This document shows positions 1-64,000 of a stretch of DNA of 64,000 bases, one piece after another. The translations under genes and the position numbers were made by a program. The stretch lies in assembly GCF_000006765.1 (NCBI RefSeq), contig NC_002516.2, one strand, 5' to 3'. Each line of letters opens with the position of its first letter. Position 1 is the stretch's first letter. Below the pieces are notes generated by a model. The model was not told the origin of the DNA. It was given only the letters and a program-made list of their open reading frames with translations, and searched no databases. The stretch comes from Pseudomonas aeruginosa PAO1 (GTDB lineage: Bacteria; Pseudomonadota; Gammaproteobacteria; Pseudomonadales; Pseudomonadaceae).

Positions 1-985
1 CGCGCGGCGCCTGCCGACCTTCTCCGTGGACTTCCCCGGCGAAGGCCGCGGCTTCGTCCCGACGCCCTGGCAAAGCAGCTGGGACGAACCCTATGCGCAG
101 CTGGCGGCGAACTTCCTCGGTACGCCGCACCGTACCGTGCTGGTCGCCCCGGAAGAGGTGCTGGAACAGGACGAGGCGGTGCTCCAGGCCCGCGACCTGC
201 CCGGCTGGGGCGAGCTGGACGCCTCGCTCTACCTGCTGTTCCGCCAGGTCCGCGAGCACACCACGGTGGCACTGTCGGGCGAGTCGGCCGACGAGGTGTT
301 CGGCGGCTACCCGTTCTTCCACGACCCGAGCGCCCTCGCACACGACGGCTTCCCCTGGCTGGCCGGCAAGAGCGGGCCCTGGCAACTGCTGCGGCGGGAG
401 GTCGCCGAACGGGTGGCGGCGCCGGAATACATCCGGGCGCGCTACCGCGAGGCCCTCGCCGAAGTGCCGCGGCTGGATGGCGAGGATGCCGCCCAGCGAC
501 GCCAGCGCGAGGTCGCCTACCTGGCGCTGAGCCGCTGGCTGCCGGCGATGCTCGAACGCAAGGACCGGATGAGCATGGCGGTCGGCCTGGAAGTGCGCGT
601 GCCGTTCTGCGACCACCGCCTGGTGGAGTACGTATGGAACCTGCCCTGGGCGCTGAAGAGCGTCGCCGGGGAAAGCAAGAGCCTGCTGCGCCGGGCCCTG
701 CGCGGGCACCTGCCGCAGGCGATCCTGGAGCGGCGCAAGAGCGGTTTCCCGGCCAACCCCGACCCACGTTACCTGGCGCTGCTGCGCGAGCGGGTCGGCC
801 GCCTGCTCGACGACGGCCGCTCGCCGCTGTTCGAACTGGTGGACGCCGGGCGGGTCCGCCAGGCTCTCGAACAGGGCACGCCGCTGCCCAGCCCGCGTGC
901 CTCGGCGAGCCCGACCGCCGGCCTGGCCTACCTGCTGAACCTGGACCGCTGGCTGACCCGCCATGGGGTCGACATCAGCCTCTGA
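1..985 (+). CDS. Asparagine synthase (glutamine-hydrolysing)-like amidotransferase, C-terminal part (5' end outside window)
   Basis: Motifs LSGESADEVFGGY, KDRMSMAVGLEVRVPFCDH and RKSGFP of the AsnB synthetase domain; the ORF is open from the window edge. Confidence 0.9.
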   Translation, partial: ARRLPTFSVDFPGEGRGFVPTPWQSSWDEPYAQLAANFLGTPHRTVLVAPEEVLEQDEAVLQARDLPGWGELDASLYLLFRQVREHTTVALSGESADEVFGGYPFFHDPSALAHDGFPWLAGKSGPWQLLRREVAERVAAPEYIRARYREALAEVPRLDGEDAAQRRQREVAYLALSRWLPAMLERKDRMSMAVGLEVRVPFCDHRLVEYVWNLPWALKSVAGESKSLLRRALRGHLPQAILERRKSGFPANPDPRYLALLRERVGRLLDDGRSPLFELVDAGRVRQALEQGTPLPSPRASASPTAGLAYLLNLDRWLTRHGVDISL

Positions 986-1012
986 GCGGCACTTTCTTCC
1001 CGGAGGATACTC

Positions 1013-1522
1013 ATGAGCCTTGCCTTGTCCCGTCCCGACAGCGACCTGCTGGCGCGGGTCAGCGATTTCCTCGTCGCCGAAGCCGAGCTGCTCGACGACC
1101 GCCTGCTGGATACCTGGTTCGCGCTGTTCGAGCGCGCCGCACGCTACCGGGTGCTGCCCTTGCAGGAGCAACTGGCCGGCCAGGCGCCGGAGGACAGCCT
1201 GTACATCATCGACGACGACCACGTGCGCCTGCGCGAGCGGGTCGACAGCATCCTCGGCGGGCATACCTGGATGGAGCAGCCGCGCTCGCGCACCCGCCGC
1301 CTGGTGGGCAACGTGCGGCTGAAGCGGGTCGAGGGCGAACTGGTCAGCAGCCGCAGCAACTTCGTCGTCCATCAGTTCCGCAACCGCGAGGCCTGGAGCT
1401 TCGTCGGCGAAGCCAGTCATGTCCTGCGCGACGGCCCCGGGGGCTTGCGCATCGTCTCGCGGGAGATCCGCCTGGACCACGAGACCATCAGCGCCCAGCG
1501 GCGCATCAGCATCATCCTGTGA
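1013..1522 (+). CDS. Aromatic ring-hydroxylating (Rieske) dioxygenase beta subunit
   Basis: 169 aa; EAELLDDR..W, RLRERV, EQPRSRTRRLVGNV and C-terminal R-I-L pattern; GGAGG RBS. Confidence 0.88.
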   Translation: MSLALSRPDSDLLARVSDFLVAEAELLDDRLLDTWFALFERAARYRVLPLQEQLAGQAPEDSLYIIDDDHVRLRERVDSILGGHTWMEQPRSRTRRLVGNVRLKRVEGELVSSRSNFVVHQFRNREAWSFVGEASHVLRDGPGGLRIVSREIRLDHETISAQRRISIIL

Positions 1523-1532
1523 GGCGCCGCCC

Positions 1533-2435
1533 ATGAATACCGATCCGTTGCTGCCCGGCTTCGACTACCTGACCCTGCACACCTCCGCCGCGCGCCTCCG
1601 CGTCGCCGTGAAGGGCAGCGGCCCGCCGCTGCTGCTGTTGCATGGCTATCCGCAGACCCACCTGGCCTGGCATCGCATCGCTCCGCGCCTGGCCGAGGAC
1701 TACAGCGTGGTCCTCGCCGACCTGCGCGGCTATGGCGAATCGCGGGCGCTGGACGAGGAGGGCGCCGACTATTCCAAGGCCGCGCTGGCCCGCGACCAAC
1801 TGGAAACGATGGGCCAGCTAGGCTTCGAACGCTTCGCGGTGATCGGCCACGACCGCGGCGCGCGGGTCGGCTATCGCCTGGCGCTGGACCATCCGCAAGC
1901 GGTCGCGGCCTTCGTCTCGCTGACCGTGGTGCCGATCCTCGACAACTGGGCCGCGGTGAACAAGGTCTTCGCCCTCAACGCCTACCACTGGTTCCTCCTC
2001 GCCCAGCCGTACGACCTGCCGGAGCGCCTGATCGGCGCCGATCCGGAGCACTTCCTCGACTACACCCTGCGACGCATGGCCCAGGGCCGCGACATCTACC
2101 ACCCGCAGGCGCTGGAAAGTTACCGCCGGGCGTTCCGCGACCCCGCCGTGCGCCATGCGATGTGCGAGGACTACCGGGCCGCGGTGGGCGTCGATGCCGA
2201 CGCCGACCAGGCCGATCGCGACGCCGGCCGGCGCCTGCAATGCCCGGTCCAGGTGCTCTGGCAGGAGCGCCCCTACGCCGCCGGGCAGCATCCGCTGGAA
2301 ATCTGGAAGACCTGGGCCGGGCAGGTCGAGGGCGCCGCCATCGGCGCCAGCCACATGCTTCCCGAGGACGCGCCGGACGCCGTGCTGGAGCACCTGCTGG
2401 GGTTTCTCGCCAGCCACCGGGAGGCGCTCCGATGA
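1533..2435 (+). CDS. Alpha/beta hydrolase, haloacetate (fluoroacetate) dehalogenase / epoxide hydrolase family
   Basis: HGYPQTH oxyanion motif, GHDRGARV nucleophile elbow, YHWFLLAQP, EDYRA, catalytic His in SHMLPED; start chosen at MNTDPLL. Confidence 0.85.
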   Translation: MNTDPLLPGFDYLTLHTSAARLRVAVKGSGPPLLLLHGYPQTHLAWHRIAPRLAEDYSVVLADLRGYGESRALDEEGADYSKAALARDQLETMGQLGFERFAVIGHDRGARVGYRLALDHPQAVAAFVSLTVVPILDNWAAVNKVFALNAYHWFLLAQPYDLPERLIGADPEHFLDYTLRRMAQGRDIYHPQALESYRRAFRDPAVRHAMCEDYRAAVGVDADADQADRDAGRRLQCPVQVLWQERPYAAGQHPLEIWKTWAGQVEGAAIGASHMLPEDAPDAVLEHLLGFLASHREALR

Positions 2436-3088
2436 GCGCCGTCGAACGCGATCCGGCGGCGCAGGCGACGCTCTGGCGACAGCGGGTGTTCGAGGTGCAC
2501 GCGGCGATGTCCGCCTACGTCGCCGAGCGCCATCGGCGTGAAGACCTGGGGGACTGGGTGGCGACCAGCGCGCGGATATTCGCCGATCTGCCGGCGACCG
2601 ACGACCTGCGCGCCGAAGCCTGGCAGGCGGTGTTCTTCCGCGCCCAGGCGCTGATCGAACAGTTCATCGTCGCGCGCCCGGCGGATTACCGGCTCGACGA
2701 CTGGGCGCGCGCCACCGCGCGGATCTATCGCGCGCTGGAACCGGCGGGGCGGGGCGATCCGGCCAGCGCCGCCGACCGTCTGGCACGCCAGGCCGCGCTC
2801 TACGGTTCGCGTTTCGAGGTGCAGGCCGAGGCTGACGGGCGCGCGGTATTCCACAACCGTCACTGCGCGATCTGGGACTACCGCGAGCGCGCCCGCGCCC
2901 GAGGCGTGCCGATCACCCTGGAGTCGGCCTGCACCTATTGCACCAAGCTGCTGTCGGCGTTCGTCACCGCCAGCGATTGCCGCGCCGACTGGCGGCTCTA
3001 CGAAGAGCCGCAAGGCCACGGCTGCGTATGGACCATCACGGCGGACAGCCTCAACCAAGGAGCAGGCGTACATGAACGCGATCATTGA
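2432..3088 (+). CDS. Hypothetical protein with HC..C-x2-C motif (V4R / ATC-hydrolase-like fold suspected)
   Basis: ATGA overlap with the upstream gene, typical codon usage, 218 aa. Confidence 0.7.
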   Translation: MSAVERDPAAQATLWRQRVFEVHAAMSAYVAERHRREDLGDWVATSARIFADLPATDDLRAEAWQAVFFRAQALIEQFIVARPADYRLDDWARATARIYRALEPAGRGDPASAADRLARQAALYGSRFEVQAEADGRAVFHNRHCAIWDYRERARARGVPITLESACTYCTKLLSAFVTASDCRADWRLYEEPQGHGCVWTITADSLNQGAGVHERDH

Positions 3089-3920
3089 ACAGGCGCGCAG
3101 CCTGGACGGCTACCAGGATTCCAGCGAACTGCTGCAACGTCGCGACCAGGACTGGGTGCTCGACCGCGCCGGCATCGAGCCGCGCAGCCTGCTCGATCTC
3201 GGCTGCGGCATCGGCTCGCTGCTGCTCGGTGGCGCCCGGCGCTGGCCCGGCCTGCAACGGTTGTGGGGCATCGAACGTTCGCCGCTACGCCTGGAGCAGG
3301 CGCGCGCGCAGTTGCGCGGGGCTGGCGTCGAGGCGCGTCTGCTGGAGGGCGACCTGCTCGACCTGCCGCCGCTGGCGGAACGCTTCGAGCTGATCAGCAT
3401 GACCGCCGTGCTGCACTGGCTGTATCCCGATGAAGAGCGGCTGTTCCGGTGGGTCGCGCGGCACCTCGAGGCGCAGGGGGTATTCCTGTTCACCTCACAC
3501 CATCCGTTCGCCGAGGATGGCCTCGGCGGCGAGGACGACCTGGTCGCCCAGGCCCTGGTCGAGATGGGCCTGGCTGCGCCGGAACGGGTGGCGGCGCTCT
3601 ACGCGGAAGCCGGGCTGCTGCCGATGGGAACCCGCACCCGTGGCCGGGAGGCGTTGCGCGAACGCGTCGAACGACACTTCCGGGTCGACTCCATCGTCTC
3701 CCGCCCGGCGGTCCTGCGTGTCGCCGACTCCGCCGAATACCAGCGTTTCCACGCCGCCACCTTCGGCACCTATTTCGCACCGCTGGTGCCGGCGACGCGC
3801 CTGGAGGAATTCTTCGTCCGCCTCGGGCGGATCGCCGAGCGGCGCATGCAGGCCGACGGACAGGTCAGCGAAATCCCGGTCAGTGTCTGGCGCTGCCGGG
3901 CTCGGGAGGGCGAGGCATAA
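3072..3920 (+). CDS. Class I SAM-dependent methyltransferase
   Basis: Motif I LLDLGCGIG, EGDLLDL, TAVLHW. Confidence 0.88.
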   Translation: MNAIIEQARSLDGYQDSSELLQRRDQDWVLDRAGIEPRSLLDLGCGIGSLLLGGARRWPGLQRLWGIERSPLRLEQARAQLRGAGVEARLLEGDLLDLPPLAERFELISMTAVLHWLYPDEERLFRWVARHLEAQGVFLFTSHHPFAEDGLGGEDDLVAQALVEMGLAAPERVAALYAEAGLLPMGTRTRGREALRERVERHFRVDSIVSRPAVLRVADSAEYQRFHAATFGTYFAPLVPATRLEEFFVRLGRIAERRMQADGQVSEIPVSVWRCRAREGEA

Positions 3921-4011
3921 CCTTATGCGCAATCGGTCTGCCGCGCGGCTGAAAATCGGTACGGGCAATTGCACTCGGTGGCATCCGCAACCGATCAAGG
4001 ATGAACCGACC

Positions 4012-6663
4012 ATGTCCAACCCGCGTTCGCCACGTCTTCGACTTGTCCCCGTGCTCTGCGCGGTCGGCCTGGCCTGCCTTGGCCAGCCCGGCGAGTCGGC
4101 GGCAGAGGAGGTCCGCGCCACCAGCAGCGCCGAGATCCAGCGCTTCGACATCCCGGCCGGCGAACTGGCCCAGGTACTGCTGAGCATAGTCCGCCAGAGT
4201 CGCACCCCGATCGCCTTCGACCAGCACCTGGTGGAGGGCCTGCCGGCACCGGCGATCCAGGGCTCCTACAGCGTCGAGCAGGCGCTGCAGCGGGCCTTGC
4301 AGGGCAGCGGCCTGGAATACAGCCGCAGCGCCGCCGGCGTGCTCAGCCTGCAACGCGCCACGGCGCCGGATGCCGCGCTGCCGGCGGCGAAGCCCGCCGG
4401 GACCCTGGCCACGGTGGTGGTCACCGGCACCCGCAAGGCCGATGTCAAGGCCGGCGAGAGCCTGGCACCGATCGATGTGGTCAGCGCCGAGCAATTGCGC
4501 GACAGTGGTAGCGGCGACCTGCGCGACGCCCTGGTGCGCCTGCTGCCCTCGCTGTCGCGCCAGGCCCAGGCCTACAACGCTTCGGCGCTGACCAACGCGC
4601 AGTCGCTGCGCGGCCTGAGTCCCAACCACGTGCTGGTGCTGGTGAACGGCAAGCGCCGTCACGAGACCGCCAACATCAATGTCAGCGGCGGGCTGCAGAG
4701 CGGCTCCACCGGGGTCGACCTGGATACCATCCCGCTCGCCGCCATCGAGCGCATCGAGGTGCTGCGCGACGGCGCCTCGGCGCAGTACGGCTCGGACGCC
4801 ATCGCCGGGGTGATCAACGTCATCCTCAAGTCGGCCGACCACGGCGGCCGGCTCGCCTACGACAACGGTCGCTACGGCGATGGCGACGGCCTGACCCAGA
4901 ACGGCGGGGTGAATGGCGGCCTGCGTTTCGGCGAGAGCGGTTTCCTCAACCTCAGCGCGCAGTTCCGCGAACAGGCGCGGACCATCCGCGCCGGCATCGA
5001 CCAGCGTACCGGGCACTACGGCAACCCGTCCATCGGCGACCCTTCGCTGCACCGCCAGGCGCTGGCCTACAACGCCGGCGTGGCGCTGGACGACAACGTC
5101 GAGCTGTACAGCTTCGCCACCTATACCCATCGCTCGGTGTCCTCGGCGCAGATCTACCAGTTGCCGTCCCTGGCGCCGCGACTCTATCCGAACGGCTTCA
5201 CCCCGCGCATCACCAGCGACGAGGACGACTATTCGCTGACCCTCGGCGCCCGTGGCGGCGAGCTGTTCGGCGCCTGGGACTGGGACCTCAGTTCGACCTA
5301 CGGTGCCGACCGCCCGGAGATCGGCATGGACCATTCGATCAACCTCGCCCTCTACGGCGAGACCGGCGATTCGCCGCGCTCCTTCGACCTGGCGCGCTAC
5401 AAGGCCACCCAGTGGACCAACAATCTCGACCTGCGCCGCGACTTCGACCTCGCCTGGCTGCCGGCGCCGCTGAATTTCTCCTGGGGCCTGGAGCAGCGCC
5501 GCGAGCTCTACGAGGTCGAGGCCGGCGATCCTTGGTCCTACTACAACGGCGGTTCCAAGGCACTCCCCGGGCAGGCGCCGGCCACCGCCGGACAGTGGAG
5601 CCGCGACGTGCTCGGCGCCTATCTCGACCTGTCCATCGCCCTCGACGAGCGCTGGCAACTGGAGACGGCGGCGCGCTACGAGCACTACAGCGACTTCGGC
5701 AGCACCACCAACGGCAAGCTCGCCAGCCGCTACCGCTTCAGCCCCGAGGTATCGGCGCGGGCCAGTCTCAGCAGCGGCTTCCGCGCGCCGTCGCTGGCCC
5801 AGGAGAACTACACCAGCCTGGGCGTCTCGCCGACCATCGCCAGCGGCCTGCTGGCGGTCAACTCGCCGGCGGCCAGGCTGCTCGGCGCCGAAGACCTGGA
5901 GCCGGAAAAATCGATCAGCTACAACCTCGGCCTGGTGCTCGATCCCTTGCCGGACCTGAACCTGGCCATCGACGCCTATCGCATCGAGATCCGCGACCGC
6001 ATCGTCGACGGTGCCACCTATTCCGGACAGCCGGCGATCGATGCGCTGCGCGCCGGCGGGATCAGCATCCCGGCCGGACTGACCCAGGTCAGCACCCACT
6101 ACATGACCAACGGCGCCGACACCCGTACCCACGGCCTCGACCTCACCGCCAGCTACCTGACCCGGCTCGGCGAGTGGGGCCGGATCGACTGGCGCCTGGG
6201 CGCCAACGTCAATCGCACGAAGCTGGTCAGGAATCATCGCGGGCGCAACGGCCAGCCGCTGCTCAACGACCAGCAGCAGGCCTGGATCACCAGCTCCACG
6301 CCGCGCAGCCAGGTCAGCCTGCAGGCCGACTGGAGTTACCGGCGCTGGGGCCTGACCCTGCGCGAAACGCGCTACAGCAAGACGGTTTCCGAACTGGACT
6401 ACTACACCGGCGAGCATGCCTATTCGACCACGGTCTTCAACCGCTTCGAGAACTCGCCCAAGTACATCACCGACGTTGCCCTGCGCTATGCGGCGAGCCG
6501 CAACCTGACCCTGAGCGCCGGGGCCAACAATCTGTTCGACGTGAAGCCCGACAAGCTGCCGGCCGAGAGCGCCTACCTCGGCTTCAACCAGTACGACACC
6601 TATGCCTCGCAGATCAGCTTCAACGGCGCCTTCTACTACCTCGGCGCGGCCTACACCTTCTAA
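4012..6663 (+). CDS. TonB-dependent receptor/transducer with N-terminal signalling (STN) domain
   Basis: Signal peptide, FDIPAGEL STN domain, TonB box VVVTGTR, plug motif IERIEVLRDGASAQYGSDAIAGVINVI, C-terminal Phe. Confidence 0.93.
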   Translation: MSNPRSPRLRLVPVLCAVGLACLGQPGESAAEEVRATSSAEIQRFDIPAGELAQVLLSIVRQSRTPIAFDQHLVEGLPAPAIQGSYSVEQALQRALQGSGLEYSRSAAGVLSLQRATAPDAALPAAKPAGTLATVVVTGTRKADVKAGESLAPIDVVSAEQLRDSGSGDLRDALVRLLPSLSRQAQAYNASALTNAQSLRGLSPNHVLVLVNGKRRHETANINVSGGLQSGSTGVDLDTIPLAAIERIEVLRDGASAQYGSDAIAGVINVILKSADHGGRLAYDNGRYGDGDGLTQNGGVNGGLRFGESGFLNLSAQFREQARTIRAGIDQRTGHYGNPSIGDPSLHRQALAYNAGVALDDNVELYSFATYTHRSVSSAQIYQLPSLAPRLYPNGFTPRITSDEDDYSLTLGARGGELFGAWDWDLSSTYGADRPEIGMDHSINLALYGETGDSPRSFDLARYKATQWTNNLDLRRDFDLAWLPAPLNFSWGLEQRRELYEVEAGDPWSYYNGGSKALPGQAPATAGQWSRDVLGAYLDLSIALDERWQLETAARYEHYSDFGSTTNGKLASRYRFSPEVSARASLSSGFRAPSLAQENYTSLGVSPTIASGLLAVNSPAARLLGAEDLEPEKSISYNLGLVLDPLPDLNLAIDAYRIEIRDRIVDGATYSGQPAIDALRAGGISIPAGLTQVSTHYMTNGADTRTHGLDLTASYLTRLGEWGRIDWRLGANVNRTKLVRNHRGRNGQPLLNDQQQAWITSSTPRSQVSLQADWSYRRWGLTLRETRYSKTVSELDYYTGEHAYSTTVFNRFENSPKYITDVALRYAASRNLTLSAGANNLFDVKPDKLPAESAYLGFNQYDTYASQISFNGAFYYLGAAYTF

Positions 6664-6675
6664 GGAGGACGAACC

Positions 6676-7755
6676 ATGAGCATCGAACTGCGCGGCGGCG
6701 TGCGCGCCTCCGCAGTCATCGGCGACAGTGCCTTCGCCCGCCAGGCCGCGCGTTTCCTGCCGGACACCCGCAGTCGCGCGGTGAGCGCCTTCGACATCCA
6801 GCAGAAGGCCCGCCTGGAAGAGGCGGACGGCCTCGACGGCGCGCTGTTCACCGTTTCCGCTGCCTGGCCCGACCCCTGGCTGGTCGCCGGCTGGGCTTTG
6901 GCCGCGGCGCCGCGCCTGCGCGCCACCGTCGCGCACCGACCGGGGAGCGCCCAGCCGACCGTTGCCGCGCGCGCCCTGGCCACTCTCGACGGCCTGTCCA
7001 ACGGGCGCGCCGGCGTACACCTGGTGATCGGCTCCAGCGACGCCGACGTGCGCCGCGACGGCGACTTCGCCGACAAGGACGAACGCTACCGGCGCGCCGT
7101 GGAGTACCTGGAGGTCTTCACCCGCGCCCTGGAAAGCCGCGAACCCTTCGACTACCACGGCGAGTTCTACCGGCTGGAGGACGCCGGCAGCGGCTTCCTG
7201 CCGATCCAGCGGCCGCGCCCGCCGCTATCCGTTGGCGGCTCCTCGGCGCAGGCACAACGCCTGGCGGTGCGCTTCGCCGACGTCTACGCCGGCCACTTCG
7301 CCAGCCCCACGCAGACCGCGGAGCTCAAGCGCAGGCTGAACGAGGAGGCGGCGGAGCAGGGACGGCGGCTGAAGTTCTGGAAGCACTTCCAGGTGATCCT
7401 CGGCGACAGTCCGGCGGCGGCCCTGGACATCGCCGAGCACTACCGCCAGGCCGCTTTCGAACTGCTTCTGGCACGGCCCCTCGACGAACTGGCGGCATCG
7501 CCGCAGGTCGCCCGCGACGGCGAGCGCGACCGGCTCGCCCGGCTGGAGCCGGAGGCCTTGCGCGAATGGGTGGCGAATACCGTGCAGCGCAGCTTCGCCG
7601 GGGTGCTGGTGGGCAGCGTCGGCGAGGTGGCGGAACAGATCCTGGCCTTTCATCGCGCCGGCATCGAGATCGTCCAGCTTGAGGCCACCACCGAGAACGC
7701 CGAGGACATCCGCTTGCGCCGCCAACTGATCGAGCGCCTGAGGCGCGTCGCATGA
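6676..7755 (+). CDS. Luciferase-like flavin-dependent monooxygenase (SsuD/MsuD-like)
   Basis: HRPG, LATLDGLSNGR, ERYRRAVEYLEV, FDYHGEFY, GGSS and LVGS motifs. Confidence 0.85.
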   Translation: MSIELRGGVRASAVIGDSAFARQAARFLPDTRSRAVSAFDIQQKARLEEADGLDGALFTVSAAWPDPWLVAGWALAAAPRLRATVAHRPGSAQPTVAARALATLDGLSNGRAGVHLVIGSSDADVRRDGDFADKDERYRRAVEYLEVFTRALESREPFDYHGEFYRLEDAGSGFLPIQRPRPPLSVGGSSAQAQRLAVRFADVYAGHFASPTQTAELKRRLNEEAAEQGRRLKFWKHFQVILGDSPAAALDIAEHYRQAAFELLLARPLDELAASPQVARDGERDRLARLEPEALREWVANTVQRSFAGVLVGSVGEVAEQILAFHRAGIEIVQLEATTENAEDIRLRRQLIERLRRVA

Positions 7756-9035
7756 GCGGCGTCGCCCGCGAGGCCATGGAGGACGTCGCGCCGGCGGCGC
7801 CTGGCGTCGGCGAGTTCGGCGTGGCCAGTTGTGGGGTGCTGCTGGCCTCGGTAGTGGGGGTGATCTTCGGCCCCACCGGGCTGGTGATCAGCAGCTTCTC
7901 GCTGTTCATCGAGCCGATCGCTGCCGACCTGGACTGGGACCGCGGCCAGTCGGCGCTGCCGGTGACCCTGCTGGGCCTGGCGGTAGCCCTGAGCAGCCCG
8001 CTGAAGGGCTGGCTGGTGGATCGCTGGGGCGCGCGCGCCCTGGTCCTGCCGCTGACCGCCGCGCTGGCCCTGTGCCTGGCCAGCCTGGCGCTGGCGCGCA
8101 GCGGCTGGCAGCTATACCTGCTGTTCGCGCTGCTCGGCCTGCTGACGCCGGGCAACATTCCCTATGCGCGGATTCTCGGCGGCTGGTTCGAGCGTCGTCG
8201 CGGCGCGGCCTACGGCATCCTCGGACTCGGCTTCGGCGTCGGCGGGCCGCTGGCGCTGTACCTGGGCAGCGCCTGCATCGACGCCTTCGGCTGGCGCGCC
8301 ACCTTCCTCGTCTATGGCCTGCTCGAAGGCCTCCTGGCGCTGCCGCTGCTCTATGCGTTGTTCCGCGAGCGACCCGGCGACCTGCCGCAGGCGCGGCGCA
8401 CGCCAGCCGACGCGCTGCCCGGAGCGACGCCAGGCCAGGCCTGGCGCTCGGCGGACTTCTGGCTGATCGTCGGCAACCTGATCCTCGGCGTGTTCGCCGT
8501 CACTGGCGTGATGGTGCATGGCGTGCCGCTGTTGCAGGAGCGCGGCCTGTCGCGGGAAGTCGCCACCGACGTGCTGGCGGCGCTGTGGGTCGGCATGATC
8601 GTTTCGCAACCGGCGCTGGGCTACCTGCTGGACCGCTACGACACCCCGCGCATCGCCTTGCCGTTCGCCCTGCTGGCGGCGCTCGGGCTGCTGCTCCTGC
8701 TCCTTGGCGGACCGCCGGCGCTGCTCTGGGGCGCGGTGTTCCTGATCGGCCTGGGCGCCGGCGGCGAGACCGGCACCACCCAGTACTTCGTCAGCCGCTA
8801 CTTCGGCCTGCGCCATTTCAGCGTGATCTATGGCTCGATCCAGCCCTTCACCTTCGCCATCGCCATCAGCCTGGGGTCCTGGCTGCTGGGTTACTTCTAC
8901 GACCGCGCGGGCTCCTACGCGGGCTCGACGCTGGTCCTGCTCGGCGCGTTCGGCGTGGCGGCAGGGCTGCTGGTCATGCTCGGGCGCTATCGCTACGCCA
9001 TCGACGGGGAGGCACGCAGCCATGGGCGAGACTGA
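7752..9035 (+). CDS. MFS transporter
   Basis: About 12 hydrophobic segments; GWLVDRWGAR and GYLLDRYD motif A. Confidence 0.88.
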   Translation: MSGVAREAMEDVAPAAPGVGEFGVASCGVLLASVVGVIFGPTGLVISSFSLFIEPIAADLDWDRGQSALPVTLLGLAVALSSPLKGWLVDRWGARALVLPLTAALALCLASLALARSGWQLYLLFALLGLLTPGNIPYARILGGWFERRRGAAYGILGLGFGVGGPLALYLGSACIDAFGWRATFLVYGLLEGLLALPLLYALFRERPGDLPQARRTPADALPGATPGQAWRSADFWLIVGNLILGVFAVTGVMVHGVPLLQERGLSREVATDVLAALWVGMIVSQPALGYLLDRYDTPRIALPFALLAALGLLLLLLGGPPALLWGAVFLIGLGAGGETGTTQYFVSRYFGLRHFSVIYGSIQPFTFAIAISLGSWLLGYFYDRAGSYAGSTLVLLGAFGVAAGLLVMLGRYRYAIDGEARSHGRD

Positions 9036-10215
9036 ACGGAGCAGGGCGGAGGTCGGCGTCTGGCTGCTGGCCGGACTGGCCTTCGTGGTCGGCACGGTGG
9101 AACTGGTGGTGGCCGGGGTGCTCGACGAACTGGCCGCCAGTTTCGCCGTCAGCCAGGGCCGGGCCGGGTTGCTGATGAGCCTGTACGCGCTGGTCTATGC
9201 GCTGCTCGGCCCGCTGCTGGTCTACCTCAGCGCCGGTATCGAGCGCCGCCGCCTGCTGGCCGGCGCGCTGCTGGTGTTCGTCGGCGCCAACCTGGCCAGC
9301 GCCGCCGCGCCGAGCTTCGCCCTGTTGCTGGCGAGCCGGCTGCTGGTGGCGGCCAGCGCCTCGGTCATCGTGGTGGTGGCGATCACCCTGGCGGTGGCCA
9401 TTGTCGCGCCGGAACGGCGCGGCCGGGCGATCGGTCTGGTGTTCGCCGGCATCGTCGCCTCGCTGGTGCTGGGCGTACCGCTGGGCACCCTGATCGGCGA
9501 GTTCTGGGGCTGGCGTAGCCTGTTCCTGCTGCTCGCCGGGGTCGCGTTGCTCGGCCTGCCGCTGCTCCTGCGCCTGCTGCCGGCCATCCCCGGCGCGCCC
9601 GGCATCGCCCCGGCGGAGCAACTGCGGGCGCTGGCCCGGGGCCGGGTGCCGTTCGCCCACCTGGCATCGCTGTTGCAGATGACCGGCCAGTTCACCGTCT
9701 ACACCTACATCGTGCCGTTCCTGGTCGGCAGCATGGCCCTCGACAAACCGACCATCAGCCTGGTCCTGCTGGTCTACGGGGGCGGCGGCATCCTCGGCGC
9801 GCTGCTCGGCGGACGCGCCGCCGACCGCTGGCCGGGGCCGGCCACCTTCGTCGCCTTCCTGCTCCTGCACGCACTGGCCCTGGTCCTGCTGCCGTTCGCC
9901 ACCGGCGGCCTGCCGCTGCTGCTGGGCGCGGTGGTGTTCTGGTGCGTGTTCAACATGGCGCCGGGGCCGGCGATCCAGAAATACCTGGTGGAACTCAGCC
10001 CGGACACCGCGGCGATCCAGATCAGCCTCAACACCAGCGCGATCCAGCTCGGCGTGGCCCTGGGCGCCTTCATCGGCGCGATCCTGGTGGACCAGGTGGC
10101 GGTGCGCGCGCTCCCCTGGTGGGGCGCCGCGCTGATCCTCGGCGCCGCCGCCTGCGGCTGGCTGTCCGCGCAGCGGCCGGCGGGCACGGCGGACTGCCGG
10201 GAGCGCCTCGATTGA
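9022..10215 (+). CDS. MFS transporter (DHA1/NepI-like efflux)
   Basis: Hydrophobic segments, ERRGRAIG, LGVPLGT, WRSLF; start at MGETERS. Confidence 0.88.
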   Translation: MGETERSRAEVGVWLLAGLAFVVGTVELVVAGVLDELAASFAVSQGRAGLLMSLYALVYALLGPLLVYLSAGIERRRLLAGALLVFVGANLASAAAPSFALLLASRLLVAASASVIVVVAITLAVAIVAPERRGRAIGLVFAGIVASLVLGVPLGTLIGEFWGWRSLFLLLAGVALLGLPLLLRLLPAIPGAPGIAPAEQLRALARGRVPFAHLASLLQMTGQFTVYTYIVPFLVGSMALDKPTISLVLLVYGGGGILGALLGGRAADRWPGPATFVAFLLLHALALVLLPFATGGLPLLLGAVVFWCVFNMAPGPAIQKYLVELSPDTAAIQISLNTSAIQLGVALGAFIGAILVDQVAVRALPWWGAALILGAAACGWLSAQRPAGTADCRERLD

Positions 10216-10317
10216 TTCCCTACCGCGCGTCACGGGAACAGCCCCGGGCGCCGTTCCTCAACCTCCAGGCTCACTACCGCTATCCGTGGCGTGGCCTGCC
10301 AGCAGCGAACGCTTACC

Positions 10318-10827
10318 ATGGATAGCCAAGGCTCCATCAAGAACACCCTGATCGCCCAGTTGTTCCAGCAGAACTACGACTGGCTGTGCAAGAAGCTGTC
10401 CTACCAGACCGGCTGTAGCCACAGCGCCGAAGACCTCGCCGCCGAGGCCTTCCTGCAGGTCTGGATGCTCCCCGACCCGGCGTCGATCCGCTCGCCGCGG
10501 GCGTTCCTCGCGACCATCGCGCAACGCCTGATGTACGAGAGCTGGCGGCGCAAGGACCTGGAGCGCGCCTACCTGCAGATCCTCGCCGAGGCTCCGGAGG
10601 CGGTGCAGCCGTCGCCTCACGAGCAGTGGATGCTGATCGAGAGCCTGCAAGCCATCGACCGCCTGCTCGACGGCCTGTCCGGGCAGGCCAGGGCAGTGTT
10701 CCTGATGAGCCAGCTGGAAGGCCTGACCTACGTGCAGATCGGCGAACGCCTCGGATTGTCCCTGGGGCGCATCCACCAGTTGATGAAGGATGCCTTGCAC
10801 TGCTGCTACCGGGGATTCCAGGAATGA
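10318..10827 (+). CDS. ECF sigma-70 factor, FecI type
   Basis: AEDLAAEAF, PRAFLATIA, region 4 FLMSQLEGLTY. Confidence 0.92.
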   Translation: MDSQGSIKNTLIAQLFQQNYDWLCKKLSYQTGCSHSAEDLAAEAFLQVWMLPDPASIRSPRAFLATIAQRLMYESWRRKDLERAYLQILAEAPEAVQPSPHEQWMLIESLQAIDRLLDGLSGQARAVFLMSQLEGLTYVQIGERLGLSLGRIHQLMKDALHCCYRGFQE

Positions 10828-11780
10828 GCGAGAAGCCGGAACGGCAACGCATCGTCGAGGAGGCCATCGAATGGATGGTGCGCCTGCAATCCGGCGACTT
10901 CAGCGCCGCCGAGGGCGATGCCCTGGAACGCTGGAAGGCGCTGTCGAGCGAGCATGCCGAGGTGTTCCGGCAACTGCTTGGCAGCCTCGCGCCGCTACAG
11001 GACTCGCCCTGGCGCGGCCAGCCGAGCGCTACCGTGCTGCGCGCCCTGGAGCAGCCGTCGAGCCGCCGGCGCTTCGTCGGCGGCGCCCTCGGGCTGTTCG
11101 TCCTGCTCGCCGGCGGCGCCGGCCTGGAGCGCTGGGTCCAGGCCGGCATGGGTCTGCCCGGCGAACTGGCGACAGGCACCGGCGAGCGCCGCGACTGGTT
11201 GCTGGCCGACGGCAGCCGCCTGCGCCTGAACGCGCGGAGCAAGGTGCGACCGCTGCTCGACGGCGCCCAGCGACGCCTGGAGCTGCGGCGCGGCGCGATG
11301 CGCCTGGAAGTGAAGGAGGACCCGCGCGGCGCCTTCGCCCTCGACTGCGCCGCCGGACGGGTGGACTGCGCCAGCGGCAGCCTGCTGCTGGCCGAGGAGC
11401 GCGGGGCGATCCGCCTGGTGACCCTGCGCGGCAGCGCGCGGCTGACCACCGGTGAGGGACGCCAGCTGGCGGTGGCGGCACGACGTAGCCTGCTGTTCGA
11501 TGCCGGCGGCCTGCTCGAACAGGGCCCGATGCAGGCCGGAGAGGATGCCTGGGCCAGCGGCTGGCTGGAGGTCCACGACCGCTCCCTGGCCTGGGTCGCG
11601 GAGGCCTTCCGGCCCTATCTGCCAGGCATCCTCCAGCTCGACGCGGAGATCGCCGGCAACCGCGTCAGCGGTCTGTTCCCGCTGGACGACATGCACACGT
11701 CCCTGGACATGCTCGGACGCAGCCTGCCGATCCGCGTGCTGCGCTACAGCGACTACTGGATCAGCCTGCGCCCCGCCTGA
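10824..11780 (+). CDS. FecR-family anti-sigma / transmembrane sensor
   Basis: EAIEWMVRL, TGTGERR..LADGSRLRLNARS, W..GWL, RVSGLF; ATGA overlap with the sigma gene. Confidence 0.92.
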   Translation: MSEKPERQRIVEEAIEWMVRLQSGDFSAAEGDALERWKALSSEHAEVFRQLLGSLAPLQDSPWRGQPSATVLRALEQPSSRRRFVGGALGLFVLLAGGAGLERWVQAGMGLPGELATGTGERRDWLLADGSRLRLNARSKVRPLLDGAQRRLELRRGAMRLEVKEDPRGAFALDCAAGRVDCASGSLLLAEERGAIRLVTLRGSARLTTGEGRQLAVAARRSLLFDAGGLLEQGPMQAGEDAWASGWLEVHDRSLAWVAEAFRPYLPGILQLDAEIAGNRVSGLFPLDDMHTSLDMLGRSLPIRVLRYSDYWISLRPA

Positions 11781-11781
11781 C

Positions 11782-12627
11782 TCATTCGTCGAAGAACAGC
11801 AGGCAACGCAGTTCGATACTCTGCCGCGGCGGCGCATCGGCCGGGGTGCAGGGATCGTCGAAGGCGGTGTGCGCGCCGAGGCGGGCCTGCGCGTCCTCCC
11901 GCGAATCGTAGATCTTCAGCAGCAGCGCTTCCTCCGGCAGCAGGTGCGGGTAGTAGTACCAGCGGTGCTCCGGGTTGGGCTTGACCGAGTAGGTTTCGCC
12001 CACCTTGTCACGGTACACCAGGTCACTGGCCACCAGGTCGTCGAACGCCAGGCTGCGGGCGTCCAGCAACGCCAGCGGCGCGCGCTGCGCCGGGTGGCCG
12101 AACGGACGCCACAGGTTGACGATCTGGAAGCGTCCGGCCAGGCGCCGTTCGGCGCGTTCCGCCGGCAGGTGGTCGCGGACCCGGCGCGGCGCCGAGCGCA
12201 GGGTCTGGTCGTTGTGCACGTAGCGCACCGGTTCGCGCAGGCCGCGTTCTTCGCGCCCGGCCTGGTCGACGCGCAGCGTGTGGTCGAAGATCACCGCCTC
12301 GGCGGCGCCGGTCAGGCGGCGGAGCAGGGCGATGCTTTCCGGGTAGTAGCGTTCACGAACCTGGGCTTCATCCTCGAAATCGCCCACCGCGCTCGCCTCG
12401 CGCACCAGTTGGAAACCCTCGCGCTCCAGGCTGGCCGGTTGCGCCAGCAGACGCGCATTGCGGATCGCCACCCGGGTCGGCTGCAACAGCGCGCTGCGCT
12501 GCGGCGTCCCGGCAGGGGCCGGATAGGTGTAGGCGACCGGCCGTTGGCCGTTGTCGCGGATATAGTTGACCTCGGCCTCGACCTGCTCCGGCGCGTGCGC
12601 CGGCCATGCGTGTTGCTGGCAACCCAT
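11782..12627 (-). CDS. CmcJ/NvfI-family putative Fe(II)/2-oxoglutarate oxidoreductase
   Basis: FDHTLR, HND (HxD), VNLWRP, AHTAF and RQSIELR motifs. Confidence 0.7.
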   Translation of the reverse strand: MGCQQHAWPAHAPEQVEAEVNYIRDNGQRPVAYTYPAPAGTPQRSALLQPTRVAIRNARLLAQPASLEREGFQLVREASAVGDFEDEAQVRERYYPESIALLRRLTGAAEAVIFDHTLRVDQAGREERGLREPVRYVHNDQTLRSAPRRVRDHLPAERAERRLAGRFQIVNLWRPFGHPAQRAPLALLDARSLAFDDLVASDLVYRDKVGETYSVKPNPEHRWYYYPHLLPEEALLLKIYDSREDAQARLGAHTAFDDPCTPADAPPRQSIELRCLLFFDE

Positions 12628-12775
12628 GTGTCGTTCTCCCGTTGCCAGCGGAGATGCCTCCGCTGCCGCGCCGCCGGATGCCGCGCGTGAACGGCCAATC
12701 TAGCCGCTGGCAGGCGGCGGCGAAACGAACATCGAGCGCTGGCGTCCTGCCTTCGTGGAATAAGCCCGGAGCGGC

Positions 12776-13810
12776 TCAGGACATCGCGTCGAGTCGTCGC
12801 CGCTGGCGATACTGGCGCGGCGTCATGCCTTTCCAGCGCCTGAAGGCATGGCTGAAGTTGGACACCTCGCCGTAGCCGAGGCGCTCGGCGATCTCCTCCA
12901 GGCGAATCGCGCCGGTGGCCAGCAGCTCTTCGGCGAGGGCCTGGCGCACCTCGTCGAGCAACAGGCGGTAGCTGCTGCCCTCGTCGTCCAGGCGGCGACG
13001 CAGGGTACGCACGGTGAGGTGCAGTTCCATGGCCAGGGTCTGCATGTCCGGCAAGTGGCCGGGCGTCCTCAGCAAGCGGTCGCGGATGCGTCCGGCCAGA
13101 CCGCCGCGCACCTGGCGGCGGGCGAGCAGGGCGCGGCACTGCTCCTCGCAGGCGCGCGCCACCTCTGGATTGGCGCCGGGCAGCGGGAGGTCGAGGAAGC
13201 GCCGTTCGAAGACCACCCGGTTGTCCGCCTGGCCGAACGCCGGGCACAGGCCCAGCTCGCGCACGTAGGGCGCGGGATCGGCGGGCGGTGGGCGGCGGAA
13301 GCCGGCGCGGAGGATCGGCAGGCGCTGCCCGGTGAGGTCGCGCTGGATGCGCAGCACGCCACCGGCGTCGCGTTCGAGGAGGAAAATCCGCAGGTCCTCG
13401 GGAATGCCGGCGTCGTCGAGCACCAGGTGCGCTTCATCGTCGTGTACCTCCAGGCGGATGCCATGGAAGGCGAAGGTCAGGTCGAGGTAGCGCAGGCCCA
13501 GTTGCGCGGCGCTGAGGAAGGTCGGGCTGCTGAGCAGGGCGAAGCCCCAGATGCCGTAGGCGTTGAGGTGATAGCGCAGGCCTGCCGCCAGGCCCGGCGC
13601 GCAGGCGTCGCCCAGGTGCCGGACCAGGTTGCGCACTACGCTCAGTTCCTGGGCCGCGTCGATTTCCCCGGAGGGATCGCCGAGCAGGCGGATATCCAGG
13701 CCGCTACCTGCCAGGCACTGCTCCAGGCCGAGGCCGCGGTCGATGCCGAACTGGATCAGCAGGTGCGCGCTGATGGCGCTGCGGCGGGGAGACCAGGGCG
13801 GAGTGGGCAT
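12776..13810 (-). CDS. AraC-family regulator (arabinose-binding-like N-domain, OruR/VqsM type)
   Basis: YGIWGFALLSSPT N-domain; C-terminal double HTH LTVRTLRRRL / LGYGEVSNFSHAFRRW. Confidence 0.92.
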   Translation of the reverse strand: MPTPPWSPRRSAISAHLLIQFGIDRGLGLEQCLAGSGLDIRLLGDPSGEIDAAQELSVVRNLVRHLGDACAPGLAAGLRYHLNAYGIWGFALLSSPTFLSAAQLGLRYLDLTFAFHGIRLEVHDDEAHLVLDDAGIPEDLRIFLLERDAGGVLRIQRDLTGQRLPILRAGFRRPPPADPAPYVRELGLCPAFGQADNRVVFERRFLDLPLPGANPEVARACEEQCRALLARRQVRGGLAGRIRDRLLRTPGHLPDMQTLAMELHLTVRTLRRRLDDEGSSYRLLLDEVRQALAEELLATGAIRLEEIAERLGYGEVSNFSHAFRRWKGMTPRQYRQRRRLDAMS

Positions 13811-13956
13811 GGTGGCGTCCGAGGTTGACCGAAAATCACAACTTTATGTCCGGCCCGGCCATAACGCCAGTCGCCCCGGCGAACTAGGATGCTGCCATCC
13901 GCCGCTGGGCGGAATCGCGCCGGACGGCGTGGCAAGCAACAAACGGGAGCACAACA

Positions 13957-15432
13957 ATGCACAACGAGTCCCGCCCTGAAGCCCCCTTGCGGGTGCTGGT
14001 GGTCGGCGCCGGCTTCGCCGGTCTCGGCTTGGCGATCCGCCTGCGACAGGCAGGCATCGACGATTATCTGGTCCTGGAAAAGGCCGCCGATGTCGGCGGT
14101 TGCTGGCGGGAAAACCGCTACCCGGGCGCCGCCTGCGACGTCCCCTCGCATCTCTATTCGTTTTCCTTCGAGCCGAAGGCCGACTGGTCGCGCAAGTTCG
14201 CCCCGCAGGCGGAAATCCTCGACTACCTGCGGCATTGCGCGGACAAGTACCGTCTGCGCGAGAAGATCCGTTTCCACTGCGAGGTGGAGGAGGCCCGTTT
14301 CGACGCCGGCAGCGGCGAATGGCAGGTGCGCTGCGCCGATGGCCAGACGCTGCGCGCACGGGCCCTGGTCTGCGCCACCGGCCAGTTGAGCCGGCCGCTG
14401 CTGCCGCGCCTGCCCGGCCTGGAGCGCTTCCAGGGTCCGGCGTTCCACTCGGCGAACTGGGACGCCGAGGTCGAGCTGGCCGGCAAGCGGGTCGCGGTGA
14501 TCGGCACCGGAGCCAGCGCCATCCAGTTCGTCCCGCGGATCGCCCCGCAGGTGCAACGCCTGTCGCTGTTCCAGCGCAGCGCGCCTTACGTGATCGCCAA
14601 GCCGGACCGCACCTACGCCGACTGGGAACGCCGCCTGAAGGCGCGCTGGCCGTGGCTGCAACGCCTGGATCGGGGGCTCAAGTACCTGCACCACGAATCG
14701 CGGATGCTCGCCTTCGCGACCTTCCCGGCGCTGATGAAGGTGATGCGGCTGAGCTTCCATCGTCACCTGCACCGGCAGATCGCCGATCCGCAACTGCGCG
14801 CGCGGCTGGTTCCCGACTACCCGCTGGGTTGCAAGCGCATCCTGATCAGCAACGACTATTACCCGGCGCTGGCCAGGAGCAATGTCGAACTGGTCGACAC
14901 GGGCATTCGCGAAGTCACCGAAGACGCCGTGGTCGGCCGTGACGGCCGCCGGCACGAGGTCGACGCGATCATCTTCGGTACCGGCTTCGCCGCCACCGAG
15001 TTCCTCGCCCCGATGCGCATCCTCGGCCTCGACGGACGCGACCTGCGGCAGGCCTGGGCGGATGGCGCGGAAGCCTACAAGGGCATCAGCGTCAGCGGCT
15101 TCCCCAACCTGTTCATCCTTTACGGGCCGAACACCAACCTCGGCCACAACTCCATCGTCTACATGCTGGAAAGCCAGTTCCCCTACGTGCTCGGCTGCCT
15201 GCGCCAGCTCCAGGAGCAGGGCTTGCGCTACCTCGACGTGAAGCCCGAGGTCCAGCGGCGCTTCAACCTGGAGGTGCAACAGGGGTTGCGCCATACCGTC
15301 TGGGAGCGTGGCTGCGACAGCTGGTACAAGACTGCCGCCGGCAAGAACACCAACAACTGGCCGGGCTACACCTTCGTCTATCGCTGGCGTACGCGCCGGC
15401 CGGAGCTTGCCGACTATGACCTGGCCCGCTGA
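13957..15432 (+). CDS. Baeyer-Villiger-type flavin monooxygenase
   Basis: GAGFAG, GGCW..NRYPG, fingerprint FQGPAFHSANW (FxGxxxHxxxW), GTGASA. Confidence 0.92.
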   Translation: MHNESRPEAPLRVLVVGAGFAGLGLAIRLRQAGIDDYLVLEKAADVGGCWRENRYPGAACDVPSHLYSFSFEPKADWSRKFAPQAEILDYLRHCADKYRLREKIRFHCEVEEARFDAGSGEWQVRCADGQTLRARALVCATGQLSRPLLPRLPGLERFQGPAFHSANWDAEVELAGKRVAVIGTGASAIQFVPRIAPQVQRLSLFQRSAPYVIAKPDRTYADWERRLKARWPWLQRLDRGLKYLHHESRMLAFATFPALMKVMRLSFHRHLHRQIADPQLRARLVPDYPLGCKRILISNDYYPALARSNVELVDTGIREVTEDAVVGRDGRRHEVDAIIFGTGFAATEFLAPMRILGLDGRDLRQAWADGAEAYKGISVSGFPNLFILYGPNTNLGHNSIVYMLESQFPYVLGCLRQLQEQGLRYLDVKPEVQRRFNLEVQQGLRHTVWERGCDSWYKTAAGKNTNNWPGYTFVYRWRTRRPELADYDLAR

Positions 15433-15442
15433 AGCGCCCCTG

Positions 15443-16372
15443 ATGTCGCCGCCGCAACGCCTGCGCGCCGGTCTCCTGCGCGGCTGCCTGCGCCTGTTGT
15501 TCCGCGGGCTGGTCCGTCCGCCCATGCCAGTGGCGCTGCAACGCGGCGTGTTGCGCGGGCTGAGCCTGGCGACGCTGGGCGCCGGCGGCGTCGTCCGCGA
15601 GCGCCGCAGCCTCGCCGGCGTGCCCTGCGAGTGGTTGCGGCCGCGCGGGGTGGAGGCGCGGCGCCGGGTGCTCTACCTGCACGGCGGCGCCTACCTGATC
15701 GGCTCGCCGGCGACCCACCGGGCGATCACCACGCACCTGGCCCGGCGTTGCGCCGCCGAGGTCTGCGCGGTGGACTACCGGCGCGCCCCGGAACATCCGT
15801 TCCCCGCCGCCCGCGACGACGCCCTGGCGGTCTACCTGGCATTGCTGGAGGCCGGCCATTCGCCGCGCCGGCTGCTGCTCGCCGGCGACTCCGCGGGCGG
15901 CCACCTGGCGCTGTCCCTGGCCCTGGAGCTGAAGGCGCGCGGCTTGCCGTTGCCGGCCGGGTTGCTGCTGTTCTCGCCCTGGACCGACCTCGGCTGCCAG
16001 CGCCTGCACACGCCGGCGGCCGGCGACCCGCTGCTGTCGCGGGCCTGGCTGGAAAGCGCGGTGCGCCTGCTGCTGCCGGCCGACGCGGAGCCAGGCTCGG
16101 CCGCCTTGTCGCCGCTGCATGCCGACCTGGCGGGGCTGCCGCCGCTGCTGGTACAGGTCGGCGAGGACGAACTGCTGCGCGACGACAGCCTGCGCCTGGC
16201 GCAACGGGCCGGTGAGCAGGGCGTCGCGGTGCGATTGCAGCGCTACGCCGGTTGCTGGCACGTGTTCCAGGCTCATGCCGGCGTGTTGGCCAGCGCCGAC
16301 CGGGCGTTGGACGAGGCGGCCGCGTTCGTCGTCGAATGCAGCGCGGAGGGCGACAGGTGCAGAACATCCTGA
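15443..16372 (+). CDS. HSL-family esterase
   Basis: HGGAY, GDSAGG, SPWTDL, E-L-D and WHVFQ catalytic residues. Confidence 0.9.
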   Translation: MSPPQRLRAGLLRGCLRLLFRGLVRPPMPVALQRGVLRGLSLATLGAGGVVRERRSLAGVPCEWLRPRGVEARRRVLYLHGGAYLIGSPATHRAITTHLARRCAAEVCAVDYRRAPEHPFPAARDDALAVYLALLEAGHSPRRLLLAGDSAGGHLALSLALELKARGLPLPAGLLLFSPWTDLGCQRLHTPAAGDPLLSRAWLESAVRLLLPADAEPGSAALSPLHADLAGLPPLLVQVGEDELLRDDSLRLAQRAGEQGVAVRLQRYAGCWHVFQAHAGVLASADRALDEAAAFVVECSAEGDRCRTS

Positions 16373-17112
16373 TCAGTGGTGCCGCTTCCGGAATCGGCGC
16401 CGCCAGCGCGCGGCTGTTCCACCGCCGGGGCTGGCGGGTCGGTTTGCTGGACATCGATGCCGAGGCGTTGCGCGGCTTGGCCGCGCAACTGCCGGGCGCC
16501 TGGCACCGCGCCGTGGACGTCAGCGAGCCCGACGCGGTCGGCGAGGCGCTTGCGCAGTTCTGTGCCGATGGCCGCCTGCGCCTGCTGTTCAACTGCGCCG
16601 GCGTCCTGCGTTTCGGCCGCTTCGAAGAGGTCGCCCTGGAGGACCACGCGCGGTTGCTGGCGATCAACCTGCATGGCGTCCTCAACTGCTGTCACGCGGC
16701 CTTTCCGTTCCTGCGCGCGACGCCGCAGGCGCAGGTGCTCAACATGGGCTCGGCATCGGGGCTGTATGGCGTACCGGAGATGGCCGTCTACTCGGCCTCG
16801 AAGTTCGCCGTGCGCGGGCTTACCGAGGCGCTGGAGCTGGAATGGCGCCGCCACGGTATTCGTGTGGCCGACCTGATGCCGCCGTTCGTTCGCACGCCGA
16901 TGGTCGCCGGGCAGGCCTACCAGCCGCCGGTGTTGCGTCGCCTGGGGCTGAGACTGGACGCCGAGGATATCGCCGAGGCGGCCTGGCGGCACGCGCACAG
17001 CCGGCGGGTACACCGGCCGGTGGGCGGGTTGTTCACGGCGCTGTACTGGGCTGGGCAGTTGTCTCCGCCGTGGGTGAACCGAGCGGTGATGGCGTGGTTG
17101 TCGCGGGGTTAG
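16357..17112 (+). CDS. Short-chain dehydrogenase/reductase
   Basis: GTG start; SGAASGIG, NCAG, YSASK. Confidence 0.9.
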   Translation: MQNILISGAASGIGAASARLFHRRGWRVGLLDIDAEALRGLAAQLPGAWHRAVDVSEPDAVGEALAQFCADGRLRLLFNCAGVLRFGRFEEVALEDHARLLAINLHGVLNCCHAAFPFLRATPQAQVLNMGSASGLYGVPEMAVYSASKFAVRGLTEALELEWRRHGIRVADLMPPFVRTPMVAGQAYQPPVLRRLGLRLDAEDIAEAAWRHAHSRRVHRPVGGLFTALYWAGQLSPPWVNRAVMAWLSRG

Positions 17113-17332
17113 GCTCTGCGCAGGATGGATAGAACGGATTAAAGCTTGGGTGGGTTTCACGCTGGATGGTCTAGCTGCTTTTCGTGGCTGCCTCGACTTC
17201 TTGTTTCGCCGTCCCAGGCGAGTGAAATCCATGGTAGATCTCGGACCATAGGTATGCCTTAGCCAGGCGCCGGTGCTTATCGCTACCGTTGAGCCCAAGA
17301 GTCCTCCTCGGGTGGGACCGTTGCCTCCCGTA

Positions 17333-18766
17333 TCAAGCACGCATCGTCAGCATCTCTTGGGGGCCTTCGCGTAGGAGCGCTGCCAGGACTGCGAAGCCGT
17401 CAGATAACGTATTCCCCCCTCCTGGGGAATTGCTGACGCTGATTCGAATGGCCTGGGGAAGCGTACCGCGGCCCGTACTAAAGGCCTCTGCGGTGGTGAC
17501 AAGATGCTGCTGTCCGCGCATGCCTTGCTCTATTTCGATGGCGCGCCAGGGGGCTGGCACTTCTACCCAGAAATGCGGACAGCATAGATGGCTGCGATAG
17601 GTCAGGCCCTGCAGCAGGTCCACAACCAGCGCTTGGCGACGCGCGATTTCCCCTCTCTGGTATTCGAGCAGTGCGCTTGCAGTACCGTCCTCGACCCATC
17701 GGCTCGCAATCTCGAGAACCAGTGGTGTCGCCATCCAGCACGAATTGCGAAGCGCTGCTGCCATGCGACTTACCATGGATGCAGGAGCATGAACGTATCC
17801 AACCCGCAATCCTGCAGCGACCGCCTTGCTCATGCCACCGATGAGGATGCCCCGCTCAGGCAGCAGATGGCAGAGAGGGGTGGGGCGTTCGGCCATCAAT
17901 ACAGCATGGGTTTCGTCCTCGATGACGATCAAGCCGTGCTCGCGGCAGATCTTCGCGATTTCCTTCCGCCTGGCGCCTGACATCACTGCAGTGGTCGGGT
18001 TCTGGATGGTGGGTGTGCAGTACAGGGCGGTGATCCTGTTCGTGCGGCAGGCCTCTTCGAGGGCGTCGGGCAGTAGCCCCTCTTCATCCATTTCCAAGCC
18101 GAGCACCTTGATGCCCAACAGTTGCGCGGCACTGATCAGCCCAGGATAGGAGAGCTGCTCCGTTACCAGGGTGTCGCCGGCGCGCAGCATGGCCATAAGC
18201 ACGACGAGCAGACCGTGTTGGCTGCCATTGACGCACAGAATCTGCTGGTGCTCCGCTTGAAACTCACCGTGAGACAGCCATGTTGCTCCCGCTTGCCGGT
18301 GTCGGAGCAGTCCTGTGTCGGGTGTGTAGAGCATTAACTCCTGCAGGAGCTCAGGGGCCGCACTCAATTGCTGAAGGCTGCGGGAAAGCAGTTCGGTCTC
18401 ATTGCCCGGAATATGCATATTCCGGCTCATGTCGTTGCACATCTCGGTGCTGTCTACGAAATTGCGAAAGCCCGCCTCCCGAGCACGTTCTCGACCGCGG
18501 TTGCGGACGAACGTACCGTCGCCGACCCGAGCCTCAACCAGCCCCATGCGCTCCAGCTCACCATAGGCCCGGCTCACCGTGCCCGCGGTCACACCGAGCT
18601 TGTCCGCGAGGATGCGATGTGGCGGCAGCTTGACTCCCTGCCGGAGAACCCCATTGCGAATAGATTCTTCGATGCCCTGGGCCAGCCGTTTGTACTTCAG
18701 GCCGGGCCCTTCTGGTAGGAAGAATCTGAAAATTGAATCGGTGTCAATATTTGCTTTGACCGGCAT
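17333..18766 (-). CDS. MocR/GabR-family regulator (GntR wHTH + PLP aminotransferase-like domain)
   Basis: KLPPHRILADKLGVTAGTVSRAYGEL HTH; EQLSYPG, IEDE, SKAVAAGLRVG. Confidence 0.92.
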   Translation of the reverse strand: MPVKANIDTDSIFRFFLPEGPGLKYKRLAQGIEESIRNGVLRQGVKLPPHRILADKLGVTAGTVSRAYGELERMGLVEARVGDGTFVRNRGRERAREAGFRNFVDSTEMCNDMSRNMHIPGNETELLSRSLQQLSAAPELLQELMLYTPDTGLLRHRQAGATWLSHGEFQAEHQQILCVNGSQHGLLVVLMAMLRAGDTLVTEQLSYPGLISAAQLLGIKVLGLEMDEEGLLPDALEEACRTNRITALYCTPTIQNPTTAVMSGARRKEIAKICREHGLIVIEDETHAVLMAERPTPLCHLLPERGILIGGMSKAVAAGLRVGYVHAPASMVSRMAAALRNSCWMATPLVLEIASRWVEDGTASALLEYQRGEIARRQALVVDLLQGLTYRSHLCCPHFWVEVPAPWRAIEIEQGMRGQQHLVTTAEAFSTGRGTLPQAIRISVSNSPGGGNTLSDGFAVLAALLREGPQEMLTMRA

Positions 18767-18799
18767 ATTTTCTCCGAATTAACCTCAAATAAAGAGGTT
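18732..18799. promoter_or_regulatory. Two inverted repeats in the divergent mocR/eamA control region (candidate operators)
   Basis: ATTGA-N7-TCAAT at 18732-18748 and AACCTC-N7-GAGGTT at 18781-18799, within an AT-rich tract. Confidence 0.45.
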
Positions 18800-18847
18800 T
18801 GATAAGCAATAAAGGGCGTCAATCAAAGAATAACATGGGGGAAAGAC

Positions 18848-19789
18848 GTGCAACTTATGTCAATTCAAGCTCTGACTATCAACAGGCGGCAGGTACGTGT
18901 GGCCAGCCTGGTGACCGCTGTTCTATTTCTAGTGGTGTGTATCAGCTGGGGGACTACCTGGCTCGGCATCAAGATCGCCGTGGAGAGCGTGCCGCCGCTA
19001 ACTGCCGCCGGATTGCGCTTTCTGATCGCATTTCCGCTTTTCCTGCTCTTTGCGCGGCTGCGCCACGAGACGATCTTTTTCCCGCGGCGACTCCTGGCCT
19101 TCTTCGTCTTCGTGACGCTCGGCTACTTCAGCGTGCCCTACTACCTGCTGAACTATGGCGAGCAATACGTCGCTTCAGGTCTTACCGCGCTGCTGTTCAG
19201 CAGCATGCCCGTGTTCATCCTGATCTTCTCCGCGATCTTCCTGCGCGAGCGCATCTACCTGTCGCAGATCCTTGGTATTGCGATTGGCTTCGGCAGCCTG
19301 TTCATGATCATCAGGTCTCAAGGGCTGCATCTGGACTACACGGAGTTGTTAGGCGTACTTGCCATCCTGCTCGCGGCGATCATGCACGCACTCAGCTACG
19401 TCATCACCAAAAGGCAAGGTGCTGACATCGGCGTGATCACCTTCAATACGCTGCCCATTGGCATCGCCGGCTTGGGGCTGTTCATGGCCGGACTCGTGAT
19501 GGAACACCCGAACCTGTCTGCCGTCACAAGCCGATCTTGGGCTGCCCTGATCTATCTCGGTCTGGTGGCATCAGTCGGGGGATTCATCGTGTACTTCTTC
19601 CTGCTCAAGCGTTTGAGTCCCGTTGTGCTGTCGTTTGTCTTCATCATTTTCCCGGTGTTCGCCGTGATCATCGGCGCCTGGTACGAAGGGGTTGCCATCT
19701 CTCGCGAGTTGATTGGCTTCACCGTGCTCCTATTGGCTGGATTTGCCATCACCAAGCTTCCCATCGAGAAGCTGCTCGGCAGGAGGTGA
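18848..19789 (+). CDS. EamA/DMT-family exporter
   Basis: 10 TM segments; WGTTWLGIK, LNYGEQYVASGL, FPVFAVIIG; alternative start 18857. Confidence 0.88.
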   Translation: MQLMSIQALTINRRQVRVASLVTAVLFLVVCISWGTTWLGIKIAVESVPPLTAAGLRFLIAFPLFLLFARLRHETIFFPRRLLAFFVFVTLGYFSVPYYLLNYGEQYVASGLTALLFSSMPVFILIFSAIFLRERIYLSQILGIAIGFGSLFMIIRSQGLHLDYTELLGVLAILLAAIMHALSYVITKRQGADIGVITFNTLPIGIAGLGLFMAGLVMEHPNLSAVTSRSWAALIYLGLVASVGGFIVYFFLLKRLSPVVLSFVFIIFPVFAVIIGAWYEGVAISRELIGFTVLLLAGFAITKLPIEKLLGRR

Positions 19790-19790
19790 C

Positions 19791-20249
19791 ATGAATACGA
19801 ACGTGTTGACCGAGCATGCATTGAGCGTGATCTACAGACACGCCTGCAGGACCTATCCAAGGGAATGCTGCGGATTCGTTCTCGCCGATGCAAAAGTGAA
19901 AGAGGGTACGAACATCCAGGATGAACTGCACATGGCTGACCCCCGGAGGTACCCACGCACGGCCGCCAACGGGTACACGTTTTCCGTGACGGATACCGTA
20001 TTCCTCAACAGCAGCTTCAAGACGTGCAGCCCGGTATCCGTCATCTACCACTCCCACCCGGACGTCGGTGCCTACTTCAGCCGGGAGGATATCGACAAGG
20101 CATTGTATGCCGGGGAGCCAATGCTGCCGGTCGACTACCTGGTTGTTGATGTGGCCGCCGGCAACGTTCGCGGCGCAAAACTGTTTGCCTGGCGCAACGG
20201 ACGCTTTGAATGCACACGAGAGTTCGGGCCATCGAGCCAGGACGAGTAG
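19791..20249 (+). CDS. JAB/MPN+ (Mov34, Mec+-like) Zn metalloprotease
   Basis: YPRECCG glutamate and complete JAMM motif H-S-H-x7-S-x2-D (HSHPDVGAYFSRED); AGGAGG RBS. Confidence 0.9.
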   Translation: MNTNVLTEHALSVIYRHACRTYPRECCGFVLADAKVKEGTNIQDELHMADPRRYPRTAANGYTFSVTDTVFLNSSFKTCSPVSVIYHSHPDVGAYFSREDIDKALYAGEPMLPVDYLVVDVAAGNVRGAKLFAWRNGRFECTREFGPSSQDE

Positions 20250-20271
20250 ACATCTGGCAAGGAGCTGAAAA

Positions 20272-21690
20272 GTGAAGACGGTAATTTTTCCGGAAGTACT
20301 GGTACGGGCCGCCCAACTGGAAGGCGGGCGCCTGGAGGGAGCGGGCTTGACGGTTGGCGAGCTGCTGGCAGGCCTTGCCAGGAAGCATCCTTCATTACTC
20401 GGGCACCTGTATTACGAAAACGGTCAATTGAAAGAACACTTCCTGCTGACCCACAAAGGTTCGCTAGTCAATCTGGATGGCGAGCTTTCCGATGGAGATG
20501 AAGTCGAAGTCATGCTCGCGACATCTGGCGGTTCTGGCGTTGAAGCGTTGAGCGACGAAGAAGTTCAACGCTACGTTCGCCACATCACGTTGCCAGGCGT
20601 TGGCAGGGAAGGCCAGCAGCGCCTGAAGCAGGCCAGGGTGCTGATAATCGGAACGGGCGGCCTGGGTTCGCCCGCTTGCCTTTATCTGGCCGCAGCAGGA
20701 GTGGGCACCATCGGGCTGGTTGACTTTGACGTGGTGGAGTCGAGCAATCTCCAGCGCCAGGTCGTCCATGGCTATAGCACGCTCGGTATGCCGAAGGTTG
20801 AGTCCGCCCAGCGCCGGATGCAGGACCTGAACCCCTACATTGAAGTCGTAACCCACCGTTACGCCATCGACGCGGACAATGCGCAGTCACTGATTCAGAG
20901 CTATGACCTGGTATTGGATGGCACCGACAACTTCGCCACACGTTACTTGGTCAACGCGGTTTGCGCCAAGCTCGGAAAACCACTCGTCTTTGGCGCGATC
21001 TATCGGTTCGAAGGTCAGGTCAGCGTCTTCAATCTGGAGGGAGGCCCCTGCTACCAATGTCTCTTCCCGAACAATCCCCCGCCTGAGATGGCTCCAAGCT
21101 GTAACGCAGGGGGAGTTATTGGTGTGCTGCCTGGAGTGATTGGCCTGCTGCAGGCAACCGAGGCGGTGAAGGCCCTCGTCGGCCTGGGCAAGTCCCTATC
21201 AGGCAGACTTCTTCGATTCGACGCGCTGCTCATGCACTTCAATGAAGTGAAGTTCAATCGGCGCGACGATTGTCCGGCCTGCGGCAAAACCGCTGCAGAG
21301 AATCCCCGCCACTGGAGGGAGGGATTGCTCTGCCAGGCAAGCGCGGCACCGTCGCAACGACTCGACGACGATCGCTATATCGATCCCGGCTGCCTGTTGC
21401 AGTTGATGAAATCCAACAGCGAAAACTATGCCCTTCTGGATGTACGCGACGCGGGCGAGCTCGAAGTGTGCCAGTTGCCGGGGATCGTCCACGTTCCCTT
21501 GAACGAACTCGCCAGCCATTTCGCCAATCTCGACTTCAGTAAGCGCTACATCCTCGTGTGCTACGCCGGCACTCGTGCCGAACGCGCGGCCATACAGCTC
21601 ATGGGGGCAGGGTTCTCCAACGTCCAAGTGCTCGATGGCGGCATGAAGCGATGGGCGAAAGAGATAGAGCAGCACATGCCGATGTACTGA
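20272..21690 (+). CDS. Fusion of MoaD/ThiS/CysO-like ubiquitin-fold sulfur carrier + E1-like adenylyltransferase + rhodanese (MoeZ-like)
   Basis: N-terminal ~87 aa beta-grasp-like domain ending TSGG; GTGGLG, SNLQRQ, DGTDN, CYQC/CPAC Zn pairs, PSC; rhodanese LDVR...CYAGTRA. Confidence 0.88.
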   Translation: MKTVIFPEVLVRAAQLEGGRLEGAGLTVGELLAGLARKHPSLLGHLYYENGQLKEHFLLTHKGSLVNLDGELSDGDEVEVMLATSGGSGVEALSDEEVQRYVRHITLPGVGREGQQRLKQARVLIIGTGGLGSPACLYLAAAGVGTIGLVDFDVVESSNLQRQVVHGYSTLGMPKVESAQRRMQDLNPYIEVVTHRYAIDADNAQSLIQSYDLVLDGTDNFATRYLVNAVCAKLGKPLVFGAIYRFEGQVSVFNLEGGPCYQCLFPNNPPPEMAPSCNAGGVIGVLPGVIGLLQATEAVKALVGLGKSLSGRLLRFDALLMHFNEVKFNRRDDCPACGKTAAENPRHWREGLLCQASAAPSQRLDDDRYIDPGCLLQLMKSNSENYALLDVRDAGELEVCQLPGIVHVPLNELASHFANLDFSKRYILVCYAGTRAERAAIQLMGAGFSNVQVLDGGMKRWAKEIEQHMPMY

Positions 21691-21708
21691 ACCATAGGCA
21701 GGGAAAGC

Positions 21709-22626
21709 ATGATCTACGATTCGCTACTCGATTTAATTGGCGGGACGCCGGTGATACGGCTGAGCAAATTGTCTGCTCGCCTGGGGGTGAGCGTATTCGC
21801 CAAGCTGGAATCCTTCAATCCAGGAGGAAGTCATAAGGCGCGTATCGCGCTCTGGATGATTCTGGATGCCGAACGCAAAGGAATCCTGGTGCGCGGGAAA
21901 GGGCAGACCATTCTCGAGCCGAGCGGGGGAAATACGGGGATTGGACTGGCAATGGCGGGGAACATCCTGGGGTACCGCGTGTCCCTGGTGGTTCCCGACA
22001 ACTACAGCCCTGACAAGAGACAATTGCTCGAGCTGTATGGCGCTCACGTCGTGCTGTCGGATAGCAGAAAAGGGAACAACTCGCATGGCGAGCTGGCAAT
22101 CCAGATACTGCTGGAACATCCGGAGTTCGTCATGCTCAACCAGCAGCGCAATCCAGCCAACCCGCAAGCCCATCGCGAAGCTACAGCCCTGGAAATCCTG
22201 AGGGACTTTGCAGGCCAGCCACCCCCGGACTTCTTCTTCGCTGGCATTGGAACTGGTGGACATATCACGGGTGTTGGAGAGGTGCTGAGGAACCACTGGC
22301 CGGATATGGCCATCTATGGCGTGCAGCCAGAGCAGTGCGACTTGCTCGACGATAGGCACGCATCGCATGAGATTCAGGGACTTTCCATTGGTATCGTGCC
22401 GGAAGTCTGCAACCTCGGCATTGTTACTGGCATGGTCGGGGTGTCGAAATCTGCCTGCTTGTCGATGATCCGGGAAGTCCTGCAAAACGACTCTGTGAGC
22501 ATGGGGTTGTCCTCCGCAGCCAACCTGGTCGCGGTGCTGAACATGGCATCTGCCATGCCGTCAGGCGCTCGTGTACTGACGATGATCTACGATGGCGTCG
22601 AGTCATACATGGACGCTTTTCGATGA
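21709..22626 (+). CDS. PLP-dependent cysteine synthase family enzyme (CysM-like, divergent)
   Basis: AKLESFNPGGSHKAR PLP-Lys, GNTG, GIGTGG, RQLLELYGA. Confidence 0.88.
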   Translation: MIYDSLLDLIGGTPVIRLSKLSARLGVSVFAKLESFNPGGSHKARIALWMILDAERKGILVRGKGQTILEPSGGNTGIGLAMAGNILGYRVSLVVPDNYSPDKRQLLELYGAHVVLSDSRKGNNSHGELAIQILLEHPEFVMLNQQRNPANPQAHREATALEILRDFAGQPPPDFFFAGIGTGGHITGVGEVLRNHWPDMAIYGVQPEQCDLLDDRHASHEIQGLSIGIVPEVCNLGIVTGMVGVSKSACLSMIREVLQNDSVSMGLSSAANLVAVLNMASAMPSGARVLTMIYDGVESYMDAFR

Positions 22627-22659
22627 AGTTGTAGAGCAGAGCACGGCGATAACGCTTGC

Positions 22660-23403
22660 ATGGTCGAAATGAGGTCGCATGCGATGGACAAACTGGTAGG
22701 TAATCTGATGCGCGCGGCATTGATGGAGTGCTGCTCACCCCAACTGGTGGAGCGGATAGTCGCTCATTCGATGTTCGAAGAAGCCAGACGTTGGTGCGAG
22801 GAAGACCTGCAGGCATTCGCCAGCAAGGATCCAGCCGCACAGGGACGGACATCCGACATTGCGTTTGGCTACAGCTCGTTCAAGGCAGTGCTGCACTACC
22901 GGCTTTCCCACATGCTGTGTCTGCGAAGCACATCTGAAGGCGATCCTGAGAGAGCGTTGGAGGCTACCGCGCTCCTGGTCTCCTCTCGTGGAAAGCTCCT
23001 GTCGGGCGCGGAAATCCACCCAAGATGCAAGATTGGCAGTCGATTCATCCTGGACCATGGGCATGGCACGGTCATTGGCGAGACAGCGGTAATCGGTGAT
23101 GACTGTTACATCCTCGGAGGTGTGGTATTGGGGGCAACTGGCATATCGGCTAATCCCGCCGGTAAGCGTCACCCCACCATAGGGAGCCGCGTCCAAATCG
23201 GGGCCTTCACGCGTGTACTGGGTGACATCGCTATCGGCGACGATGTGTTTGTCGGTCCGCATTGTGTCATCAAGGACGACATCCCTGTCGGTTCAGTCGT
23301 AACCCTGCGTTCTGAACTACAGGTCATCCGAGGCCCCCACATAGTTCAGCAACTACAGCCGGCAGCCACGCAGACCCAAATTCAACCAATGGAGGCATCA
23401 TGA
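22660..23403 (+). CDS. Serine O-acetyltransferase-like hexapeptide acyltransferase
   Basis: AEIHPRCKIG, DHGHGTVIGETAVIG, KRHPTIG left-handed beta-helix motifs. Confidence 0.85.
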   Translation: MVEMRSHAMDKLVGNLMRAALMECCSPQLVERIVAHSMFEEARRWCEEDLQAFASKDPAAQGRTSDIAFGYSSFKAVLHYRLSHMLCLRSTSEGDPERALEATALLVSSRGKLLSGAEIHPRCKIGSRFILDHGHGTVIGETAVIGDDCYILGGVVLGATGISANPAGKRHPTIGSRVQIGAFTRVLGDIAIGDDVFVGPHCVIKDDIPVGSVVTLRSELQVIRGPHIVQQLQPAATQTQIQPMEAS

Positions 23404-24134
23404 CGCAGACCGCCTCCCTTTTTCTCCAGGACTCCTACCGGGAAGAGTGTTTGGCGAGAATCACCGATGTCGTTGAAGATGGCCTGCTGCTCGACCAGAC
23501 CGTTTTCTATCCCCAGGGGGGTGGCCAGGCTGGAGACAGTGGTTGGCTGACGCTGGCTGATGGCACGCGGCTCCGGATCGCCGATACACGCAAGGGGACA
23601 GAAGCAGGTGCTGGCAGGGATGCCATCCTGCATATCCCAGCTGAAGGCCAGGCAACCGTTCTCCGAGCAATGAAGCCTGGCGAGGTGGTTCTTGCGCAGA
23701 TCGATTGGGTGCGTCGTTACCGGCACATGCGACTGCATACCGCAGCGCACATGCTCTGTGCTGTCCTGCCCTATCCGGTCAATGGGTGCAGCATCACTGA
23801 TGAGCATGCGCGCCTGGACTTCGTGACGAGTGAACCGCTGTCCCGCGAGGCCATTGATAGCGCCTTGGCGGCAATGGTCGAGGCAGCACATCCGGTTTCG
23901 ATCGACACCATGAGCGACGATGCACTGCGGGCTAGGCCAGATCTGGTGCGCACCATGAGTGTCCAACCTCCGATGGGCGCCGGGCAGGTTCGGTTGGTGA
24001 GTATTAAAGACACCGACCTGCAGCCTTGCGGTGGAACCCATGTGGCGAATACCGAAGAAGTTGGGGTGGTGCGCGTTTCCAAGATGGAGAAGAAATCAGC
24101 GCGCACCCGTAGGGTGGTACTGGTACTGGGTTGA
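23400..24134 (+). CDS. AlaX (AlaXp-M) stand-alone alanyl-tRNA editing protein
   Basis: LDQTVFYPQGGGQAGD, MRLHTAAH (HxxxH) and QPCGGTH (CxxxH) Zn motifs; ATGA overlap. Confidence 0.9.
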   Translation: MTQTASLFLQDSYREECLARITDVVEDGLLLDQTVFYPQGGGQAGDSGWLTLADGTRLRIADTRKGTEAGAGRDAILHIPAEGQATVLRAMKPGEVVLAQIDWVRRYRHMRLHTAAHMLCAVLPYPVNGCSITDEHARLDFVTSEPLSREAIDSALAAMVEAAHPVSIDTMSDDALRARPDLVRTMSVQPPMGAGQVRLVSIKDTDLQPCGGTHVANTEEVGVVRVSKMEKKSARTRRVVLVLG

Positions 24135-24225
24135 GCGACTACCGTCGACATGGCCGTCGGTTTCCCATTCTACGCCACAGGTCACCCTCGCCACGCCCGG
24201 CAGCTCCATGCAATGCCAGAGGGCC

Positions 24226-24624
24226 TCAGGCCGGCAACAACGGCCGACAGGCTTCGACGAAGCGCCGGCAGGCACCCGCACATTCGCGCTCCAGCGGCTC
24301 GTCGCCATCGCAACGCTCGGCGCATGCCAGGGCATAGCGCGCCGCCAGCTCGCAGGCGGCCGGCGCCCATGGGCTGCGGCGCTCCAGCAGTAGGGCGGCG
24401 AGGCGGCAGAGGTCGGCGCAGTCGCCGGCGTGCTGGCGTTGTTCCCTGCTGGACTCGGTGCAGAGCGCCAGGTAGCGCTCGCACGCGCGGATGCAGGCCT
24501 GGGCTGCGAGCCGGCAGCGCTCTTCCGGCGCCTGGGCGGCGGCACCGCCGAGCAGGGCGTCGGCGTCGGTTTCCAGCAGGGAACCGGGGTCTTCGTTTCC
24601 GGGATCGTTGATGGCGCGGGTCAT
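24226..24624 (-). CDS. Cys-rich four-helix-bundle protein (DUF326 / Csp3-like copper storage)
   Basis: Repeated CxxxC and CxxC motifs in helical sequence; AGGAGG RBS. Confidence 0.7.
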   Translation of the reverse strand: MTRAINDPGNEDPGSLLETDADALLGGAAAQAPEERCRLAAQACIRACERYLALCTESSREQRQHAGDCADLCRLAALLLERRSPWAPAACELAARYALACAERCDGDEPLERECAGACRRFVEACRPLLPA

Positions 24625-24666
24625 GGCGGCACCTCCTGGCGATTGCGCCCATGCGGGCCCTGTCCC

Positions 24667-24694
24667 TTGGGCCGGTCGCCCGCGCCGACAGTTC
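24667..24694 (-). promoter_or_regulatory. Candidate AlgU/sigmaE-type promoter for the DUF326 gene
   Basis: GAACTG-N17-CCCAA on the minus strand. Confidence 0.4.
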
Positions 24695-24732
24695 AGTCGA
24701 TTTCGCCGTCGGCACCGCCGCTCGATTGCCTT

Positions 24733-24759
24733 GAACCCTCGCCTGCGGCGCCAGTCCCC
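24733..24759 (+). promoter_or_regulatory. Candidate AlgU/sigmaE-type promoter for the TPP enzyme gene
   Basis: GAACCC-N16-TCCCC. Confidence 0.4.
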
Positions 24760-24794
24760 ATTGGTACGACCCCAGACACGACCAGGAGGCGAGA

Positions 24795-26567
24795 ATGTCC
24801 AGCACGGTTGCCGATCAATTGCTCGAACGCTTGAGCCAGTGGGGGGTGAAGCGCGTCTTCGGCTACCCCGGCGATGGCATCAACGGGATCATGGGCGCCA
24901 TGGGCCGGCGCGCCGAGGCATTCGACTATATCCGCGTGCGCCACGAGGAGATGGCGGCCTTCATGGCCGGCGCCCACGCCAAGTTCACCGGAGAGGTCGG
25001 GGTGTGCCTGGCCACCTCGGGGCCGGGCGCGATCCACCTGCTGAACGGGCTCTACGACGCGCGCATGGATCATCAGCCGGTGCTGGCCATCGTCGGCCAG
25101 CAGGCGGCTACCGCGCTGGGCAGCGACTACCAGCAGGAAGTCGATCTGCAGAGCTTGTTCAAGGACGTTTCCGCCTATGTCGAGACCGTGGTCAGCCCGG
25201 CACAACTGCTCCATGTGCTGGACCGAGCCCTGCGCGTGGCGGTCGGCGAGCGGCAGGTGGCGACGGTGATCGTGCCCAACGACGTGCAACAGATGGCGGC
25301 CCCGAAGCGCCAGCCCCACGAGCACGGCCACGTGATGTCGGCGGTGGGCTTCGTCCAGCCGCGACCCTACGCGCGCGACGCCGACCTGGAGGCCGCCGCG
25401 GCGATCCTCAATCGCGGCCGGCGCGTGGCGATCCTCGCCGGTGCCGGGGCCCTGGGCGCGCACCGGCAACTGGAAGCGGTCGCCGAGCGCCTGGCCGCCG
25501 GAGTGGCCAAGGCGCTCCTGGGCAAGGCGGCGGTTTCCGACGACCTGCCGTACGTGACCGGCTCCATCGGCCTGCTCGGCACCCGCGCCAGCAGCATGCT
25601 GATGGAGCATTGCGACACCCTGCTGATCGTCGGCAGCACTTTCCCCTACAGCGAGTTCCTACCCAAGGCCGGCCAGGCGCGGGCGGTGCAGATCGACCTG
25701 TATCCGCGCAACATCGGTATCCGCTATCCGATCGACCAGGCCTTGCTCGGCGATGCAGGGGAAACCCTGGAGCGCCTGCTGCCGCTGCTCGAGCAGAAAA
25801 AGCACGGTGCCTGGCGCCGCCGGGTCGAGCGGGCGGTGACGGCCAGTCGCGAGGAAGCCCGGCGCCAGGCCGAAGAGCCAGCCGACCCGATCAACCCGCA
25901 GCGGGTATTCCGTTCCTTGTCGGAGCAACTGCCGGACGATGCGATTCTCTGCGGCGACAGCGGCTCGCATACCAACTGGTACGCCCGCGACATCCGCATG
26001 CGCCCGGGCATGCTCGGCTCGCTGTCGGGCAAGCTGGCGACCATGGGCAGCGGCGTGCCCTACGCCATCGCCGCCAAGCTCGCCTATCCGCAGCGGCCGG
26101 TGGTGGCGATGGTCGGCGACGGCGCCATGCAGATGAACGGCAACGCCGAACTGGTCACCGTGCAGCAGTACTGGCAGCGCTGGGACTCGCCGACCTTCAT
26201 CGTGCTGGTGCTGAACAACGGCGATCTCAACCAGGTGACCTGGGAGCAGCGTGCCCTGGCCGGCGATCCGGAGTTCAGCCCGGCGCAGGAAGTGATCGAT
26301 TTCCCCTACGCGCGTTATGCGGACATGCTCGGCTTCAAGGGCATCCGCGTGGATCGCCCGGAGGACATCGACGCCGCCTGGGCCGAGGCCTTCGCCGCCG
26401 ACCGCCCGGTGCTGCTGGAGGTGGTCACCGACCCGAACGTGCCGCCGCTGCCGCCGCACATCAGTTTCGAGCAGGCCAAGCACCTGCTTGGCGCCATGCT
26501 GCAGGACGATCCCAAGCGCTGGGGGGTGATTCGCCAGAGCGCCCGGCAGGTCCTCGCGCGGCACTGA
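24795..26567 (+). CDS. Thiamine pyrophosphate-requiring enzyme (pyruvate oxidase/decarboxylase family)
   Basis: FGYPGDGIN, RHEE, TSGPGAIHLLNGLYDA, TPP motif GDGAMQM...NN. Confidence 0.92.
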   Translation: MSSTVADQLLERLSQWGVKRVFGYPGDGINGIMGAMGRRAEAFDYIRVRHEEMAAFMAGAHAKFTGEVGVCLATSGPGAIHLLNGLYDARMDHQPVLAIVGQQAATALGSDYQQEVDLQSLFKDVSAYVETVVSPAQLLHVLDRALRVAVGERQVATVIVPNDVQQMAAPKRQPHEHGHVMSAVGFVQPRPYARDADLEAAAAILNRGRRVAILAGAGALGAHRQLEAVAERLAAGVAKALLGKAAVSDDLPYVTGSIGLLGTRASSMLMEHCDTLLIVGSTFPYSEFLPKAGQARAVQIDLYPRNIGIRYPIDQALLGDAGETLERLLPLLEQKKHGAWRRRVERAVTASREEARRQAEEPADPINPQRVFRSLSEQLPDDAILCGDSGSHTNWYARDIRMRPGMLGSLSGKLATMGSGVPYAIAAKLAYPQRPVVAMVGDGAMQMNGNAELVTVQQYWQRWDSPTFIVLVLNNGDLNQVTWEQRALAGDPEFSPAQEVIDFPYARYADMLGFKGIRVDRPEDIDAAWAEAFAADRPVLLEVVTDPNVPPLPPHISFEQAKHLLGAMLQDDPKRWGVIRQSARQVLARH

Positions 26568-26585
26568 GCAAGGCGGTCGCGGCGC

Positions 26586-27062
26586 TCAGTCGGCGCGGCC
26601 GCTACGCAACTGGTCGGCCAGTTCGCGGTGGTGGTAGAAGCGCGCCAGCCATTCGTCGGCGAAGCGGCGCAGGTCAGGATCGGCGGAGTCCCGGGCGATT
26701 CCCTCGAAGCGTGCAACCAGACGGTCCTGCTGGCGAATCTGCGCGTCGAGGAAACCGCGCTCGTCGAAGCCGCCGGGAGCGGCGGCCTGCCGTTCGGTCT
26801 GGCGCGGCGAGGGCAGCGCCAAGGCCTTTTCCCCGGCCAGGGCGCGTAACTGGTGGTCGAACTCCTGCTGTTCGGTGAGTACGCGCTTGGCATAGAGCTG
26901 CACCGCCTTGTTTTCGGATCGGCGCATGGCTTGCTCGGCTGCCTCCACCTGGGCCTGGCTGTCGGCCAGGCTGTCGGCGAGCAGGGCGCGGGTATCAGCG
27001 GGTTCGGCCTGGACGGCCAGGGGCAACAGCAGGGCGGCGATCAGTGACAGGCGACTGGGCAT
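26586..27062 (-). CDS. DUF4142-family exported protein
   Basis: Signal peptide (VQA|E), helical ferritin-like pattern similar to the ORF at 55536. Confidence 0.7.
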   Translation of the reverse strand: MPSRLSLIAALLLPLAVQAEPADTRALLADSLADSQAQVEAAEQAMRRSENKAVQLYAKRVLTEQQEFDHQLRALAGEKALALPSPRQTERQAAAPGGFDERGFLDAQIRQQDRLVARFEGIARDSADPDLRRFADEWLARFYHHRELADQLRSGRAD

Positions 27063-27091
27063 GGCGAACCTCCGGACGGGACGAGTGTGCG

Positions 27092-27118
27092 GTGGACGCT
27101 CGCCATACGGCGCCGTTC
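27092..27118 (-). promoter_or_regulatory. Candidate AlgU/sigmaE-type promoter for the DUF4142 gene
   Basis: GAACGG-N16-TCCAC preceded by a T-tract on the minus strand. Confidence 0.45.
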
Positions 27119-27129
27119 AAAAAAACCGC

Positions 27130-28071
27130 CTATGCGTCCCAGGCCGCCAGCAGGCGTCGATGCTCGCGGTGCGCCGCCTCCTGCACCGTCGGCAGCAGCC
27201 GCACCCGCTGGCCTGGCAGGCATTGCGCCAGGCGCGCCAGCGCCAGCGGGGCGAGGGCGCCGAGACGGGGGTAGCCGCCGATGGTCTGCCGGTCGTTGAG
27301 CAGGACGATCGGCTGACCGTCCGGCGGCACCTGCACCGCGCCGAGGGCGATGCCTTCGGAAATCATCGACTGCTGCCGGCATTCCAGGCGCGGGCCGAGC
27401 AGACGTACGCCCATGCGGTCGGCGCGTGTATCCACCTGCCAGTCGCCGTTGAACGCATCGAACAGGCTCATGGCCGGGAAGTCGCCGATCTGCGCGCCGA
27501 GGATCAGCTCCAGGCGCGCTTCGCCGGTGCAGTCCATGATCCGTTCGCTGGGCAGGGGCAGCGCGCGCGGTCGCGCGCCATCGGCCAGCCAGCCGAGGCT
27601 GTCGCCTGCGGCCAGGGCTTTGCCGTCGGCGCGGGGGCCGCCCAGGCCTTCGCGGGCCACCGTGGCCAGGCTGCCCAACTGGCGCTCGCCGGCGAAGCCG
27701 CCGGGCGCCGCCAGGTAGGCGCGGGCGCCCTGGCGCGGGTGGGCGAAGGCCAGGCGCTGGCCGCCGCGCACGGCGAACGCGCCCCAGGCCGGTAGCGGCT
27801 GGCCATCGAGGGTCGCGCCGAGATCGCCGCCGGCCAGGGCCAACCAGCCGTCGGCACGGCAGTCGGCGACGAAACCGCCGAGGGCGATCTCGATCACCGC
27901 GGCGTCCAGGGGATTGCCCAGCAGCCAGTTGGCCCAGCCCATGGACAGCCAGTCGAGGGCGCCGCCCTGGGTCACGCCGAGATGGCGGCAACCGAAGCGG
28001 CCGCGATCCTGCAACTGGACCAGCGGGGTGCTCTGGCACACCCGCAGGCCGCCGTGGATGGAGTCGTTCAT
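27130..28071 (-). CDS. pxpC: 5-oxoprolinase subunit C (KipA/AHS2 family)
   Basis: QDRGRFG, GALD, ADRMGVRL, GAVQVPPDGQPIVLLNDRQTIGGYP. Confidence 0.88.
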   Translation of the reverse strand: MNDSIHGGLRVCQSTPLVQLQDRGRFGCRHLGVTQGGALDWLSMGWANWLLGNPLDAAVIEIALGGFVADCRADGWLALAGGDLGATLDGQPLPAWGAFAVRGGQRLAFAHPRQGARAYLAAPGGFAGERQLGSLATVAREGLGGPRADGKALAAGDSLGWLADGARPRALPLPSERIMDCTGEARLELILGAQIGDFPAMSLFDAFNGDWQVDTRADRMGVRLLGPRLECRQQSMISEGIALGAVQVPPDGQPIVLLNDRQTIGGYPRLGALAPLALARLAQCLPGQRVRLLPTVQEAAHREHRRLLAAWDA

Positions 28072-28781
28072 GCCTGGACCTCCAGGGGCGTGTCGTCGCC
28101 GCCGAGACGGACGAATTCGGCGTGTCCGATGGGTTCGAAACGCACCCGGTCGCCGGCGCGCAGCAGGCTGTAGCCGTCCAGGGTGAGGTCGAACAGGCGC
28201 ACCGGGCAGCGCCCGAGCAGGTTCCAGCCGCCTGGCGAGGCCTGCGGATAGACCGCCGTCTGGCGCTCGGCGATGCCGACGCTGCCGGCGGCGATGCGTT
28301 GCCGGGGAGTCGCCAGACGGGGTGCCGCCAGGGCTTCCTCGACCAGCCCCATGAAGGCGAAGCCGGGGCTGAAACCGAGGGCGAAGACCCGGTACTCGCG
28401 CTGGCTGTGGCGGCGGATCAGCTCGGCGACGCCGAGCTGCTTGCGCCGCGCCAGGGGGGCCAGGTCGGGGCCGACCCGCGGGTCGTACCAGGTCGGCAGG
28501 ATGTGCAGACGGCCGCCGTCCTGGCGTTTCGGGCGCAAGTCGGACAGCGCCGCGGCGATCCGCGCGCGGGCCTCGCCAGGGTCGAGCTGGAGCAGGTCGT
28601 ATTGCAGGAGCAGGGTGGTGTAGGACGGCACCAGGTCGAGCAGGGCGGCGCCGAACGCCGCCCGCAGGTTTTCCTCCGCCGCCAGCAGCCAGGGCATGTT
28701 GGCTTCGTCGATGCGCTCGAACAGGCGCAGGACGAAGCTGTCGATGGCGGCCACCTCGATGCGCGGTTGCGGTTGGCTCAT
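28068..28781 (-). CDS. pxpB: 5-oxoprolinase subunit B (KipI/AHS1 family)
   Basis: [43 protein letters not shown]. Confidence 0.9.
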
Positions 28782-29521
28782 GCCGCCTCCAGGGCGTCGC
28801 GGATGCGCCGCACCGCAGCCAGCGAGGCGGGGTTGTCGCCGTGTACGCAGAGGGTCTGCGCCTCCAGCGCCAGGGCGCTGCCGTCGCTGGCTCGCAGCGC
28901 CGCGCCACGGGCCAGCAGGAGGGCCTGGGCGAGCACCGTCTCGGCGTCGTGGTGTACCGCGCCGGGCTGGCTGCGCGAGACCAGGTAGCCGGCGCCGTCG
29001 TAGGCGCGGTCGGCGAACGCCTCGAACCACAGCTCGATGCCGTGGGCCTCGCCCAGCGCGCGCGCCGCGGTGTTGTCGCGGGTGCTCATCAGCATCAGCG
29101 GCAGGGTGCGGTCGTAGGCCGCCAGTGCGCGCAGCACGGCGGCGAGGATCGCCGGGTCGCGCATCATGTCCTGGTACAGGGCGCCATGCGGCTTGACGTA
29201 GCGTACCCGCGTGCCCTGGGCGCGGCAGAGTCCGTCGAGGGCGCCGATCTGGTAGAGCAGCAGGTCTTCCACTTCCTGCGCCGAGCAGGCCAGCGAGCGC
29301 CGGCCGAAGCCGACCAGGTCGGGGTAGCCGGGGTGCGCGCCGATGCGCACGCCATGCTCCACCGCCAGGGCCACGGTGCGGCGCATGGTGCCGGGATCGC
29401 CGGCGTGGAAGCCGCAGGCGATGTTGGCGCAATCGATCAGCGGCATCACCTCGGCGTCCAGGCCCATGCGCCAGGCACCGAAGCTCTCGCCGATATCGCA
29501 GTTCAACAACAGGTTGTTCAT
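28778..29521 (-). CDS. pxpA: 5-oxoprolinase subunit A (LamB/YcsF family)
   Basis: [44 protein letters not shown]. Confidence 0.92.
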
Positions 29522-29553
29522 GCAGGTTCCTTCAGGTCATTGCTCGCCGGACC

Positions 29554-30783
29554 TCACCACAGCGCCAGGCTGTAGCTGAGGATCAGGCGATTTTCGTCGA
29601 GGTCGTTGGCGAAATTCGAACGCACCGTGGCGTTGCGCCATTTCACCCCGAGGTTCTTCAGCGGCCCGCTCTGCACCACGTAGCCGAGGTCGGTGTTGCG
29701 TTCCCATTCCTTGCCGTCGTTGGCCGCGCCGCGGGCGACGTTGTCGCCGGAGACGTAGCGGCTCATGAAGCTCAGGCCGGGCAGGCCGAGCGCGCCGAAA
29801 TCGTAGTCGTAGCGCAGTTGCCAGGAACGCTCGTCGACGTTGCCGAAGTCGCCGATCTGGATGAAGTTGACCAGGTACGGGTCGCTGCCGGCGATGTAGG
29901 GATAGGGATCGTCGCCACTGATCCGCTGGTAGCCGGCGGCCACCGCGTGGGCGCCCAGGCGCAGGCTGAAGAGGGCGCCGAAGGCGCGGTTGTCCAGTTC
30001 GCGGAAGCCGCCGTCCTCGCTGGCCCGGGCGAAGCGCAGGTCGCTCTTGAGCGAACGCTGTCCGCCGAGGTCGAGGGTGTGTACCAGGCCGGCGAAGGTC
30101 TGTCGGTAGATGTCCTTGAGCCGACCCTGGTGCAGGCTGGCGGTCAGCGCCGGGGTCAGGCGATAGTCGCCGCCGGCGAAGTCGAAGGCATCGCTGCGCC
30201 CGCCGATGCGGTTGGCGCTGAACACCTGGTAGTCGCTGGAGCTGTTCAGCTTGTTGCGGTCCAGGTGCGCGCCGCGCAGGGTCAGGCCGTCGATCTCCTG
30301 CACGTCGAGCAGCGCGCCACGGAACAGTTCCGGCAGCAGGCGGGTGTCGTTGGCCGAGACCAGCGGGCTCTTGAAGTGCAGCGCGCCGACCTTGAGCAGG
30401 CTGTTGGAGACCCGCGCCTTGGCGGTCAGGCCGAGCTTGGCGTAGTCATCCTGGGAGCCGCCGGCGGAGCCGTCGGCCGGCAGCAGCCCGGTTCCTCCGC
30501 TGCCGCTGCCGGAGTCGAGCTTGAAGCCGAGCAGGCCGATGGCGTCGACGCCGAAGCCGACGGTGCCTTCGCTGAAGCCGGACTCCAGGCGCAGGAGGAA
30601 GCCCTGCGCCCATTCGTCGGCGTTGTCGCGCGCGCCGCTCTGGCGGAAGTCGCGATTGAAGTAGAAGTTGCGCAGTTCGAGGCTGGCGTGGCTGTCCTCG
30701 ACCAGGTCGGCCTGGGCGAGCAGCGGCCAGCCCAGCCCGCTGCCGGCGAGCAGCGCGGCAGCCAGGCGGGGAGTGGGATGCAT
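29554..30783 (-). CDS. opdO: OprD-family outer-membrane porin (pyroglutamate porin)
   Basis: LELRNFYFNRD, EWAQGF, DERSWQLRYDYDF, WERNTD, DENRLILSY; context with pxpABC. Confidence 0.88.
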   Translation of the reverse strand: MHPTPRLAAALLAGSGLGWPLLAQADLVEDSHASLELRNFYFNRDFRQSGARDNADEWAQGFLLRLESGFSEGTVGFGVDAIGLLGFKLDSGSGSGGTGLLPADGSAGGSQDDYAKLGLTAKARVSNSLLKVGALHFKSPLVSANDTRLLPELFRGALLDVQEIDGLTLRGAHLDRNKLNSSSDYQVFSANRIGGRSDAFDFAGGDYRLTPALTASLHQGRLKDIYRQTFAGLVHTLDLGGQRSLKSDLRFARASEDGGFRELDNRAFGALFSLRLGAHAVAAGYQRISGDDPYPYIAGSDPYLVNFIQIGDFGNVDERSWQLRYDYDFGALGLPGLSFMSRYVSGDNVARGAANDGKEWERNTDLGYVVQSGPLKNLGVKWRNATVRSNFANDLDENRLILSYSLALW

Positions 30784-30807
30784 GCTGGGATTTCCTCGGT
30801 CGACGGC

Positions 30808-32091
30808 TCAGAGTTCCAGTTGCTTGCCGCGGGTTTCCGGCAGGCTGAGGGCGGCGAGGATCACCACGCCGTAGGAGACCGCGGCGAAGGCGCCGATCCC
30901 CAGGCCCAGCGAGAGCTTCTGGCCGAGCATGCCGATCAGCATCGGGAACAGCGCGGCGATGGCGCGCCCGGCGTTGTAGCAGAAGCCCTGGCCGGAGCCG
31001 CGGATGCGGGTTGGGAACAGTTCGGTGAGGAACGAGCCCATGCCGCTGAAGATGCCCGAGGCGAAGAAGCCGAGCGGGAAGCCGAGCCAGAGCATGGCGC
31101 CGTTGCTCACCGGCAACTGGGTGTAGAGCAGGACCACGGTGAAGGAGCCGACGGCGAACAGGACGAAGTTCTTCTTGCGCCCGATCAGGTCGGTGAGGAA
31201 GGCACTGACCACGTAGCCGACGTAGGAGCCGAGGATCACCATCGCCAGGTAGCCGCTGGTGCCGAGCACGGTCAGCCCGCGTTCGGTCTTGAGGAAGGTC
31301 GGCAGCCAGGCGGTGATGGCGTAGTAGCCGCCGAGCGCGCCGGTGGTCAGCAGCGAGGCGCGCAGGGTGATGCTGAGCATCCCGGGGGCGAAGATCTCGT
31401 AGAAGCTGACCTTGTCGGCGCCCTGGTTGCGTTGCCTGGCCTCGCGGTAGATCTCCGGTTCCTTGACCAGCCGGCGTACCACCAGGACGAACAGCGCCGG
31501 CAACAGGCCGAGCATGAACAGCGCGCGCCAGGCCTCTTCCGGCGGCAGCAGGCTGAACATCAGCGAGTATAGGATGGCGGTGAGGCCCCAGCCGATGGCC
31601 CAGCCGGACTGCACCAGGCCGACCGCCTTGCCGCGGTCGCGGGCCTTGATCACTTCGCCGATGAGTACCGCGCCGGCGGTCCATTCGCCACCGAAGCCGA
31701 AGCCCATCAGGGTCCGTGCGACCAGCAACTGCTCGTAGTTCTGCGCGAGGCCGCAGAGGAAGGTGAAGAAGGCGAACCAGAGCACCGTCAGTTGCAGGGT
31801 CAGCACCCGGCCGATGCGGTCGGAGAGGATCCCGGCGATCCAGCCGCCGGCGGCGGAGGCGAGCAGGGTCATGGTGTGGATGAAGCCGGCTTCGCCGGTG
31901 CCGATCCCCCACAGGGCGATCAGGGTAGGGATCACGAAGCTGAGCATCTGGGTGTCCATGCCGTCCAGGCCGTAGCCGATCTTGCAGCTCCAGAAGGCCC
32001 GGCGTTCCTGCTTGTCGAGGGCGCGATACCAGCCGAAATGACCGTCCCGGGAAGCGTCCGGGCCGGCGTCGAGGGTCATGTGTTTTTCCAT
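30808..32091 (-). CDS. MFS transporter (aromatic acid/sugar-acid type)
   Basis: LDGMD, GILSDRIGR, GFGFGGEW, TELFPTRIR; alternative start 32079. Confidence 0.9.
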   Translation of the reverse strand: MEKHMTLDAGPDASRDGHFGWYRALDKQERRAFWSCKIGYGLDGMDTQMLSFVIPTLIALWGIGTGEAGFIHTMTLLASAAGGWIAGILSDRIGRVLTLQLTVLWFAFFTFLCGLAQNYEQLLVARTLMGFGFGGEWTAGAVLIGEVIKARDRGKAVGLVQSGWAIGWGLTAILYSLMFSLLPPEEAWRALFMLGLLPALFVLVVRRLVKEPEIYREARQRNQGADKVSFYEIFAPGMLSITLRASLLTTGALGGYYAITAWLPTFLKTERGLTVLGTSGYLAMVILGSYVGYVVSAFLTDLIGRKKNFVLFAVGSFTVVLLYTQLPVSNGAMLWLGFPLGFFASGIFSGMGSFLTELFPTRIRGSGQGFCYNAGRAIAALFPMLIGMLGQKLSLGLGIGAFAAVSYGVVILAALSLPETRGKQLEL

Positions 32092-32333
32092 GGGGGCACC
32101 GATCGTCGTTATTGGTGTTATGAAGATTCGGTGGGCGCCGTCGCACCCGGTGGTCGCATTCTTCGAGGCTGGCCAGCGAGCGTCCAACTAATTTATGCGG
32201 CCGCCGGGGATAAGAAATTTCGATGGCGGAGCAGGCCGTCATGCGTCGATCATGTGCCGCCGGAAGGTGGGCGCTGGCATGGAAGCTGCTCGCTCCCGCC
32301 ACCTTGTGTCCCTTGCCCGTCGGTACCCGCCAC

Positions 32334-33287
32334 ATGAACCTGAAATTCCTCGAGACCTTCGTCTGGGTCGCGCGCCTGAAGAGCTTCCGCCTCACCGCGG
32401 AGAAGCTGTTCAGCACCCAGGCTTCCATTTCCAGCCGGATCGCCGTGCTGGAGGACGAACTCGGCGTGAAACTGTTCGTCCGCGACTCGCGCGGCGTGAC
32501 CCTGACCCCGGAAGGCGACAAGGTACTGGCCTACGCCGAGCGGATGATGGACACCATGCACGCGCTGAAGCAGTCGCTCGACACCGGCGCCAGCACCCAG
32601 GGACGGATTCGTATCGGCGCCATGGACACGGTCATCCACACCTGGCTGAGCCCGTTGGTGGCCAGGGTCACGGAAACCTTCCCGGCGGTGGAGATCGAGC
32701 TGATGGCGGACACCGCGCGCAACCTCTCCGAGCAGTTGCAGAAGGGCTACCTGGACCTGATCTTCCAGACCGACTCGCTGCGCCACGAGTCGGTGCTGAA
32801 CCTCGAACTGGGCAGCTATCCGCTGCGCTGGATCGTTTCCACCGGCTCGATCTACCACCGCGACTACGCCTCGCTGGCGGACCTGGCGCGGGAGCGGGTG
32901 GTGACCTTCTCCAAGCACTCGCGGCCGCACCAGGACGTGCTCGGCCTGCTGCACGCCAACGGCGTCGCGGCGCCGCGCCTGAACTGCGTGAACTCGGTGG
33001 CGGCGATGACCCGCCTGCTGCGCGACGGCTTCGGCGTCGGCGCTTTGCCGCCGGCGCTGGTCAGCCAGGAACTGGAACGCGGCGAACTGACCCTGCTGCG
33101 CCTCGGCCCGCCGCCGCCGAACCTGCCGGTGGTGGTGTCCTGGCGCGGCGGCACCGGCCTGGAACTGGTGGACGAAGTGGTGGAGCTGAGCAAGGCGGTG
33201 CTGGCCGACTACGCGGCCAACGTCGGCCCGGAGTGCATGCTCCTGGCGCCGCTGAAGAAAGGAGTGGGGCGGCTGCGTTCGCGCTGA
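32334..33287 (+). CDS. LysR-family regulator
   Basis: MNLKFLETF...[24 protein letters not shown]. Confidence 0.93.
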
Positions 33288-33393
33288 TTCGGATTTTCCG
33301 ATCGCCCCTGGCGGAAAAATCTCGTTGGACGCTGACCGCCGTCCGCTTCTACAAACCTGCCAACAACGACGTCCGCCAGCGCACGGAGCCGCC

Positions 33394-34191
33394 ATGCCCG
33401 AACCGACCTTCCACGAACTCGCGCAACTGCCGCCGCCGGTCCTGCGCCAACTGATCCGCCGCGGCGACTACACCGGCCATACCAGCGGCCTCGGCCAGCG
33501 CCACTTGCAGGCCAACCTGGTGATCCTGCAGAAATCCTGGGCCGACGAGTTCCTTCGCTTCTGTGCCCTGAACCCCCGGGCCTGCCCGCTGCTCGACGTC
33601 AGCGAACCCGGCTCGCCGCACTTCGCCAGGCTCGGCGCGGATATCGACGTGCGCAGCGACCTGCCGCGCTACAGGGTGCATCGACGCGGTCAGGAGCCCG
33701 TCGAGGTGAGCGACATCGGCACCTTCTGGGAGGCGGATTTCGTCGCCTTCGCCATCGGCTGCTCGTTCTCCTTCGAACAGGCGTTGCTCGACGCCGGCAT
33801 CGGCCTGCGCCACCTCGAGCTGGGGCGCAACGTGACGATGTACCGCAGCTCCATCGCTACCCGGCCGAGCGGTCGCCTGGCCGGGCCCACGGTGGTATCG
33901 ATGCGGCCGTTGAAGGCCGCCGAGGCGATCCGGGCGATCCAGGTCACCAGCCGCTTCCCTATGACCCATGGCGCACCGCTGCACCTGGGCGATCCGGCGC
34001 TGATCGGCATCCGCGATCTGGCGCGGCCCGACTACGGCGACCCGGTGCCGCTCGCGGCGGACGAGATCCCGCTGTTCTGGGCCTGCGGGGTCACGCCCCA
34101 GGCGGTGCTCGCCGAGGTTCAGCCGGAGCTGTACATCAGTCACGCGCCGGGGCACATGCTGGTCAGCGACCGACTCTACGACGAGCTCTGA
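33394..34191 (+). CDS. DUF1445 / YcsI / D-glutamate cyclase-family protein
   Basis: [53 protein letters not shown]. Confidence 0.85.
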
Positions 34192-35156
34192 GAGGCGTCG
34201 TCCTTCGCCGGACCGGGGATGATCGCCAGGTGGCGCAGGGCATCCGGCTCCAGGCTGTAGCTCTTGCCGCTCGGCGCTTCGATGAGCCGCCCGAGGGCGT
34301 AGAGGGTGAAGTAGCGCACCGTTTCGGCGCAACCGAGGATGTCTTCGAGGTAGCGCCGATGCGGATAGCCCTGCAAGGTTTCCGGAGCGACGTAGAGGAA
34401 TACCGGCTTGCCGTCGATGCGGTCGCGGAACTTGAAGCGGAAGCCCTGCGGCCGGCTCGGCGCACCGTAGCGCCGGACCAGGTCGGCGCCGCCGTAGAAT
34501 ACCTTGCCGGCGCTGCCCGGGGTGGCATAGCCGATGTGCTGGAAATAGGCGCGCAGCGGTATCCGGCCGAGGCCGCTGATGCGGATGTCCAGTTGCTTGA
34601 ACTCTTCCGCCGGCAGCTCGGCGCGGGCCTGGCGGAAGGTGTCGACGAGCTGTTCGAAATCGCGGGTGCGCCGCCGCCGTTGCGTTCTCTGCCGAGGCGC
34701 GGCGGGAGCGTCGGCGCGCACTGCGGCGGAGGCCGGCGGCTGTTCCTCGGCGTCCGGGTCCGCTGGTGGCGGCGCGGCTTCCTCGGCGATGGCCGGATCG
34801 AATTCCTCGACGTAGGCGTCCAGCTTGTCGCGGATGCGCCGCTGGCCGGCCTCCTCGGCGGATTCGCCCGGGCGCAGAGCGTCCTCGTCGTCCTCGACGA
34901 ACCACTCGCAGTTCGGCAGGTGGGTGGAGTGCGGGAACTTGCTGAAGTGCGCGGCCTTGCGGGTGTCCTGCGGCAGCTTGTCGTAGTTGCTCGCCGATAC
35001 CTTGATCCCCTGTGCCCGGCACCCTTCGCTGGAGCAGAGGAAGTCGAAGCGTTTGCGCGGCTCGGCCTGGGAGAAGTATTCGCGGCGGGCACTGGCGATG
35101 GAGATCACCCGATCCAGTTGCACGCAGTAGGCCAGTGCTATCCGTTTGAACGCCAT
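34176..35156 (-). CDS. Hypothetical protein with N-terminal C-x4-C...H-x3-C Zn-finger-like motif
   Basis: 326 aa ORF, host-like codon usage, acidic/Pro-rich linker. Confidence 0.7.
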
Positions 35157-35264
35157 GTTCCCAGTCCTTCCGCCGGTTCGAGCGGGCCATTATGGCGCCT
35201 GGCGATGGGTAGGCAAGCCGGCGGCCTCCCGCGCCTGCCGAAGCCGGACGCACGGCCTCGCTCG

Positions 35265-35301
35265 AATTCAAGCGCAAGAACCGGAGTTCTTGCGCTTGAA
35301 T
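35265..35301. promoter_or_regulatory. Ada box embedded in a perfect 16-bp inverted repeat
   Basis: AAT-N6-GCAA at 35265-35277; arms ATTCAAGCGCAAGAAC (35266-35281) and GTTCTTGCGCTTGAAT (35286-35301), loop CGGA. Confidence 0.75.
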
Positions 35302-35347
35302 GGCGAATTAGTCTGCGGGCATCATCCGCTCCCACAGGGGAAACGCC

Positions 35348-36424
<1,077 letters not shown>

Positions 36425-36457
36425 ACCCAAGGCCAGGCGATACGCGGCCCGGAATGC

Positions 36458-36481
36458 AAAAAGCCCACTCGATGGTGGGCT
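36458..36481 (-). terminator. Rho-independent terminator for the minus-strand DUF2790 gene
   Basis: Minus strand AGCCCAC-CATCGA-GTGGGCT hairpin followed by a T run. Confidence 0.65.
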
Positions 36482-36590
36482 CTATGCAATGGGGCGCTGG
36501 TCCTTCAGCTGGTTCCAGTATCCATGTCAGCGGTGAAAATTTCGTGAAATGAAACGACAACCCTGACCGTTCGTCCTTTCCTCCGTCGTT

Positions 36591-36833
36591 TCATTCGTCG
36601 CTGCACGCACGCGCCTGCTTCAGGTAGTGCAACACCTGGCGCTCGCCGTGGGAGTCCAGGTACACCAGGGTGGCGCGCACCACCTGGCAGGTATCGCTGG
36701 GCGCCTCGTCGACGCTCAGCACCCTGGCCACGTCCAGCGGCATGCCGTAGACGTAGTCGGCAGTCGCCGCACCGGCGATGGCCGGCACCAGCAGTAGTGC
36801 GACGCAGCAGAGGTAGAGCTTGGCTCGGTTCAT
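36591..36833 (-). CDS. Small exported DUF2790-family protein
   Basis: Signal peptide, YVYGMPLDVARV, C-x-V, YLDSHG. Confidence 0.75.
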   Translation of the reverse strand: MNRAKLYLCCVALLLVPAIAGAATADYVYGMPLDVARVLSVDEAPSDTCQVVRATLVYLDSHGERQVLHYLKQARACSDE

Positions 36834-36958
36834 GGACGGTATCTCTCCATCCCCCCGCGAAGCGACGGCGCAAGGGCGCCGCCGACGCCATGGGTGGAAC
36901 CCGCTTCGTCGGTCGCGACGGGTTCGCCACCTCCGTCCAGCAGTATAGGATGACGGTC

Positions 36959-38059
36959 TCAGTGCGGCTTGATCGCCACCTTCAGTACGTTGTCACGCTG
37001 GTTGGCGAACAGGTCGTAAGCGGCGACGATGTCGTCGAGGCGGTATTCGTGGCTGACCAAAGGCCCGAGGTTGACCCGGCCCGAAGCCACGATATTGAGC
37101 AGTCGGCGCATGCGCTCCTTGCCGCCGGGGCACAGCGCGGTATTGATCCGGTGGTCGCCGAGGCCGGCGGCGAAGGCCGACAACGGAATCGTCAGGTCTT
37201 CCGAATAGACCCCGAGGCTGGAAAGGGTGCCGCCGGGCTTGAGCACCCTCAGGGCGGTCTCGAAGGTCGATTGCGTACCGAGTGCCTCGATCGAAGCATC
37301 CACGCCGCGCCCGCCGGTGAGTTTGAGAATTTCCTCGATCACGTCGCACTCCCTGAAGTTCAGCGTGACGTCGGCGCCCATTCCACGGGCGATATCGAGG
37401 CGATGGGCGTTGCCGTCGATGGCGATGATCGTGCTGGCGCCCAGCAGCCGGGCGCCGGCGGTGGCGCACAGGCCTATGGGACCCTGGGCGAAGATCGCCA
37501 CGCTATCGCCGATGCGGATGTTGGCGTTCTCCGCGCCCTTGAAGCCCGTGGACATGATGTCCGGACACATCAGCACCTGTTCGTCGCTGAGACCATCGGG
37601 TATGGGGGCAAGGTTGGCCTGAGCGTCGGGAACCAGCACATACTCGGCCTGGGTGCCGTCGATCAGGTTGCCGAAGCGCCAACCGGCGGTCGCCTTGTAG
37701 CCATGGCAGGCGCAACGGCCGGATTCCACCAGGTAGCTGCCGTCCTGCGACGGTACGCCGTCCTGGGCGGCATAGGAGTTGAAGTTGGGGCAGATGGCAC
37801 CGGCGATCACGCGTTGGCCTTCGCGGTAGCCGACCACCGCGCTGCCGAGCTTTTCGATGATCCCGACCGGCTCGTGGCCCACCGTCAGGCCGGGCGCGAC
37901 CGGATACTCGCCCTTGAGGATGTGCACGTCGGTGCCGCAGAGCGTGGTGGTGGTGATGCGCACCAATGCATCGTTCGGCCCCACGTCGGGAATCGGCTTG
38001 TCGACCAGCTCGATACGGCCGGGCTGGATGAATACGGCGGCTTTCATCATCTTGCTCAT
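36959..38059 (-). CDS. Zn-dependent NAD(P) alcohol dehydrogenase (MDR family)
   Basis: CGTD, GHE, GTQAEY, DIMSTG, QGPIG, CPGG. Confidence 0.93.
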   Translation of the reverse strand: MSKMMKAAVFIQPGRIELVDKPIPDVGPNDALVRITTTTLCGTDVHILKGEYPVAPGLTVGHEPVGIIEKLGSAVVGYREGQRVIAGAICPNFNSYAAQDGVPSQDGSYLVESGRCACHGYKATAGWRFGNLIDGTQAEYVLVPDAQANLAPIPDGLSDEQVLMCPDIMSTGFKGAENANIRIGDSVAIFAQGPIGLCATAGARLLGASTIIAIDGNAHRLDIARGMGADVTLNFRECDVIEEILKLTGGRGVDASIEALGTQSTFETALRVLKPGGTLSSLGVYSEDLTIPLSAFAAGLGDHRINTALCPGGKERMRRLLNIVASGRVNLGPLVSHEYRLDDIVAAYDLFANQRDNVLKVAIKPH

Positions 38060-38391
38060 GGAGCATCCTCACGGGTGGAGGCCCTGGGGCGGCACGGGGC
38101 GGGAAAGAACGGACGGATGCCAGGACAGTGGCGGAATTGCCGTCCGATGTCCTTGATATGGGTCATGGCCGCGATGGACGCGGGTTCGCGAAGTACCGAC
38201 CTGGCGTTTTTGCTGGGAAATGTCCTCGCCCGGTTCGCTGCGGAACTACCCAAGCCCCTTCGCTGTGGCTTGGGTCGACGCTGAACGCGGGAGGGCGGGG
38301 GCGTTGCACCCATGTCGGGAGTTCGCCGCGGCGGGCCGACGCTGCGCTCTTGGCAAAGGCAGCGTCGGGCCTTGGCCCAAAGGCTATCGCC

Positions 38392-38820
38392 TCAGGCCTT
38401 GCTCGCGGCCAGATAGGAGGCCAGGCGCCGGCCCATCTCCTCGCCGAGGGCCTGGAGGCCGCTCATGGGACGGACCATCACTTCGAAGTCGACGATCCGG
38501 CCGTCGTCGTCGAAGCGGATCATGTCGATGCCTTTCAGTTCGCGTTCGCCGACCCGTGCGCTGAATTCCAGCACCACGCTGCGGCCGTCGGCGCTGGCCA
38601 ACTGGCGGTGATAGGCGAAATCCTCGAAGACCGTGAGCACGGTATTCAGGATCATCGAGACCACCGGTGCGCCGGCATACGGCTTGTGCGCCATCGGCGA
38701 GCGGAACACGGCGTCGGGGTGCAGCAGGCGCGGCAACCCGGAGAGGTCGCGGCGGGCGATCAGCCCGTGCCATTCGGCGAGGGTGGCGGCGGCGTTGGCT
38801 TCGAGCGGCAGGCTGGTCAT
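38392..38820 (-). CDS. NTF2/SnoaL-like protein
   Basis: LHPDAVFRSP, LEFSARVG, GIDMIRFDDDGRIVDFEVMVRP. Confidence 0.8.
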   Translation of the reverse strand: MTSLPLEANAAATLAEWHGLIARRDLSGLPRLLHPDAVFRSPMAHKPYAGAPVVSMILNTVLTVFEDFAYHRQLASADGRSVVLEFSARVGERELKGIDMIRFDDDGRIVDFEVMVRPMSGLQALGEEMGRRLASYLAASKA

Positions 38821-38967
38821 ACGGTGGCTCCTCTGGCGGGTGCTGGACTGTATCCCCGGGGCGGCCTGGGGCCGGTTGCGGGGCGGAGCCTCACCATAGG
38901 TTGCGGGAAAGGCCTCGCTCAATGATCGAAAGTGACGGAAGACTGATCCTCGCGCGCAACCTATGAC

Positions 38968-39873
38968 TCAGCCCTGTTCGATCTGCACGATCTGCTCGCG
39001 TAGCCATTGCAGGCCGGGCGTCGCTTCCTGCTGGCGATGCCAGATCAGGTTGACCTGCACCGGGGCCATCTCGAAGGGGACGTCCGCCAGTTGCAAACCA
39101 TGGCTGCCGGCGAAGCGCTCGGCCAGGCGGCGTGGCACGGTGCCGAGCAGCTCGGTGCTGGCGACGATGGCCGGGATGGTCAGGTAGTGAGGCACCAGCA
39201 ATTGCACCTGGCGCTGCACCCTGGCCGAGCCGAGGACGATCTCCAGCGGACTGCCGCGCCCGACCCGCGGCAGGATCGAGACGTGCTGCGCGGCCTCGTA
39301 GGCCGCGCGGTCGAGGCCGCCGCGGAAGGCCGGATGGCCCTGCCGGCCGATCACCACCAGGCGTTCCTCGCCGACCGGCCGGTAGGCCAGCTCGGGCTCG
39401 TCGAAGTACAGGTAGTCGATCGCCAGGTCGAGTTCGCCGCTGGCCAGTTGCGCCGGGATCGAGGCGCCTTCGTCGGGACGTACCTCCAGCGTCACCCGCG
39501 GGGCCAGGGTCTTCAGGCGGGTCACCAGGCCCGGCAGCAGGCGCAACTGGGCATAGTCGTTCATCGTCAGGCGAAAGGTCCGCGCAGTGTGCGGATCGAA
39601 GGTTTCCTGGGAGCCAAGGCCGGCCTGCAGCAGATGCAGGGCCTGGCGCACCGGCACGTACAGGGCGAGGGCGGCGGCGGTGGGTTCCAGGCCCTTGGCG
39701 GCGCGCCGGAACAGCGGCTGGTCGAGCTGTTCGCGCAGGCGGGCGAGGGCGTTGCTCACCGCCGGCTGGCTGCGATGCAGGCGGATCGCCGCGCGCGACA
39801 GGTTGCGTTCGCGCATCAGGGCATCGAAGACCAGAAGCAGGTTGAGGTCGAGCTGCTGCAAGTTCAGCTTCAT
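38968..39873 (-). CDS. LysR-family regulator (LeuO/NodD-like)
   Basis: LDLNLLLVFDAL...SQPAVSNALARLR. Confidence 0.93.
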   Translation of the reverse strand: MKLNLQQLDLNLLLVFDALMRERNLSRAAIRLHRSQPAVSNALARLREQLDQPLFRRAAKGLEPTAAALALYVPVRQALHLLQAGLGSQETFDPHTARTFRLTMNDYAQLRLLPGLVTRLKTLAPRVTLEVRPDEGASIPAQLASGELDLAIDYLYFDEPELAYRPVGEERLVVIGRQGHPAFRGGLDRAAYEAAQHVSILPRVGRGSPLEIVLGSARVQRQVQLLVPHYLTIPAIVASTELLGTVPRRLAERFAGSHGLQLADVPFEMAPVQVNLIWHRQQEATPGLQWLREQIVQIEQG

Positions 39874-40007
39874 GAATAATCCTCATTCTATTTATCCATT
39901 ACCCTGATAAGACTGGCATCGCTACACTCGAATGCAAGCCCTTCCGCCCCGGCGGATCGGCCCGGTTCGCGGCCCAGCCAATAACAATCACACGCGAGAT
40001 GCCGACC

Positions 40008-41135
40008 ATGTCCTTCGATCCCCAACCCTTTCGCCAGCAGTACCGCGCGGCCATCCGGCCCGGCTACAACCCCTGGCTGCACGCCGGCTTCGTCCTCGCC
40101 TACGGCGGCGCCTGGATCGTCTTCTTCCTCTCCCGGCTCGAGCAGCCGAGCCTGCTGGAATGGCTGACGGTGCCGGCCGCGCTGGTGTTCTTCAACTGGG
40201 GCGAGTACCGCATCCACAAGTCCCTCGGCCACCACAAGCACCCGCTGGGGCGGATGTTCTACAAGCGCCATACCGGCGACCACCACAGCTTCTTCGTCGC
40301 CGGCCAGATGCGCTACGAACAGGCCCGCGACTGGCGGGTGATCCTGTTCCCGGCCTGGCTGGTGGTGGTCTTCAGCCTCGGCGCGCTGCTCGCCTGGAGC
40401 CTGCTCGGCCTGCTGAACGACAACCTCGCCGCGCTGTTCGCCGCGACCCTGCTGCTGGGCTACCTCAGCTACGAGATCTTCCACGCCTGCGAACACCTGC
40501 CGCCGGAGCATCCGCTCAGCCGTCTGCCGTGGATCCGCCACATGCGCCGCCTGCACGAACTGCATCACCGTCGCGAGCTGATGCAGACGCACAACTTCAA
40601 CCTGGTCTTCCCGTTGATGGACTGGTGCTACGGTACCCTCCACTGGGAAGCGGAAACCGCCGAGGAGCACGCCATGACCCGCATGCAGCACCGAATCGAG
40701 ATCGCCCGCGGGCCCGAGGCGACCCTCGCCTACGCCGCCAGCCCGGGGCTCTGGCCGGAATGGCATCCCTCGTCGTTGCGGGTCGACGGCGCCGCTGGCC
40801 CGCTGCCGGCCGGCGCGCGCTTCGAGGAGGACATCCACGCCGGCGGCCGCGCCGGGCACTTGTCCTGGACGGTGGTCGAGTACCAGCCGGGACACCTGTG
40901 GCGCGCCAACGCCCGTGGCGACCGGGGGCTGCACCTGCGCCTGAGCTACGAATGCCAGCCGAGCGCGGCCGGCACCCGCTTCGTGCGCACCCTGGAATAC
41001 CGCTTCGACGGCTGGTCGATGCGCCTGGCCAACCTGTTCCTGCTGCGCCGTCGCATCGAACGCGAGTCGGAGGAGTCCATGCACCGCCTGCGTCGGGTCG
41101 CCGAGGCGCGGATAGCGGCGGCGGAAAGCGTATGA
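40008..41135 (+). CDS. Sterol desaturase/fatty-acid hydroxylase domain fused to SRPBCC (START-like) domain
   Basis: His boxes HKSLGH, HTGDHH, HACEH, HELHH; C-terminal WPEWHP...EED...RTLEY. Confidence 0.8.
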   Translation: MSFDPQPFRQQYRAAIRPGYNPWLHAGFVLAYGGAWIVFFLSRLEQPSLLEWLTVPAALVFFNWGEYRIHKSLGHHKHPLGRMFYKRHTGDHHSFFVAGQMRYEQARDWRVILFPAWLVVVFSLGALLAWSLLGLLNDNLAALFAATLLLGYLSYEIFHACEHLPPEHPLSRLPWIRHMRRLHELHHRRELMQTHNFNLVFPLMDWCYGTLHWEAETAEEHAMTRMQHRIEIARGPEATLAYAASPGLWPEWHPSSLRVDGAAGPLPAGARFEEDIHAGGRAGHLSWTVVEYQPGHLWRANARGDRGLHLRLSYECQPSAAGTRFVRTLEYRFDGWSMRLANLFLLRRRIERESEESMHRLRRVAEARIAAAESV

Positions 41136-41171
41136 TCGGGGTCCGCGGGGGCGGATCGCAGAAGGACACCG

Positions 41172-42104
41172 ATGAACAAGTTTGCCGAAATGACCACCTT
41201 CGTCAGCGTGGTCGACGCCCATAGCTTCTCCGAGGCCGCCCGCCGCCTGGGCACCACCAAGTCGCAAGTCAGCCAGCGTATCCAGCAACTGGAGAGGCGC
41301 CTGGGCCGGGTGCTGCTGAACCGCACCCGGCCGCTGAGTCTCACCGACCCCGGTCGCACCTACTACGAACATGCCTGCCGCCTGCTACAGGAGCTGGAGC
41401 AGGCGGAAGCCTCGGTGCTCGACGCCGACGACGACCTGCGCGGCCAGTTGCGCCTCTCCGCGCCGCTGGCCTTCACTCCGCGCTACCTGGCGCCGCTGCT
41501 GGCGCGCTTCGCCGAGCGCCATCCGCAATTGCGGGTGGACGTGCAGGCCGACGATCGTTTCGTCAACCTCCAGGAACCGCGCTTCGACATGGCCCTGCGC
41601 ATGGGCCGGCTGGACGACTCCTGCCTGGTGGCGCGGCCGATCACCGCCAACCGCCACCTGCTCTGCGCCAGTCCCGACTACCTGGCGCGGCATGGCGTGC
41701 CGCAGCATCCCGAGGAATTACAGGCGCACGACGGGCTGGTCTACTACAACCGCGAGCCCGGCGGCATGCTCTGTCTGCCGGTGGACGGCGAACCGGCCTC
41801 GTTCCGCATCCGGGTGAGGATGCGCACCGACTCCGGGCACCAGTTGCTCGAAGGTGCGCGCGCCGGGCTCGGCCTGGCGATCCTGCCGAGCTTCCTGGCC
41901 GCCGATGCCTTGCTGGCCGGCGAGCTGCTGCCGGTCCTGCCTGGCTACTCGCCGGACGGCGGGCAGGTTTCCGTGGTCTACCGCAAGACCCAACGGACGC
42001 CCCGGAAGATCCTCGTCCTCGGCCAGTTCCTCGAAGAGGAAATCGGCGATCCGGCACCCTGGGACCGCGCGCTCATCGAGCGTGGCCTGTTGCCGCCGGG
42101 CTGA
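41172..42104 (+). CDS. LysR-family regulator (CrgA-like)
   Basis: HSFSEAARRLG..KSQVSQRIQQLE; substrate-binding domain. Confidence 0.93.
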   Translation: MNKFAEMTTFVSVVDAHSFSEAARRLGTTKSQVSQRIQQLERRLGRVLLNRTRPLSLTDPGRTYYEHACRLLQELEQAEASVLDADDDLRGQLRLSAPLAFTPRYLAPLLARFAERHPQLRVDVQADDRFVNLQEPRFDMALRMGRLDDSCLVARPITANRHLLCASPDYLARHGVPQHPEELQAHDGLVYYNREPGGMLCLPVDGEPASFRIRVRMRTDSGHQLLEGARAGLGLAILPSFLAADALLAGELLPVLPGYSPDGGQVSVVYRKTQRTPRKILVLGQFLEEEIGDPAPWDRALIERGLLPPG

Positions 42105-42105
42105 G

Positions 42106-42120
42106 TTCGGAAAAACCGAA
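42106..42120. promoter_or_regulatory. Candidate LysR T-N11-A site upstream of the GMC gene
   Basis: TTCGG-AAAAA-CCGAA palindrome. Confidence 0.4.
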
Positions 42121-42208
42121 CCAGCGGTTCGCCTTCCGCTGTCTGTCGCCGAGGGCGCGCCGGGCATAGCGTTGCTCCCGTCAATCGATCTGGATACGGG
42201 AGAACCCC

Positions 42209-43846
42209 ATGCACCAACCCGAAAACCCGGCGCGCCGCACCTTGCTGGCGCAGACCGTCGCCGGCTCCGCCGCGCTCGCCCTGGGCTCGCTGCTCGGCGG
42301 CGCGCCCGGCGTGGCCAGCGCCACGGCGGAAACGCCCCGCAAGGCCTTCGATGGCGGCAGGATCGATGTGCTGATCGTCGGCGGCGGCTCCGCCGGCGCG
42401 GTCCTCGCCCGGCGCCTGAGCGAGCGCGGCGACCGCCGGGTACTGTTGCTGGAAGCCGGCCAGGCCTATCCGGCCTGGGACTACCCCAGGATCATCGCCA
42501 GCAGCGACAGCGTCGGCGGCGACCCCTCCAGCGACTGGGGCTACCAGTCCCAACCGGGGGCGATCGGGCACCCGATCCATGCGATCCGCGGCAAGGTCCT
42601 CGGCGGCAGCTCGGCGATCAACGGCGCGGTGGCGATCCGCGCGCGGCGCGAAGACTTCGCCCGCTGGAACCTGCCGGGCTGGTCCTACGACGACCTGTTG
42701 CCGGCGTTCCGCCGCCTGGAGACCCGCCAGGGCGGCGACCCGGCCCTGCACGGCGGGGACGGACCGCTGCCGGTGCGGCAACTGAGCCGCGCCGATCTCT
42801 CGCTGATGCAGAGGGCCTTCGTCGACGCCACCCTGGCCAACGGTTTCAAGGCCATCGCCGATTTCGACGGCGCCGACGCCAACGGCGTCGGGCCGTACCC
42901 GATGAATGTCGTCAACGGTGTGCGCGTCAACACCGGCATGGCCTACCTCGACAACGCCGTGCGCGCTCGCGCCAACCTGTCGATCCGCGGCGACGCGCTG
43001 GTCGACCGGGTGCTCTTCGAAGGCAAGCGCGCGGTGGGCGTGCGCCTGGCCTCCGGCGAGGAAATCCACGCCGGCGAAGTGATCCTCAGCGCCGGCGCCT
43101 ACGGCAGCCCGGCGATCCTGCTGCGCTCCGGTGTCGGCCCGGCCGACGAGCTGAAGGCGCTGTCGATCCCGTTGCTTGCCGACTTGCCGGTGGGCCGCCG
43201 GCTCAAGGACCATCCGTTCTACTACAACGCCTATGCCGCCCGGCCGGAGCGCATCGGCGCGCAGTCGCCGGTGATCGGCGCCAAGCTCTGGACCCATAGC
43301 TCGCGGGCGCAGAACGGCGAGCTGGACCTGCACATCACCGCCACCCACCTGTTCCCCGCCGAGATGAGCCCGACTGGGGTCGGCTTCGTCCTCGCCGTGG
43401 CCCTGACCCGGCCGCAATCGCTGGGCAGTGTGCGCCTGGCCAGCCGCGACCCGGCCGTCGCGCCGCTGATCGACCTGAACTTCCTCGCCGAGGCCGAAGA
43501 CCGCGCGCGGTTGCTGGAAGGGGTCAAGCTGGCGCGCCGGATAGGCCGCAGCGAACCGCTCGCCGGGCTGATCCACGCCGAACTCGGGCCGGGGCCCGAG
43601 GCACGCAGCGATGCGCAGATCGAAGCGGCGATCCGCGCCACCCTCGATACCTACCACCACCCGACCTCCAGCGCGCCGATGGGCCGCGCCGGCGAGCGCT
43701 GGGCGGTGGTCGACCTGGAGGGCAGGGTGCATGGCCTGCAAGGATTGCGGGTGATCGACGCCTCGATCTTCCCCGATGCCATTTCGGTGGCCACCAACAT
43801 CACCACCATCGCCGTTGCCGAGCACCTCGCGCAGCGCATCGCCTGA
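42209..43846 (+). CDS. GMC-family flavin oxidoreductase with Tat signal peptide
   Basis: ARRTLL twin-Arg leader; GGGSAG, GKVLGGSSAING, YHHP, GLRVIDAS. Confidence 0.9.
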   Translation: MHQPENPARRTLLAQTVAGSAALALGSLLGGAPGVASATAETPRKAFDGGRIDVLIVGGGSAGAVLARRLSERGDRRVLLLEAGQAYPAWDYPRIIASSDSVGGDPSSDWGYQSQPGAIGHPIHAIRGKVLGGSSAINGAVAIRARREDFARWNLPGWSYDDLLPAFRRLETRQGGDPALHGGDGPLPVRQLSRADLSLMQRAFVDATLANGFKAIADFDGADANGVGPYPMNVVNGVRVNTGMAYLDNAVRARANLSIRGDALVDRVLFEGKRAVGVRLASGEEIHAGEVILSAGAYGSPAILLRSGVGPADELKALSIPLLADLPVGRRLKDHPFYYNAYAARPERIGAQSPVIGAKLWTHSSRAQNGELDLHITATHLFPAEMSPTGVGFVLAVALTRPQSLGSVRLASRDPAVAPLIDLNFLAEAEDRARLLEGVKLARRIGRSEPLAGLIHAELGPGPEARSDAQIEAAIRATLDTYHHPTSSAPMGRAGERWAVVDLEGRVHGLQGLRVIDASIFPDAISVATNITTIAVAEHLAQRIA

Positions 43847-43867
43847 CCGACCCAGGAGAACTTGCAG

Positions 43868-45316
43868 ATGAACGGACACGCCAGACACTGGATCGACGGC
43901 GCATGGCTCGATTCCGCGCAGCGGGGACAATCCTTCGACCCCGCCAGCGGCCAGCCGATCGGCACCTACGCCGACGGCGGGCGGGCCGAGGCCGACGCGG
44001 CGATCGCCGCCGCTGTGCGCGCCTTCGAAGATGGTCCCTGGAAGGACGACCACGCGCTGCGCGCGAAAGCCCTGGAGGAAATCGCCGCGGCCTTCGAGCG
44101 GCATGCCGATGCGCTCATCGACCTGCTTGCCCTGGAGAACGGCAAGATCAAGCCCGAGGCTGCCTTCGAGGTCGGCATGGTGCCGGGCAAGCTGCGCTAC
44201 TACGCCGGCCTGGCGCGCAGCGAACGGGGCGCCAGCGGCACGCCGCGCCCCGACGTGGTGTCGCTGGTGCTGCGCGAGCCGATGGGCGTCGCCGGCATCA
44301 TCGTGCCGTGGAATTCACCGGTGGTGCTGATGATCCGCTCCCTGGCGCCGGCGCTGGCCGCCGGTACCACCACGGTGGTGAAGATGCCGGGGCAGACCGC
44401 GCAGACCAACGCCATGGTCGCGCGGATCATCGCCGAAGCGCCGTCGCTGCCTGCCGGGGCGGTGAACATCTTCAGCGAATCGGGTTCCGAAGGCGCCCGG
44501 CGATTGATCGACGCGGCCGAGGTGCCGGTGATCAGCTTCACCGGCTCGAGCGCCACCGGCCGAGCGATTTCCGCCGCCGGCGCGCGGCACCTGAAGCGCT
44601 TCGGCCTGGAACTGGGCGGCAAGACACCGCACCTGGTGTTCGACGACGCCGACCTGGACGCCGCCTTGCCCGTGCTGGAGAAGTCGCTGACGGTGTTCGC
44701 CGGGCAGTTCTGCATGACCGGTTCGCGCCTGCTGGTGCAGCGCGGCGTTGCCGAACGGCTACGCGAACGCCTGGCGCAGCGCCTGGAAAACCTGCGCGTG
44801 GGGCCGGCGGCGGACCCGCGCAGCGACATGGGGCCGCTGATCGACAAGGCCAACGTCGAGCGCGTCGAGCGAGCCGTACGCCAGGCCATCGCCGCCGGCG
44901 CGCGGGTGGTGGTCCGCGGCGGCCCGGTAACCGAGGGCGAGCTGGCGGCCGGCGCCTTCTACCGTCCGACCCTGCTGGAGGTCGATGATCCGGACCTGGA
45001 CATCGTGCAACAGGAAACCTTCGGACCGGTGCTGACCCTGCAGGTATTCGAGCACGAGGAGGAGGGCGTCGCCCTGGCCAACCGCAGCGAGTACGGGCTG
45101 GCGGCCGGGGTCTGGACCCGCGATGTCGCGCGTGCCTTCCGGGTGGCGCGGAAGATTCGCGCCGGCACCGTGTGGATCAACGACTGGGCCAAGGTCTACG
45201 ACGAATTCGAGGAGGGCGGCTACCGCCAGTCCGGCCTCGGCCGGCTGAACGGGGTCGCCGCCCTGGACGACTTCGTCGAATACAAGCACATCAGCCTGAC
45301 CACCGGCGCGGCCTGA
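43868..45316 (+). CDS. Aldehyde dehydrogenase
   Basis: PWNSP, FTGS, ELGGK, GQFC (catalytic Cys), ETFGP; alternative TTG start 43862. Confidence 0.93.
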   Translation: MNGHARHWIDGAWLDSAQRGQSFDPASGQPIGTYADGGRAEADAAIAAAVRAFEDGPWKDDHALRAKALEEIAAAFERHADALIDLLALENGKIKPEAAFEVGMVPGKLRYYAGLARSERGASGTPRPDVVSLVLREPMGVAGIIVPWNSPVVLMIRSLAPALAAGTTTVVKMPGQTAQTNAMVARIIAEAPSLPAGAVNIFSESGSEGARRLIDAAEVPVISFTGSSATGRAISAAGARHLKRFGLELGGKTPHLVFDDADLDAALPVLEKSLTVFAGQFCMTGSRLLVQRGVAERLRERLAQRLENLRVGPAADPRSDMGPLIDKANVERVERAVRQAIAAGARVVVRGGPVTEGELAAGAFYRPTLLEVDDPDLDIVQQETFGPVLTLQVFEHEEEGVALANRSEYGLAAGVWTRDVARAFRVARKIRAGTVWINDWAKVYDEFEEGGYRQSGLGRLNGVAALDDFVEYKHISLTTGAA

Positions 45317-45351
45317 GCCTGGGCGAGCGGTGCGGCCGACGGCGCCGCCCG

Positions 45352-45987
45352 CTACTCCCAGGAGCGGGAATACACGTGTTCGCGGAACAGCTCGGGCAAT
45401 CCGGAAACCTGCTTGAAACGCAGCACCTCGTCATTGTCCATGCCCAGTTCGCGGGCCACGTCGGCCTCGCTCCAGCCGGCCTTGAGCAGGGTCACCACGA
45501 TCGCCGTCATCGGCAATACGCCGTGCACGCCGCGTGCTCGGTTGTGGCGGATGGTGGCGGCGATGCGCTCGCTGTCGCCTTCACGCCCGGCGCGTATCGC
45601 GGCGATCGGCAGGTAGCCGTGCAGACGCTGGCGCAGCGCGCCCTTGGCGCTGCCCACGCGCAGGCGGTGAAAGCCGTCGACCACCTCGTAGCGCCCGTCG
45701 GCCTGCGGATAGGCGACGATGGGCTGGGTGAATCCGTCGGACTCGATGGACAGCCTCAGCAGTCGCATCTCCGGTGGCGCGACGGTATTGGGGTTGTAGT
45801 CGTTGCCGGCGACGCGCTCGGCACGCACCCACTGCACGCAATCGACCGGCTCTTCGGCGAACGGACTGTGCGCGTGGAGCAGCCGGCGGATCCGGTTGAT
45901 GGCTTCAATCCGCTCGGCAAGCGGCAACCCGTGCAGTTCGCCGAACAGCGCCTCGGCTCGCTCCGTCAGTGTCTTTGTCTGTGCCAT
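45352..45987 (-). CDS. cgrC: ParB-like N-domain protein (IbrB/YbdM type), cupA regulator C
   Basis: NDYNPN, GFTQPIV, VVDGFHR, TIRHNRARG. Confidence 0.88.
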   Translation of the reverse strand: MAQTKTLTERAEALFGELHGLPLAERIEAINRIRRLLHAHSPFAEEPVDCVQWVRAERVAGNDYNPNTVAPPEMRLLRLSIESDGFTQPIVAYPQADGRYEVVDGFHRLRVGSAKGALRQRLHGYLPIAAIRAGREGDSERIAATIRHNRARGVHGVLPMTAIVVTLLKAGWSEADVARELGMDNDEVLRFKQVSGLPELFREHVYSRSWE

Positions 45988-46417
45988 GGGCTTTCCTCAT
46001 GAGCGTCACCCAGCTACCCCGGGTGGAATGCACGGCGAAGCCGTGCGGTTCGAGAAGGCGCGCGCAGGCCTGGGGCGCGCGGGTGGTACAGGCCAGCCCG
46101 AGTTGGTCGACATGCCCGAGGACCCGCTCGCGCAGGGTGCGGAACAGCCCGCGACCGCGCGCTTCCGCACGCAGGTAGGCATCGCGCAGGCGAACCACGT
46201 CGGGATGTTGCTCCAGGCTGACGAACCCCAGTATCCGCGTGTCCCCCTGGCGGCGGAGCACGAACCAGCGGTGGTAGGGACCGTCGCTCAGCGGGTAGCC
46301 GCCGCATTCGCGGCGCACCCGGGCGCTGGCGAAGAAGCGGCCCATGCTGGCGAAGAAGGCGGCCTCGTCGTCGAACGAGCGCCACTGCAGGATCTCGCAG
46401 TCTTGCGGGCGGATCAC
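45905..46417 (-). CDS. cgrB: GNAT-family acetyltransferase, cupA regulator B
   Basis: GTG start overlapping the cgrA stop (GTGA); YLRAEARGRGLF acetyl-CoA motif. Confidence 0.75.
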   Translation of the reverse strand: MIRPQDCEILQWRSFDDEAAFFASMGRFFASARVRRECGGYPLSDGPYHRWFVLRRQGDTRILGFVSLEQHPDVVRLRDAYLRAEARGRGLFRTLRERVLGHVDQLGLACTTRAPQACARLLEPHGFAVHSTRGSWVTLMRKAHGTDKDTDGASRGAVRRTARVAACRAD

Positions 46418-47640
46418 GAGCGCTTCTCCCGACCGGGGACCAGTCTGTCGATATCGGCCTGGGAGAAGCCGAAGGACAGCGAGCGGGCCATGTCCTGCTT
46501 CAGCAGGGATAGCGCGATACGCCGCCAGGACGGCTGCTTGCGACGATTCTCCAGGGCCGGGATCCCCGCGTCCGGCCAGATGGCAAGGGGATAGTCGTGC
46601 TGCTTCCACCAGAGGATGAAACGCTCGATGCGCCGCTGGTAGATGCCGCGCAGAGGCGGCGGCATGCTGCGCAGGAGGAACTGGCTGTACTCGCGCCAGG
46701 TGCCGAAGGAGGGCGGCAGGCCAAGGCCGCCACGGTAGCCGAGGAAGCGCTGGCGACAATAGCGCGCCCCATAGTTGGCGCCGGCGACGCGCCGGACTAC
46801 CTTGAACCAGGTGCGTGGCTCGATCCGGTGGAACAGGTCGAGGCCCTTGCGCTGGTCGTCGCCATAGGGCTGGCAGATGCGCATCTGCGAGAACGGCACG
46901 CCGGCGCGGTACATCTGGTCGTAGAGGCGGTTATAGGCGTAGCCGTGGTCGGCGACGCAACGCCAGAGATCCTCGAAACGCCAGTCGTAGATCGGGAAGA
47001 AGCTCACCGCCTGCGGGTTGGCCCGGTCGCGCGCGCTCCAGGCCAGCGGCGCGGAGCCGCCCGGCGGCGTCCAGGCGCATTGTTTCGCCCGGCTCCTGCG
47101 CTTGACCGCCAGGTAGCGATTGAGCGATTCGTCCGAACGGATGCCGACCAGGAACGCGGTAGGCTCTTCCCTGGCCAGCCAGGCGTTGAAGCCGGCGACG
47201 AACTCCTCGAACTCCATGCGGTAGCGGTAGAAGGGGAAGAACGCCGGGTCGCTGATCACCCCTCGCTGCTTCGGTAGCGGGCGCACCCAGTCGGCCTCGG
47301 CGCCGGGCTCCCAGCAGCACCAGTAGGGTTCCTCCAGGCTGGAGGCGTTGCGCAGGTTGAGTGGCAGACAGACCCACCAGGGGCGTACGTCGGGACGCCC
47401 GAGCATCTCGCTGACGTGATCGATGGTGGCCTGGTACTGCCCCTCCAGGTCGATGAACAGTACGTCCACCGGGCTGCGTCCCAACTCGCGTGCCACGTCC
47501 AGCGCCAATTGCAGGGTGACCGAGCTGTCCTTGCCACCGGAGAAGGCGACACAGACGCGCTCGAAGTTCCGGAATACCAGTCGGAGGCGGGATAGGGTTG
47601 CGGCATGCACATCGGCATCCTGGTAATGCTTGCCTGCCAT
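46414..47640 (-). CDS. cgrA: PAPS-reductase-like / DUF3440 protein (IbrA/YbdN type), cupA regulator A
   Basis: PP-loop FSGGKDS, GIRSDES, PIYDW, MRICQPYG. Confidence 0.9.
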   Translation of the reverse strand: MAGKHYQDADVHAATLSRLRLVFRNFERVCVAFSGGKDSSVTLQLALDVARELGRSPVDVLFIDLEGQYQATIDHVSEMLGRPDVRPWWVCLPLNLRNASSLEEPYWCCWEPGAEADWVRPLPKQRGVISDPAFFPFYRYRMEFEEFVAGFNAWLAREEPTAFLVGIRSDESLNRYLAVKRRSRAKQCAWTPPGGSAPLAWSARDRANPQAVSFFPIYDWRFEDLWRCVADHGYAYNRLYDQMYRAGVPFSQMRICQPYGDDQRKGLDLFHRIEPRTWFKVVRRVAGANYGARYCRQRFLGYRGGLGLPPSFGTWREYSQFLLRSMPPPLRGIYQRRIERFILWWKQHDYPLAIWPDAGIPALENRRKQPSWRRIALSLLKQDMARSLSFGFSQADIDRLVPGREKRS

Positions 47641-48492
47641 GGGTGCGAACCTCTTCTTTTAATAACTATTGAGGGAGACCGTTGCGACGACGGTCCATGT
47701 GCAATGTTTGTTTCGGAGTTTCTCCAGGCTATTTTTTCGAGAGTCGCGGCAGCCGGCACGTTCGGCGACGTTGGACTCCGAATCAGTGGATAACGGAAAT
47801 ATGTCCAGGCACTTGGCAGAGCGACGACCAACAGGCCCGACAACTGTCGTGCAGGAACTTTTTCAATGCTAGGCGAAGCCGTGGTTCGAGTTGTTGACTT
47901 GTCGCAAGACGGATTCTCCGAACAGCATCGGCGCAGCGCCCACTTGCAACGAGAGTGCGCACGCCGCCGTTGGCACTCGTCTGCGCACCGGACTTCTGAG
48001 CGGCGGCGGAAAAAGCTTGCTGCGCAAGGAGAAGCGCCTGCGGGTGAACATGGAAATTGCCCGGGAAAAGTCGACGGTAATTATTCGTTGAATAACAGGG
48101 AAGTGCATACTCCAACTTGGAAGTTAACTGCATGGCACCATCCATGCATTACACGGATGACGGTTTTTATTATAAGTCCAAACTGGCGAAGACAAGCAAG
48201 AGAGGCCGGGATGCCAGAGTTCCATAGTCGGAAATACAAGCGTTGCAATGTCGACGGATAGCACGAAGAGGCGGCGGTACCCTGCGAAACGAGGCAATTC
48301 CCCGAATGGCGGGTACTCGAACGGATTTATAAGTCCGCCGTTCGGCGTTCACCTCGACGCCTGTGCACGGGATACTTATATCGGTGGTTCGCACCACTGA
48401 TTATCGATTTGAACTCGTTCGAGTCTTTACCGCGTTCCCGGCCGAAATAAAAGGCGGGTGGACGATTATTGCCTCACACAAGGAACATAGGC
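47641..48492. promoter_or_regulatory. Long AT-richer divergent cgrA/cupA1 control region
   Basis: 852 bp with no credible CDS; imperfect Anr/FNR-like TTGAC-N4-CGCAA at 47894-47907; small inverted repeats at 48111-48121 and 48129-48148. Confidence 0.7.
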
Positions 48493-49044
48493 ATGACCAG
48501 AACTTCGAACCCATGCGCAGTGGTATTGGCCTTTGCGGCAATTGCCGCTTCGGGAACCGCGATGGCGGCAAACACTATCACATTCAGCGGCGAAGTGACC
48601 GACCAGACCTGCCAGGTCGCGGTCAACGGCTTCACCGACCCCACGGTGATCCTCGACAGCGTACCGGTGAGCGCCCTCGATGGCGCAGTGGGCCGCAGCG
48701 CCGGCGAAACCGCCTTCACCCTGCAACTCACCGATTGCGTCGCGCCGACGGCCGACGAGCATTTCACCACCCTGTTCCAGGCCACCAACCCCAGCGCCGC
48801 CGGGAACCTGGTGAACACCGCCGCCAGCGGCGCGACGGGCGTGGCGCTGCAATTGCTCGATAGCGTCGGCGGCAACCCGGTCGACCTGGCCGGCGGCGCG
48901 GCGGTGCCCGCCGGCGACATCGTGCTCGCCAACGGAGCCACCAGCACCAGCTACGACTACGCGGTGCAGTACGTCTCCGAAGCGGCGACCGTGACGCCCG
49001 GTCCGGTACTCGGCGTCGTGACCTACACGCTGCGTTACGAGTGA
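48493..49044 (+). CDS. cupA1: Chaperone-usher fimbrial major subunit
   Basis: Signal peptide, ITFSGEVTDQTC, two Cys, penultimate Tyr (TLRYE). Confidence 0.93.
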   Translation: MTRTSNPCAVVLAFAAIAASGTAMAANTITFSGEVTDQTCQVAVNGFTDPTVILDSVPVSALDGAVGRSAGETAFTLQLTDCVAPTADEHFTTLFQATNPSAAGNLVNTAASGATGVALQLLDSVGGNPVDLAGGAAVPAGDIVLANGATSTSYDYAVQYVSEAATVTPGPVLGVVTYTLRYE

Positions 49045-49131
49045 ATGCCGGCGGCGCATGCGCCGCCCCTTCCTTTTCCCAGCACTAAAGCCGGGCCCGG
49101 TCGCTGGACCGTGCCCGGCCAGGTAAGCCGC

Positions 49132-49878
49132 ATGCCCAGACATTCGTACCGATCCGGCAGGACATCGGCGCTTCTGCTCGTCCTGCTGGCGAGCATCGCC
49201 CAGGCGCGGGCAAGCGTGGTGGTGACCGGGACCCGGGTGATCTATCCCGGCGAGGCACGGGAGAAGACCGTGCAACTGAGCAATCGCGATGCGTTTCCCA
49301 ACGTCGTCCAGGCCTGGGTCGACATCGACGCCCCGGACGCGCCGCCGGACCAGGCGGACGCGCCGTTCCTGGTCAACCCGGCGGTATTCCGCATGGCCCC
49401 GGACAGCGGCCAGACGCTGCGCATCGTCTACACCGGGCAGGGCCTGCCGGGCGATCGCGAATCGCTGTTCCATCTCAACGTCCTGCAGATCCCGCCACGC
49501 AACAGCAGCCATGCGGATCGGAACCAGATGCTGCTGATGCTGCGCAATCGCCTGAAGCTGTTCTACCGCCCGGCGGGCATCCAGGGCCGTCCCGAGGACC
49601 TGCCCGGGCAACTGCGTTTCGCACTGGTCCGGCGCAGCGCCGGCTGGGCGGTGCGGGTGGACAACCCGAGCGGCTACTACGCCTCGTTCGCCAGCGCCAC
49701 GCTCAGCGTCGGCCAGCGCCGCTGGCGCTTGCGCAGCGGCATGCTGGAGCCGCGCAGCCATGCCGAATGGCAGGCCGAAACCCGAGAAGCCCTGCCGCCG
49801 GGACGCGTGCGCCTGCACGCGCTGCTGATCAACGACTACGGCGCCCATATGGATATCCGTCATGACCTATCGCCATGA
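49132..49878 (+). CDS. cupA2: Fimbrial chaperone
   Basis: GTRVIYP, VQAWVD, DRESLFHLNVLQIPP, RLKLFYRP, NPSGYY. Confidence 0.93.
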   Translation: MPRHSYRSGRTSALLLVLLASIAQARASVVVTGTRVIYPGEAREKTVQLSNRDAFPNVVQAWVDIDAPDAPPDQADAPFLVNPAVFRMAPDSGQTLRIVYTGQGLPGDRESLFHLNVLQIPPRNSSHADRNQMLLMLRNRLKLFYRPAGIQGRPEDLPGQLRFALVRRSAGWAVRVDNPSGYYASFASATLSVGQRRWRLRSGMLEPRSHAEWQAETREALPPGRVRLHALLINDYGAHMDIRHDLSP

Positions 49879-52480
49879 ACGCCGCTGCCGCACCGGCACG
49901 GCCCTGATGGCGGGCGGCATGGCGCTGGCGGCGAGCGCCTTCGGTCATGCCCAGCCCGGCTACGAATTCGATGATCGCCTGTTGCTCGGCTCTTCCCTGG
50001 GCGGCGGCGACCTGTCGCGCTTCAACCAGGACGGTCGGATCGATCCGGGTCGCTATCACGTCGATGTCTACCTCAACGAGCGCTTCGCCAGCCGCAGCGA
50101 AGTGAGTTTCCGCGCCAACCCCGCCAGCGGCGCGGTGGAGCCCTGCCTCGACGAAGACTTCCTGCGCCAGCGCCTCGGCGCCAAGCCTGGTGACGATCCG
50201 CGCAAGAGCGGCGACGGGCGCCACTGCGCCTTTCTCGGTGCACGCCTGCCCGGCTCGCGGTTCAGCCTGGACGTCGCCCGCCTGCGCCTGGATCTCTCGG
50301 TGCCGCAAGCCTTGCTCGACCTCAAGCCGCGCGGCTACGTCAGCCCCGAGGAGTGGGACGCCGGCGACAGCATGGGCTTCGTCAACTACGACACCAACCT
50401 CTATCGCTCCGAATACCGCGGCGGCGAATCGGGACGATCGGACTACGCCTATGTCGGCCTGAACAGCGGCATCAACCTCGGCCTGTGGCGTTTGCGCCAC
50501 CAGTCCAACTACACCTATTCCCGCTACAACGGGCAGGCCAGGCGCAAGTGGAACAGCATCCGCACCTATGCCCAGCGCGCCTTGCCGGCCTGGCGCAGCG
50601 AACTGACGGCGGGGGAGAGCTACACCGCCGGCAACCTGCTCGGCAGCATCGGCTACCGCGGCCTGAGCCTGGCTACCGACGACCGCATGCTGCCCGAGTC
50701 CCTGCGCCGCTATGCGCCGCAGGTGCGCGGCACCGCGGCCACCGCGGCGCGGGTGGTGATCAGCCAGAACGGCAGGAAGATCCGCGAGGTGAATGTCGCC
50801 CCCGGTCCGTTCGTCATCGACGATCTCTACGACAGCGCCTATGCCGGCGATCTGGATGTCCAGGTGTTCGAAGCCGATGGCAGCGTATCGAGCTTCAGCG
50901 TGCCGTTCGCCTCGGTCCCGGAGTCCATGCGTCCCGGCCTGTCGCGCTACAGCTTCACCCTGGGCCAGGCGCGCCAGTATGGCGACGGCGACGACCTGTT
51001 CGCCGACTTCACCTACCAGCGCGGCATGAGCAACGCCCTGACCGCCAACCTGGGACTGCGTGTCGCCGACGACTACCTGGCCATGCTGGGCGGCGGCGTC
51101 CTCGCCACCCGCTTCGGCGCCTTCGGCCTGAACAGCACCTATTCCAGCGCACGCGTCGAGGATGGCGCGCGCAAGCAGGGCTGGCGCATCGGGCTCGACT
51201 ACAGCCGGACCTTCCAGCCCACCGGCACTACCCTGACCCTGGCCGGCTACCGCTATTCCACCGAAGGCTACCGCGAACTCGGCGACGTGCTCGGCTCGCG
51301 CGACGCACTGCGCCACGGGGACACCTGGGATTCCGGCAGCTACAAGCAGCGCAACCAGTTCAACCTGCTGGTGAGCCAGGCCCTCGGCGGTTACGGCAAC
51401 CTCTATCTTTCCGGCTCCTCCAGCGATTTCTACGACGGCAAGAGCCGCGACACCCAATTGCAGTTCGGCTACTCCAATACCTGGGGGCAGTTGAGCTACA
51501 ACCTCGCCTGGTCGCGGCAGACCACCACCTACTACCAGGAGCAGGGCGACCAGGACCCTGGCGTCGAGCTGCTCCGGCGCGACCGGCGCAGCGGCCAGCG
51601 CAACGACACCCTGACCCTCAGCGTCTCCATGCCGCTGGGTTCTTCCAGTCGGGCGCCGACGCTCAGCGCCATGGCTACCCGGCGCTCCGGCGACAGCCGT
51701 GGCGGCAGCCTGCAAACCGGGCTGAACGGTACGCTGGGCGACGAGCGTACCTGGAGCTACGCGCTGTCCGCCAACCGCGACAGCGAGGTCGCCGACACCA
51801 CCTGGAACGGCACGTTGCAGAAGCAGGCGGCGCTGGCCACCGTGAATGCCGGCTATGCCCAGGGCGATCGCTACCGGCAATACAGCGGCGGCATCCGTGG
51901 CGCGCTGGTCGCCCACCGCGACGGGCTGACCCTTGGCCCCAGCGTCGGCGATACCTTCGCCCTGGTCGAGGCCAAGGGCGCCAGCGGTGCCGCGATACGC
52001 GGCGGGCAGGGCGCGCGCATCGACGGCAACGGCTATGCGCTGGCCCCCTCGCTGTCGCCCTATCGCTACAACCCGATCTCACTCGATCCCGTTGGCATCG
52101 ATCCCGACGCCGAACTGCTGGAAACCGAGCGCAAGGTCGCGCCCTACGCCGGTGCCAGCGTGCGCGTGACGTTCAGGACGCTGACCGGCCATCCGCTGCT
52201 GATCCAGGCGCGGCGCGAGGACGGCAGTGTGCTGCCGCTCGGCGCCGTGGTGGTCGACGACGGCGGGGCGGCCATCGGCATGGTCGGGCAGGGCGGCCAG
52301 GTCTATGCGCGCGCGGAAAACCAGCGGGGCAGGTTGCTGGTGCAATGGGGAACGGCGCGCAAGGAGCGTTGCGAGTTGCCCTACGACCTGGCCGGTGTGT
52401 CTCGCGACCAGGCGCTGATCCGCCTGCGCGGCACCTGCCGGGCAGCCACCACCGACTCCAACCTGGAGAACGCCAGATGA
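49862..52480 (+). CDS. cupA3: Fimbrial usher
   Basis: PGRYHVDVYLN, LDLSVPQ, GINLGLWRLR, DDRMLP, VAPGPFVIDDL, GMVGQGGQVY. Confidence 0.95.
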   Translation: MTYRHERRCRTGTALMAGGMALAASAFGHAQPGYEFDDRLLLGSSLGGGDLSRFNQDGRIDPGRYHVDVYLNERFASRSEVSFRANPASGAVEPCLDEDFLRQRLGAKPGDDPRKSGDGRHCAFLGARLPGSRFSLDVARLRLDLSVPQALLDLKPRGYVSPEEWDAGDSMGFVNYDTNLYRSEYRGGESGRSDYAYVGLNSGINLGLWRLRHQSNYTYSRYNGQARRKWNSIRTYAQRALPAWRSELTAGESYTAGNLLGSIGYRGLSLATDDRMLPESLRRYAPQVRGTAATAARVVISQNGRKIREVNVAPGPFVIDDLYDSAYAGDLDVQVFEADGSVSSFSVPFASVPESMRPGLSRYSFTLGQARQYGDGDDLFADFTYQRGMSNALTANLGLRVADDYLAMLGGGVLATRFGAFGLNSTYSSARVEDGARKQGWRIGLDYSRTFQPTGTTLTLAGYRYSTEGYRELGDVLGSRDALRHGDTWDSGSYKQRNQFNLLVSQALGGYGNLYLSGSSSDFYDGKSRDTQLQFGYSNTWGQLSYNLAWSRQTTTYYQEQGDQDPGVELLRRDRRSGQRNDTLTLSVSMPLGSSSRAPTLSAMATRRSGDSRGGSLQTGLNGTLGDERTWSYALSANRDSEVADTTWNGTLQKQAALATVNAGYAQGDRYRQYSGGIRGALVAHRDGLTLGPSVGDTFALVEAKGASGAAIRGGQGARIDGNGYALAPSLSPYRYNPISLDPVGIDPDAELLETERKVAPYAGASVRVTFRTLTGHPLLIQARREDGSVLPLGAVVVDDGGAAIGMVGQGGQVYARAENQRGRLLVQWGTARKERCELPYDLAGVSRDQALIRLRGTCRAATTDSNLENAR

Positions 52481-53838
52481 ACCGCACGCTTCCCCTGCTG
52501 CCCGCGCTGGCCCTCGGCGTGTTGCTGGGGCTTCCCGCCAGTGGCCAGGCGACTTGCTACCGGGTCACCTCGGTAGGCAGCGAGACGACCACCTCGAACA
52601 CCCAGATCCGCCCAGGCGAAGGTACCGCCGGCAGCTGGACCGGCGCCTGCGACACCTGCAATGGCTCGCTCGGCCTGCCCAGCGTGGTCAACGTCAGCGA
52701 CGAGAGTTTCCAGCCCTATCCGACGCTCATCGCCAGCGCGGTGGCGCCGCTGACCCAGTACGGCGCCACCGGCGGCTACGACCCCGAACGGGTGTTCTTC
52801 CGCTGTAGCGCCGGGGACGCCGTCTACGAGATGTTTTCTACCAACGGCGACGATCTCTATAGCGGCTACTACACCGGCGCCGATACGGTGGGCAACGACA
52901 TCGGCCTGCAGGATGCCTACCGGACCGCCTGGCCCAACGTGCTGCTGCGCCTGACCAACGTCGAGACGGGGGAAACCATCACGCCGATCTGGAAGGAGCG
53001 CCAGCTCTCCGGGCTGGACATAGACTCGCGCGGCTTCCAGCTGGTCAAGGCGAAGAACCTCGCAGCGGTACGCGCCGAGCTGTACAGCGCGCCGCTGGAG
53101 GCGATCCGCTACTACTCGCCGACGATCCTCTCGCAGCCCTATTCCTACACCCAGCCGGCGGCCTACATCGCCATCAAGGGGCCGGGCCTGACCGCGCCGA
53201 CCGTCGGCCAGGCGCACGTGGGCGGCAACTGGGGCGGCTGGTACAGCAACTGGCCGGGTGCCATCGGGCTGTACCGCTACGTGACCCTGAAACGCTATCC
53301 CACCTGCGCGGTGATGACGGTCACCCCGCACGTGCAGTTCCCGTCCATCACCCTGGCCGAGATCGATAGCGGCGGCGTGCGCGAGGCGCCCTTCGAACTC
53401 ACCTTCAAGTGCCAGAGCGGCATGACCAACGGCACCGGGGCCGGCGCCACGGCGCTGGGCATCCGCGTGTCCAGCGGGGCCCTGGCGGCCAGCCCGGCGC
53501 TGGGCCTGGTCAACGCCAGTGGCGGACTGTCCTACCTGCTCTCCGACCGTTATGGGGAGCCGGGCATTGCCCGTGGGGTCGGCATCCGCATCTACCGCGA
53601 CGGCACGCCGATGACGCTCCTGGCCAACGAGAACTCCGCCGGCGGCAGCAACGCCGAGGCCACCGGCTGGTACCCCGCCATCGGTGGCGCGACCCAGGCC
53701 AACGGCGGTAGCGGCGGCATCGACCTGTACCGCGAAACCTTCCGCGCGCGCCTGGAGAAACTCGCGCTCGGCAGCCAGCCCGGCGTCACGGCGGGGCGAG
53801 TCGAGGCCACGGCGCAGGTGGTTATCCGTGTCCAGTAG
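52477..53838 (+). CDS. cupA4: Fimbrial tip adhesin
   Basis: Signal peptide, large N-domain plus pilin C-domain (C..VTPHVQF, ATAQVVIRVQ); ATGA overlap. Confidence 0.88.
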   Translation: MNRTLPLLPALALGVLLGLPASGQATCYRVTSVGSETTTSNTQIRPGEGTAGSWTGACDTCNGSLGLPSVVNVSDESFQPYPTLIASAVAPLTQYGATGGYDPERVFFRCSAGDAVYEMFSTNGDDLYSGYYTGADTVGNDIGLQDAYRTAWPNVLLRLTNVETGETITPIWKERQLSGLDIDSRGFQLVKAKNLAAVRAELYSAPLEAIRYYSPTILSQPYSYTQPAAYIAIKGPGLTAPTVGQAHVGGNWGGWYSNWPGAIGLYRYVTLKRYPTCAVMTVTPHVQFPSITLAEIDSGGVREAPFELTFKCQSGMTNGTGAGATALGIRVSSGALAASPALGLVNASGGLSYLLSDRYGEPGIARGVGIRIYRDGTPMTLLANENSAGGSNAEATGWYPAIGGATQANGGSGGIDLYRETFRARLEKLALGSQPGVTAGRVEATAQVVIRVQ

Positions 53839-54541
53839 GCGCGCGCTCGCGCTGCTGGCCATGCTTTGCCTCGCGCCGACGAGCGAGGCCGGAGTGACCG
53901 CGGAGCGCACCCGCCTGGTGTTCGTGGAGGGCCAGCGCGAGGCCTCGTTGCTGCTGGTCAACCAGAATCCCTACCCGGTGCTGGTGCAGGCGTGGGTCGA
54001 TGACGGCGCCCTCGACGGCGAACCGGATACCGCGCTGGCTCCGTTCCTGCCGCTGCCGCCCGTATTCCGCCTGGAGCCGGGACGCCAGCGCAGCCTGCGC
54101 CTGCTGGCTACCGGCCAGGCCCAGGCACGGGATCGCGAATCGCTGTACTGGCTGAACATCTACGAGATCCCCCCGCAAGCCACCGCCGAGGCCGCTGGCC
54201 GGCCCCGGCTCACGGTCACCCTGCGAACCCAGATGAAGGTGCTGTACCGCCCGCACGGCCTGCATCCGCACGCCGAGGACGCGGCCGCCGAACTGGGCTT
54301 CGCGCTGCGCGACGAGACCCTGCGGGTGGACAACCCGACGCCGTACTTCGTGTCCCTGGCGGGGCTGGCGCTGGAGATAGGGGAGACGCGCCTGGATCTG
54401 CCCGGAACGCTGCTGGCTCCGCGCTCGCAACGACGCCTCGGCCTGCCGCGGCGGGTGGACGGCGGGACGCGCGGCGAGGTGGCGTTCGACTGGATCGACG
54501 ACAACGGCGTCAGCCGCCAGGAAAGGAAAGCTCTACAGTGA
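53828..54541 (+). CDS. cupA5: Second fimbrial chaperone
   Basis: RTRLVF, LVQAWVD, DRESLYWLNIYEIPP, QMKVLYRP, NPTPYF. Confidence 0.92.
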   Translation: MSSRRALALLAMLCLAPTSEAGVTAERTRLVFVEGQREASLLLVNQNPYPVLVQAWVDDGALDGEPDTALAPFLPLPPVFRLEPGRQRSLRLLATGQAQARDRESLYWLNIYEIPPQATAEAAGRPRLTVTLRTQMKVLYRPHGLHPHAEDAAAELGFALRDETLRVDNPTPYFVSLAGLALEIGETRLDLPGTLLAPRSQRRLGLPRRVDGGTRGEVAFDWIDDNGVSRQERKALQ

Positions 54542-55395
54542 ACGGTTCCCCACAGGCTCGCCAGCACGAGCACCCACCGGCCGTTGCCGCCTCCCTGGCC
54601 GGCGACCTGCGCCTCGCCCGGCGTTTCCAGGCCGCCCTGGCGCGCGGTCGGGTGCGCCTGGACTGGCAGGCCGTACGGCATGCCGGGCATCCGGAATGGG
54701 AGCCGCTCTACCGGGAAACCCTGCTCAGGGTTACGGCCGCCAGCGGCGAGCCGCCGTTGCCGACCCAGGAACTGATCCTGGCGCTGGAGCGGCTCGGCCT
54801 GGTACGCCTGCTCGATCGCTGCGTGCTGGGCACGGTCCTCGACCGGCTGAACGCCGAGCCTACCTTGCGCCTGGCCTGCAACCTGTCGCGCCAGAGCGCG
54901 GCGATGGATGCCTGGTGGGAAGCGGTCTGCCGATGGCTGGCCGCCCGTCCGCAGGTGGCACGGAGGCTGACGCTGGAGCTGACCGAGACCGCCGTGGGCG
55001 AGAGAGTCGCGACCCGGGAGTTCATCCGACGCCTGCGCGAACATGGCGTGCGCATCGCGATAGACGACTTCGGCGCGGCGCACAACAACCTGGACTTCGT
55101 TCTCGATGCCCGTCCCGATGTGATCAAGATCGATTGCCGGTATACCCGCGAAGCACGTCGCTCGGCGAAGGGCGCCGAAGTGCTGCGCCATCTGCTGGCC
55201 CTGTGCCGCGAACTGGCGCCCTGCGTGGTCCTGGAAGGTCTCGAGGAGGACGATGCGTTCGCCCGGCTGCCGACCGGGGACGTCTATCTCCAGGGCAACG
55301 CGATCGCGCCGCCGATGCGGGTCGAACCGCCGCTGTCCGTACGCCGGCCGAAGAGCCGGGCGCGGATCGAGGCGCTGGCGAGCCGCCAGGGGTGA
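54538..55395 (+). CDS. Stand-alone EAL-domain protein (c-di-GMP phosphodiesterase family)
   Basis: ETLLR, NLS, ELTE, IDDFG, IKID, EGLE, QG. Confidence 0.88.
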   Translation: MNGSPQARQHEHPPAVAASLAGDLRLARRFQAALARGRVRLDWQAVRHAGHPEWEPLYRETLLRVTAASGEPPLPTQELILALERLGLVRLLDRCVLGTVLDRLNAEPTLRLACNLSRQSAAMDAWWEAVCRWLAARPQVARRLTLELTETAVGERVATREFIRRLREHGVRIAIDDFGAAHNNLDFVLDARPDVIKIDCRYTREARRSAKGAEVLRHLLALCRELAPCVVLEGLEEDDAFARLPTGDVYLQGNAIAPPMRVEPPLSVRRPKSRARIEALASRQG

Positions 55396-55436
55396 CCGGG
55401 GAGGGCGCCCGGCCTGGCACGGTCGGCGAAAAATCT

Positions 55437-55463
55437 GAACGGTCGGCCGGCGGCGCCGTCACA
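55437..55463 (+). promoter_or_regulatory. Candidate AlgU/sigmaE-type promoter
   Basis: GAACGG-N16-TCACA preceded by an A-tract. Confidence 0.45.
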
Positions 55464-55535
55464 GCAGCGACGATGCCGAGGTGCGTTGTGCCGAAGTCCC
55501 GGCATTTTTTCCCTGTCACGCCAACGGAGTCGACC

Positions 55536-56060
55536 ATGAACAGAGCAATCAGCCTTCCCCTCAAGGGAGCCGCCTGGCTCCTGCTGGTCCTGGCCCTGCC
55601 TTTCGCCAACGCCCAGGACATGAACAAGACCGCGCCACAGACCTTCGTCAGCGAGGCCTCGGCGGCCGGCGTAGCGGAAATCGAAGCCGGCAAGATGGCG
55701 CTGGAAAAGAGCACCGCCGCCGATGTGAAGGTATTCGCCAAGCAGATGATCGACGACCACGGCAAGGTCAACGCCGAACTGCGCAGCCTGGCCGAGCGCA
55801 AGAAACTGGAGGTCGAAGACGACGCCAGCCTGACCGACAAGGCCAAGGCGACCCTGCTCGACCTGCGCGACGCCTCCTTCGACCCGGCCTACGCCAATAA
55901 CCAGGTGGCGGCTCACGAAAAAGCCGTGGAACTGTTCACCCAGGCCGCGGACAACCTGACCGACCCGGAACTGCAGGCATTCGCCAAGACCCATCTGCCG
56001 GCCCTGAAGCATCACCTGGAGATGGCCCGCGCGCTGGCCAAGGCGCACCCATCCAAGTAA
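55536..56060 (+). CDS. DUF4142-family exported protein
   Basis: Signal peptide; FVSEAS...EIEAGKMA...FAKQMIDDH...NNQVAAHEKAV...HHLEMA. Confidence 0.85.
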   Translation: MNRAISLPLKGAAWLLLVLALPFANAQDMNKTAPQTFVSEASAAGVAEIEAGKMALEKSTAADVKVFAKQMIDDHGKVNAELRSLAERKKLEVEDDASLTDKAKATLLDLRDASFDPAYANNQVAAHEKAVELFTQAADNLTDPELQAFAKTHLPALKHHLEMARALAKAHPSK

Positions 56061-56088
56061 CGCCCCCGCGGGCGGAGCCTGGCCAGGC

Positions 56089-57453
56089 ATGAGTTTCAGC
56101 CTGTGGTTGCTGGTACTGGGCTGCATCCTGCTGACGCTCGGCCTGGCTTCGGCCTACCTGCGCCTGCTGCCGGTCAGCACGTCGTTCATCTACCTGCTGT
56201 TCGGCCTGGCCATCGGCCCGGCCGGGCTGCACGCCTGGCGCAGCGGCCTGGCGGACATCAGCGGCTGGTTCGAACACCTCAGCGAGGCGGCGTTGCTGAT
56301 CTCGCTGTTCATCGGCGGCCTCAAGCTGCGCCTGCCGTTGCGCTCGCCGGCCTGGACCGCTGCCTGGCTGCTGGCCGGACCAGTCCTGCTCGGCTGTATC
56401 CTCGGCCTTACCCTGGGCGCGCATTTCCTGTTCGGCCTGGACTGGGGGCTGGCCTTGCTGGTCGCGGCGATCCTCGCGCCCACCGATCCGGTGCTGGCCA
56501 GCGACATCCAGGTCAACCACGCCGGCGACGACGACCGCCTGCGCTACGCCGTATCCGGCGAGGCGGGACTCAACGACGGCATCGCCTTTCCCTTCGTCAT
56601 CGCCGCCCTGCTGCTGATCGGTCAGGGCGGCGGCCTGCCCGGGGAGTTCGACCGCAGCGGCCTGGACTGGCTGCTGCGCGACGTGCTCTGGGCGATTCCG
56701 CTCGGCCTGCTGGTGGGCTATTGCCTGGGCCATGGTCTCGGCCGCCTGGCCATCCACCTGCGGGCGCGGCACACCGACACCTCGGTGTCGGCCAACGACT
56801 TCCTCGCCCTGGCGCTGATCGCGCTGTCCTATGTCGGCGCCGACGCACTGGGCGGCTGGGGCTTCCTCGCCAGCTTCGCCGCCGGGATCGGCCTGCGCCA
56901 CGCCGAGGTGGCGACGCTGGGGCGCGCCTCGGCACCGGCCGAGGCGCAGGCGGCCGCCGCCGACGTGCGCGAGGCAGGGCAGGCCAGCGGCGCCATCGAG
57001 TACGGCGCCGACCGCAGCGAACACCCGAAGGTGGCGGCCGGCGCGGTGATGCTCGACGTGCTCTCCTTCGGCAACCTGCTGGAGCGCTCGCTGGAAGTGC
57101 TGCTGGTGACCCTGCTCGGCGCCATGCTCTACCAGCACTGGGACTGGCGCGCGCTGCCGCTGGCGCTGCTGCTGTTCTGCGTGTGCCGGCCGGCGATGGT
57201 CTGGCTGCTGGTCGGCCGGCGGCTGATGCACCCGGCGCAGCGGCGCCTGCTCGGCTGGTTCGGCATCCGCGGCATCGGCAGCCTGTACTACCTCAGCTAC
57301 GCGCTGAACCAGGGGCTGCCTACGGCGCTCGCGCATACCGCCAGCGACCTGGTGCTGAGCCTCGTCGCCCTGAGCATCTGCGTGCACGGCCTGAGCATCC
57401 AGCCGCTGCTGATGCGCCACGCGCGCAGCGTCAGTCGCCGCGATCGGGAATGA
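56089..57453 (+). CDS. CPA1 cation:proton antiporter (NhaP-like)
   Basis: APTDPVLA, SGEAGLNDG, WFGIRGIGSLYY. Confidence 0.9.
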   Translation: MSFSLWLLVLGCILLTLGLASAYLRLLPVSTSFIYLLFGLAIGPAGLHAWRSGLADISGWFEHLSEAALLISLFIGGLKLRLPLRSPAWTAAWLLAGPVLLGCILGLTLGAHFLFGLDWGLALLVAAILAPTDPVLASDIQVNHAGDDDRLRYAVSGEAGLNDGIAFPFVIAALLLIGQGGGLPGEFDRSGLDWLLRDVLWAIPLGLLVGYCLGHGLGRLAIHLRARHTDTSVSANDFLALALIALSYVGADALGGWGFLASFAAGIGLRHAEVATLGRASAPAEAQAAAADVREAGQASGAIEYGADRSEHPKVAAGAVMLDVLSFGNLLERSLEVLLVTLLGAMLYQHWDWRALPLALLLFCVCRPAMVWLLVGRRLMHPAQRRLLGWFGIRGIGSLYYLSYALNQGLPTALAHTASDLVLSLVALSICVHGLSIQPLLMRHARSVSRRDRE

Positions 57454-57880
57454 TCGAGATCTTGCCGTTCTTCTCGAGGATGGCGAAGCGGATCTGCTCC
57501 ATGCGTTCCAGGCCCTGGGTCTCGCGGGCGGCCAGGAGAATGTCTTCCTCGCGCAGGCGGGCCTCGGCCAGGCGTGCGTGCAATGGCCTGCCGTACTCGA
57601 CGATGAGCGTCGGTGAGCCCTCGATCAGGGTGTCGAGCTTCGGATGGCGCAGCTTGAGCAGGGACAGACCGACGTCGATGACGATCAGGGTGATGATCAC
57701 CAGTACCGCGTTGACCAGCGAGAAGTCGTCGCCCAGCAGCGCCTGCTGGGTGGCTTCGCCGATGATCATCAGCAGCAGCAGGTCGAAGGTGGTGATGTCG
57801 GTCAGTGAACGCCGCCCGGCGATGCGGAAGAGTACCAGCAGGACCAGGTAGAGCGCGGCGGCTCGCAGTATGGAATCCAT
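57431..57880 (-). CDS. DUF421/YetF-family membrane protein
   Basis: GRRSL..ITTFDLLLL, EGSPTLIV, AILEKNGKISII. Confidence 0.85.
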   Translation of the reverse strand: MDSILRAAALYLVLLVLFRIAGRRSLTDITTFDLLLLMIIGEATQQALLGDDFSLVNAVLVIITLIVIDVGLSLLKLRHPKLDTLIEGSPTLIVEYGRPLHARLAEARLREEDILLAARETQGLERMEQIRFAILEKNGKISIIPDRGD

Positions 57881-57905
57881 CGTGCGCCTCCTCGGAACGG
57901 ATGAC

Positions 57906-58430
57906 TCAGGGGTAGATGAACTGGTCGAAGGCCAGGCTCTCGCCGGCGAACTCCAGTCGACTGGCGACTTCGCCGAGCTGGTTCGGCAACAACGTCAGGA
58001 ACAGGCTCAGGCGACCGTCTTCGTCGAGCCTTCCCTCCAGTTCCAGGCCACCCCGCCAGCTGTGACTGCGCAGTGGTTGCGGTTGCAGGCTCTGGATGCT
58101 GTGCGCCTGTAGCAGTCCGCCGCCCAGGCGCACGCCAACTTCGGTGCCCGGCGCGCCGCGCAGATCGATGCGCAGGCGGCTGGCGGCGCCGCTGCGTTCG
58201 AAACGCTCGTAGGCCAGGGTCAGCCTGCCGCTGTCGCTGACCAGCGTCCGCGAACTCAGAGGCCCGCCGGCGAACACCCCGGTCAGCGCCAGGAGGATCA
58301 CCCCGAGCAGGACCCACAGGCCCGCCCGTTCGAAACGCCAGGCGCGGCGCTGGCTTTCCAGGCGCTCCGGGATCGGATACTCGCGCTGGTCGAACGCATC
58401 GTCTGCGGCGTCTTCTGGGGCAGGGCGCAT
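57906..58430 (-). CDS. Conserved hypothetical membrane protein, usual partner of DUF421
   Basis: One TM segment, YERFER, ends QFIYP; coupled to the DUF421 gene. Confidence 0.7.
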   Translation of the reverse strand: MRPAPEDAADDAFDQREYPIPERLESQRRAWRFERAGLWVLLGVILLALTGVFAGGPLSSRTLVSDSGRLTLAYERFERSGAASRLRIDLRGAPGTEVGVRLGGGLLQAHSIQSLQPQPLRSHSWRGGLELEGRLDEDGRLSLFLTLLPNQLGEVASRLEFAGESLAFDQFIYP

Positions 58431-58678
58431 GGCTGGCTCCTTCGCTCGCGGTCTCTCAGGCTGGACCCCGGTCGACGTGGTTGGTGCCGGCGGGCTTACC
58501 AGCGGTCCGCGCGGGTCGGGCAATCTGCACGATGAACAGGCGCCTTCCGGGCACTCTGCTGATCGCACTTTGCGATCAGTCCGCGCCCAATCGCCGTGGT
58601 CACGCTGCTCCGGCGCAAGCGGGGCGGACGGCGCGAACCTTGCAGCGAAGCCTTCCTGACAATCCGACAGGGAGAACC

Positions 58679-59068
58679 ATGGTGAACGGAGAAAACAAGA
58701 TCGTCCTGGTCCTCGAAGAACACGCCGACCAGCTCTGGCGGATCGAGGAATTCCTCCTCGATCGAGGCTACGCGGTGCTCAGCGCGGCGAGTCGCGACGA
58801 AGCCCTCGACCACCTGGCCTCGGACGCGGTGATCGACCTGTTCCTGCTCAGCGAGCAGCTCGAAGGTCCTCTGAGCGGCAGCATGCTCATCGAAACCAGC
58901 CTGCCGGTGCGCCCGCGGATGCGGGTGATCCTGCTCAGCGACAGCGCTCGCGTCGGCATCGACCCGGCGGCACCCTATCCGGTGCTGCTCAAACCGGTGA
59001 CCCTGGAGGAACTGGGGAAAGCCATCGACATGGTCCTGCACAGCGCGCCGGTCTGCCCCGGCGTCTGA
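58679..59068 (+). CDS. Atypical single-domain response-regulator receiver
   Basis: IVLVLEE, AASRDEALDHL, IDLFLL, VILLS, LLKPV; GGAGA RBS. Confidence 0.75.
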   Translation: MVNGENKIVLVLEEHADQLWRIEEFLLDRGYAVLSAASRDEALDHLASDAVIDLFLLSEQLEGPLSGSMLIETSLPVRPRMRVILLSDSARVGIDPAAPYPVLLKPVTLEELGKAIDMVLHSAPVCPGV

Positions 59069-59085
59069 GCACCGAGGAGCCCACC

Positions 59086-61608
59086 ATGCCCAGCAGCAAG
59101 CCGCTCGCCGAGTACGCCCGCAAGCGCGATTTCCGCCAGACCCCGGAGCCCAGCGGCCGCAAGCCTCGCAAGGACAGCACCGGGCTGCTCCGCTATTGCG
59201 TCCAGAAGCACGACGCCAGCCGCCTGCACTACGACTTCCGCCTGGAGCTGGATGGCACCCTGAAGAGCTGGGCGGTGCCCAAGGGGCCGTGCCTCGACCC
59301 GGCGGTGAAGCGGCTCGCGGTGCAGGTTGAGGACCATCCGCTGGACTATGCCGATTTCGAAGGCAGCATCCCCCAGGGGCACTACGGCGCCGGCGATGTC
59401 ATCGTCTGGGACCGAGGCGCCTGGACGCCTCTGGACGATCCGCGCGAGGGCCTGGAAAAGGGCCATCTCAGCTTCGCCCTGGATGGCGAGAAACTCTCCG
59501 GGCGTTGGCACCTGATCCGCACCAACCTGCGCGGCAAGCAGTCCCAGTGGTTCCTGGTCAAGGCCAAGGACGGCGAGGCGCGCAGCCTGGATCGCTTCGA
59601 CGTGCTGAAGGAGCGTCCCGACAGCGTGCTCAGCGAGCGTACGCTGCTGCCCCGCCATGGCGAAGCCGCCACGCCCGCGGCCAGGCCGGCGCGACGCGGC
59701 AAGAGCGGGGGGAAGACGCCGATGCCCGAGTGGATCGCCCCCGAGCTGGCCAGCCTGGTCGAGCAGCCTCCGCGAGGGGAGTGGGCCTACGAACTCAAGC
59801 TGGACGGCTATCGGCTGATGAGCCGCATCGAAGACGGCCACGTGCGCCTGCTGACCCGCAACGGCCATGACTGGACCGAACGCCTGCCACACCTGGAGAA
59901 GGCCTTGGCCGGGCTCGGTCTGCAGCGCAGTTGGCTGGACGGCGAACTGGTCGTCCTCGACGAGGAGGGTCGACCGGACTTCCAGGCCCTGCAGAACGCC
60001 TTCGAGGAAGGTCGCGGCGAGAACATCCTGTACGTCCTCTTCGACCTGCCGTACCACGAAGGCGAGGATCTGCGCGATGTCGCCCTGGAGGAGCGCCGCG
60101 CGCGCCTGGAGGCGCTGCTGGAAGGGCGAGACGAAGACCCGCTGCGGTTCTCCGCGACGCTCGCGGAAGACCCCCGCGACCTGCTGGCCAGCGCCTGCAA
60201 GCTCGGTCTCGAAGGCGTGATCGGCAAGCGTCTGGGCAGCGCCTACCGTTCGCGCCGCAGCAACGACTGGATCAAGCTGAAGTGCCAGTTGCGCCAGGAG
60301 TTCGTGATCGTCGGCTATACCGAGCCGAAGGGCTCTCGCCGGCATATCGGCGCCTTGCTGCTCGGCCTCTACAGCCCTGACGAGGAGCGCCGGCTGCGCT
60401 ATGCCGGCAAGGTCGGCAGCGGCTTCACCGCGGCCAGCCTGAAGAAGGTCCGTGAGCGCCTGGAACCCCTCGCGGTCCGCTCCAGCCCATTGGCGAAGGT
60501 GCCGCCGGCGCGCGAGACCGGGTCGGTGCAGTGGGTGCGCCCGCAACAGCTGTGCGAGGTTTCCTATGCGCAGATGACCCGTGGCGGGATCATCCGCCAG
60601 GCAGTGTTCCACGGCTTGCGCGAAGACAAGCCGGCGCGCGAGGTGACCGGCGAGCGTCCCGCCGGCCCGCCGCCGCTGCGCGGCGCGCGCAAGGCCAGCG
60701 CCGGTGCGTCGCGGGCGGCCACCGCCGGCGTGCGCATCAGCCATCCGCAGCGGCTGATCGACCCGTCGATCCAGGCCAGCAAGCTGGAACTCGCCGAGTT
60801 CCATGCGCGCTACGCCGACCTGCTCCTGCGCGACCTGCGCGAGCGCCCGGTGTCGCTGGTGCGCGGCCCCGACGGAATCGGCGGCGAACTGTTCTTCCAG
60901 AAGCACGCGGCGCGCCTGAAGATCCCCGGCATCGTCCAGCTCGACCCGGCGCTCGATCCCGGTCATCCGCCGCTGTTGCAAATCCGCAGCGCCGAGGCGC
61001 TGGTCGGCGCGGTGCAGATGGGCAGCATCGAATTCCATACCTGGAACGCCAGCCTGGCCAACCTGGAGCGGCCCGACCGTTTCGTCCTCGACCTCGACCC
61101 GGACCCGGCGCTGCCGTGGAAGCGCATGCTCGAAGCGACCCAGCTGAGCCTGACGTTGCTCGACGAGCTGGGCCTGCGCGCCTTCCTCAAGACCAGCGGC
61201 GGCAAGGGCATGCACCTGCTGGTGCCGCTGGAGCGCCGGCATGGCTGGGACGAGGTCAAGGATTTCGCCCAGGCCATCTCCCAGCACTTGGCGCGCCTGA
61301 TGCCGGAGCGTTTCTCGGCGGTTTCCGGGCCGCGCAACCGGGTCGGCAAGATCTTCGTCGACTACCTGCGCAACAGCCGCGGCGCCAGCACCGTGGCCGC
61401 CTACTCGGTGCGCGCCCGCGAAGGGTTGCCGGTGTCGGTACCGGTGTTCCGCGAGGAACTCGACTCGCTGCAGGGCGCCAACCAATGGAACCTGCGCAGT
61501 CTGCCGCAGCGCCTCGACGAACTCGCCGGCGACGATCCCTGGGCCGACTACGCCGGCACCCGCCAGCGCATCAGCGCGGCCATGCGGCGCCAGCTCGGGC
61601 GCGGCTGA
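59086..61608 (+). CDS. ligD: NHEJ DNA ligase D (phosphoesterase-ligase-polymerase)
   Basis: KRDFRQTPEP, QKHDASRLHYDFRLE, ELKLDGYR, EGVIGK, WIKLK, FFQKH, PDRFVLDLDP, KTSGGKG. Confidence 0.96.
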   Translation: MPSSKPLAEYARKRDFRQTPEPSGRKPRKDSTGLLRYCVQKHDASRLHYDFRLELDGTLKSWAVPKGPCLDPAVKRLAVQVEDHPLDYADFEGSIPQGHYGAGDVIVWDRGAWTPLDDPREGLEKGHLSFALDGEKLSGRWHLIRTNLRGKQSQWFLVKAKDGEARSLDRFDVLKERPDSVLSERTLLPRHGEAATPAARPARRGKSGGKTPMPEWIAPELASLVEQPPRGEWAYELKLDGYRLMSRIEDGHVRLLTRNGHDWTERLPHLEKALAGLGLQRSWLDGELVVLDEEGRPDFQALQNAFEEGRGENILYVLFDLPYHEGEDLRDVALEERRARLEALLEGRDEDPLRFSATLAEDPRDLLASACKLGLEGVIGKRLGSAYRSRRSNDWIKLKCQLRQEFVIVGYTEPKGSRRHIGALLLGLYSPDEERRLRYAGKVGSGFTAASLKKVRERLEPLAVRSSPLAKVPPARETGSVQWVRPQQLCEVSYAQMTRGGIIRQAVFHGLREDKPAREVTGERPAGPPPLRGARKASAGASRAATAGVRISHPQRLIDPSIQASKLELAEFHARYADLLLRDLRERPVSLVRGPDGIGGELFFQKHAARLKIPGIVQLDPALDPGHPPLLQIRSAEALVGAVQMGSIEFHTWNASLANLERPDRFVLDLDPDPALPWKRMLEATQLSLTLLDELGLRAFLKTSGGKGMHLLVPLERRHGWDEVKDFAQAISQHLARLMPERFSAVSGPRNRVGKIFVDYLRNSRGASTVAAYSVRAREGLPVSVPVFREELDSLQGANQWNLRSLPQRLDELAGDDPWADYAGTRQRISAAMRRQLGRG

Positions 61609-61626
61609 CCGTCCGCGAAAAAGGCG

Positions 61627-61654
61627 GAACTCCCCCGGCGCACAGGGCCTCCAC
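61627..61654 (+). promoter_or_regulatory. Candidate AlgU/sigmaE-type promoter
   Basis: GAACTC-N17-TCCAC preceded by an A-tract. Confidence 0.45.
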
Positions 61655-61683
61655 CGTGCAACGAGATGCCGAGGAGGCCCCCG

Positions 61684-61898
61684 ATGGATACCGCCTACCT
61701 GATCCTCGCGCTGCTGGTCCTGTTGCTCCTGGTGGATGCCTGGGCCATCAACAGCGTGCTCCGCAGCGACACTCCGCCAGTCGCAAGCTCGGCTGGTCGC
61801 TGCTGATCCTGCTCCTGCCCGTGCTCGGCCTGGTCCTCTGGGGCTGGACCGGCCCCCGTGGCTTGCGCCCGGTGACCTCGCCGGAACACAGCAAGTGA
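61684..61898 (+). pseudogene. Small PLDc_N-type membrane protein with a 1-nt frameshift
   Basis: Frame from ATG 61684 (MDTAYLILALLVLLLLVDAWAINSVLRSD) stops at 61806; the family-like tail (SASRKLGWSLLILLLPVLGLVLWGWTGP) continues in the -1 frame to 61898. Confidence 0.8.
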
Positions 61899-61917
61899 AC
61901 CCCACTGGAGACTGCCC

Positions 61918-62157
61918 ATGAACAGCGAAACCTGTGCCTGTCCCAAATGCACCTGCCAGCCCGGCGCCGATGCCGTCGAACGCGACGGCCAGCACTATTG
62001 CTGCGCGGCCTGCGCCAGCGGCCACCCCCAGGGCGAGCCGTGTCGCGACGCCGATTGCCCCTGTGGCGGCACCACCCGGCCCCAGGTGGCGGAGGATCGC
62101 CAGCTGGACGACGCGTTGAAGGAGACCTTTCCCGCCAGCGACCCGATCTCGCCCTGA
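61918..62157 (+). CDS. Bacterial metallothionein (Pseudomonas type with acidic C-terminal tail)
   Basis: CACPKCTC, YCCAACASGH, C..ADCPC; tail LKETFPASDPISP. Confidence 0.9.
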   Translation: MNSETCACPKCTCQPGADAVERDGQHYCCAACASGHPQGEPCRDADCPCGGTTRPQVAEDRQLDDALKETFPASDPISP

Positions 62158-62167
62158 GGAGCGTGCC

Positions 62168-62716
62168 ATGCCCGACCTGCAACTCGCGGACGAGGCCTCT
62201 CGCCTGGTGGCCTACCTGCGTAGCGCCGACCTCAGCCTGATCACTGCGGAATCCTGTACTGCCGGGCAGATCAGCGCCGAACTGTCGGCGGTGGCCGGCA
62301 GCGGCAAGGTGATGGAAGGCGGCTTCGTCGTCTATTCGCCGGCGGCCAAGCTTGCCCTGCTGGGGCTCGACCCGAACTGGCTGGAGCGTTTCAACCTGAC
62401 CAGCGTGGAGGTCGCCGAGGCCATGGCCAGGGCGGCCCTGCAACGCAGTCCGGCGAGCGCCGCGCTGGCGGTCACGGGGTTGCTCGGCAGTGAAGCGAAG
62501 GACGGCATCCCGCCCGGTACCGTGTGCTTCGCCTGGGCCTTCCGGTTGCCCGCCGGCCTCGCCCTGTTCTCGCGCCGCGAGCGCTTCCACGGCGACCCCG
62601 CGCGGATGCGCCGGGAAGCCACCCGCTGGGCGCTGCGGCGCCTGCCCGAATTCCATCAACGCGCCTTGCGCGGCGAACGCGCCCTGAGGCGTCCGACAGA
62701 GAGGAAACCACCATGA
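62168..62716 (+). CDS. CinA C-terminal / PncC-like protein
   Basis: TAESCTAG, YSPAAK, SVEVAEAMA, AVTG, GTVCFAW. Confidence 0.85.
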   Translation: MPDLQLADEASRLVAYLRSADLSLITAESCTAGQISAELSAVAGSGKVMEGGFVVYSPAAKLALLGLDPNWLERFNLTSVEVAEAMARAALQRSPASAALAVTGLLGSEAKDGIPPGTVCFAWAFRLPAGLALFSRRERFHGDPARMRREATRWALRRLPEFHQRALRGERALRRPTERKPP

Positions 62717-63573
62717 GCGAACAGCGACAGACCCTGCCGGCGCAGCACCAGGACCAACGTCCCGGCCACGAAAGCCAGATGCAGCCGAAGCCGGAGTTCG
62801 TTTCCGCCGATTACCGTCCGGCGGCCAAGCTGGAGGGTAAGGTGGCCCTGGTCACCGGCGGCGACAGTGGTATCGGCCGCGCGGTGGCGGTGGCTTTCGC
62901 CCGCGAGAAGGCGGATGTGGTGCTGGTCTACCTGGATGAGAACGAAGACGCGGCGAAGACCCGCGAGATCATCGAGTCGCTCGGCCGCCAGTGCCTGGCG
63001 TTCGCCGGCGACGTCGCCGACGCCGGCTTCTGCCGCCAGGTTGTGGACACGCTAAGGCAGAAATGGGGGCGCCTCGACGTGCTGGTCAACAACGCCGGCG
63101 AGCAGCATCCGCAGGCGCGCCTGGAGGACATCAGCGAAGAGCAGTGGGAGAAGACCTTCCGCACCAACATCTTCGGCATGTTCCAGTTGACCAAGGCGGC
63201 CCTGCCGCTGATGGGCAAGGGCGGGGCGATCATCAACACCACCTCGATCACCGCCTACAAGGGCAACCCCCAGCTGATCGACTATTCCTCGACCAAGGGC
63301 GCGATCACCTCGTTCACCCGGTCGCTGTCGATGAACCTGGTCAACCGCGGCATCCGCGTCAACGCCGTGGCCCCGGGCCCGATCTGGACGCCGCTGATCC
63401 CGTCCACCTTCAGCGCCGAGAAGGTCGCCCACTTCGGCGCGGATACGCCGATGGGCCGGCCCGGCCAGCCGGAAGAGCTGGCCGCCAGCTACGTCTACCT
63501 GGCCTGTAACGACTCGTCCTACGTCAGCGGCCAGGTGCTGCACGTCAACGGCGGTACGGTAGTCAACGGCTGA
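62713..63573 (+). CDS. General-stress SDR oxidoreductase (YhxC/YghA type)
   Basis: TGGDSGIGRA, NNAGEQH, YSSTKGAI, VAPGPIWTPL. Confidence 0.93.
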   Translation: MSEQRQTLPAQHQDQRPGHESQMQPKPEFVSADYRPAAKLEGKVALVTGGDSGIGRAVAVAFAREKADVVLVYLDENEDAAKTREIIESLGRQCLAFAGDVADAGFCRQVVDTLRQKWGRLDVLVNNAGEQHPQARLEDISEEQWEKTFRTNIFGMFQLTKAALPLMGKGGAIINTTSITAYKGNPQLIDYSSTKGAITSFTRSLSMNLVNRGIRVNAVAPGPIWTPLIPSTFSAEKVAHFGADTPMGRPGQPEELAASYVYLACNDSSYVSGQVLHVNGGTVVNG

Positions 63574-63592
63574 GGCGCCCCGGCGACCGCGT

Positions 63593-63781
63593 TCACTCGC
63601 GTGCCGCCGCCGGCAGCAGGGGGTAGACCCGCACCGCGCTCAGACGCTGCGGGAACAGCAGGGGATAGCAGAGTTGCAGGCGAACGTGCGCCTCGCTGGT
63701 GCTGAGGGTTGGCGCGAAAGTGGTGAGCACGGTCCGGCCGGGTTGTCCGGCGTCTGAGAAATGAACCATGAAAGCCTGCAT
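63593..63781 (-). CDS. Small hypothetical protein (62 aa)
   Basis: AGGAG RBS 8 nt upstream of ATG; fills the gap convergent with the SDR. Confidence 0.5.
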   Translation of the reverse strand: MQAFMVHFSDAGQPGRTVLTTFAPTLSTSEAHVRLQLCYPLLFPQRLSAVRVYPLLPAAARE

Positions 63782-63947
63782 CGGAGCGCTCCTGCCGGGA
63801 TACGGGAAAGGTCACTGCTCAGTGAAGCTGCGCTCCAGCTCTCGCGCCAGTCCGCACACCGACCGTTGGCAACGGCATTCCTCCCGACTGACGCCGGCGC
63901 CCGGCGGTTCCGTCGTGCGGACAGGCGGGCCGCCGGCGAAAAAGAAT

Positions 63948-63974
63948 GAACCATCGCGGCCGCCGCGACTCCGC
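63948..63974 (+). promoter_or_regulatory. Candidate AlgU/sigmaE-type promoter for a gene beyond the window
   Basis: GAACCA-N16-TCCGC preceded by an A-tract. Confidence 0.4.
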
Positions 63975-64000
63975 TTCTAGGTAGCCGGAACGGCCGGCCG

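Follow-up and report, generated by a model that had tools for sequence, protein, structure and literature searches.

The 64,000-nt stretch of DNA analysed here (the window) carries a compact gene module, at the center of which is an open reading frame (ORF) encoding a sulfur carrier, an E1 activating enzyme and a rhodanese as one polypeptide (Table 1). Judged from its neighbours, this ORF is the PA2103 locus of Pseudomonas aeruginosa. Seven genes are tightly packed, with intergenic gaps of -4 to 33 nt. The EamA gene, which opens the operon and is syntenic in relatives, lies 1 nt from the gene for the JAMM protease (JAB), and the start of the AlaXM-like gene overlaps the acetyltransferase stop by 4 nt. 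The MocR regulator is syntenic in every relative inspected, and the synteny of the operon that holds the carrier, the JAMM protease and the CysK/M-family PLP enzyme is likewise conserved. In keeping with co-expression, PA2101-PA2106 are listed together in one differential-expression table. Scores against NCBIfam models fell below the cutoffs for the regulator (EhuR-like, 452 bits, cutoff 480), the PLP enzyme (cysKM, 271 bits, cutoff 344), the acetyltransferase (cysE, 141 bits, cutoff 210) and the AlaXM-like protein (AlaXM, 186 bits, cutoff 300). In the PDB the PLP enzyme matches cysteine synthases, DcsD and, at 1e-47, M. tuberculosis CysM, with generic CysK structures outscoring M. tuberculosis CysM. 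Since this divergent CysK/M enzyme is below the cysK/cysM cutoffs and is not specifically like CysM(Mtb), both the nucleophile that it uses and its product are uncertain. No thiamine genes were found in the operon or the window, and a promoter and terminator scan of the operon returned fewer matches than shuffled sequence.

Table 1. Genes and features of the module, in window coordinates.
Feature	Position (nt)	Strand	Evidence
MocR-type regulator, divergent, GntR HTH + aminotransferase-like; PA2100-like	17333..18766	-	Pfam GntR + Aminotran_1_2
EamA-family drug/metabolite transporter, first operon gene	18848..19789	+	Pfam EamA, two repeats
JAMM/MPN+ (Prok-JAB) metalloprotease, 152 aa	19791..20249	+	Pfam Prok-JAB E=5e-19; motif intact
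Whole fusion ORF: carrier + E1 + rhodanese	20272..21690	+	472 aa plus stop
CysO/SAMP1/MoaD-like beta-grasp sulfur-carrier domain, residues 1-87	20272..20532	+	Pfam ThiS, AF2, Foldseek
G86-G87 codons (GGC 20527-29, GGT 20530-32)	20527..20532	+	DNA read directly; invariant alignment columns
Variable junction, residues 88-92 (S-G-V-E-A)	20533..20547	+	Entropy + indels; low pLDDT
MoeB/ThiF/MoeZ-type E1 adenylation domain, residues 93-335	20548..21276	+	Pfam ThiF E=6e-84
Rhodanese sulfurtransferase domain, residues 382-463	21415..21660	+	Pfam Rhodanese E=1e-14
CysK/CysM-family PLP enzyme, PA2104-like	21709..22626	+	Pfam PALP
Serine O-acetyltransferase-like hexapeptide transferase, PA2105-like	22660..23403	+	Pfam Hexapep
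AlaXM-like protein with alanyl-tRNA editing domain; closes the module	23400..24134	+	Pfam tRNA_SAD + tRNA-synt_2c

The fusion ORF begins with a GTG codon, 7 nt 3' of an AAGGAG motif (20259-20264). Its N-terminal domain has the properties of the ThiS/MoaD/CysO carriers, a beta-grasp of about 65-95 residues with Gly-Gly closing the fold. The Pfam ThiS match spans residues 19-87 and reaches the last profile position (76/76; 26.5 bits, cutoff 22.5), and residues 1-87 are modelled with an AF2 pLDDT of 92.9. The best Foldseek matches were SAMP1, Amycolatopsis CysO and M. tuberculosis CysO (TM 0.81-0.82; 3dwg_C and 3dwm_A of the last at 0.81), and matches to SAMP1, CysO and MoaD overall had TM values of 0.72-0.82. 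Downstream, the Pfam ThiF match covers residues 101-335, and the alignment to E. coli MoeB (1jw9_B) pairs fusion residue 92 with MoeB residue 3, which places the start of the E1 about 3-5 residues past G87. Structure matches of the E1 were MoeB (1jw9_B), Uba4 and ThiF. It holds the ThiF-family nucleotide loop (GTGGLG, 127-132), the Arg/Asp catalytic residues (within LQRQ 160-163 and DGTDN 216-220) and two CxxC zinc motifs (CYQC 260-263 and CPAC 334-337), and the residues G127-x-G-G-x-G132, R162, D216/D219, C260-x2-C263, C277 and C334-x2-C337 are invariant. The active-site loop of the rhodanese is C430-Y-A-G-T-R435, in which C430 and R435 are invariant. The E1 missed the cutoffs of the MoeB/MoeZ equivalog models (NF006444, 430.5 vs 449; NF005646, 402 vs 633; NF005902 MoeZ, 395 vs 647), and the only NCBIfam model that it passed was a subfamily, NF004281 (316 vs 266). 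It is a paralogue, in contrast to its usual annotation as a housekeeping MoeB.

The first-pass annotation described the beta-grasp domain as ending in T-S-G86-G87 and running straight into the E1, and direct reading of the DNA agrees: T84 (ACA, 20521-23) and S85 (TCT, 20524-26) precede the glycine codons, S88 (TCT, 20533-35) follows them, and the frame continues G-V-E-A-L-S-D-E-E-V-Q-R-Y. No stop codon separates G87 from S88, so in the encoded protein the two are joined by a peptide bond and G87 lacks a free C-terminal carboxylate. An alignment of 44 sequences, which share 55-85% identity with the query, shows no variation at L82, A83, G86 or G87. Entropy is 0.7-2.8 bits across positions 88-92, where indels of up to 7 residues occur, and conservation resumes from L93. 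Conservation of the Gly-Gly in fused homologues had been proposed as a check on the cleavage idea, and the pair was retained at the junction in all 119 scorable of 120 database relatives and was invariant in the curated alignment. In the full-length structural model, residues 85-93 have pLDDT values below 50 and are flanked by two confident domains, so the carrier-E1 junction is predicted to be flexible. The scissile bond is predicted to be G87-S88 (between nt 20532 and 20533). The computed masses are 51,234 Da for the full fusion, 9,268.5 Da for the carrier (9,137.3 Da without Met1) and 41,983.6 Da for the remainder, which would start SGVEAL.

The fused architecture is present in all 120 relatives, which excludes a frameshift or a lost stop codon as its origin. 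These relatives span Pseudomonas, Paraburkholderia, Bordetella, Rhodopseudomonas (P0114) and metagenome-assembled genomes, and a cluster 100% identical to the fusion protein has 394 member sequences. Part of the homologue set came from a word-based search seeded in the fusion region, which could inflate the apparent conservation; a word-free HMMER search gave the same picture. A peptide-pattern scan of genome contigs used narrow patterns and for that reason returned just four fused loci, the other eight matches being ordinary MoeB genes; gene contexts were taken from the contigs encoding the relatives. Two ways of obtaining separate products without proteolysis were considered and rejected. 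A change of frame would not give a free carrier, as the alternative frame meets a TGA several codons on and has no GG end, and a conserved internal start is not supported, M82 being Leu in many relatives and no conserved Met being found past the GG.

In orthologous operons from metagenomes the carrier is a separate 87-aa protein that stops exactly at Gly-Gly, with the C-termini ...AAAGG or ...LLATSGG. Among them, L016/L017 carry JAB, the carrier, ThiF and PALP, and L015 carries EamA, an intact JAB, the carrier (ending LLATSGG), PALP, acetyltransferase and AlaX. G86-G87 of the fusion align both with these free C-termini and with the final position of the Pfam profile. The exact ends of the free orthologues identify G87 as the natural functional C-terminus. 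In further relatives the carrier terminates either in GG itself or 2-4 residues beyond it (P0135, ...GGYS; P0132, ...GGMGCR; P0139, ...GGAA). Two short database relatives without GG (P0130 and P0133) may be degenerate or miscalled. Five relatives of 100-130 aa (P0121, P0122, P0124, P0125 and P0127) appear to be pieces of fusions, either frameshifted or cut off at a contig end, and were left out of the evidence for free carriers.

The protease gene directly upstream of the fusion was described at first pass as intact, and this is borne out by the Prok-JAB score (68.6 bits, cutoff 25) and by a complete JAMM motif, comprising E25 and H87-S-H89-PDVGAYF-S97-RE-D100 (H-x-H-x7-S-x2-D). Its sole PDB sequence match is 2kcq, a Mov34/MPN/PAD-1 protein. 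JAB adjoins the carrier-E1 gene in 9/9 of the two-gene loci inspected, where the genes frequently overlap by 4 nt (the nine include the window, L001-L004, a Rhodopseudomonas contig, L018 and L019), and in 65/120 relatives it is fused in-frame ahead of the carrier. An intact JAB is also kept in operons whose carrier is already free and needs no processing, which makes product release, the reaction of M. tuberculosis Mec+, a probable additional role and favors the earlier suggestion that JAB may act a second time. From its context, JAB is predicted both to cut after G87 and to free the product from the carrier.

Taken together, the ORF is probably a precursor of a CysO-like carrier and a MoeZ-type E1-rhodanese, from which the adjacent JAMM protease frees the carrier at G87-S88. 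We infer that the carrier is cleaved, which protease does so, how the thiocarboxylate forms and reacts, and what the product is; the cleavage mechanism is well supported by the comparison of relatives. The layout is that of a ubiquitin-style linear precursor, with a carrier Gly-Gly, an in-frame second polypeptide and a candidate cognate peptidase encoded. An acyl-adenylate forms only on a free carboxylate, and the G87-S88 peptide bond must therefore be hydrolysed to release the carrier. The precursor would yield two proteins, the carrier (residues 1-87) and the E1 with its rhodanese (residues about 88-472). As the first-pass annotation suggested, this might also set a 1:1 ratio of carrier to E1 and make proteolysis an on-switch. 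The adjacent protease would most likely make the cut, reading the beta-grasp body and the L-A-T-S-G-G tail and largely ignoring the residues beyond. The E1 domain would then adenylate G87 of the released carrier, and a persulfide on rhodanese C430 would turn the adenylate into a thiocarboxylate. The operon acetyltransferase would supply O-acetylserine as the source of aminoacrylate, to which the CysK/M-like PLP enzyme would add the carrier sulfur. After an S-to-N acyl shift, the JAMM protease would hydrolyse the carrier-Gly-Gly-Cys adduct, freeing cysteine (or a close analogue) and regenerating the carrier.

The nearest characterised parallel is the Mec+/CysO/CysM/MoeZR system of M. tuberculosis, which has the same four functions: a beta-grasp carrier, a JAMM protease, a PLP enzyme of the CysK/M family, and an E1 bearing a rhodanese at its C-terminus. 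There, MoeZR thiocarboxylates CysO on the last Gly of its GG, the thiocarboxylate adds to aminoacrylate, and Mec+ hydrolyses the adduct of CysO with cysteine, releasing Cys. However, CysO is a free protein and moeZR is unlinked in that organism, whereas here the carrier forms the N-terminus of the E1. A serine acetyltransferase is encoded in the present operon, implying O-acetylserine as substrate rather than the O-phosphoserine used in M. tuberculosis. EamA, AlaX-like and MocR genes are additional to that system, and the PLP enzyme, as noted above, is not specifically CysM(Mtb)-like.

Cleavage of a fused carrier after Gly-Gly has precedent in the MoaD-MoaE fusions, where it is already experimentally established. 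MoaX of M. tuberculosis is cut between Gly82 and Ser83, as required for activity, and this GG/S site is the same as the junction predicted here; in D. radiodurans the C-terminal Gly is exposed when the JAMM protein DR0402 cuts DR2607, a linear MoaD-MoaE fusion; and in Haloferax HvJAMM1 cleaves SAMP1-MoaE. As in the present ORF, a carrier is in-frame with a pathway partner and a cut after Gly-Gly is needed for function. The partner in those fusions is the downstream sulfur acceptor MoaE, whereas here it is the upstream activating E1; they also serve molybdopterin synthesis, and their protease is neither adjacent nor fused to the precursor. The protease that cleaves MoaX was reported as unidentified, and this lends something to the idea that in the present case a housekeeping protease, or the fusion itself, releases the carrier after G87, with JAB serving only as a Mec+-like product hydrolase. 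The presence of JAB in free-carrier operons points the same way, to the extent that processing cannot be its sole job. Nevertheless, the carrier-GG-Cys and carrier-GG-Ser bonds are of the same kind on the same carrier, a JAMM protein does cleave the D. radiodurans fusion, and the in-frame JAB of more than half of the relatives again ties the protease to the carrier-E1 precursor, and so we regard release by another agent as unlikely.

A different possibility is that the beta-grasp domain is never released and serves as a Ubl with a docking, regulatory or auto-inhibitory function, as proposed for the Ubl-ThiF fusions of Campylobacter jejuni, the E1 charging a MoaD or ThiS encoded elsewhere. M. 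tuberculosis MoeZR does serve more than one carrier, and in fusions of the C. jejuni type a beta-grasp domain is likewise found at the N-terminus of a ThiF-family E1; according to Iyer et al. (2006), those fusions occur in thiamine operons alongside a free ThiS and so must have a different role. In the present case, the Gly-Gly is invariant, JAB is obligatory and a free carrier is lacking. The first-pass annotation had stated that the operon has no free MoaD/ThiS gene; indeed, no plausible operon ORF ends in GG, and a carrier family HMM run against the six-frame translation of the whole window matched the fusion ORF only. Where operons of the same type encode a free orthologue, its C-terminus aligns with the invariant GG, and nothing would keep L-A-T-S-G-G conserved in a domain that is never adenylated; nor would this reading account for the obligatory JAB partner. 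Retention of the carrier on the E1 is accordingly judged quite improbable.

The released carrier might instead be mainly a protein modifier, attached to lysines in a sampylation- or urmylation-like manner, with JAB as the deconjugating enzyme. SAMP1 is its closest structural match, weak NCBIfam matches to SAMP1, a SAMP-activating E1 and a desampylase occur in the module, and such a role is raised for JAB-linked operons by Iyer et al. (2006). However, there is no E2-like gene, and the rhodanese with its invariant active-site Cys, the PLP enzyme and the serine acetyltransferase are strictly syntenic, which indicates that sulfur is passed to a small molecule; protein modification as the main role is thus very improbable.

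For the precursor reading, eukaryotic ubiquitin precursors (poly-ubiquitin and ubiquitin-ribosomal protein) offer a further comparison, being linear beta-grasp fusions in which a peptidase exposes Gly-Gly before the E1 acts, as proposed here. Unlike them, the partner here is the E1 itself, the proposed outcome is sulfur transfer rather than protein tagging, and there is no E2 or E3; the resemblance is one of analogy together with distant homology of the parts, and does not amount to membership. In the QbsE/QbsD (thioquinolobactin) and HcyS/HcyD (Wolinella methionine synthesis) systems a JAMM protease trims a short C-terminal extension of the carrier. Exposure of the carrier Gly-Gly by a JAMM protease before E1 activation would be common to these systems and the present one, but the extension is 1-2 residues in the former and a 385-residue enzyme in the latter.

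The novelty attributed to this arrangement at first pass was overstated, since both the operon class and the idea that JAB frees a fused carrier are found in Iyer, Burroughs and Aravind (2006). Their class 4c (ThiS/MoaD, E1-rhodanese, JAB and cysteine synthase) lists P. aeruginosa and R. palustris among its species, and on that description the present operon is a class 4c operon. They also predict that JAB may cleave off a fused ThiS/MoaD to give a free C-terminus. The class 4c text and table of this purely computational work, as far as they are available, do not state the carrier-E1 fusion, nor do they mention the JAB-carrier-E1 triple fusion, the split orthologues or the conserved acetyltransferase, AlaX, EamA and MocR genes. 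The fusion of a carrier to its E1 appears not to have been characterised earlier. Literature on PA2102-PA2104 consisted of transcriptome tables and passing mentions only, nothing relevant was found on carrier-E1 fusions or AlaX-cysteine-synthase clusters, and neither experiments nor proteomics showing cleavage of the PA2103 protein, or of any carrier-E1 fusion, were found.

Given the 2006 prediction and the known cleavage of MoaD-MoaE, the conceptual advance is limited. Confirmation of cleavage would nonetheless make this the first characterised sulfur carrier produced as a precursor with its own E1 and, in many Pseudomonas, with its own protease in the same precursor. It would provide a bacterial parallel, in compact form, to the processing of ubiquitin precursors, together with a simple setting in which to examine how a JAMM protease recognizes a Ubl tail, and the 'MoeB' label usually given to PA2103 would be corrected. 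A candidate would also be in hand for the residual growth, late in onset, of P. aeruginosa mutants in both cysK and cysM, for which the authors of that study already suspected PA2104.

The AlaX-like and EamA genes, though conserved, are superfluous for a simple cysteine pathway, a point against the cycle proposed above. A more elaborate and unlikely reading sees the module as a self-contained, horizontally mobile cassette with a single JAMM protease that would mature a protease-carrier-E1-rhodanese polyprotein as well as recycle the carrier. The product would then be some thiol amino acid or an analogue of one, other than ordinary cysteine, with EamA exporting it, MocR sensing it and AlaX excluding it from translation. 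Were this so, the 619-aa relatives, such as that of P. yamanorum, would be single self-processing chains.

The fusion ORF lies in a compact seven-gene module at ~17.3-24.2 kb of the window (17300-24150), the plus-strand genes of which are separated by gaps of only -4 to 33 nt. The order and functions of its genes, together with a database entry under the name P. aeruginosa that is 100% identical, match the module to published descriptions of the PA2100-PA2106 locus, where PA2103, the fusion gene, has been annotated as 'MoeB'. PA2100-PA2103 are induced by N-acetylcysteine in a published transcriptome, and a published RpoH-regulon table includes PA2101-PA2104 and PA2106 together, which is consistent with a single operon answering thiol or proteotoxic stress.

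Coordinates of the module genes, a neighboring ORF and related loci on other contigs
Feature	Coordinates	Strand	Basis
MocR-type regulator	17333-18766	-	domain assignment
EamA transporter	18848-19789	+	domain assignment
Prok-JAB (JAMM) protease	19791-20249	+	domain assignment
472-aa fusion ORF	20272-21690	+	domain assignment
CysK/CysM-family PLP enzyme	21709-22626	+	domain assignment
Serine-acetyltransferase-like hexapeptide transferase	22660-23403	+	domain assignment
AlaXM-like protein	23400-24134	+	domain assignment
DUF326 ORF	24226-24624	-	
Triple-fusion JAB-carrier-E1-rhodanese ORF	L013 6001-7860		
Split-operon segment	L015 2650-3469		
Split-operon segment	L016 1899-3355		

At the boundary between the carrier and E1 domains, the DNA reads exactly as the first-pass annotation had it: T84-S85-G86-G87 (glycine codons at nt 20527-20532) runs directly into S-G-V-E-A-L-S-D-E-E-V-Q-R-Y. 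The Pfam ThiS match (residues 19-87) reaches the final profile position, ThiF and Rhodanese cover residues 101-335 and 382-463, and since in the alignment with E. coli MoeB residue 92 falls opposite residue 3, there is almost no spacer between carrier and E1. Modeled in isolation, residues 1-87 gave a pLDDT of 92.9, with SAMP1, Amycolatopsis CysO, a Thermus MoaD-related protein and M. tuberculosis CysO as the top structural matches (TM ~0.8). The E1 nucleotide loop, two CxxC zinc motifs, the cross-over-loop Cys277 and the rhodanese C430-x4-R435 are all present, and are invariant among relatives. The upstream protease, previously described as intact, has a full JAMM site (E25 and H87-x-H89-x7-S97-x2-D100), and the reported lack of a free carrier gene in the operon was borne out; the rest of the window has none either.

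A search seeded on residues 1-110 gave 120 relatives, every one with a fused carrier. The Gly-Gly after which cleavage had been proposed is found at the same position in 119 of them, the last being unscored because the motif used in scoring is absent. In a 44-sequence alignment, L82-A-T-S-G-G87 is invariant or near-invariant, residues 88-92 are variable and accept insertions of up to 7 residues, and conservation returns from L93; in the AlphaFold model of the whole protein, a low-confidence segment (85-93) joins two confident domains. Taken from alignment and model, this pattern is the one that would be expected for a cleavage site recognised solely from the carrier side.

When residues 1-90 were used as the query of a word-free HMMER search, free relatives of 86-92 residues, the last aligned with G87, were recovered, and two were traced to contigs, both metagenomic. 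The L016/L017 operon has the order acetyltransferase, EamA, JAB, 87-aa carrier (ending AAAGG-stop), ThiF and PALP, with a ThiF of 251 aa that lacks a rhodanese domain and starts 2 nt past the carrier stop. That of L015 has the order MocR, EamA, intact JAB, 87-aa carrier (ending LLATSGG-stop), PALP, acetyltransferase and AlaX, and is without an E1 gene. The same pathway thus exists with the carrier separate from E1 and ending exactly at this Gly-Gly. In further representatives of the carrier family, the Gly-Gly is followed by 2-4 residues, and carriers ending in this way are a known setting of JAMM trimming.

The protease is closely linked to the fusion. Its gene lies directly upstream in the window, in related loci on contigs L001-L004, L018 and L019, and on the Rhodopseudomonas contig, often with a 4 nt overlap among the loci inspected. 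Of the 120 relatives, 65, most of them from fluorescens-group Pseudomonas (yamanorum, brenneri and others), have JAB fused in-frame ahead of the carrier, giving a triple fusion of 619-620 aa within the same operon type; a cut at the Gly-Gly would leave the carrier joined to the protease. Operons with a free-standing carrier (L015, L016) retain JAB too, so it needs a role besides precursor processing. By analogy with M. tuberculosis Mec+, which hydrolyses a carrier-amino-acid adduct, hydrolysis of such an adduct is the obvious candidate.

Cleavage after Gly-Gly has been experimentally required in MoaX, a MoaD-MoaE fusion cut at Gly82|Ser83, and is carried out on a MoaD-MoaE fusion by a JAMM protein in D. 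radiodurans and on the equivalent fusion by HvJAMM1 in Haloferax. Literature searches found no study of a fusion between a carrier and its own E1; given these precedents, the present case is a variant of a known principle rather than a new one, and its novelty is moderate. Onto the domains, motifs, conservation and synteny observed here, a pathway can be placed, all chemical steps of which are inferred from characterised relatives. A 51.2-kDa precursor would be translated and its G87|S88 bond cut by the JAMM protease, after which the E1 domain would adenylate the freed glycine and the rhodanese persulfide would convert the adenylate to a thiocarboxylate. The PLP enzyme would add this to aminoacrylate from O-acetylserine, supplied by the operon's acetyltransferase, and following an acyl shift the same protease would cut carrier-GG|Cys. 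The precursor-cleavage model is supported on comparative grounds and is probably correct.

The product itself may not be plain cysteine. An AlaXM-like alanyl-tRNA editing-domain protein is encoded last in the module in every relative inspected, its start overlapping the acetyltransferase stop by 4 nt, and an exporter gene stands at the module start; this arrangement raises the possibility of another product, and the AlaXM-like protein might serve to prevent mischarging with serine or the pathway product. None of the PLP enzyme, acetyltransferase and E1 reaches the curated cutoff of its housekeeping equivalog, and the PLP enzyme resembles M. tuberculosis CysM no more closely than it does ordinary CysK. 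The acetyltransferase is 247 aa in the window and similar in Paraburkholderia; in most other relatives it has 319-348 aa, with an additional C-terminal region.

At 55-60% GC, the whole module forms an island between flanks of about 70% (~68-75%), PA2100-PA2103 are without a PA14 orthologue in a published listing, and little-changed copies occur in Paraburkholderia, other Pseudomonas, a Granulosicoccaceae MAG and Rhodopseudomonas. Together, these features suggest horizontal spread; transposase fragments adjoin the Rhodopseudomonas copy. Three P. aeruginosa database entries of the fusion protein (P0001, P0005 and P0006) are truncated, at 271, 293 and 298 aa; in some strains, such versions could reflect either pseudogene alleles or miscalls. 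Directly beyond the island, on the opposite strand, is a Cys-rich DUF326 ORF of 132 aa.

Follow-up and report, generated by a model that had tools for sequence, protein, structure and literature searches.

A gene for a short serine O-acetyltransferase (SAT)-like protein is almost always followed directly by a gene for a free-standing alanyl-tRNA editing protein of the AlaX type. In the window, the 64,000-nt stretch of Pseudomonas aeruginosa PAO1 that was analysed, these 2 genes (PA2105 and PA2106) form the end of a 6-gene operon with a divergent MocR-type regulator. The near-obligate order of SAT and AlaX suggests that serine/cysteine metabolism is tied to translation fidelity in a way not reported before; a link between SAT and AlaX was absent from the searchable literature.

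An AlaX-like gene was found immediately 3′ of the SAT gene, on the same strand, in 97 of 100 testable SAT loci, which represent 31 SAT clusters at 85% identity; as the genomes are related and hence non-independent samples, this and the other linkage counts are higher than the true number of independent events. The loci were sampled with SAT or CysK as the probe instead of AlaX, and 3 of the 100 were first found via AlaX. In several lineages, the stop codon of the SAT gene overlaps the start codon of the AlaX gene. Among 351 Pseudomonadaceae genomes, 28 contained an operon-type CysK and 30 a free AlaX: AlaX was present in all 28 operon genomes, and in only 2 further genomes. It was the last operon gene in 26 of the 28 (in one of these, G565, with an interrupted reading frame) and was encoded elsewhere in the genome in the other 2. 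These counts rule out chance adjacency or hitch-hiking of the 2 genes. AlaX is, as originally predicted, the last gene of a biosynthetic operon, and it is not there by accident. Every type of AlaX is also often encoded by a stand-alone gene, far from any SAT, whereas this type of SAT almost never occurs without AlaX, suggesting that the SAT module needs AlaX, and not vice versa.

By gene order, the operon is PA2101–PA2106, with PA2100 as the divergent regulator (PMC9866376, PMC9431628; Table 1). All 6 genes are on the same strand, with gaps of 1, 22, 18, and 33 nt between the first five, and AlaX, the last, overlaps its predecessor by 4 nt; an 81-bp intergenic region (18767–18847) separates the operon from the regulator gene. 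The gene downstream of AlaX is convergent (24226–24624, minus strand). The regulator and the operon exactly fill an island with a GC content of 0.56–0.60, against 0.68–0.74 in the flanks, and by a GC3 criterion the flanking genes pass while the operon genes fail. The GC3-based gene caller is rough, and our arguments rest only on open reading frames backed by tblastn or Pfam. The operon is horizontally acquired, and no orthologues of PA2100–PA2103 are listed for strain PA14 (PMC9431628).

Table 1. Features of the low-GC island, with their positions in the window.
Feature	Positions	Strand	Basis
Low-GC island, 6.9 kb, holding exactly the regulator and the six-gene operon	17300..24150		Composition profile
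MocR/GntR-aminotransferase-fold regulator (PA2100/MdrR2 by gene order)	17333..18766	-	Divergent from operon; Pfam GntR and Aminotran_1_2
EamA/DMT-family exporter (PA2101), operon gene 1	18848..19789	+	Pfam EamA, E 1.6e-42
JAMM/MPN+ metallopeptidase, Mec/QbsD-like (PA2102)	19791..20249	+	Pfam Prok-JAB, E 5.3e-19
Fusion of ThiS-like sulfur carrier (GG end), MoeZ-type E1 adenylyltransferase, and rhodanese (PA2103)	20272..21690	+	Pfam, NCBIfam
CysK/CysM-family PLP enzyme (PA2104)	21709..22626	+	Pfam PALP, E 2e-71
Short serine O-acetyltransferase-like hexapeptide transferase, SAT (PA2105)	22660..23403	+	NCBIfam, alignment to solved SATs
AlaX-M-type free-standing alanyl-tRNA editing protein (PA2106)	23400..24134	+	Motifs, Pfam, NCBIfam, solved-structure matches, trees

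The regulator has the MocR-like EhuR as its best NCBIfam match (452 bits, against a cutoff of 480), and a divergent regulator of the same type, 59–64% identical, adjoins the operon in 27 other genomes. PA2100 has been described previously (PMC9431628); as MdrR2, it has an effect on efflux and phage sensitivity. The exporter is 69–78% identical to its counterparts in related operons; in NCBIfam it matches YedA and the O-acetylserine/cysteine exporter, but only weakly. The metallopeptidase contains the motif HSHPDVGAYFSRED, which matches HxHx7SxxD. In PA2103, Pfam domains for ThiS (residues 19–87), ThiF (101–335, E 5.8e-84), and rhodanese (382–463, E 1.2e-14) were detected; the protein scored about 395–430 bits against the NCBIfam MoeZ/MoeB models, with the value for MoeZ (394.8) under the equivalog cutoff of 647. 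Its ThiS domain ends in ATSGG yet is fused to MoeZ, so that a free GG end would need putative proteolysis. The junction, (L/I)ATSGG, is kept in every related operon whose alignment reaches it (27 of 28), and the remaining alignment ends at ATSG.

The PLP enzyme PA2104 is only 31–35% identical to the other CysK/M paralogues of the genome, and scored 271 bits against NCBIfam cysKM, under the cutoff of 344. Its best solved relatives are cysteine synthases. PA2105 scored 141.2 bits against NCBIfam cysE, under the equivalog cutoff of 210.65, and is 45% identical to housekeeping CysE. In an alignment with solved SATs it shares the stretches DPAA, IHP, DHG.G.VIGET, and KRHPT.G, which are invariant in the SAT alignment. 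It belongs to a distinct short SAT subfamily, and its C-terminus reads IQPMEAS. Both proteins have been named before only as candidates, for possible back-up cysteine routes (PMC12800425, PMC13256707), and a cysK cysM double mutant grows late (PMC12800425). Taken by its gene content, the operon is predicted to encode a sulfur-carrier-type cysteine pathway (serine to O-acetylserine to cysteine), not a secondary-metabolite cluster. The bound placed by the original prediction on the size of the product or an intermediate thus agrees with what was found, as the acyltransferase is a homologue of serine O-acetyltransferases and the chemistry is that of serine- and cysteine-sized molecules. Its central idea, self-resistance to a special product, fares worse, as the predicted route is one to cysteine instead of an antimetabolite.

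Among the closest known systems is the Mec+-CysO-CysM pathway of Mycobacterium tuberculosis, with MoeZ. Both systems have a CysK/M-family PLP enzyme, a JAMM hydrolase, and a rhodanese-bearing E1 of the MoeZ type. The ThiS-like carrier with its GG end has a putative counterpart in the operon, but there it forms the N-terminal part of the MoeZ protein and would have to be cut at the GG by the JAMM enzyme. The mycobacterial system uses O-phosphoserine, whereas the operon has its own SAT, which implies O-acetylserine; PA2104 is also no closer to the mycobacterial CysM than to ordinary CysK. The exporter, the MocR regulator, and AlaX are additions not shared with that system. The core of the operon, PA2102–PA2104, corresponds to a system predicted by Iyer, Burroughs and Aravind in 2006 (PMC1779556), who listed P. 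aeruginosa under an uncharacterized operon of ThiS/MoaD, E1-like, JAB, and cysteine synthase genes (Table 1, row 4c). Their text contains neither “alanyl” nor “acetyltransferase”, and the SAT-AlaX pair and the modules of regulator, exporter, and AlaX are not described there. Co-transcription of a serine acetyltransferase gene with aminoacyl-tRNA machinery has a parallel in the gltX-cysE-cysS operon of Bacillus subtilis (cited in PMC13040420, reference 18). In B. subtilis the gene is joined by those of two synthetases, GluRS and CysRS, so that the supply of cysteine is tied to charging, while the partner in the PA2101–PA2106 operon is a tRNA(Ala) editing hydrolase.

As originally predicted, AlaX is intact and coupled to the acyltransferase by an ATGA overlap (...atcATGAcg...). 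Its stop-free translation of 244 aa matches Pfam tRNA_SAD (E 1.4e-12) and the C-terminal editing part of tRNA-synt_2c (model positions 472–549, E 8.7e-9). The zinc-ligand motifs HTAAH (HxxxH, residues 113–117) and CGGTH (CxxxH, residues 210–214), as well as the GGGQ loop (residues 40–43), are invariant in alignments of homologues. The GGGQ loop belongs to an N-terminal barrel, which is followed by the editing core; the protein has no aminoacylation domain, and its length falls in the AlaX-M range (~215–250 aa). The closest solved structures were those of free-standing AlaX-type proteins and AlaRS editing domains (9IUW, E 5.4e-24; AlaRS 2ZZE, E 1.2e-22; AlaX-M 2E1B, E 7.9e-20). Against the NCBIfam AlaXM equivalog, PA2106 scored 186.4 bits over its full length, under the cutoff of 300, while the operon AlaX of clade B reached 203 bits and a divergent form, AlaX′, 106 bits. 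PA2106 represents a bacterial branch outside the curated, archaeal-type equivalog. Ser-tRNA(Ala) is established as the predominant substrate of AlaX hydrolysis (PMC11260482). By homology, PA2106 may well be a catalytically intact trans-editing deacylase of the AlaX-M type, with Ser- (and Gly-) tRNA(Ala) as its predicted substrate.

In its 2-part architecture, zinc ligands, and length of about 240 aa, PA2106 resembles AlaX-M/AlaXp proteins such as Pyrococcus horikoshii AlaX-M (2E1B) and human AlaX (PMC11260482). These are treated as housekeeping fidelity factors; PA2106, in contrast, lies on a strain-variable island governed by a MocR regulator, its gene is translationally coupled to that of a serine acetyltransferase, and it is induced along with the genes of a cysteine pathway. 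PA2106 is also the only free AlaX in the nearest complete genome (the near-identical G001), where AlaRS is present as a single copy with its editing motifs, HSATH and CGGTH, kept. Hence, there is no pair of a housekeeping and a resistant enzyme, and the protective copy beside a housekeeping copy that self-resistance would entail was not found in this genome.

Three AlaX lineages occupy the slot 3′ of SAT, all of which keep the GGGQ loop, both zinc motifs, and several invariant arginines. The AlaX of the window nests within stand-alone AlaX proteins of Burkholderiaceae (SH-aLRT 95–99), and its SAT nests among SATs partnered with AlaX′ (support 98). A single origin of canonical SAT-linked AlaX was rejected by the AU test (p 1e-16). 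The AlaX of the window is a Burkholderiaceae-type protein of the ordinary stand-alone kind, which has taken over the slot of AlaX′ in this lineage. That the AlaX proteins of other operons, at 40% identity, are one diverged orthologue was considered, and was rejected by the trees and the AU test. Operon-type CysK was absent from 401 sampled Burkholderiaceae genomes, so among those searched, the donor of this AlaX clade was not a whole operon from Burkholderiaceae. The same 401 genomes contained canonical AlaX-M in 0 of 9 AlaX′-bearing genomes, versus ~198 of the 392 others (Fisher p 0.0036); the count takes in an unpublished genome, G971, on which the result does not depend. Coexistence of AlaX′ with canonical AlaX, which would mark a special function, was thus unseen in these 9 genomes. 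AlaX′ branches deeply, carries insertions, and is without a 20-residue segment of canonical AlaX-M, and its specificity may therefore differ. One of the 9 AlaX′ genomes also contains a further divergent AlaX-like open reading frame.

Several variant modules retain AlaX with fewer or other enzymes. In one genome (G746), the MocR gene is divergent from EamA and AlaX genes, with no biosynthetic genes, and in Burkholderia Leaf177 it is divergent from AlaX. Three Alphaproteobacteria combine the divergent MocR gene with genes for EamA, a Ser/Thr dehydratase, and AlaX. The elements common to the modules are the regulator, the exporter, a serine-using PLP enzyme, and AlaX.

The retention of AlaX in modules with a dehydratase or without enzymes, the exchange for an ordinary AlaX, and the lack of a resistant pair all suggest generic editing, most simply against serine, the substrate of the pathway. 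About half of our confidence goes to the explanation that AlaX is a trans-editor of Ser-tRNA(Ala) with a generic role, induced together with an exporting module that consumes serine. Co-induction is seen in published transcriptomes, in which operon genes rise on RpoH induction (PMC9866376) and PA2100–PA2103 respond to N-acetylcysteine. In the proposed pathway, SAT would convert L-serine to O-acetylserine, from which the CysK-like enzyme would form cysteine with the thiocarboxylated ThiS-like carrier. The carrier would be charged by the MoeZ-rhodanese part, and cut at the conserved GG, and so freed and recycled, by the JAMM peptidase, while EamA would export the product or an intermediate. AlaX would be no pathway enzyme, but a quality-control partner carried by the SAT-type module: once the putative inducer of the MocR regulator has switched the module on, a serine-type load that AlaRS can mischarge would arise, and AlaX would clear tRNA(Ala). 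Serine is our best guess for the mischarged amino acid. Against this, SAT should lower serine, so that a link to raised serine mischarging is not obvious; the AlaXM score lies below the curated cutoff, and the deletion in AlaX′ may alter specificity.

Trans-editing factors are usually viewed as constitutive accessories of fidelity, while here one is found within a regulated, mobile metabolic operon. Its linkage to one SAT subfamily, together with the lineage swaps and the exclusion between AlaX types, suggests that the metabolic module cannot do without it. This would make the operon a testable case of a mistranslation hazard that is created by metabolism and insured at the level of the operon. 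It also offers a function-level hypothesis for the uncharacterised PA2100–PA2106 island, which varies between strains of this important pathogen; the idea is directly testable with PAO1 mutants and standard tRNA deacylation assays. A broader idea, of which we are doubtful but which we put forward tentatively, is that the SAT-like and AlaX-like pair lies at the centre of a widespread but so far unrecognised module under MocR control, along with an exporter and a PLP enzyme using serine or O-acetylserine, in which tRNA proofreading is wired into amino-acid metabolism. Such a module could be an inducible defence against serine overflow, or the deep-branching AlaX′ could act on a new substrate, for example a tRNA that wrongly carries O-acetylserine, cysteine, or some other β-substituted alanine from the module.

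Antibiotic clusters can contain aminoacyl-tRNA synthetase paralogues for self-resistance, such as the SerRS copy of the albomycin cluster, and such copies act as second, insensitive drug targets. The operon resembles these cases in that a gene related to translation fidelity or its target lies inside a biosynthetic operon, but it has no duplicated target, no toxic product is known for it, and its AlaX types are interchangeable with stand-alone ones. In a self-resistance reading, SAT and the CysK-like enzyme would make a small β-substituted alanine, which would leave the cell through EamA or MFS; for this operon, cysteine, a persulfide, or a thio-derivative comes into question. AlaX would remove the product or O-acetylserine after mischarging by AlaRS or another synthetase. 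The recurrent combination of SAT, AlaX, exporter, PALP enzyme, and regulator does resemble a cassette for making and exporting a compound. The products may moreover differ, since the PALP partners at other SAT-AlaX loci are only 28–32% identical to that of the window, which among solved structures also resembles O-ureidoserine synthase, and the insertions and deletion of the deep-branching AlaX′ could have changed its specificity. We nevertheless consider self-resistance unlikely: AlaX persists in modules with a dehydratase or no biosynthetic enzyme, AlaX′ was displaced by an AlaX of the ordinary stand-alone type in the lineage of the window, the 2 forms are mutually exclusive across genomes, the target is not duplicated, and the predicted product is a normal proteinogenic amino acid.

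The near-universal adjacency and the stop/start overlaps, as well as the score below the AlaXM cutoff, would also suit an AlaX-like protein that acts off tRNA, in recycling of N- or O-acetylserine or on another seryl or cysteinyl ester, perhaps in a complex with SAT. In line with such a role, N-acetylcysteine, an analogue of N-acetylserine, induces PA2100–PA2103 in a published transcriptome, and thus the first operon genes. A predicted complex of SAT and AlaX received a score of 0.00, which counts neither for nor against binding. However, the GGGQ loop, zinc motifs, and invariant arginines are kept in all 3 lineages, the same AlaX types are frequent far from SAT, the swapping of lineages favours a generic activity, and hydrolysis of carrier-bound cysteine is already covered by the JAMM peptidase, which makes a pathway hydrolase quite unlikely in our view. 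A role in thiol or oxidative stress, finally, seems very unlikely as a separate explanation; it overlaps with generic editing of Ser-tRNA(Ala) and differs only in its trigger. The island would here provide cysteine, and export it, in cells under oxidative or proteotoxic stress, in keeping with a proposal made for the mycobacterial CysO pathway, with AlaX backing up compromised AlaRS editing. The thiocarboxylate carrier and cysteine-type exporter would fit such a role, and the whole operon goes up on RpoH induction, with fold rises of 4.3 for PA2101, 3.8 for PA2102, 3.3 for PA2103, 3.2 for PA2104, and 2.2 for PA2106 (PMC9866376, Table 5). In Comamonadaceae, AlaX lies directly upstream of DsbD and a TlpA-like thioredoxin at 18 loci, neighbours that fit this theme equally and so count against the preferred reading; this synteny may be a single inherited arrangement, however. 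The dehydratase variants, on the other hand, have no obvious redox link, and the idea presupposes that AlaRS editing fails under oxidation.

Regarding the 3′ end of the operon, a consensus scan detected no intrinsic terminator between the AlaX stop codon and position 24565, with the nearest plus-strand match at 24566–24587, and the 200 nt past the stop codon fold no better than shuffled sequences (z 0.08). Single RNA-seq contigs extend from EamA to AlaX in assemblies of several studies, although contigs from RNA libraries cannot prove one transcript. In two studies, the contig ends about 170 nt past the AlaX stop codon; these ends, near position 24300, may merely reflect the gap before the convergent gene.

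In AlaX (PA2106), Pfam recognizes tRNA_SAD as well as the editing portion found at the C-terminus of AlaRS-family proteins. The protein's top NCBIfam match, AlaXM, was full-length and scored 186 bits, below the cutoff of 300, and among solved structures it lies nearest to AlaX-type proteins of the free-standing kind and to the editing domains of AlaRS. HTAAH, CGGTH, and the GGGQ loop are all present and were invariant among homologs in our alignments. The TGA stop of the serine-acetyltransferase-like gene (SAT, PA2105) overlaps the AlaX start as ATGA. Open reading frame, motifs, domains, and overlap thus all confirm the original prediction of an intact HxxxH/CxxxH AlaX coupled to an acyltransferase. 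The protein itself is of a known kind.

The same-strand operon is tightly spaced, with gaps of 1, 22, 18, and 33 nt and, before AlaX, the 4-nt overlap, and forms a low-GC island together with its regulator (0.56-0.60, versus 0.68-0.74 in the flanks). Cluster members bear P. aeruginosa names, and gene order and descriptions correspond to PA2100 (MdrR2) to PA2106 in published tables. Iyer et al. 2006 (PMC1779556) listed a P. aeruginosa JAB/E1/Ubl/cysteine-synthase operon as uncharacterized; SAT and AlaX are unmentioned there. At the joint with MoeZ, the terminal residues of the ThiS domain are ...ATSGG; this joint is kept in 27 of 28 related operons, all those whose alignment reaches it. A CysO-like carrier that would be released by the JAMM peptidase at this conserved joint fits the arrangement. 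A single unbroken ORF of 630 aa in genome G379 (L098:6852-8744) encodes the JAB peptidase together with the ThiS-like domain, ThiF, and rhodanese; here even the protease is joined to the carrier and E1 enzyme that it presumably cuts apart.

Features of the operon and its surroundings (window positions)
Feature	Position	Strand	Remarks
Flavin monooxygenase-like gene	13957-15432		Other side of island from AlaX
SDR	16252-17112		Other side of island from AlaX
MocR-type regulator (PA2100)	17333-18766		Divergent from operon
EamA exporter	18848-19789	+	
JAMM peptidase	19791-20249	+	HSHPDVGAYFSRED; Prok-JAB E 5e-19
ThiS::ThiF/MoeZ::rhodanese fusion	20272-21690	+	
CysK/M-family PLP enzyme	21709-22626	+	
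Short serine-O-acetyltransferase homolog, SAT	22660-23403	+	
AlaX (PA2106)	23400-24134	+	Open reading frame, 244 aa
Cysteine-rich DUF326 protein	24226-24624	-	Convergent; just beyond island
TPP-dependent enzyme	24795-26567	+	Just beyond island, AlaX side

In the nearest complete genome, a near-identical stand-in for the window's own, housekeeping CysK/M paralogs (31-35% identity), CysE (45%), and MoeB (53%) are also present, along with a single AlaRS with intact editing motifs; a search of this genome for a second AlaX found none. These findings point to the operon being an accessory cysteine pathway, as judged from predicted gene functions, and on the same grounds a secondary-metabolite cluster was rejected.

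In published data, induction of RpoH in PAO1 raised PA2101, 2102, 2103, 2104, and 2106 by 4.3-, 3.8-, 3.3-, 3.2-, and 2.2-fold (PMC9866376, Table 5), and N-acetylcysteine raised PA2100-PA2103 (PMC9431628). At least half of the window's sampled words were present in 23 RNA-seq runs (24 runs listed, nine studies). Assembled RNA-seq contigs run unbroken from EamA to AlaX; as contigs, they are no proof of one transcript and may include DNA carry-over. Two studies yielded contig ends at 24299 and 24306, approximately 170 nt past the AlaX stop.

Within one sample of 351 Pseudomonadaceae genomes, operon-type CysK occurred in 28 and free AlaX in 30, and all 28 operon genomes carried AlaX. It was the last operon gene in 26 of these, including the genome nearest to the window; in the other two (G424 and G409), the operon stops at SAT and AlaX lies elsewhere. 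In G565, one of the 26, AlaX is interrupted into two frames (L133:6290-6984), a possible pseudogene or sequencing error, and in G003 (L099) the MoeZ and CysK frames are broken. Two genomes had AlaX without the operon. One of them, G746, has a reduced version (L151:8863-12040) with MocR divergent from EamA and AlaX of clade B, the type found in other Pseudomonadaceae operons, directly after; JAMM, MoeZ, CysK, and SAT genes are absent from this locus.

Metagenomes were probed with SAT rather than AlaX, and the loci were pooled with those from genomes. Downstream sequence was long enough at 100 SAT loci, three of them first found through AlaX, and 97 of the 100 had a same-strand AlaX-like gene directly after SAT. 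Clustering at 85% identity sorts the SATs of the loci into 31 clusters. Raw counts are inflated by the number of close relatives, and the genome samples are phylogenetically related. Chance presence of AlaX in the operon was rejected on these 97 loci and the 28 of 28 genomes. At L216:4237-8809, which has a gap of approximately 1.2 kb inside MoeZ, no AlaX follows SAT.

The dependence runs in one direction. Most Burkholderiales AlaX genes have no cysteine genes nearby, and SAT or MFS adjoins only 4-5 of 9 genes of the divergent AlaX' lineage found in an AlaX'-keyed search. Across 401 Burkholderiaceae genomes (including the unpublished G971, on which the result does not depend), canonical AlaX-M was found in 0 of 9 genomes with AlaX' versus approximately 198 of 392 others (Fisher p 0.0036). 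AlaX types therefore behave as interchangeable suppliers of one activity, and the SAT-type module almost never occurs without it, while AlaX does well alone. One AlaX'-bearing genome, G979, has an extra divergent AlaX-like ORF of 264 aa (C23:42276-42902), 36% identical to the window AlaX over residues 29-242.

Three groups can be distinguished among SAT-linked AlaX genes. In other Pseudomonadaceae operons, clade B AlaX (39-45% identical to the window AlaX) is paired with a long SAT of 334-353 aa, e.g., L096:8650-9660, L098:9652-10713, L099:9561-10595, and L095:10088-11092; these SATs carry a C-terminal extension of approximately 110 aa without Pfam match, which the 247-aa window SAT lacks. Many metagenome and Burkholderiales/Xanthomonadales loci show SAT-AlaX'-MFS transporter-PALP (a CysK-like PLP enzyme) divergent from MocR; AlaX' is 24-32% identical to the window AlaX and keeps GGGQ, HxxxH, and CGGTH. 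This compact cluster, in which the divergent MocR is often present, is seen at L168:7971-11563 and also at L157, L159, L160, L164-L195, L237, L240, L242, and L243, on contigs of 45-64% GC with named relatives in Paraburkholderia, Herbaspirillum, Dyella, and Trinickia; none of the curated families checked names it. The third group, clade A, comprises the window, L162/L163, and L187. Its AlaX lies inside stand-alone Burkholderiaceae AlaX (SH-aLRT 95-99), its SATs nest among AlaX'-partnered SATs (98), and constraining canonical SAT-linked AlaX to one clade, a group chosen after the tree was seen, cost 242 log-likelihood units (AU p 1e-16). Together, these trees indicate that an ordinary AlaX-M has displaced another AlaX type at this position.

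Variant modules bear on what AlaX guards against. MocR divergent from EamA-Ser/Thr dehydratase (PRK06110 type)-AlaX occurs in three alphaproteobacterial loci (L056:233-4560, L061:5307-9696, and L081:5231-9702), which group the editing factor with an exporter and a serine- or threonine-degrading enzyme. L187 has EamA-SAT-AlaX, a CysK/CBS-like enzyme lies directly upstream of AlaX in four other loci, and in Burkholderia sp. Leaf177, MocR (64% identical) is divergent from AlaX (63%). By predicted function, these modules share AlaX, a regulator of the PLP-sensing type, an exporter for amino acids, and an enzyme dependent on PLP or acetyl-CoA that uses serine or O-acetylserine. Ser-tRNA(Ala) is documented as the main AlaX substrate (PMC11260482). 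The simplest unifying idea is that a serine-type load would switch these modules on, and that AlaX would guard tRNA(Ala) while they are on.

Such generic editing retains the intuition of the original prediction, that the hazard countered by AlaX is small and Ser/Cys-like, as far as predicted functions go. The proposed self-resistance to a toxic product of the operon is the weaker model, because the target is not duplicated, cysteine is the predicted product, AlaX is kept in variants without biosynthesis, and stand-alone-type AlaX substitutes freely. The literature searched did not relevantly combine AlaX with cysteine synthase, serine acetyltransferase, O-acetylserine, EamA, or MocR. That AlaX is a near-obligate and regulated part of a module for serine-to-cysteine conversion and export appears not to have been described. 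As a trigger, thiol stress is possible besides serine-type load, since AlaX precedes DsbD and a TlpA-like thioredoxin in Comamonadaceae. At L024:9001-11917 and 17 other loci of this family, DsbD follows within 5 nt of AlaX, often with an AhpC/TSA-Redoxin (TlpA-like) protein further downstream.

Follow-up and report, generated by a model that had tools for sequence, protein, structure and literature searches.

The cgrABC genes beside the CupA fimbrial operon of Pseudomonas aeruginosa and their relation to the IbrA/IbrB family

The closest described relatives of the cgr genes are ibrA/ibrB and ybdN/ybdM of Escherichia coli, whose products belong to the same two families as CgrA and CgrC and are encoded in the same order and orientation, with identities to the enterobacterial proteins of ~40% for CgrA and ~52-55% for CgrC. 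Sandt et al. 2002 are said to have described E. coli IbrA and IbrB as positive regulators (co-activators of prophage gene expression) that are needed for the adjacent eib adhesin genes. The cgr locus differs from these pairs by a third gene, encoding the GNAT CgrB, which is absent from the enterobacterial copies examined, and by its target, a chaperone-usher operon instead of a trimeric autotransporter.

Two further systems resemble CgrC in particular. KorB of plasmid RK2, itself a transcriptional regulator, and VirB of Shigella both combine a ParB N-terminal nucleotide-binding domain with a helix-turn-helix (HTH), and both are, like CgrC, non-classical transcription factors; KorB is among the best fold matches of CgrC, and VirB is likened to it by description. 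VirB lifts H-NS-type silencing from virulence genes that are AT-rich and were acquired horizontally (PMC10653881, PMC10770331), the same regulatory problem as that posed by MvaT at cupA. CgrC differs from both in carrying DGFHR instead of GERR and HNRARG instead of ENxQR, in the absence of a C-terminal dimerisation domain, and in its dependence on a PP-loop partner, which VirB and KorB do without.

CgrA and CgrC together also recall DndC and DndB, a PAPS-reductase-like PP-loop ATP pyrophosphatase paired with a DGxHR-type protein of the ParB superfamily, of which DndB is a negative regulator of Dnd (PMC12839542). DndC lacks DUF3440, unlike CgrA, and CgrA lacks the conserved cysteine set. With CysH and CysD, CgrA shares the N-terminal alpha/beta ATP-PPase fold, the PP loop, an R-x-x-E/Q-S-x-x-R motif and a P-x-x-D-W adenine-side motif, but identity is ~15%, CgrA scores 19-42 bits against curated cut-offs of 154-397, and it has an extra helical domain of 160 residues. 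Finally, the Dam-dependent switches (Dam/Lrp at pap, Dam/OxyR at agn43) likewise turn adhesins ON and OFF without DNA rearrangement, and are the conceptual template for the idea that cgrABC writes a mark. In those switches a global methylase competes with a site-specific binding protein, whereas at cgr there is no methylase and no known mark, and local genes form the switch.

The cgr locus and its relatives in other genomes

The analysis covered a window of 64,000 nucleotides from P. aeruginosa PAO1, the whole stretch of DNA under study. The interval 45352-47640 (minus strand), to which an earlier note on this DNA had drawn attention, runs exactly from the stop of cgrC to the start of cgrA and holds three coupled genes: the GTG start of cgrB overlaps the cgrA stop (GTGA), and the final 83 nt of cgrB overlap cgrC in a different frame. 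The locus comprises the following features.

46414..47640, minus strand: cgrA (PA2127), encoding a 408-aa PP-loop ATP-pyrophosphatase-like protein (ORF, Pfam, AF2, Foldseek)
45905..46417, minus strand: cgrB (PA2126.1), encoding a 170-aa divergent GNAT (ORF, NCBI name, profile matches)
45352..45987, minus strand: cgrC (PA2126), encoding a 211-aa ParB-like protein with an HTH (ORF, Pfam, profile, AF2, Foldseek)
47641..48468, no strand: spacer between cgrA and cupA1, 828 bp and AT-rich, presumably containing both promoters and the presumed MvaT-silenced target
48225-48240, inside the spacer: published HutC site (PMC12977541)
48469..54541, plus strand: cupA1-cupA5 chaperone-usher fimbrial operon (Pfam PapD_N/PapD_C, Usher/PapC_N/PapC_C, Fimbrial)
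48469-49044, plus strand: cupA1, first gene of the operon
between cupA1 and cupA3, plus strand: cupA2, chaperone
49862-52480, plus strand: cupA3, usher
52477-53838, plus strand: cupA4, fimbrial/adhesin protein
ending at 54541, plus strand: cupA5, chaperone

These are already published genes of P. aeruginosa that switch on the neighbouring CupA fimbriae, and no new element is described here; PA2127 is CgrA and PA2128 is CupA1 (PMC12977541). The title of McManus & Dove 2011 speaks of a CgrA-CgrC complex in positive regulation of cupA, and Vallet-Gely 2007 is cited for control of cupA and cgr by MvaT and Anr (both as cited in PMC12071387 and PMC12977541). The role of cgr in phase-variable cupA expression, as given in the earlier note, is published. 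Each of the exact proteins CgrA, CgrB and CgrC occurs on >1000 P. aeruginosa contigs. A LysR gene and genes for a GMC oxidoreductase and an aldehyde dehydrogenase flank cgrABC on one side, and the cup genes lie on the other.

The spacer, from which cgrABC and cupA1-5 diverge, is the sole AT-rich stretch of the cgr-cupA locus, with a GC content of 0.52-0.57 (0.54 overall) against 0.67-0.72 on either flank. Neither tandem repeats nor convincing repeats of an invertible element were found in it, so that it holds no repeats able to give slippage or inversion. Searches for an Anr box with <=2 mismatches in the spacer and for a shared DNA motif as a candidate CgrC site were also negative.

Of 80 species genomes, 76 had homologues of CgrA and CgrC, such as IbrA/IbrB or E. 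coli YbdN/YbdM, side by side in the same orientation, and two of the four exceptions were contig ends. Such pairing suggests one functional unit and agrees with the published CgrA-CgrC complex. The homology to IbrA/IbrB noted earlier was borne out by database names (IbrA and IbrB-like) and matches, but the trio was not the basic unit that it had been taken for: what is universal is the pairing of CgrA with CgrC, to which the GNAT is a recurrent addition, missing from most modules.

The IbrA/IbrB (CgrA/CgrC) family numbers >7,900 protein clusters, with 223 phage and 731 plasmid records and further members on islands, and it is represented in 40% of complete E. coli genomes, in addition to the core ybdNM. 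The layout seen at cupA recurs independently in Citrobacter, where a chaperone-usher operon and a divergent ibrAB-like pair without a GNAT are separated by an 802-bp spacer (GC 0.31-0.33). Elsewhere, the module adjoins a YadA-type adhesin (Ralstonia), an autotransporter (an E. coli IncF plasmid) or chaperone-usher fimbriae (Achromobacter). The wider family is found in phage replication/recombination modules, downstream of SNF2 helicases, in one case with an SNF2::GNAT fusion, and with GIY-YIG inserts; these DNA-centred settings fit an origin as a nucleic-acid-directed enzyme set.

In a broader proposal, the IbrA-GNAT-IbrB set, with an SNF2 motor in phages, would be a previously undescribed site-directed machine for modifying nucleic acid or nucleoid proteins. 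Its PP-loop adenylylating enzyme and its acyltransferase would be brought to specific DNA by the ParB-like CgrC; the outcome in P. aeruginosa would be a local covalent mark that keeps MvaT away and propagates the cupA ON state, while incoming DNA in phages and islands would be protected or de-repressed by this same chemistry. We regard this proposal as speculative and probably wrong.

CgrA and the idea of a covalent mark

CgrA matches Pfam PAPS_reduct (E 7.9e-16, 59.0 bits, cut-off 22.5) and, over residues 247-348, DUF3440 (E 1.2e-23, 84.2 bits, cut-off 25), as well as phrog_2302 (E 1.7e-75). The two domains occur in order, all invariant columns are present and a co-oriented IbrB-like ParB gene lies downstream, as in members of the IbrA/DUF3440 family. 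The exact protein carries the NCBI name phosphoadenosine phosphosulfate reductase in P. aeruginosa. The AF2 model (pLDDT 84.8) gave Foldseek matches at ~15% identity to the PAPS domain of FAD synthase, APS/PAPS reductases, TtuA/NcsA, LarE and CysD. The matches in the PDB are PAPS-reductase-type domains of ~200-300 residues with a query-normalised TM of ~0.3, i.e. they cover the N-terminal domain. In the model, the N-terminal ~250 aa adopt a PAPS-reductase/FAD-synthase-like fold, and the C-terminal part is the helical DUF3440 region. Conservation was assessed in an alignment of 63 diverse homologues with 37-88% identity, with reference to three features.

47524..47541, minus strand: PP loop S34-G-G-K-D-S39 of CgrA, read from the sequence
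46858..46881, minus strand: R254-I-C256-Q-P-Y-G-D261 of CgrA, holding the lone broadly conserved cysteine
46417..46902, minus strand: C-terminal helical region of CgrA (Pfam DUF3440, alignment, model secondary structure)

With the SGGKDS motif at residues 34-39 and a PAPS_reduct match above the Pfam cut-off, the PP-loop assignment of the earlier note holds. In the 63 homologues S34, G36, K37, D38 and S39 are invariant and G35 is present in at least 90%; the R-x-x-E-S-x-x-R motif is invariant, and D64/E66 and the PIYDW adenine-side motif are conserved too. Across Proteobacteria, Bacillota, Bacteroidota and an archaeal MAG, the PP loop and residues R168, E171, S172, R175 and C256 show little or no variation, and in the C-terminal region W278, R284, G287, Y294, W315, W372 and R374 are invariant. 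The invariance of the PP loop and the R-x-x-E-S-x-x-R motif suggests that nucleotide chemistry is retained in the regulator copies, and not in the phage copies alone.

The note was also right that CgrA lacks a CC...CxxC Fe-S motif. C256 is the only cysteine conserved in at least 90% of the homologues, in a segment in which R254, P258 and G260 are invariant; conservation of C30, C91 and C108 is limited to the close clade. A single conserved cysteine implies that there is no Fe-S site. C256 appears to sit at the position of the first Cys of SIGCxPCT.

Two enzymatic identities were rejected for CgrA. As a PAPS/APS reductase (CysH) it scores 19-22 bits against cut-offs of 154-254 and has neither the ECGLH tail nor CC...CxxC; no sulfur-assimilation genes were found in the cgr locus. 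As DndC it scores 18.3 bits against 290.4 (TIGR03183), the PADLOC DndC match (E 9e-6) has no domain passing, and there are no dndA/D/E partners.

The relationship to DndC bears on the earlier suggestion of a heritable covalent mark. According to this explanation, CgrA and CgrB, targeted by CgrC, place a covalent mark on a base or the backbone of the spacer DNA, where it blocks MvaT and carries the ON state through replication. The PAPS-reductase/PP-loop fold of CgrA is indeed common to DndC, SspD and BrxP (all weak matches), which act in DNA phosphorothioation, and a system for DNA-base modification employs the ParB-like DpdB (PMC12839542). The combination of a ParB-like with a PAPS-reductase-like protein is also that of DndB and DndC, the active-site residues of CgrA and CgrC are invariant, and mobile modules among replication/recombination genes, often preceded by an SNF2 helicase and once fused through a GNAT, are the neighbourhood expected of a DNA-directed system. 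However, the cgr locus contains no sulfur-mobilising or other modification partners (DndA/D/E-like), and CgrA scores 18 bits against a 290-bit DndC cut-off and, with one conserved cysteine, lacks an Fe-S centre. PADLOC called no defence or modification system; it returned no matches for CgrB or CgrC and only weak shared-domain matches for CgrA. Moreover, a mark made by a locally expressed enzyme needs continued expression against dilution and so adds little beyond feedback, and no such modification has been reported. With no reader, eraser or restriction partner, and with CgrA far below the DndC, CysH and BrxP thresholds, the mark found no computational support, and we consider it unlikely.

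CgrC, CgrB and two readings of their function

On its own, the CgrC sequence matches Pfam ParB_N weakly (E 1.1e-4, 22.6 bits, cut-off 26.3), but its profile matches are firm (ParB 4umk, E 5.6e-7; Noc 7nfu, E 6.6e-7). Foldseek aligned 150-170 columns of the AF2 model (pLDDT 87.0) with Noc, ParB, KorB and Spo0J (E 3e-8 to 1e-6). The Noc, ParB and KorB alignments span both the N-terminal and the DNA-binding domain, including the HTH, and fold matches to sulfiredoxin and SbnI are ~4-5 orders of magnitude weaker. Profile and fold matches thus back the ParB/Srx-like domain proposed in the earlier note, whose DGFHR motif lies at residues 104-108. In the model, CgrC begins with a helical hairpin (1-40), followed by a nucleotide-binding domain of the ParB/Srx type (~45-135) and then by the HTH (~157-200); the protein lacks the ParB C-terminal dimerisation domain and ends straight after the HTH (211 aa).

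45787..45804, minus strand: N62-D-Y-N-P-N67 of CgrC, at the ParB box I position, aligned to NPYQPR of ParB 4umk
45664..45678, minus strand: D104-G-F-H-R108 of CgrC, at the ParB box II (GERR) position
45523..45546, minus strand: H148-N-R-A-R-G-V-H155 of CgrC, a family signature
45403..45519, minus strand: predicted HTH DNA-binding region of CgrC, residues ~157-195 (AF2 model, fold alignments)

Invariant residues are N62, Y64, N65, P66 and N67 in the first motif, D104, G105, H107 and R108 in the second, and N149, R150, A151, R152, G153 and H155 in the third. The HMM alignment places vvDGfHRlr of CgrC opposite liAGERRLR of ParB 4umk, and from its fold position HNRARGVH is the probable equivalent of ParB box III (ENxQR). 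All three ParB pocket motifs are therefore swapped for invariant family-specific residues, which suggests that a ligand pocket is kept. The modelled HTH helices are residues 157-169, 174-181 and 185-195. NDYNPN, DGxHR, HNRARGxH and a C-terminal HTH together place CgrC in the IbrB-like ParB/Srx family, in line with its match to phrog_2159 (E 3.9e-63) and the NCBI name "IbrB-like domain-containing protein". NDYNPN, DGxHR and HNRARGxH are as strongly conserved, and over as wide a range of taxa, as the catalytic-type motifs of CgrA. The description of the three products as enzyme-like, with no classical activator among them, is upheld.

CgrC was rejected as a canonical partition ParB (ParABS), having DGFHR instead of GERR, a TIGR00180 score of 19.5 bits against a cut-off of 58.45, no C-terminal dimerisation domain and no ParA-like neighbour gene. 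It was rejected as DndB as well, as no DndB/DGQHR match was found at E <=0.01 (NCBIfam, PADLOC) and the likeness is confined to the DGxHR motif.

CgrB is a borderline GNAT by its own sequence, which falls just below the cut-off for Acetyltransf_1 (E 1e-3, 19.8 bits, cut-off 20.7), and a 24-sequence profile searched against solved GNATs gave 3gy9 as the best match (E 0.0057), the weaker matches being mostly GNATs too. Several homologues have precomputed PF00583 matches, relatives score above the threshold, and the exact 170-aa protein is named GNAT N-acetyltransferase by NCBI.

46142..46159, minus strand: R87-G-R-G90-L-F92 of CgrB, at the position of the GNAT acetyl-CoA pyrophosphate-binding motif (Q/R-x-x-G-x-G/A)

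In the profile this segment aligns with RSHGIG of 3gy9; R87 and F92 are invariant and G90 is present in at least 90% of homologues. Of the GxG motif claimed previously, R87-x-x-G90 is there, but the usual last G/A is replaced by the invariant Phe. The family core spans ~130-150 aa, and the C-terminal ~30 residues are unconserved. All seven informative relatives sampled adjoin CgrA homologues, and one is fused to an SNF2 helicase. By sequence, CgrB is thus best described as a putative member of a dedicated GNAT subfamily and a dedicated third subunit beside the CgrA/CgrC pair.

One explanation dispenses with catalysis: CgrA and CgrC would bind nucleotides only as conformational switches, as ParB does CTP, in a complex that serves as an architectural anti-silencer or a recruiter of RNA polymerase, with CgrB in a structural or chaperoning role. 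The nearest folds of CgrC are switch-type CTPases, the acetyl-CoA motif of CgrB is non-canonical in its last residue, a reading of the alignment shows no Tyr at its usual place ahead of the GF motif, and most modules lack the GNAT, including that of Citrobacter with its same fimbrial layout. Yet the conservation of CgrA beyond the PP loop (D64/E66, R168, E171, S172, R175, PIYDW, C256) is the pattern of a working active site and not of a binding site alone, and CgrB-like GNATs form a dedicated subfamily kept beside the pair over large distances. We therefore think it improbable that the complex is non-catalytic. On the model, the best matches of CgrC appear to be the CTP-dependent DNA-binding proteins Noc, ParB and KorB, but the missing C-terminal dimerisation domain and DGFHR in place of GERR mean that a CTP-gated sliding clamp is not assured. 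Neither sequence nor AlphaFold allows the nucleotide specificity of the ParB fold to be predicted (PMC12704722).

A different possibility is that the enzymes make or consume a metabolite (by adenylylation, phosphorylation or acetylation), or that they modify a protein, for instance MvaT/MvaU, CgrC or RNA polymerase, with CgrC coupling the chemistry to DNA binding. SbnI, which has the ParB/Srx fold, is both an O-phosphoserine synthase and a regulator, and this kinase and the free serine kinase are among the sequence and fold matches of CgrC. The nearest solved folds of CgrA include small-molecule adenylyltransferases (FAD synthase, FMN adenylyltransferase, CysD), and GNATs mostly acetylate small molecules or proteins. 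The SbnI/Srx matches, however, are those that trail ParB, Noc and KorB, the module is not accompanied by transporter or biosynthetic genes, and its settings in phage replication modules and with SNF2 helicases favour nucleic acid over metabolism. We judge a small-molecule or protein substrate to be quite unlikely.

A model for the control of cupA

The reading that we favour, and hold with about even confidence, is that cgrABC represents a mobile IbrA-(GNAT)-IbrB module in P. aeruginosa and serves as a local on-switch for the neighbouring cupA operon, which is under xenogeneic silencing, acting through anti-silencing and feedback. It builds on the observed gene anatomy, domain folds, motif conservation, obligate pairing of CgrA with CgrC, dedicated GNAT and AT-rich shared spacer. 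CgrC, a ParB/Noc/KorB-like protein with a predicted nucleotide pocket and HTH, would bind the AT-rich cupA-cgrA spacer. CgrA, as a catalytically competent PP-loop ATP pyrophosphatase, would bind CgrC and carry out an ATP-dependent (adenylylation-type) step on some substrate, and CgrB, its dedicated GNAT partner, would acylate this substrate or a partner protein. The nucleotide-charged CgrA-CgrC(-CgrB) complex would then displace or remodel the MvaT/MvaU filament, opening both divergent promoters. With cgrABC read from the same de-silenced spacer, the complex would reinforce its own synthesis, giving ON and OFF states without DNA rearrangement. What we infer is that the complex works by anti-silencing, that catalysis is required and that bistability stems from feedback.

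There is precedent in VirB, a ParB-like protein that relieves H-NS silencing with CTP and without a covalent mark (PMC10653881, PMC10770331). By analogy, a ParB/Noc/KorB-like CgrC and a shared AT-rich spacer may offer a simpler route to bistability than a mark. Against the favoured model, the conserved apparent catalytic centre and the dedicated GNAT argue for a real chemical product, which the model leaves unnamed. In addition, the family is common in phages and bacteria free of H-NS/MvaT-type silencers (Streptococcus and Flavobacterium phages, Clostridia), so its general function must be something other than anti-silencing. The doubt over a CTP-gated clamp and the negative searches for a CgrC site and an Anr box also count against the model.

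Should the pair prove to be an anti-silencer driven by nucleotides, it would represent a second counter to H-NS-type silencing, partner-dependent unlike VirB, and adhesin genes would have in it a switch that can be carried from place to place; should it write a mark instead, the system would be epigenetic in a new way. In E. coli K-12 the homologous ybdNM lie in a locus regulated by H-NS, for which an FNR-dependent promoter is predicted (PMC9068703); this parallels the control of cgr by MvaT and Anr. A further point against the favoured model is that in P. paraeruginosa cgrABC is intact although cupA1-5 and the spacer are absent, so that cupA may not be the sole target.

Anatomy of the cgr-cupA locus

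The cgrABC genes, their domain similarities, and their role in phase-variable expression of the cupA fimbriae are already published. To this, our analysis adds an obligate pairing of CgrA with CgrC homologs, a single conserved cysteine in CgrA, a ParB/Noc/KorB-type fold for CgrC, a dedicated GNAT subfamily with a fusion to an SNF2 helicase, and a repeated layout with adhesin genes. The statements that the earlier note had treated as established, on cupA expression, on the homologous E. coli co-activators IbrA and IbrB, and on DndC in DNA phosphorothioation, agree with the citing papers and with database names.

In P. aeruginosa, the exact sequences of CgrA, CgrB, and CgrC are each present on more than 1000 contigs. 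PA2127 corresponds to CgrA and PA2128 to CupA1 (PMC12977541), and the genes are arranged as follows.

Features of the cgr-cupA locus
47640..46414, minus strand: cgrA, 408 aa
46417..45905, minus strand: cgrB, 170 aa; its GTG start overlaps the cgrA stop (GTGA)
45987..45352, minus strand: cgrC, 211 aa; shares 83 nt (45905-45987) with the end of cgrB, in another frame
47641-48468: cupA-cgrA spacer, 828 bp, upstream of cgrA
Beyond the spacer, divergent from cgrA: cupA1-cupA5 chaperone-usher operon, with Pfam matches to a chaperone, an usher, a fimbrial protein, and a second chaperone
54538-55395: EAL-domain gene (c-di-GMP phosphodiesterase type), after the cupA operon

The EAL reading frame opens 4 nt ahead of the cupA5 stop, which makes co-translation with the fimbrial operon probable. 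The other flank of the cgr genes carries a LysR gene and genes for a GMC oxidoreductase and an aldehyde dehydrogenase.

The spacer is the sole AT-rich stretch of the region, with a GC content of 0.52-0.57 versus 0.67-0.72 around it. No tandem repeats were found in it, and its inverted repeats were weak and scattered, without a convincing invertible element, for which reasons a slipped-strand or invertible-element switch was rejected. The cgr/cupA switch is not a DNA rearrangement. A HutC site, TAGTCGGAAATACAAG, lies within the spacer at 48225-48240 (PMC12977541), and forms one of the two copies (48177-48197 and 48221-48241) of a weak direct repeat of 21 nt.

Expression of cgr is Anr-dependent, and the genes are under the control of both MvaT and Anr, according to Vallet-Gely 2007 as cited in PMC12071387 and PMC12977541. 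No Anr/FNR box (TTGAT-N4-ATCAA) with at most 2 mismatches was detected in the spacer (47641-48468); window-wide, matches to this pattern numbered 21 against 5 in shuffles, making them about 4 times commoner than in shuffled sequence. A sigma-70 scan of 45200-48600 returned nothing, and the regions upstream of cgrA homologs shared no 9-12-mer, beyond the similarity of orthologous flanks, that could represent a common CgrC-binding motif.

Domains and conserved residues of CgrA, CgrB, and CgrC

CgrA matched the Pfam families PAPS_reduct (E = 7.9e-16) and DUF3440 (E = 1.2e-23), and carries the PP loop SGGKDS at residues 34-39. Its AlphaFold model (pLDDT 84.8) matched PAPS-reductase-like folds only; these neighbors, at about 15% identity, were the FAD synthase PAPS domain, APS/PAPS reductases, TtuA/NcsA, LarE, and CysD. 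The protein falls far under every curated family threshold, those of CysH, CysD, and DndC included. In an alignment of 63 diverse homologs (37-88% identity), the PP loop, D64/E66, R168/E171/S172/R175, P216-x-Y-D-W, and R254-I-C-Q-P-x-G were invariant or nearly so. Of the four cysteines kept in the close clade (C30, C91, C108, and C256), C256 alone remains conserved (in at least 90% of sequences) in this wider alignment; an Fe-S cluster was therefore rejected, and the earlier claim that CgrA lacks the CC...CxxC motif proved right.

As a single sequence, CgrC matched Pfam ParB_N weakly, while its profile matched ParB and Noc (E about 6e-7). The nearest folds to its AlphaFold model (pLDDT 87.0) were Noc, ParB, KorB, and Spo0J (E 3e-8 to 1e-6), in alignments covering the nucleotide-binding domain and the HTH; matches to sulfiredoxin and SbnI were about 4-5 orders of magnitude weaker. 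Among these relatives, KorB illustrates that a ParB-type fold can regulate promoters at a distance. Invariant residues were N62-x-Y-N-P-N, E73, D104-G-x-H-R, and N149-R-A-R-G-x-H. Unlike ParB, CgrC has neither the dimerization domain nor the GERR motif, opposite which its DGFHR is placed in the HMM alignment. Judging by residue conservation, CgrA and CgrC both look like proteins that retain working nucleotide sites, in regulator copies as much as in phage copies.

CgrB is borderline as a single sequence (19.8 bits versus the GNAT cut-off of 20.7). Its relatives score above this threshold, and its family profile matched solved GNATs (3gy9 first, with E = 0.0057, followed by others). The acetyl-CoA motif, R87-G-R-G90-L-F92, has an invariant Phe where Gly or Ala is usual. 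The sequence observation on cgrABC was confirmed, with the caveats of a divergent GNAT and of a GxG that departs from the canonical form. A word-indexed search for CgrB yielded only 40 clusters, whereas an exhaustive profile search yielded 420 representatives (95 at E ≤ 1e-10), typically of 130-150 aa. Given this length, the last ~30 residues of CgrB, the part overlapping cgrC, are an unconserved extension.

Recurrence and genomic contexts of the module

Relatives of CgrA were found in more than 7,900 protein clusters. In a neighborhood sample of 80 loci, from one genome per species, a CgrC homolog adjoined the CgrA homolog on the same strand in 76 loci (70 downstream, 6 upstream), and contig ends accounted for two of the other four. 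All-against-all clustering of flanking ORFs revealed no other family common to the flanks across lineages. Among the 80 loci, only members of the close proteobacterial clade had a close CgrB homolog, and three further loci had distant GNATs. The trio is recurrent, and its universal core is the CgrA-CgrC (A-C) pair.

Eight CgrB-like representatives were looked up, seven of which directly adjoin a CgrA homolog, as well as a CgrC homolog where the contig allows, in the order A-B-C, B-A-C, or A-C-B. The eighth (P0338), a weak match, is a multi-GNAT protein of unrelated type, and its surroundings contain no module. Because all seven informative representatives lie beside CgrA homologs, CgrB is a member of a GNAT subfamily dedicated to the IbrA-IbrB module. 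Three apparent CgrA::CgrB fusions of 541-610 aa (P0133, P0135, and P0046) were rejected as frameshift artefacts, as they read through out of frame. Genuine fusions join the GNAT to the C-terminus of an SNF2 helicase (P0236), just upstream of IbrA-IbrB, or to a Zn-finger/HTH N-terminus (P0240), rather than to IbrA.

Loci with GNAT fusions
L087, 3340-6955, phage-like metagenomic contig: SNF2::CgrB-like GNAT, immediately followed by IbrA and IbrB homologs
L088, 4662-10400, 77-kb contig: IbrA, Zn-finger/HTH::CgrB-like GNAT, two GIY-YIG homing-endonuclease genes, and a ParB-like gene

SNF2 helicases were also the commonest upstream neighbors in the genome loci (5-6 of about 50). The A-C pair was found on 731 plasmid and 223 phage records, with PHROG matches of 1.7e-75 for CgrA and 3.9e-63 for CgrC, and in the two phages examined it lies among early, replication, and recombination genes.

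Such DNA-centered contexts (phage replication modules and the SNF2 fusion), together with the conserved active sites and analogies to DndB/DndC and DpdB (PMC12839542), are consistent with the interpretation in the earlier note, a reasonable but unproven hypothesis, that the Cgr enzymes may leave a heritable chemical mark, be it on DNA, on a nucleotide, or on the silencer. However, no modification partners are encoded at the locus, CgrA lacks an Fe-S center and is no member of DndC, CysH, or BrxP, and PADLOC found no defense-system signature, which makes us regard such a mark as unlikely. The negative PADLOC result also led us to reject cgrABC as a defense system.

In E. coli K-12, the A-C pair is ybdN-ybdM, situated between ybdO (LysR) and ybdL, beside ahpCF-uspG-rnk. 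At this locus, H-NS reportedly controls ybdO and the promoter of ybdN is predicted to depend on FNR (PMC9068703), a parallel to the control of cgr by MvaT and Anr. Genomic islands carry a second, ibrAB-like pair in 2,146 of 5,426 complete E. coli genomes (L085 and L086 among the loci), with up to 4 places per genome. In strain Nissle 1917, this pair is divergent from a YaiO/glycosyltransferase/acetyltransferase/PIG-L cluster, with ~1.8 kb and no annotated gene in between.

Several copies lie near adhesin genes.

Adhesin genes near the module
Citrobacter meridianamericanus (L058, 3259-9811): divergent ibrAB-like pair and chaperone-usher operon on either side of an 802-bp spacer, GC 0.31-0.33
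Ralstonia solanacearum megaplasmid (L081, 3099-9271): 1206-aa YadA-type trimeric autotransporter directly upstream of cgrABC homologs
E. coli IncF plasmid: autotransporter upstream of the pair
Achromobacter: fimbrial operon 3 kb downstream of the module

The Citrobacter layout is that of cupA-cgr without the GNAT, at a CgrA identity of 38%. The Ralstonia genes share 75% (cgrA), 54% (cgrB), and 68% (cgrC) identity with their counterparts, in a layout that recalls eib-ibrAB of E. coli, where eib adjoins ibrAB. An adhesin beside every close-clade copy was rejected, as none was recognizable at the Sphingomonas (L002) and Bordetella (L005) loci. The association is recurrent rather than universal and, at roughly 4-6 independent cases in ~55 contexts, only modestly above chance. 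Both the CupA1 gene (48469-49044) and its Citrobacter counterpart (6611-7159 of L058) lacked a Pfam match at the thresholds used, unlike the later subunits of both operons, which match the Fimbrial family. A LuxR-type gene follows the Citrobacter pair, and the Ralstonia adhesin and cgrB homolog are missing from the plasmid gene table.

In P. paraeruginosa ATCC 9027 (L001), cgrA, cgrB, and cgrC are intact at 82-88% identity to P. aeruginosa, over the full length of cgrA and cgrB and residues 1-206 of 211 of cgrC. About 400 bp of GC-rich sequence (L001 7543-7949) replaces 47696-55424 of the window, comprising the spacer, cupA1-5, and the EAL gene, so that here the regulators persist without their known target.

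Targeted anti-silencing as a proposed mechanism

The best-supported reading, which we put forward with moderate confidence, is that a complex targeted by CgrC relieves MvaT silencing and that feedback gives bistability. The HTH of CgrC would bind the AT-rich spacer, and CgrA would be recruited by CgrC; PMC12071387 and PMC12977541 cite McManus & Dove 2011, whose title names a CgrA-CgrC complex and its positive role. Charged with nucleotide and helped by CgrB, the complex would lift MvaT/MvaU silencing at both divergent promoters. The cgr genes would thereby boost their own expression, and this self-reinforcement could yield two stable states. A precedent is the ParB-like VirB, which reverses H-NS silencing via CTP, without a covalent mark (PMC10653881, PMC10770331).

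Anti-silencing has its weak points: the missing ParB dimerization domain and GERR motif of CgrC, the abundance of the family where no H-NS-like silencer exists, a nucleotide specificity that is not predictable for this fold (PMC12704722), and motif searches that gave neither a CgrC site nor an Anr box. In addition, with its invariant residues of catalytic type and its own GNAT, the module should make a real product, which this mechanism leaves unnamed. A purely non-catalytic switch seems improbable, and a small-molecule or protein substrate slightly more so. The K-12 homologs provide a test bed, and the conserved residues form a set able to discriminate between these models.
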